From an uncultured Acidobacteriota bacterium (GTDB lineage Bacteria; Acidobacteriota; Thermoanaerobaculia; UBA5066; DATFVB01): DNA of 13,242 nt. The stretch spans positions 1 to 13,242 of the forward strand of contig CAWEYG010000021.1 of the NCBI GenBank assembly GCA_963813155.1, read 5' to 3'. Below the pieces are notes generated by a model that did not search any database, had not been told where the DNA came from, and worked only from the letters and a program-made list of their open reading frames with translations. A program made the translations under genes and the position numbers. Positions within the stretch are counted from its first letter, which is position 1. Each line of letters begins with the position of its first letter. Below are positions 1 through 13,242 of the stretch, piece by piece.

Positions 1-575
1 GAGGGCTTTTCTTTCGAGCGACAGCCAATGGAGCACCCGGGCGACGAGCTCTTTTCCGGTCCCTTTGTCGCCGTGATCGGACCCAGGCGTCCGTCGGCGC
101 GAACGCGCGCGATCTCTTCCCTCAGGCGCACCATCGACGGCGTCTCGCCGAGGAGCGTCCTCTCGCCGGACATTTTCTCGCGAAACCGGGCGACCTCCTC
201 CTGGAGATCCCGATGGTCGATCGCCTTCTTCGCCGTGAGCACGATGCGCTCGAGGGAAAGCGGCTTCTCGAGGAAATCGTAGGCGCCCGACTTGACGGCC
301 TTGACGGCGGTCTCCACGCTCGCGTGCCCCGAGATCATCACGACGGGAAGGCTCGACGTCCTCTCGCCGAGCGACTCGAGGATCGCGAGGCCGTCCTTGT
401 CCTTGAGCCACACGTCGAGGAAGACGAGATCGAACGTCTCGCGCGAGAGCTTCTCGAGGGCTTCGGTTCCGTCCGCGACCGCCTCGACCGAGTAACCCTC
501 GTCCGACAGGATCTGGGTCAGAGTCTGCCGGATGCCGCGCTCGTCGTCGATGACGAGAACTTTTCGATTCTTCAT
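1..575 (-). CDS. ntrX: NtrX-like / NtrC-family sigma54-type response regulator (REC plus start of AAA+ domain); partial, runs off the left edge
   Basis: Not in the ORF track; translated by hand from ATG at 575: MKNRKVLVIDDERGIRQTLTQILSDEGYSVEAVADGTEALEKLSRETFDLVFLDVWLKDKDGL...PVVMISGHASVETAVKAVKSGAYDFLEKPLSLER. This is a receiver domain with the DD pair, phospho-Asp in LDVWL, SGH and EKP. The AAA+ start (APTDAWV..., GTGKELVARVLH) is split over frames below ~102 by indels. GAGGA lies upstream of the start, which is 13 bp downstream of the kinase stop. Confidence 0.9.
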   Translation of the reverse strand, partial: MKNRKVLVIDDERGIRQTLTQILSDEGYSVEAVADGTEALEKLSRETFDLVFLDVWLKDKDGLAILESLGERTSSLPVVMISGHASVETAVKAVKSGAYDFLEKPLSLERIVLTAKKAIDHRDLQEEVARFREKMSGERTLLGETPSMVRLREEIARVRADGRLGPITATKGPEKSSSPGCSIGCRSKEKP

Positions 576-588
576 ACGGGCCGGTTCC

Positions 589-2724
589 TCATGCGGCCGG
601 AATCTCGATCACGAACTTCGAGCCCTGCGGCCGGTTCTCCTCCCAGCGGATCGTTCCCTGGTGGTCCGCGACGATTCGGGAGACGATCGCGAGCCCGAGG
701 CCCGAGCCGCCCGATTTCGTGGAGAACTCCGGCAGGAAGATCTTCTCGCGGTCCGCCGGGTCGATTCCGGAGCCCGTGTCGCACACCTGGATCTGAAGGG
801 CGCCGTTGCGCTCCTCGAGCCGAAGCGTCACCGCGCCACCTTCCGCGCTCGCCTCGAGGGCGTTGTCGAGCAGGTTCACGAGAACGCGCTGGAACTGGCT
901 CCCGTCGAGCCGGTAGACCGGCCGGGGCAGCGCGTTTTCGAGGCGAAGGGCGACCCCGTCCTTGGAATCGCGGTACAGCGAAACGGTCTTTTCGGCGAGG
1001 GACGACAGGTCGGTCATTTCCGGGCGCGACTCCGGCATCTTCGCGAATCTCGAGAACTGGTCGACCATCGTCTTCAGGAGGTCGACCTCTTCGATGATCA
1101 CCTCCGCCCCTTCGCGGACGGCGTCGGCCGCCCGGGGATCGCCGGCGTTGAGTTTCTTGATCATCCGTTCGGCGGAAAGCTTGATCGGCGTCAGGGGGTT
1201 CTTGATCTCGTGGGCGACCCGGCGCGCGGCCTCGGTCCAGGCTTCGAGCTTTTGCGCGCGCGCGACCTCCGTCGTGTCCTCGAGGGCGATCACGACCCCG
1301 CCTTCGGCCGGCATCGCCGCGACGGAGACTTCGGCGCGGCGCTGCTTTCCGGGGCCGCCGGACGCGAATTCCTTGGGCGCGGGCTTGTGCCCCTGGCGGA
1401 CCGCTTCGAGCGATTCGAACAGCGGCCGCAGCTCCGGCCGTCCCGCGAGCTCGCCGATCTCGTCGGGCGCCGTTTCGAGCCCGAGGATTTCGAGGGCCGC
1501 GGGATTGGCGAGCTGAATCTTGCCCGAAGGTTTGACGGCGACGATGCCCGTCCGCGCGGTCTCGAGAATCGTGGAGAGCAGCTGGCGCTCCCGGTCGAGG
1601 CGGTGATTGATGTCCGTGAGATCCCGGTTCGAGCTCTCGAGCCGCTGGCGGTTGTCGCGGATTTCAGCGGTCATCCGGTTGAACGACTCGACGAGTACTC
1701 CGAGCTCGTCGCTCGCCGGCACGGCGACTTCGGCGGTGAGGTCGCCTTCCGTGATTCTTCGGGTCGATTCCGCGAGCGCGACGATCGGGGCCGTCGTCCG
1801 TCGCGCCAGCGTGAGTCCGGTCCAGATGGCGGCAAACAGGAGAGCGAGGGTCAGGAGGGTGAAGACGAGGATATTGGTGGCCTGGATCGCCGGTTTCTGG
1901 ACTTCGATCTTTCGGTAGTCGCTCCACGCGCGCGCCACGAAGTCTCCGGCGGAAGCGTCCGCCGCGCTTACGCGCAGCCCGACCGCGACGACGCCGGACG
2001 CGGAACGGGCCGCGACCCGGACCCATCTCGAGTTGTCGTGCAGGAACGAAGTGAGCGAGGAGCTTCCCTGGCTCGCGGCCCGCGCAAGCAGCTCCGGCGG
2101 AAACGGGGGAGGCATCTCGCCGCCGGCGGACACGCGAACCGGCTGGCCCTCCGGCGGGTACAGCTCCAGGCTCCCGTAGCCGCGGAGCGTGAGCTCCCGC
2201 GCAAACAGCGCTCGCGCCGCCGCCTCTCTGCCCGTGCCGAGCTCCTGGGCGAGGGCCCGCGCTTCGCGCCCGGCGTCCTCCTCGACGCGGCGGTCGGCGA
2301 GGTCGCGCAGAAGCTCCGCGCGGTTCACGATCGTTTCGACGGGCGTCGAGAACCAGCGGTCGATCGACCTCTGCAGGAGGTTCGTCGCGGCCAGGAACAG
2401 CAGCGCGATCGGAATCGAGGTCAGGCCGAGCTGCGTGATCAGCAGCTTCGTCCGGAACTTCGTCCCGAGGCGCCCCCGGCGGCGGTCCAGGAGGAGCTTG
2501 ATGAGCGCGCGAAAAATCACGAAGAGCGTCGCCGCGATGAGCAGGACGTCGACGTACCAGAGGATGAACAGGGGAACCCGGCTCGCGAAATTCGCCGGTT
2601 CGAGGGGCCGGCGTCCTCCCTGGGAGAGGTAGATGCCGCCCCAGATGAAGAAGACCGCGAGGGCCACGGCGACGATCAGGCGATTGTCGCGGCGGTGCCT
2701 CAGGGCCCGTTCTTCCGGCGTCAT
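589..2724 (-). CDS. ntrY: NtrY-like membrane sensor histidine kinase (TM helices, periplasmic region, HAMP, PAS, HisKA, HATPase)
   Basis: H-box AWTEAARRVAHEIKNPLTPIKLSAERM (NtrY-type), N-box NLLDNA, G1 DTGSGI, F-box IFLPEFST, G2 GSGLGL. HAMP motif ITEGDL...DELGVLVESFNRMT. Several N-terminal hydrophobic helices. Start placed at ATG 2724 because it forms an ATGA overlap with the upstream stop; the ORF track start at 2769 lies inside the upstream gene. Confidence 0.93.
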   Translation of the reverse strand: MTPEERALRHRRDNRLIVAVALAVFFIWGGIYLSQGGRRPLEPANFASRVPLFILWYVDVLLIAATLFVIFRALIKLLLDRRRGRLGTKFRTKLLITQLGLTSIPIALLFLAATNLLQRSIDRWFSTPVETIVNRAELLRDLADRRVEEDAGREARALAQELGTGREAAARALFARELTLRGYGSLELYPPEGQPVRVSAGGEMPPPFPPELLARAASQGSSSLTSFLHDNSRWVRVAARSASGVVAVGLRVSAADASAGDFVARAWSDYRKIEVQKPAIQATNILVFTLLTLALLFAAIWTGLTLARRTTAPIVALAESTRRITEGDLTAEVAVPASDELGVLVESFNRMTAEIRDNRQRLESSNRDLTDINHRLDRERQLLSTILETARTGIVAVKPSGKIQLANPAALEILGLETAPDEIGELAGRPELRPLFESLEAVRQGHKPAPKEFASGGPGKQRRAEVSVAAMPAEGGVVIALEDTTEVARAQKLEAWTEAARRVAHEIKNPLTPIKLSAERMIKKLNAGDPRAADAVREGAEVIIEEVDLLKTMVDQFSRFAKMPESRPEMTDLSSLAEKTVSLYRDSKDGVALRLENALPRPVYRLDGSQFQRVLVNLLDNALEASAEGGAVTLRLEERNGALQIQVCDTGSGIDPADREKIFLPEFSTKSGGSGLGLAIVSRIVADHQGTIRWEENRPQGSKFVIEIPAA

Positions 2725-3293
2725 TTCAGGTCGGCGTCGTGAATCTTGAACGTCTTGGATTTTTTCCATTCCGTCGAGGAATCCACGGGAGCGAGCGCGA
2801 AGAACCTTCCGGCGTCGTACGAAGCGCGCATCTTGACGTACAGGTGCTTGTGGGGCCAGTCCTTCCGGATTCGAAACGCCGGCAGCTCGCTGCGCGAAAC
2901 GAGCATTCGCGCGGCCTCCGTGAACTCCTGGGTCGTGAAGCTGTTGGAAGGCTTTCCGTCCCAGAAGTCGCGCACGAGGTATTCGCGCCGGACCGGGTTG
3001 TAAGTTGCCGCGATACGGAAGCGGTGGGCATCGAGGAACTGGTCGAACCAGTACCGGTTGCGGTCGAGCAGCCGCAGGTCGTATTCGATCGACAGCTCGA
3101 GCCCGGATTCGAGCCGCCTCGAGAGCTGCGGATCGAGAGCGCCGTTCAGGGTGAAAGCGAGGAAGACCTCGTTTCCGCGGACCCCGATCACGAGCGGCGA
3201 AATGTGAGGGTTTTCGGCGCCGGCGCGGGGCGGCGACGCGAGCGCGAGAAACGCGAGCGACGCGCAGATTCCAAGCGTCCGGCGTGTTTGCAT
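2721..3293 (-). CDS. DUF4390-family exported protein (typical neighbour upstream of NtrY/PlrS-type kinases)
   Basis: 190 aa with an N-terminal signal peptide (MQTRRTLGICASLAFLALASPPRAGA). The pattern L..G..L.IEY.LRL...RYWFD...YNPV.REY resembles DUF4390. Its stop overlaps the kinase start. Family assignment is from recognition and synteny, not a search. Confidence 0.75.
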   Translation of the reverse strand: MQTRRTLGICASLAFLALASPPRAGAENPHISPLVIGVRGNEVFLAFTLNGALDPQLSRRLESGLELSIEYDLRLLDRNRYWFDQFLDAHRFRIAATYNPVRREYLVRDFWDGKPSNSFTTQEFTEAARMLVSRSELPAFRIRKDWPHKHLYVKMRASYDAGRFFALAPVDSSTEWKKSKTFKIHDADLK

Positions 3294-3299
3294 CCGGGA

Positions 3300-3305
3300 A
3301 TCTTA
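3300..3305 (-). promoter_or_regulatory. Putative -10 element (TAAGAT) giving a leaderless transcript of the DUF4390 gene
   Basis: Minus strand TAAGAT-TCCCGG-ATG: hexamer 6 nt before the start codon, no SD. Confidence 0.5.
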
Positions 3306-3330
3306 CATGTTGTTTGGGGGGGCGCCGCGT

Positions 3331-4218
3331 TCAGACGGCGAAGGAGGGCTTTGCCTGCCGGGCCGTCTCCCGCGACGGCTTTGCTCGCGAGGTTTCGCCG
3401 CTCGCCAGCTTTCGGACGAGCTCCGCGTGGAGAGCGTGGCCCGCCTTCCGCGCGAAAATGCGCCCTTCGAGCGGCCGTCCGAGAAGAGCGAGGTCCCCGA
3501 GCAGATCGAGGATCTTGTGCCGAACGAACTCGTCCACGAACCGGAGAGGGCCGGACAGGATGTTCTCGGTGTCGAGCACGACCGCGTTCTGAAGAGAGCC
3601 CCCGCGAGCGAGGCCGCGCTCGCGCAGGTACTCGATTTCGTGGGTGAAGCCGAACGTGCGCGCCGGAGCGATTTTCGAAGCGTAGCCGTCGGGCTGGCAC
3701 TCGAACGTCATCGCCTGCCGGCCGATCGCGCGGTGGGGAAAGTCGATCTCGTACGTGATGGTCAGGCCCTTGCCGGGCTGAATCGACAGGTACTTGTCGC
3801 CGTTGGAAATCTCGATCGGCTCCGCGGCCGAGAGAGGAGCGACCCTGCGGCTCTGCCGCTCGATTCCCGCCGCTTGAAAGAGGCGGACGAAGGGGAGCGA
3901 CGATCCGTCGAGGATCGGAAGCTCCTCGCCGCGGACCTCGATCTCCATGTTGTCGATGCCGAGGCCGTAAGCCGCCGACAGGGCGTGCTCGACGGTCCCG
4001 ATGAGGACGTCTCCGCGGCCGAGCGTCGTCGCGTGGTCGAACGCGAGCGCGCTCGTGGCGAACGCCGGGATTTCGACGGCGGGCCGGTCGTCGCGGACGA
4101 AAACGATTCCGCGGCCTTCGGGCGCGGGCCGGAACGTCGCTCTCGCCAGCTGGCCGCTGTGCAGCCCGACTCCCTCGATCGATACCGGCGTGCGAAGCGT
4201 TTGCTGTGCTCTCGTCAT
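3331..4218 (-). CDS. lpxC: UDP-3-O-acyl-N-acetylglucosamine deacetylase LpxC
   Basis: Starts MTRAQQTLRTPVSIEGVGLHSG. Zn-binding and catalytic motifs TVEHALSA, HKILDLLGDL and GHALH, plus ELPILDGSS and IAPARTFG. True start is ATG 4218 (295 aa); the 837-aa ORF-track call is an upstream over-extension. Confidence 0.97.
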   Translation of the reverse strand: MTRAQQTLRTPVSIEGVGLHSGQLARATFRPAPEGRGIVFVRDDRPAVEIPAFATSALAFDHATTLGRGDVLIGTVEHALSAAYGLGIDNMEIEVRGEELPILDGSSLPFVRLFQAAGIERQSRRVAPLSAAEPIEISNGDKYLSIQPGKGLTITYEIDFPHRAIGRQAMTFECQPDGYASKIAPARTFGFTHEIEYLRERGLARGGSLQNAVVLDTENILSGPLRFVDEFVRHKILDLLGDLALLGRPLEGRIFARKAGHALHAELVRKLASGETSRAKPSRETARQAKPSFAV

Positions 4219-4236
4219 TTCTCTACCCGAACGCAT

Positions 4237-4253
4237 CGCGAAGGACGTGCCAG
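4237..4253 (-). promoter_or_regulatory. Putative sigma54 (-24/-12) promoter upstream of lpxC
   Basis: Minus strand reads CTGGCACGTCCTTCGCG, i.e. TGGCAC-N5-TCGC with exact GG-N10-GC spacing (consensus TGGCAC-N5-TTGC). Predicted TSS ~4226. Confidence 0.7.
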
Positions 4254-4281
4254 CCGAGGGACGCGCCGGACGTCGTGATTC

Positions 4282-4303
4282 TGTTTTTGTTTTCAAGAGT
4301 TTC
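4282..4303. promoter_or_regulatory. IHF-like / AT-rich DNA-bending site
   Basis: TGTTTTTGTTTTCAAGAGTTTC: a T-tract followed by TTTCAAGAGTTTC (consensus WATCAANNNNTTR, two mismatches). It lies between the sigma54 motif and the upstream boxes. Confidence 0.45.
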
Positions 4304-4337
4304 CGGCTTGGACACCCCTCCACGCGGCGGGGTGGGA

Positions 4338-4374
4338 GTGGCGAATCGTTCACAGACTGTGGTGAATCGGCCAC
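4338..4374. promoter_or_regulatory. Tandem 16-bp quasi-palindromic boxes; candidate enhancer (UAS) for a sigma54 activator
   Basis: GTGGCGAATCGTTCAC (4338-4353) and GTGGTGAATCGGCCAC (4359-4374): 13/16 identical, both GTG-N10-CAC, starts 21 bp apart, ~110-150 bp upstream of the predicted sigma54 TSS. Confidence 0.6.
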
Positions 4375-4386
4375 GGTTGACCCCGA

Positions 4387-4395
4387 TGCTACGAT
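4387..4395 (+). promoter_or_regulatory. Putative extended -10 promoter (TGnTACGAT) for the HD-GYP/smpB unit
   Basis: TG-C-TACGAT ends 9 nt before ATG 4405; no strong SD. Confidence 0.45.
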
Positions 4396-4404
4396 GGGAC
4401 GGAA

Positions 4405-6012
4405 ATGCTTGATCCCACGGAAGAACAGGCTTACCGGGAGGCGCTCTTCACTTTGCTGGAAAGCAGCAAGGTCAGCCGCTCGGCCCTCTATCTGATGGAG
4501 CCGACCGGCGAGTTTCGGCTCGCGGCGCACCTGGGCTTCTCGCCGCGTGACCTTCCCGTCTCGAGTTTCGGGAAAGAGAGTCCTCTCTTCGAGCGAGCGA
4601 ACCATTTTCGAAAGCCGTTCTATTTCAATTCGCCGAAGGACGCGGGAGATCTGCGCCACCTCATGGAAACCTCGCGCACGGCGAAGCTGCTGGCGGCGCC
4701 GATCTACGAGGACGGCAGGCTGATCGGGATCGTCGAGGCGCGCGACAAGGCCGCGGGAGAGCTCTTTCACCAGGAGGATGCCGGCAGGCTCTCCAACGTG
4801 ATCGCGGCGATCCTCCATCGAAGGCGAGCCCGGCGCGGATCGGCGGAGTCGGAAGGAGAGCTCTCGAGTCCCCCGGGACTGCTCGACCTCTCGGCCTCCG
4901 CGGAGAGACGGCCGGGAGCTCCGGGGGCGCCCGTTTCGGATCTCGTCCGACCCGCCCTCACGCCGATCCCGCCGCCTCCGAAGCGGCCCCCGCTCACCCA
5001 GCGCGAGGTCGTTCTGTTTCGAGGCTTCGGGTCCGCGTTGCTTCTGAATCCCGGCCTCGGCGCCTGCGTCTTTTCTCTCTGGAGCGAAGAGTCCGCCGAG
5101 TTTTTCATCGCTTCGCGCGTTCCCCTGGCCGAAAGCGCCCGGGACGCGGTCTTTTCGAACGCTCTGGAGGTGCTCGGGCATCTGTATCCCGGGCGTCCCC
5201 GGCCCGCCAGCACGCGGTTCAGCACCGATCTCCCGCTCGGAGGAGGCGAAGGAGAAGTCGTCGCGGCGCAGATCACCGGGCTCCAGTCGTCGGTCGTGGT
5301 CTCCGAAGAAGGACGGGCCATCCTCTTCACGCTGCTGTTCATTTCCGAGCCGGACTCGAAGCTCGTCGCGGCGATCAAGGAAACTCACCTGCTCGTCCGG
5401 CGGGCGGTTTCCGAGACGCGCGAGGCCGTGCGCTACCGCGAGGCATTTCGCGGCCTGGTTCGGCGCCTGCTCGAACCCGGTCTGAAGAAGTACACGTCTC
5501 TCGTGACGCACAGTCTCGCGGTCGGAAAATGCGCGAGGGGGTTCTCGACGTATCTCAAGCTGCCCGAAAGGACAGTCGAGCAGATGACGGTGGCGGCCCT
5601 CCTGCACGACGTCGGCATGCGGGAGCTCGCGTACGATCGGCTCTCGGAGCGGCGTCCGCTCTCCGAGCCGGAATATCGCCTCGCCCGCGATCATCCCTCC
5701 GTCGGGGCGATGCTCCTCGCGGAAATCGATTTTCCGTTTCCGATCGTTCCTCTCGTTCTCCACCACCACGAGCGGTACGACGGGAGCGGTTACCCGGACC
5801 AGCTCCGCGGGGAACAGATCCCGTTCGGGTCGAGGCTGATCCACATCGTCGAAGCGTTCGACGCGATGACGTCGCTGTCCTCCTACCGTCCGCCGATCGG
5901 CCGGGAAGAGGCTCTGGACCGAATCGTCGCGAAGGCGGGGACCCAGTTCGACCCGGACCTCGCCGTCCGCTTCGGCGAGTTCATCTCGTCCGAAAACTTC
6001 GACCGATCGTGA
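4405..6012 (+). CDS. GAF-like domain / HD-GYP phosphodiesterase (putative cyclic dinucleotide hydrolase)
   Basis: C-terminal motifs THSLAV, ALLHDVG, HPSVG, HHHERYDGSGYP and IVEAFDAMTS..YR. N-terminal GAF-like region (ALYLME...FRLAAHLG...LLAAPIYEDGRLIGIVEARDK...F...D) followed by a Pro-rich linker. Confidence 0.9.
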   Translation: MLDPTEEQAYREALFTLLESSKVSRSALYLMEPTGEFRLAAHLGFSPRDLPVSSFGKESPLFERANHFRKPFYFNSPKDAGDLRHLMETSRTAKLLAAPIYEDGRLIGIVEARDKAAGELFHQEDAGRLSNVIAAILHRRRARRGSAESEGELSSPPGLLDLSASAERRPGAPGAPVSDLVRPALTPIPPPPKRPPLTQREVVLFRGFGSALLLNPGLGACVFSLWSEESAEFFIASRVPLAESARDAVFSNALEVLGHLYPGRPRPASTRFSTDLPLGGGEGEVVAAQITGLQSSVVVSEEGRAILFTLLFISEPDSKLVAAIKETHLLVRRAVSETREAVRYREAFRGLVRRLLEPGLKKYTSLVTHSLAVGKCARGFSTYLKLPERTVEQMTVAALLHDVGMRELAYDRLSERRPLSEPEYRLARDHPSVGAMLLAEIDFPFPIVPLVLHHHERYDGSGYPDQLRGEQIPFGSRLIHIVEAFDAMTSLSSYRPPIGREEALDRIVAKAGTQFDPDLAVRFGEFISSENFDRS

Positions 6013-6491
6013 AAGCGGCGCGCGAGACCCGGAACTCGGAGCCGAAGGTCGTCGCGACGAACCGGAAGGCCTTTCACGACTATTTCATCGAGAGCAAGCT
6101 CGAGGTCGGGCTGGCCCTGTCGGGAAGCGAAGTGAAATCGCTTCGGGCGGGCAAGGCGAACCTCAAAGACTCGTTCATCCATTTCCGGGGCGGCGAGGCG
6201 TACCTCGCCGGGGCGCACATCTCGACCTACGGGCCGGCGTCGTGGACCGGTCACATCCCGGAGCGGGAACGAAAAGTCCTGATGCATCGGCGCGAGCTCG
6301 ACCGATGGGCTTCGGAAGTCGCGCGAAGCGGCGTGACGTGCATCCCGCTGAAGCTTTATTTCAAGGGCGCGCGCGTGAAGGCGGAGATCGCTCTGGTCAA
6401 GGGAAAGAAGCTCCACGACAAGCGCGACACGCTCCGCGAGAAAGACCTCAAGCGCGAAGCCGACCGCGACATGCGCGATCGGAAACGTTGA
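6009..6491 (+). CDS. smpB: SsrA-binding protein SmpB
   Basis: GTG start overlaps the HD-GYP stop (GTGA). Motifs NRKAFHDY, GLALSGSEVKSLR, RERKVLMHRREL, IPLKLYFK and GKKLHDKR; 160 aa. Confidence 0.97.
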   Translation: MKAARETRNSEPKVVATNRKAFHDYFIESKLEVGLALSGSEVKSLRAGKANLKDSFIHFRGGEAYLAGAHISTYGPASWTGHIPERERKVLMHRRELDRWASEVARSGVTCIPLKLYFKGARVKAEIALVKGKKLHDKRDTLREKDLKREADRDMRDRKR

Positions 6492-6500
6492 GCCTCTCCT

Positions 6501-9500
6501 CTATTCGGTTTCCCCCGGAACGTAGATCAGGTCGTTCGTGTGATTGTCGATCTCCGCGGCAAAAACGAGAGCCTGGCCCGAGCCGGAATCCACCGTGAAC
6601 TCGAGGTAGCCGTTGGACGAGGTTCCCGCGCCGAGCAGGTCGCCGAGGGTCGTCTGGAGCGTCGAGTTCGCCGCGAGCGAATAGGCCTTCGTTCCCTGCG
6701 GGATCCCGTTTTCGTCGAAGAACGTCGCCCGGATCGTGACCGGCGATCCGGAAACCTCCGTGAAGCCGAAATTCGTGCGGAAGTCCGAGTTGTGCGCCAG
6801 GTGAATCGAGACTTTCTTTCCGCCGGCCGAGAGCGCGTCGGAGGCCTTCGCCCCCGTGACGAAAAAGCCATAGGTTCCGGTCCCTCCCGGCGCGCCGTTC
6901 GGCGTCGAGGTCCGGGCGGAGACGAAGAGATTCGCCGGCGTCTGGGGATGGATCCGGAGCCCGGCGCCGGAATCGCCGCTGAGCCCGAAGAGGCTCTGCA
7001 GGACGTCCTTGAAGACGAGCGTCTGCCCGGGCTGAACGGTGATCGGGGCGGGAGAGGACGCCCCGCCGGTGCCGAACGCGGGGAGCAGTGAAACGGAGAA
7101 CGTTCGCGGCCCTGTGGACCGGTTCGTCGCCGAGAGGTCGGACGTCAGGAAGCTGTTGAACGAGCCATGGGTGTGGGCGACTTCCGTGATGACGATGTCG
7201 TCGCTGGACTCAGCCTGGGGCTTCGCGACCGAGAGGAGCGTGTCGCCCGAGCCCTCGTCGACCGTCGCTCCGTACGGGATGACGCGGCCACCCGAGAGAA
7301 CGGTGAAATCCAGCCGCGCGGCCGGAGCCGTGAATGCGTGCGCCGTGTCGGTGAGCGGGTTGTACTGCTGATTCGAGTAGGGGAGCAGGGTGAGCGTGAA
7401 CGTCCCCACCGACGCGCCCGATCCGTCGAATCCGTCGACTCGGACCGTCGTCGTCTGCCCGGATGCCTCCGTCGCGCCGACGTTGGTGTGGAACCCCGCC
7501 GCCGTCTCGAAGCCGTTCGCCGTCGCGGTTCCGTCGGCGGCGCCGACGGCTCCCGCCGGCGTCGACGTCGGGACGAACGTGCCGAAGGTTCCGTCGGCGT
7601 TGCGCGTGTAGGCCCGCGAGGACGCGTGGAAAGACGTTCCGTCCACCGCGACGAGGACGAGCGATCCGACGGATCCGGGCGAGTCGAAGTCGTTCAGGCA
7701 GAGGTCGTTTAAGGCGAGCGATTCGCGCGGCTGAACGAGATGATTGACGCCGAGCGCCGAGCTGGCGGCCTGCCCCTGCTGCACGAGAAAGGCGTTGATC
7801 GTCACCGGATGCGAAAACGACGGATTGAAAATGCGAGCGTCGCTCTGGAAGAAGAACCCCGCGCCCTGGGTATTCGCGACGAGGGGCACGATGCGGCGGA
7901 AGTCCGAGCCGTTGCTCGCGGGGACGGATTCAACCGGAGCGGGCTTGTACCGCGGCTGGAGCACGTTGCTCGCGAACCCCTTCGAGTCGAAAAGCTGGAG
8001 GCTGACCGAGACGCAGTCGGGGCACACCGACGCAGTCACGCCCGTGATCTGGAGCTCCTCCGTGACGTCTTTCTGGCCGTCGAGCGAACCGTCGAACGAG
8101 CCGGGCGCAAGGGCCACGACCTCGCCGGTCGAATCGTAGAAGAAGACCGAGAATGAGTCGATGTCGCCCTCGTTGTCGTGCGCGGTGAAATCGATGTCGA
8201 TCTGGCCTGGCGTCACGGGATCGACTTTCGCCGAGGCGGTCTCCAGAAGGGGCGGGGTCCCGTTCTGATTCTGAATCCGGATCCAGTACGGAACGTAGAG
8301 CGCGCCGGAAATGGTCGCGCCCCCGTCCGAGATCGTGACGGCGCCTTCGGAATCGTTCTGACCGTGAGCGATCGAGGCCGCGACGTTCAACGTGAGCGTG
8401 AACGTTCCCGACGTCGCCGGCGCCAGCGAGAGGGTCGAGGGCGAGACGGTCGGCGTGACAGCCGGGTCGCTCAGGCCCGACGTCGCCGCCGCCTGGAGCT
8501 GGTACGTCGCCGGTGAGGCGCTCTTGTTCTCGAGAGTGAACGTCTGCGTGAGGAATCCCGCCGGCGGGGCGCCGTTCAAGAAAACCTGCCGGAAGGACTG
8601 GCTGGCGGGCAGCACGACCGCTTCGACGGCCGAGGCGGCCGCGAGATCGATGTCGCCCGAACCGCGGCGCATCACCGAGAGGTTGCCGATGCGGGAGGCG
8701 TCGTTCGGGTCGGTCGGCCTCGTTGCGGTTTCCATGAGGCCGGCCTTGATTTCGGCGGGTGTCCAGTTCGGATGCTTCTGGACCATCAGCGCGGCGGAGC
8801 CTGCGGCTCGCGGAGCGGAGAACGACGTCCCGCCCCCGAACCTGAAGCCCGAAGGATCGAAGAAGGGAGTGTCCTGTCCTGAATCGGGGTCGGGAAGCGG
8901 AAATCTTCCTTCGCCGAGGGGGTCGTCGTCCTGGCAGGCCGCGTAGCTTCCGACGCCGACCGAGGTGAGATCCGGCTTGATCTGGAAGTCGATCGTGGGC
9001 CCGTTCGAGGAAAAGTCCGCCAGGTCATGCGAAGGCGCGGCGAACGTCGCGGCCGGTGTGCCCGCCGGCGCGGGGCCGAAGCTTCCGGTCGGCGCGGAGG
9101 CGCCCGGGTTCGCGTCGAGGTAAGCCTTCAGGTTCAACCCGTCCGTCCGGGTGACGAAAATCGTCGGGATCGTCGTGCCGTCGACGGACGGCTGCAGCAG
9201 CGAATCGCCTCCCGGAGTCCCGCAGCTGGAAGAAGCCGCGTCGCAGTTGTAGATGACGACGCCGATGGCGCCCGCCGAGGCGGCGTTGCCGACTTTCGCG
9301 GAAAACGTGCACGTGCCGCGCTGGATGAGAACGATCTTGCCGGAGATCAGGGGATCGAGGATCCTCGTGCAGCCGAGCGAATCGCCGGCGCCGTCGGAGT
9401 TGTCCCAGTCGAGGAACTTGGCCGAGATGGGAACCGCGGGGAACGTCACGCTGGACCCATCCCCCTGGGCCCCGATGATGTTCGCGACGGACGGAGGCGC

Positions 9501-10745
9501 GCCCCCGTCGGTCATCGCGACGCGGGCCAGAACGCTCGCGCTGACGCCGTTGTGCGAGTTCGTCGTCGCCCCGACGGCGATCACGTCGGGAATGTCGGCG
9601 CTCGAGCTGATCGAGCCGGGAAGCACGTTGCCGTTGGCGTCGACGCCCGAATTTCCGGCGGAGATGGTCACGACCATTCCTCCCGCGATCGCGTTCTCGA
9701 TCGCTTCGAACTCGCCGGCGTTGTTGAAGAGAAAAGGCTCCAGCCCCGTGTCGGGGTCGTTCAGGCCGAACGACATGTTGAGCACGTCCATTCCGTCGGC
9801 GACAGCCTCGTCGATCGCGGCGATGATGTTGTCGGTGAAGGCATTCGGCGCGAAGACCCGGTAGTCGCCGATGTAGGCCTTCGGTGCGACGCCTTCGAGC
9901 GTCACCGGGCGCCTCCCCCCTCCCGACAGGGCCACTTTCGCGCCGGCCGCGACGCTCGCGGTGTGCGATCCGTGGCCGGAGAGATCCTGGGCGGTCCGGT
10001 GGCCCGCGTTCAGGGCGGCGCTGGTCGAATCGATGATGCCCTGAAAGTATTTCGCGACGATGACCTTGGAATTCGCGAAGTGATTGCCGTCGTTTTCCTT
10101 CGGAAAGCCGGCGGGCATCGCGAGGGAGGAGTCGGAAAACATCGGGTTGGAGAAATCGACGCCGGTGTCGACGTCGGCGATCTTGACGCCCGCGCCGGCG
10201 TTCGCGTCTCCGCCGACGGTCCCCCAGAACGCGGGCGCGTTCATCAGCGGATTCGAGGTGTCGAGGTGGAGCTTGTATTTTCGAACGGGGTAGACGGTCT
10301 TCACCCGCGGATCGGATCGCAGGACGGAGAGGCCTCCCTCGGGGACGAGAACCGACATTCCGTTCAGCACGTTTCGGAATCGGGCTCCCGCCTGGAACCC
10401 GGCGATCTTCCCGCGCATGTCGGCTTCGAACGCGTCCTGTTTCGAAGAGAGATCCCGGGCCAACGCGTCCACCTCGGACGGGAGGGCCGCTCGAAAGGGT
10501 TTCGCCGCGCCGGACGCGGATGTCGAAAGCGAGCGCACGAGAGGGGCATCGCGCAGGACGACGATGTAAGCCCTCCTTCCGTCGCTCGCGGCTTCGGTCG
10601 CGAGGTCCGACGATGCGCCGCGAATCGGCGAGAGCGACACCGTCGCCGTCGCGCCGAAGGATCGGCCCGGTCCGAGCGCGACGAGCGCCGAAAGGAAAAA
10701 CGAGACAAAAAGACCTCTACGTCCGATATTTTTCATGATTTCCAA
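6501..10745 (-). CDS. Secreted S8 (subtilisin family, Vpr-like) serine protease: I9-like propeptide, catalytic domain with PA insert, Ig/Fn3-like domains and a duplicated C-terminal module
   Basis: Catalytic triad D (ADVDTGVD), H (GHGSHTAS), S (GTSFSAP); oxyanion SAGNSG; FSSNGP...IKPDL; PA domain GKIVLIQRGTCTFSAKVGNAASAGAIGVVIYN; propeptide YIVVL...NGMSV; signal peptide. TTG start at 10745 has GAGGAG 6 nt upstream; alternative ATG at 10736. Confidence 0.95.
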   Translation of the reverse strand: MEIMKNIGRRGLFVSFFLSALVALGPGRSFGATATVSLSPIRGASSDLATEAASDGRRAYIVVLRDAPLVRSLSTSASGAAKPFRAALPSEVDALARDLSSKQDAFEADMRGKIAGFQAGARFRNVLNGMSVLVPEGGLSVLRSDPRVKTVYPVRKYKLHLDTSNPLMNAPAFWGTVGGDANAGAGVKIADVDTGVDFSNPMFSDSSLAMPAGFPKENDGNHFANSKVIVAKYFQGIIDSTSAALNAGHRTAQDLSGHGSHTASVAAGAKVALSGGGRRPVTLEGVAPKAYIGDYRVFAPNAFTDNIIAAIDEAVADGMDVLNMSFGLNDPDTGLEPFLFNNAGEFEAIENAIAGGMVVTISAGNSGVDANGNVLPGSISSSADIPDVIAVGATTNSHNGVSASVLARVAMTDGGAPPSVANIIGAQGDGSSVTFPAVPISAKFLDWDNSDGAGDSLGCTRILDPLISGKIVLIQRGTCTFSAKVGNAASAGAIGVVIYNCDAASSSCGTPGGDSLLQPSVDGTTIPTIFVTRTDGLNLKAYLDANPGASAPTGSFGPAPAGTPAATFAAPSHDLADFSSNGPTIDFQIKPDLTSVGVGSYAACQDDDPLGEGRFPLPDPDSGQDTPFFDPSGFRFGGGTSFSAPRAAGSAALMVQKHPNWTPAEIKAGLMETATRPTDPNDASRIGNLSVMRRGSGDIDLAAASAVEAVVLPASQSFRQVFLNGAPPAGFLTQTFTLENKSASPATYQLQAAATSGLSDPAVTPTVSPSTLSLAPATSGTFTLTLNVAASIAHGQNDSEGAVTISDGGATISGALYVPYWIRIQNQNGTPPLLETASAKVDPVTPGQIDIDFTAHDNEGDIDSFSVFFYDSTGEVVALAPGSFDGSLDGQKDVTEELQITGVTASVCPDCVSVSLQLFDSKGFASNVLQPRYKPAPVESVPASNGSDFRRIVPLVANTQGAGFFFQSDARIFNPSFSHPVTINAFLVQQGQAASSALGVNHLVQPRESLALNDLCLNDFDSPGSVGSLVLVAVDGTSFHASSRAYTRNADGTFGTFVPTSTPAGAVGAADGTATANGFETAAGFHTNVGATEASGQTTTVRVDGFDGSGASVGTFTLTLLPYSNQQYNPLTDTAHAFTAPAARLDFTVLSGGRVIPYGATVDEGSGDTLLSVAKPQAESSDDIVITEVAHTHGSFNSFLTSDLSATNRSTGPRTFSVSLLPAFGTGGASSPAPITVQPGQTLVFKDVLQSLFGLSGDSGAGLRIHPQTPANLFVSARTSTPNGAPGGTGTYGFFVTGAKASDALSAGGKKVSIHLAHNSDFRTNFGFTEVSGSPVTIRATFFDENGIPQGTKAYSLAANSTLQTTLGDLLGAGTSSNGYLEFTVDSGSGQALVFAAEIDNHTNDLIYVPGETE
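6504..7898 (-). repeat. Protein-level tandem duplication (2 x ~225-230 aa) at the protease C-terminus
   Basis: Copy 1 ~7898-7230, copy 2 ~7199-6504. Colinear motifs: VANTQG/VAHTHG, FQSD..IFNP/LTSD..ATNR, VQPRESL..ND/VQPGQTL..KD, SSRAYT/SARTST, GTFGTFV/GTYGFFV, FHTNVGATE/FRTNFGFTE, FDGSG/FDENG, DFTVLSG/EFTVDSG, VDEGSGD/IDNHTND. Confidence 0.8.
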
Positions 10746-10773
10746 CTGAGACTCCTCTGTTCAAAAACGGATT

Positions 10774-10799
10774 AACGGCATCCGCGACGGCGAAATTCC
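10774..10799 (-). promoter_or_regulatory. Possible ECF-sigma-type promoter (GGAAT-N17-CGTT) upstream of the protease
   Basis: Minus strand GGAAT-TTCGCCGTCGCGGATGC-CGTT, about 30 nt upstream of the TTG start. Confidence 0.3.
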
Positions 10800-10818
10800 A
10801 AATTGAATCTTAATCGAA

Positions 10819-10824
10819 TATTCT
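10819..10824 (+). promoter_or_regulatory. Putative -10 element (TATTCT) giving a leaderless lpxH transcript
   Basis: TATTCT-GTCCGA-ATG; no SD before ATG 10831; AT-rich upstream sequence. Confidence 0.5.
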
Positions 10825-10830
10825 GTCCGA

Positions 10831-11538
10831 ATGATCGCGGTCCTGGCGGATTCTCATCTTGGACAGGGGTCTTCCGGCCTTGCCCCGTTCCGCCAGGCCC
10901 TCGCCGAGGCCCGCGGGCGGGGCGCGACCGCGGTGTACCTTCTGGGCGACATTTTTCAGTATTTAATCGGAGACCCGAAATTCTCGACCCCCCTCCTGCG
11001 CGGTTTTCTCGAGGAAATCCGGGAGATTCGATCCCGCGGGGGGAAAGTCGTCTACGTCGAGGGGAACCGGGACTTCTACCTGCGAGGCTCTTACCTCGAG
11101 AGGGAATTCGACTCGATCCGCCCCGAGGCCTCGTTCGAGGCCGGGGGCCGGAAGTTTTTTCTGGTCCACGGAGACGGCATCAACGAGCGCGACTGGCCCT
11201 ACCGGTTCTGGCGGTTCGTCTCGAAGAACCCGGTCGCTCGGGCGGCGATGACTCTCGTGCCCGGCGCGGCCGCCCGCCGTCTCGTGTCGAAGACCGAAGA
11301 GCGCCTGCGGGAGTCGAATTTCAAGCACAAGTCGCGTCTTCCGGTAGACCTGATCCGTTCCTTCGCGGAAAAGCGGTTCGCGCGAGGAGACGACGTCGTT
11401 CTCCTGGGCCACTTTCACCAGGCGTGGCGCGAGCAGATGCCGGGCGGGGAAGTCCGGATCGTGCCCCCGTTCCTCGAGGAGCGGAGCTGGATCGAAATCG
11501 ACGACAGCGGCGGGATCGCGGTCGTCGGGCTCGCGTGA
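10831..11538 (+). CDS. lpxH: UDP-2,3-diacylglucosamine diphosphatase LpxH (calcineurin-like metallophosphoesterase)
   Basis: Motifs DSH, GDIF, GNRDF (the Arg in GNRD is typical of LpxH), HGD and GHFH; 235 aa. Confidence 0.88.
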   Translation: MIAVLADSHLGQGSSGLAPFRQALAEARGRGATAVYLLGDIFQYLIGDPKFSTPLLRGFLEEIREIRSRGGKVVYVEGNRDFYLRGSYLEREFDSIRPEASFEAGGRKFFLVHGDGINERDWPYRFWRFVSKNPVARAAMTLVPGAAARRLVSKTEERLRESNFKHKSRLPVDLIRSFAEKRFARGDDVVLLGHFHQAWREQMPGGEVRIVPPFLEERSWIEIDDSGGIAVVGLA

Positions 11539-12795
11539 TCTTCGCGGCGGTTCCTCGGATTCCGGAGGTTCGAGGCCGCGTGCGCGTCCCCGGCTCGAAG
11601 AGCCACACGAATCGCGCCCTGTTGCTCGCTTCGCTGGCGAGCGGTCCCGTCCGGGTCCGCGGCGCGCTGCAGTGCGGCGACGCGGATTCGCTCCTGGCCT
11701 GCCTCGCGGCCGCGGGGGCGTTGATCGAACGGGGACCCTCGGAAATCCTCGTCACGCCCGGGCGGCCTCCCGCGTCCTCGGTCGTGTTCGACGTTCGCGA
11801 CTCCGGAACGGCGTGCCGGTTTCTCGCGGCCTCGGCGTCGGCATCGCCCGGGCTCACCGTGACGTTGACCGGATCCTCACGGCTGCGCGAGAGGCCGATC
11901 GGGCCTCTCGTCGACGCGCTGAGAAAACTCGGAGCCGAGATCGCGTATCTCGGCCGGGAAGGCTTTCCCCCGCTCGCGATCCGCGGCCGGTATCTGGACG
12001 GAGGCGAGGCGGCCGTGGATGCCTCGGCGTCCAGCCAGTTCGCTTCGGCGATCCTTCTCGCAGCGCCGCGGATGCGGGGCGGCGTCCGCCTGCGCCTCGA
12101 CGGGGGGGAGGTCTCGCGGGCCTACCTCGACACGACGTCGAAGCACTGTCCTCGGCGGGCGTGCGCTGGACGCGCGCGGGCCCGGCGATCGAAGTGCAGC
12201 CCGGCCCGATCCGGGTCGATGAGATCGCGATTCCCGGGGATTTCTCCTCCGCCGTCCCGCTCGCGGGGGCGGTCGCGGTTCGCGGCGGCGAGATGGAGCT
12301 CGCGAATCTTTCGTGGCCCTCCTCCCAGGCGGACGCCGCCGCGTTTGCCGTGCTGGAGAAGATGGGCGTCGCGATCGCGCCGGCGCTCGACTCGCTCCGC
12401 GTCTCGGGAAAGGCGACGCGTCCCGTGGCCGTCGATGCGGCGGGCTTTCCCGACGCGGTTCCGGTCCTCTGCGCGATCGCTTCGGGGCTTTCCGGGGAGA
12501 GCGTCTTCTCGGGCGTCGAGCATCTGCGCCTGAAGAGAGCGACCGGATCGAGGCGATCCGGGACATGCTGGCCGCGACCGGCGCGGCGTCGAGCGCGGAG
12601 GCCGGCCAGATGGGGGTGGGAGGAGCGGCGGCCGATCCCCTCTCGGAAGTGGTGCTTCCGACGTGCGTCGACCACCGCATCGTGACGGCGTTGACCTTCT
12701 CGCCTCGAGCGCGGCGGATTCGTCGAAGATCCCGGATCGGTCGGGAAATCCTCTCCCGCTTTTTCCGGGATCTCTTCCGCTGTATCTTCTTGTAA
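11535..12795 (+). CDS. aroA: 3-phosphoshikimate 1-carboxyvinyltransferase (EPSP synthase) AroA, frameshifted in this sequence (probably read errors)
   Basis: GTG start overlaps the lpxH stop. Frame A: PGSKSHTNRAL, SGTACRFL, RERPIGPLVDAL, SSQFAS. After ~12137, frame B: IPGDFSSA, QAD, PDAVP, HLRLK. After ~12535, frame C: ESDRI, DHRI. Further indels near 12690-12760 (EDPGSVGKS..FFRDL). End coordinate approximate. Confidence 0.9.
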
Positions 12796-12806
12796 AGAAA
12801 AACACG

Positions 12807-13215
12807 ATGGCCTTGCCGGAAACCGAGTCGGAGTGGGAAGACGCGTCCGCGGAAACCGGGGGAGACTTGCCCTCGGCCGGGAACGTCTGCGGCTTCCTCC
12901 TGATCGAGCACCTCATTTTCCGACGTTCCTTGACCTGGACGTCTCGCGGCTCCCTCTCGCTGCGTTGCCGCCGCGAGGGAAGTCCTGTCTCGAGGTTCGG
13001 CCGTCGCGCGAAACCGCGGCCGCGCTCTTCGTCCAGGCCGCGTCTGCCCTCCTCTCCGGGACGCGTGGATTCCCGCTCCAGCTCTCGGACTTCGAGGATT
13101 CCCGGTCGAGATCTGGAACGGGGCGCCGCAACTCCTGGCTCAAGGACCTCCGCGGGCCGCCCTCCGCAACCCGCCGCGGCCGAACCGGTTCCGGCCCTGC
13201 TGGCCGGTCTCATTC
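12807..13215 (+). CDS. Hypothetical protein, 5' part only, indel-degraded
   Basis: ATG 11 bp after the apparent aroA stop; the frame stays open to the window end (MALPETESEWEDASAETGGDLPSAGNVCGFLLIEH...). Protein-like sequence seems to move into another frame (TAAALFVQAASALL). No family recognised. Confidence 0.35.
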
Positions 13216-13242
13216 AACAACACGCAACTGAACCAGTAGGTA
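13216..13242 (+). other. Probable Oxford Nanopore ligation adapter remnant (technical sequence)
   Basis: AACAACACGCAACTGAACCAGTAGG matches the reverse complement of the ONT adapter as I recall it (AGCAATACGTAACTGAACGAAGTAC...) at 15 of the first 18 nt, with an abrupt GC drop at the very end of the window. Confidence 0.75.

Follow-up and report, generated by a model that had tools for sequence, protein, structure and literature searches.

The window, by which we mean the whole 13,242-nucleotide stretch of DNA analyzed, is, judged from its sequence, that of a Thermoanaerobaculia-like acidobacterium: the best named relatives of its LpxC are Thermoanaerobaculia (80-90% by protein), and a quick tree puts the protein in a Thermoanaerobaculia-type clade of 10 rows (SH-aLRT 97). 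LpxC catalyzes the first committed step in the synthesis of lipid A, a component of the outer membrane. Its gene, the regulated gene of this study, occupies positions 3331 to 4218 of the minus strand (Pfam LpxC, E 4.8e-98; TIGR00325 above its cut-off). An intergenic stretch of 186 nt, 4219 to 4404, separates lpxC from a divergent plus-strand gene encoding a GAF/HD-GYP protein (4405 to 6012), which is followed by smpB. The minus-strand gene order is lpxC, DUF4390, ntrY, ntrX, comprising an exported, PlrP-like DUF4390 accessory protein (2721 to 3293; PF14334, E 1.1e-14), an NtrY-like sensor kinase with HAMP, PAS, HisKA (bearing HEIKN), and HATPase domains (589 to 2769), and an NtrX-like response regulator, the proposed activator, whose REC domain and Walker A motif are present before the gene is cut by the window end ahead of GAFTGA (1 to 575). 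The reading frame of the regulator changes several times in the last ~100 nt (window 1 to 110), placing Walker A in another frame; these changes are probably errors in low-quality sequence. Atlas look-ups returned known families alone.

The DUF4390 gene comes next after lpxC in the window and in 10 related loci (among the best 80 of 596). Its product is confidently predicted to fold as an Ig/FnIII-like beta-sandwich (pLDDT 88.6), and comparison of this predicted structure gave no Foldseek match at E 0.001, a best Z of 8.2 to generic Ig/FnIII domains, and no clue to function or signal. A putative sigma70-like -10 hexamer, TAAGAT, recognized by eye on the minus strand at 3300 to 3305, lies 6 nt ahead of the DUF4390 start codon and may mark an internal, leaderless promoter for the regulator genes; similar hexamers occur there in related loci. 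A second putative -10 element, TG-C-TACGAT (plus strand, 4387 to 4395, hexamer at 4390 to 4395), would serve the divergent GAF/HD-GYP gene. A sigma70 scan of 4150 to 4500 found no promoter.

For comparison we took lpxC loci from one genome scan, keeping the best 80 of 596 confirmed; the closest encodes an LpxC 66% identical to that of the window. A quick tree of LpxC splits the loci into 35 Terriglobales and 46 others, the window being one of the 46. "Terriglobales" here denotes a clade of 35 (SH-aLRT 97) with all rows named Terriglobales or Terriglobia; it takes in all rows named Acidobacteriaceae but one, L062, which falls with the Vicinamibacterales. Because of kinship, counts over these loci are not independent samples.

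Upstream of lpxC, at 4238 to 4252 on the minus strand, TGGCACGTCCTTCGC differs at one position from the sigma54 consensus TGGCAC-N5-TTGC and is the sole site of that quality on either strand of the 13,242 nt. It has GG at -24 (4251-4250) and GC at -12 (4239-4238), at the fixed spacing and upstream of a gene, and standard sigma54 geometry predicts a transcription start at 4226, 8 nt ahead of the lpxC ATG at 4218. Taken alone, the site carries modest statistical weight: a one-mismatch site arose in 34 of 200 shuffles of the whole window and in 7 of 1000 shuffles of the 186-nt stretch. The -24/-12 element put forward by the initial annotation is nonetheless where it was claimed to be, and it is conserved. 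In 42 of the 46 non-Terriglobales loci (window included; best 80 of 596), a site with at most one mismatch lies no more than 150 nt from lpxC, against 4.5 of 46 expected by shuffling at a laxer two-mismatch level and 1 of 46 in a coding control; the other 4 loci lack one. By group, again among the best 80 of 596, it is found in Thermoanaerobaculia (10/10, window included), Blastocatellia (12/12), Nitrospirota (5/5), Methylomirabilota (3/3), Myxococcota and deltaproteobacteria-type loci (7/7), and 5 of 9 others. The window's -12 element, TCGC, is non-canonical, and a non-TT pair precedes GC in all 10 loci of the Thermoanaerobaculia clade. No rpoN motif was found in the 80 lpxC loci (best 80 of 596), a search that covered the loci only and is uninformative on whole genomes.

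Farther upstream, GTG-N10-CAC occurs at 4338 and 4359, 21 bp apart and nowhere else in the window. The pair arose in 0 of 200 window shuffles, by a pattern written after it had been seen, and two boxes arose in 0 of 1000 intergenic shuffles. Fixed by the initial annotation before any relative was seen, the GTG-N10-CAC pattern is present in 45 of 80 loci (window excluded; best 80 of 596) against 4.1 expected, made up of 17 of 45 non-Terriglobales and 28 of 35 Terriglobales loci against 2.0 and 2.1. Other spacers across the same best 80 of 596 were at chance level (8, 9, and 11) or, for 12, raised (25/80), an excess that we attribute to the same palindrome. The boxes are at the places claimed for them and are conserved, but they are better read as 18-mers at 4337 to 4354 and 4358 to 4375, with GTG-N10-CAC as the core of a full box, TGT(G/T)GC-N6-GC(C/A)ACA, a consensus derived from these same loci. 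In scores from a matrix trained without the window, the putative distal box is the stronger (15.3 bits, the best in the window) and the putative proximal box the weaker (third best); the second-best score belongs to an 18-mer at 6855, inside an S8 subtilase gene, and is probably due to chance. Tandem boxes of the TGTTGC variant 21 bp apart would yield GCA-N9-TGC over their junction (window 4349 to 4363), the motif published for alphaproteobacterial NtrX; we regard this match as a lead only.

With at most two mismatches, the full box is found in 28 of 46 non-Terriglobales loci, leaving 18 without it, and in 34 of 35 Terriglobales loci (best 80 of 596); shuffling predicts 1.6 of 46 and 1.2 of 35, and coding controls gave 3 and 7. 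A matrix built solely from Terriglobales scores above shuffles in 27 of the 45 remaining loci (best 80 of 596), and boxes with at most one mismatch number 51 in the 24,079 nt upstream of lpxC versus 10 in 1,057,720 nt elsewhere. Box centers in related sigma54 loci lie at -75 to -163 from the predicted starts, and where a second site occurs it most often lies at a spacing of 21 (6 loci) or 22 (3 loci; best 80 of 596). The window's predicted centers, -119.5 and -140.5, fall within the range of about 80 to 150 bp from the start that is usual for activator sites. Phasing at 10.5 bp was not significant (p 0.33); the best period, 11.5 (p 0.003 on 25 distinct positions), was uncorrected for kinship and is therefore not relied on. 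A sigma54 promoter with candidate upstream activator boxes, the core of the initial annotation, is conserved in 10 of 10 Thermoanaerobaculia-clade loci and in other classes and phyla, and the comparison of related lpxC upstream regions that it called for finds both elements well above expectation. We consider it very likely that the boxes are activator sites. Two close relatives, L002 and L004, have a sigma54 site without a box or a linked ntrYX regulator; they share an AT-rich motif near -70 and may use another activator.

Between promoter and boxes lies a T-rich tract (plus strand, 4282 to 4303) whose IHF-like core, TTTCAAGAGTTTC at 4291 to 4303, is centered at about -71 and has two mismatches to WATCAA-N4-TTR. 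The tract is in place as annotated, but its own match is at chance level: the window holds 13 such matches versus 15.3 expected, and when the local stretch is shuffled, one arises in 14% of cases. IHF sites with at most one mismatch are, however, enriched in relatives, occurring at 14 of 42 related sigma54 promoters (best 80 of 596) versus 3.5 expected from single-base shuffles; two of them lie at -72 in the same orientation as the window's.

The initial annotation did not name an activator; the likely one is the NtrX-family regulator encoded three genes downstream of lpxC. The gene for this regulator lies behind lpxC in the window as well as at 10 of 80 loci (best 80 of 596). The REC, AAA+, and Fis-type helix-turn-helix architecture is complete in the orthologues at related loci, and the sigma54-contacting loop of the lpxC-linked regulators, read in 10 of 10 full sequences (best 80 of 596), is GAFTGA in 8 and GSFTGA in 2. 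NtrX is the top NCBIfam and PDB match both for the window fragment and for the orthologue at locus L006. The latter is closest to Brucella NtrX and then to Aquifex NtrC-family entries; it scores 494.9 bits against the NtrX equivalog model NF051870, below the cut-off of 600, and for this reason we call it NtrX-like rather than an NtrX equivalog. Its DNA-binding domain has two strong structural-database matches only, Brucella NtrX (E 1e-12) and Aquifex 3E7L/4FTH (E about 1e-10), the next having an E of 0.012. By its name 4FTH is NtrC4 of Aquifex aeolicus, which work by Vidangos et al. from 2014 is said to have placed at two sites upstream of lpxC.

At three of the related loci the box recurs right after lpxC (L005 and L007, at most one mismatch each; L006, two), and in all three it covers the putative -10 of DUF4390-ntrY-ntrX, a pattern of self-repression. 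The L005 and L007 boxes are 2 of the 10 found away from lpxC upstream regions in 1.06 Mb. The window has no box between lpxC and DUF4390. The neighboring regulator is, on this evidence, the probable reader of the boxes. In two Methylomirabilota loci, L056 and L070, the regulators have a changed recognition helix, GIGRVNLWRK, and the boxes are weaker and more widely spaced.

The explanation we favor, and hold to be likely, is a sigma54-dependent lpxC promoter with two upstream sites for an NtrX-family activator encoded by the neighboring gene, so that the control region probably lets the neighboring two-component regulator switch on lpxC. Sigma54 holoenzyme would sit in a closed complex on 4238 to 4252, a step in which, given the conservation of the site, we have high confidence. 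The periplasmic DUF4390 protein and the NtrY-like kinase/phosphatase would set the phosphorylation of the regulator in response to a signal that is probably envelope related, by analogy with Bordetella PlrP/PlrS and Desulfovibrio Dde_3000. Regulator dimers would bind on one face of the helix, at both 18-bp boxes (spaced by 21 bp), and then oligomerize. A bend between boxes and promoter, probably made by IHF near -71, would loop the activator to sigma54, a step to which we give slightly better than even chances. The GAFTGA loop and ATP hydrolysis would then release the sigma54 lock, in line with the established mechanism (PMC7175178, available text), and transcription of lpxC would start near 4226. 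A sigma70-type promoter located after lpxC probably serves the regulator genes separately, so that the circuit could not lock itself off.

The Terriglobales depart from this arrangement. None of the 35 loci (best 80 of 596) has a sigma54 site at one mismatch, and 3 have one at two mismatches, versus 3.5 expected; yet the box is kept in 34 of 35 (e.g., L027, L053, and L011), about 90 nt upstream of lpxC. A divergent sigma54 promoter as the explanation for these boxes was rejected, as a search of the reverse strand out to 700 nt found one in 0 of 35 loci. TANNNT begins 39 to 41 nt after the box start in 35 of 35 loci, and exactly 40 nt after it in 29, versus an expected 0.29 loci per offset and 2 of 27 box-bearing loci elsewhere (best 80 of 596). 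This fixed distance would place the box center near -43.5, abutting the -35 element, the class II position described for VpsR (PMC6158489, available text). IHF-like sites also lie 40 to 110 nt upstream of the box in 12 of 35 Terriglobales loci (2.2 expected), with no sigma54 promoter there, and L014, a Terriglobales sister locus, has the box with neither promoter type clear.

The regulators of this group are altered as well. From 150 representatives of regulator relatives, two close ones, chosen for their altered loops (GALPGA and SSFPGA), became seeds. Relatives of one come from "Ca. Angelobacter" (Terriglobia) in 9 of 12 organism-bearing rows, the other 3 being "Ca. Solibacter," Actinomycetota, and "Ca. 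Limnocylindrales"; those of the other come from Terriglobales in 7 of 7. Among 240 distinct Terriglobia-type NtrX proteins, 0 of the 239 with a readable loop keep GAFTGA (as G[AS][FY]T), but 114 of 120 and 108 of 120 have the recognition helix GLERSHLYRKM(K/R) intact, and the Walker A/B motifs are kept too. These proteins form one clade (100) within a group that includes the acidobacterial lpxC-linked regulators (SH-aLRT 90, not firm). The absence of intact loops (0/239) and the fixed -10 (35/35), which come from proteins and promoters of different genomes, are the marks of atypical, sigma70-linked activators. VpsR, TyrR, HupR, HsfA, and PhhR (PMC6158489, in the text available) likewise have lost GAFTGA and have a site immediately upstream of -35; unlike them, Terriglobia NtrX has Walker A/B motifs, and its sigma54-using counterpart survives in sister classes with the same target and the same box.

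The Terriglobales thus appear to have kept the binding box but moved lpxC to an ordinary, housekeeping-type promoter, a switch that counts as one evolutionary event. We lean toward the view that an NtrX-family activator, the 18-bp operator, and sigma54 form an old and widespread means of lpxC control outside the Proteobacteria, rewired on the Terriglobales stem. The promoter would have lost -24/-12, with the same operator now lying at about -43.5 of a sigma70-type promoter; the regulator, its GAFTGA lost (to GALPGA/SSFPGA) but its recognition helix intact, would have turned into a class II activator or else into a repressor acting at -35. If this is right, a sigma54 circuit has been converted to a sigma70 one, and both end states survive on one gene and one operator; they would form a natural pair showing, before and after, how an enhancer-binding protein turns into a sigma70 regulator, in parallel to alphaproteobacterial NtrX.

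The initial annotation took sigma54 control of lpxC to be undescribed. That claim fails, because papers on Desulfovibrio vulgaris and D. alaskensis (PMC3333781, PMC4045070) already describe sigma54- and activator-dependent control of lpxC. As far as the available text of these papers goes, DVU2934, annotated ntrX, has lpxC as its sole target, with a sigma54 promoter and the motif GTGTGCAGAACACAC at -136; it has orthologues in Geobacter and Acidobacterium capsulatum, the motif precedes lpxC in three Desulfovibrio genomes only, and a diverged motif elsewhere was proposed by the authors (Rajeev et al. 2011, PMC3333781). In D. alaskensis, a sigma54 site lies at the start of lpxC and a box at -101, and lpxC goes up when the kinase is mutated (Kuehl et al. 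2014, PMC4045070). The window resembles these systems (DVU2931/DVU2934 and Dde_3000/Dde_3003) in its predicted REC-AAA-DBD regulator of the ntrX-annotated kind, its lpxC target, its sigma54 promoter, and a palindromic box about 100 to 140 bp upstream with TGTG/CACA half-sites; DVU2934 and the window regulator are likened here by shared target and family annotation. Unlike the 18-mer, the Desulfovibrio motif is a 15/16-mer, and the Desulfovibrio regulator lies in a separate operon with an HD-GYP regulator, whereas the window's follows lpxC and DUF4390, with an HD-GYP gene divergent. The HD-GYP proteins on both sides hint at a link to c-di-GMP. The published motif, GTGTG-N5-CACAC (PMC3333781, available text), is phased differently from the 18-mer, and its GTG-N9-CAC core occurs in 1 of 80 loci (best 80 of 596), the chance level. 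The DVU2934 gel-shift oligonucleotide, as far as its source is available, reads by eye as GTG-N10-CAC with 9 of 12 consensus positions, followed by TGTG after 3 nt, which is the layout of the window. Since this validated oligonucleotide also holds the 18-mer, the two motifs may be one motif in different phase. A different Desulfovibrio activator, DVU3305, has the motif GTTGC-N6-GCAAC (PMC3333781, available text), which matches the TGTTGC variant; given this likeness and the difference in phase, motif shape does not identify the reader.

That likeness bears on the main competing reading, in which the sigma54 promoter is real but another enhancer-binding protein reads the boxes, and NtrYX is linked to them by gene order alone. 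Besides DVU3305, it draws on the 70 of 80 loci (best 80 of 596) in which no regulator lies within 8 kb or the contig ends first, and on the Methylomirabilota orthologues that have box-like sites despite a changed recognition helix. Against it, in 3 loci the box sits on the putative promoter of the regulator genes themselves, the loss of the sigma54 site with the box kept is paralleled by a lost GAFTGA in Terriglobia NtrX, and Desulfovibrio ntrX binds upstream of lpxC; we regard a different reader as unlikely. We find it very unlikely that the boxes mainly serve the divergent GAF/HD-GYP gene through a sigma70-type promoter, with lpxC incidentally near. The distal box does overlap the -35 region of that putative promoter (window 4358 to 4395), and divergent -10-like hexamers occur in relatives as well; however, the upstream gene varies (HD-GYP, smpB on either strand, or other families) while the box stays with lpxC, the upstream gene in L006 and L007 points towards lpxC, and the distance from box to divergent -10 is variable. 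A side effect of the boxes on the divergent gene is possible.

Slighter still is the chance that the boxes are sites for a CRP/FNR-type global sigma70 factor, or RNA structure, and the sigma54 match incidental. TGTG...CACA half-sites resemble those of CRP, and the Terriglobales box has a class II position, but the CRP spacing, GTG-N8-CAC, is at chance level (2 of 80 loci, best 80 of 596, versus 4.8 expected), the window has no Rfam match and a folding z-score of -0.77, and the sigma54 site is conserved; both forms of this reading were rejected. Chance matches in a GC-rich intergenic region would account for the IHF match and for the frequency of one-mismatch sigma54 sites in window shuffles, but for promoter and boxes this reading is scarcely credible and was rejected on conservation counts far above expectation; for the IHF site it may hold.

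A sigma54-dependent promoter with an NtrX-family activator can be set beside other known systems. Sigma54 lpxC promoters have been predicted in Leptospira (PMC12655853) and Myxococcia (PMC12316311), according to the text available. Alphaproteobacterial NtrYX (Brucella, Rhodobacter, and Caulobacter) gives the best full-length and DNA-binding-domain match and is tied to envelope control. In the sources as available, Brucella NtrX represses its own promoter, and alphaproteobacterial NtrX has an altered GAFTGA, is classed as atypical and sigma70 linked, recognizes GCA-N9-TGC (PMC7240162), and affects lpxC indirectly (PMC7240162, PMC12444477), in Rhodobacter negatively (PMC7240162). The window's relatives differ in keeping GAFTGA and a sigma54 promoter. 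The available text of PMC3162934 and of a Caulobacter preprint makes no direct statement on lpxC and sigma54. In Bordetella PlrSR, a DUF4390 protein is the third component (PMC13001219, available text), and the window shares with PlrP-PlrS-PlrR a DUF4390 gene directly 5' of a gene for an NtrY-like kinase with HEIKN, here followed by ntrX. The Bordetella plr genes, unlike the window's, are preceded by rsmB rather than lpxC, and lpxC is unmentioned in the text of PMC13001219 available.

A circuit of this kind is therefore known, and the promoter in the window is an unremarkable example of it; what is added here is the operator, the range over which it occurs, and the switch in Terriglobales. A search confined to papers, few of them behind subscription, returned no acidobacterial report and none of these three in print. 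The conservation counts suggest that Acidobacteriota, Nitrospirota, Methylomirabilota, and Myxococcota commonly place lpxC under dedicated sigma54/NtrX control. Lipid A regulation was reviewed in 2025 (PMC12444477); that review, in its available text, lists transcriptional lpxC control as broad alphaproteobacterial regulons only and leaves Desulfovibrio and Aquifex unmentioned. Our analysis supplies a testable operator where the Desulfovibrio study found none outside that genus, and makes lpxC a candidate target for this regulator family.

Transcriptional control of lpxC does not exclude proteolysis. The window LpxC ends, after a variable linker, in a conserved non-polar tail, PSFAV (window 3334 to 3360), which reads PSFAG or PSLAG in the majority of its 40 closest relatives; a non-polar tail is also seen in many Terriglobales. 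Such a tail is a possible protease tag, and proteolysis may therefore act alongside transcriptional control. Among the remaining genes of the window, a lipid A gene encoding an LpxH-like UDP-2,3-diacylglucosamine diphosphatase (10831 to 11538, below the NCBIfam cut-off) lies 6.6 kb from lpxC. The exported S8 subtilase (6501 to 10745, 1414 aa) carries a PA domain, and its long C-terminal part has no Pfam match. aroA (11535 to 12800) matches Pfam over its first half alone and its reading frame stops early; its C-terminal part seems to run on in another frame, and the window's last kilobase also looks error-prone.
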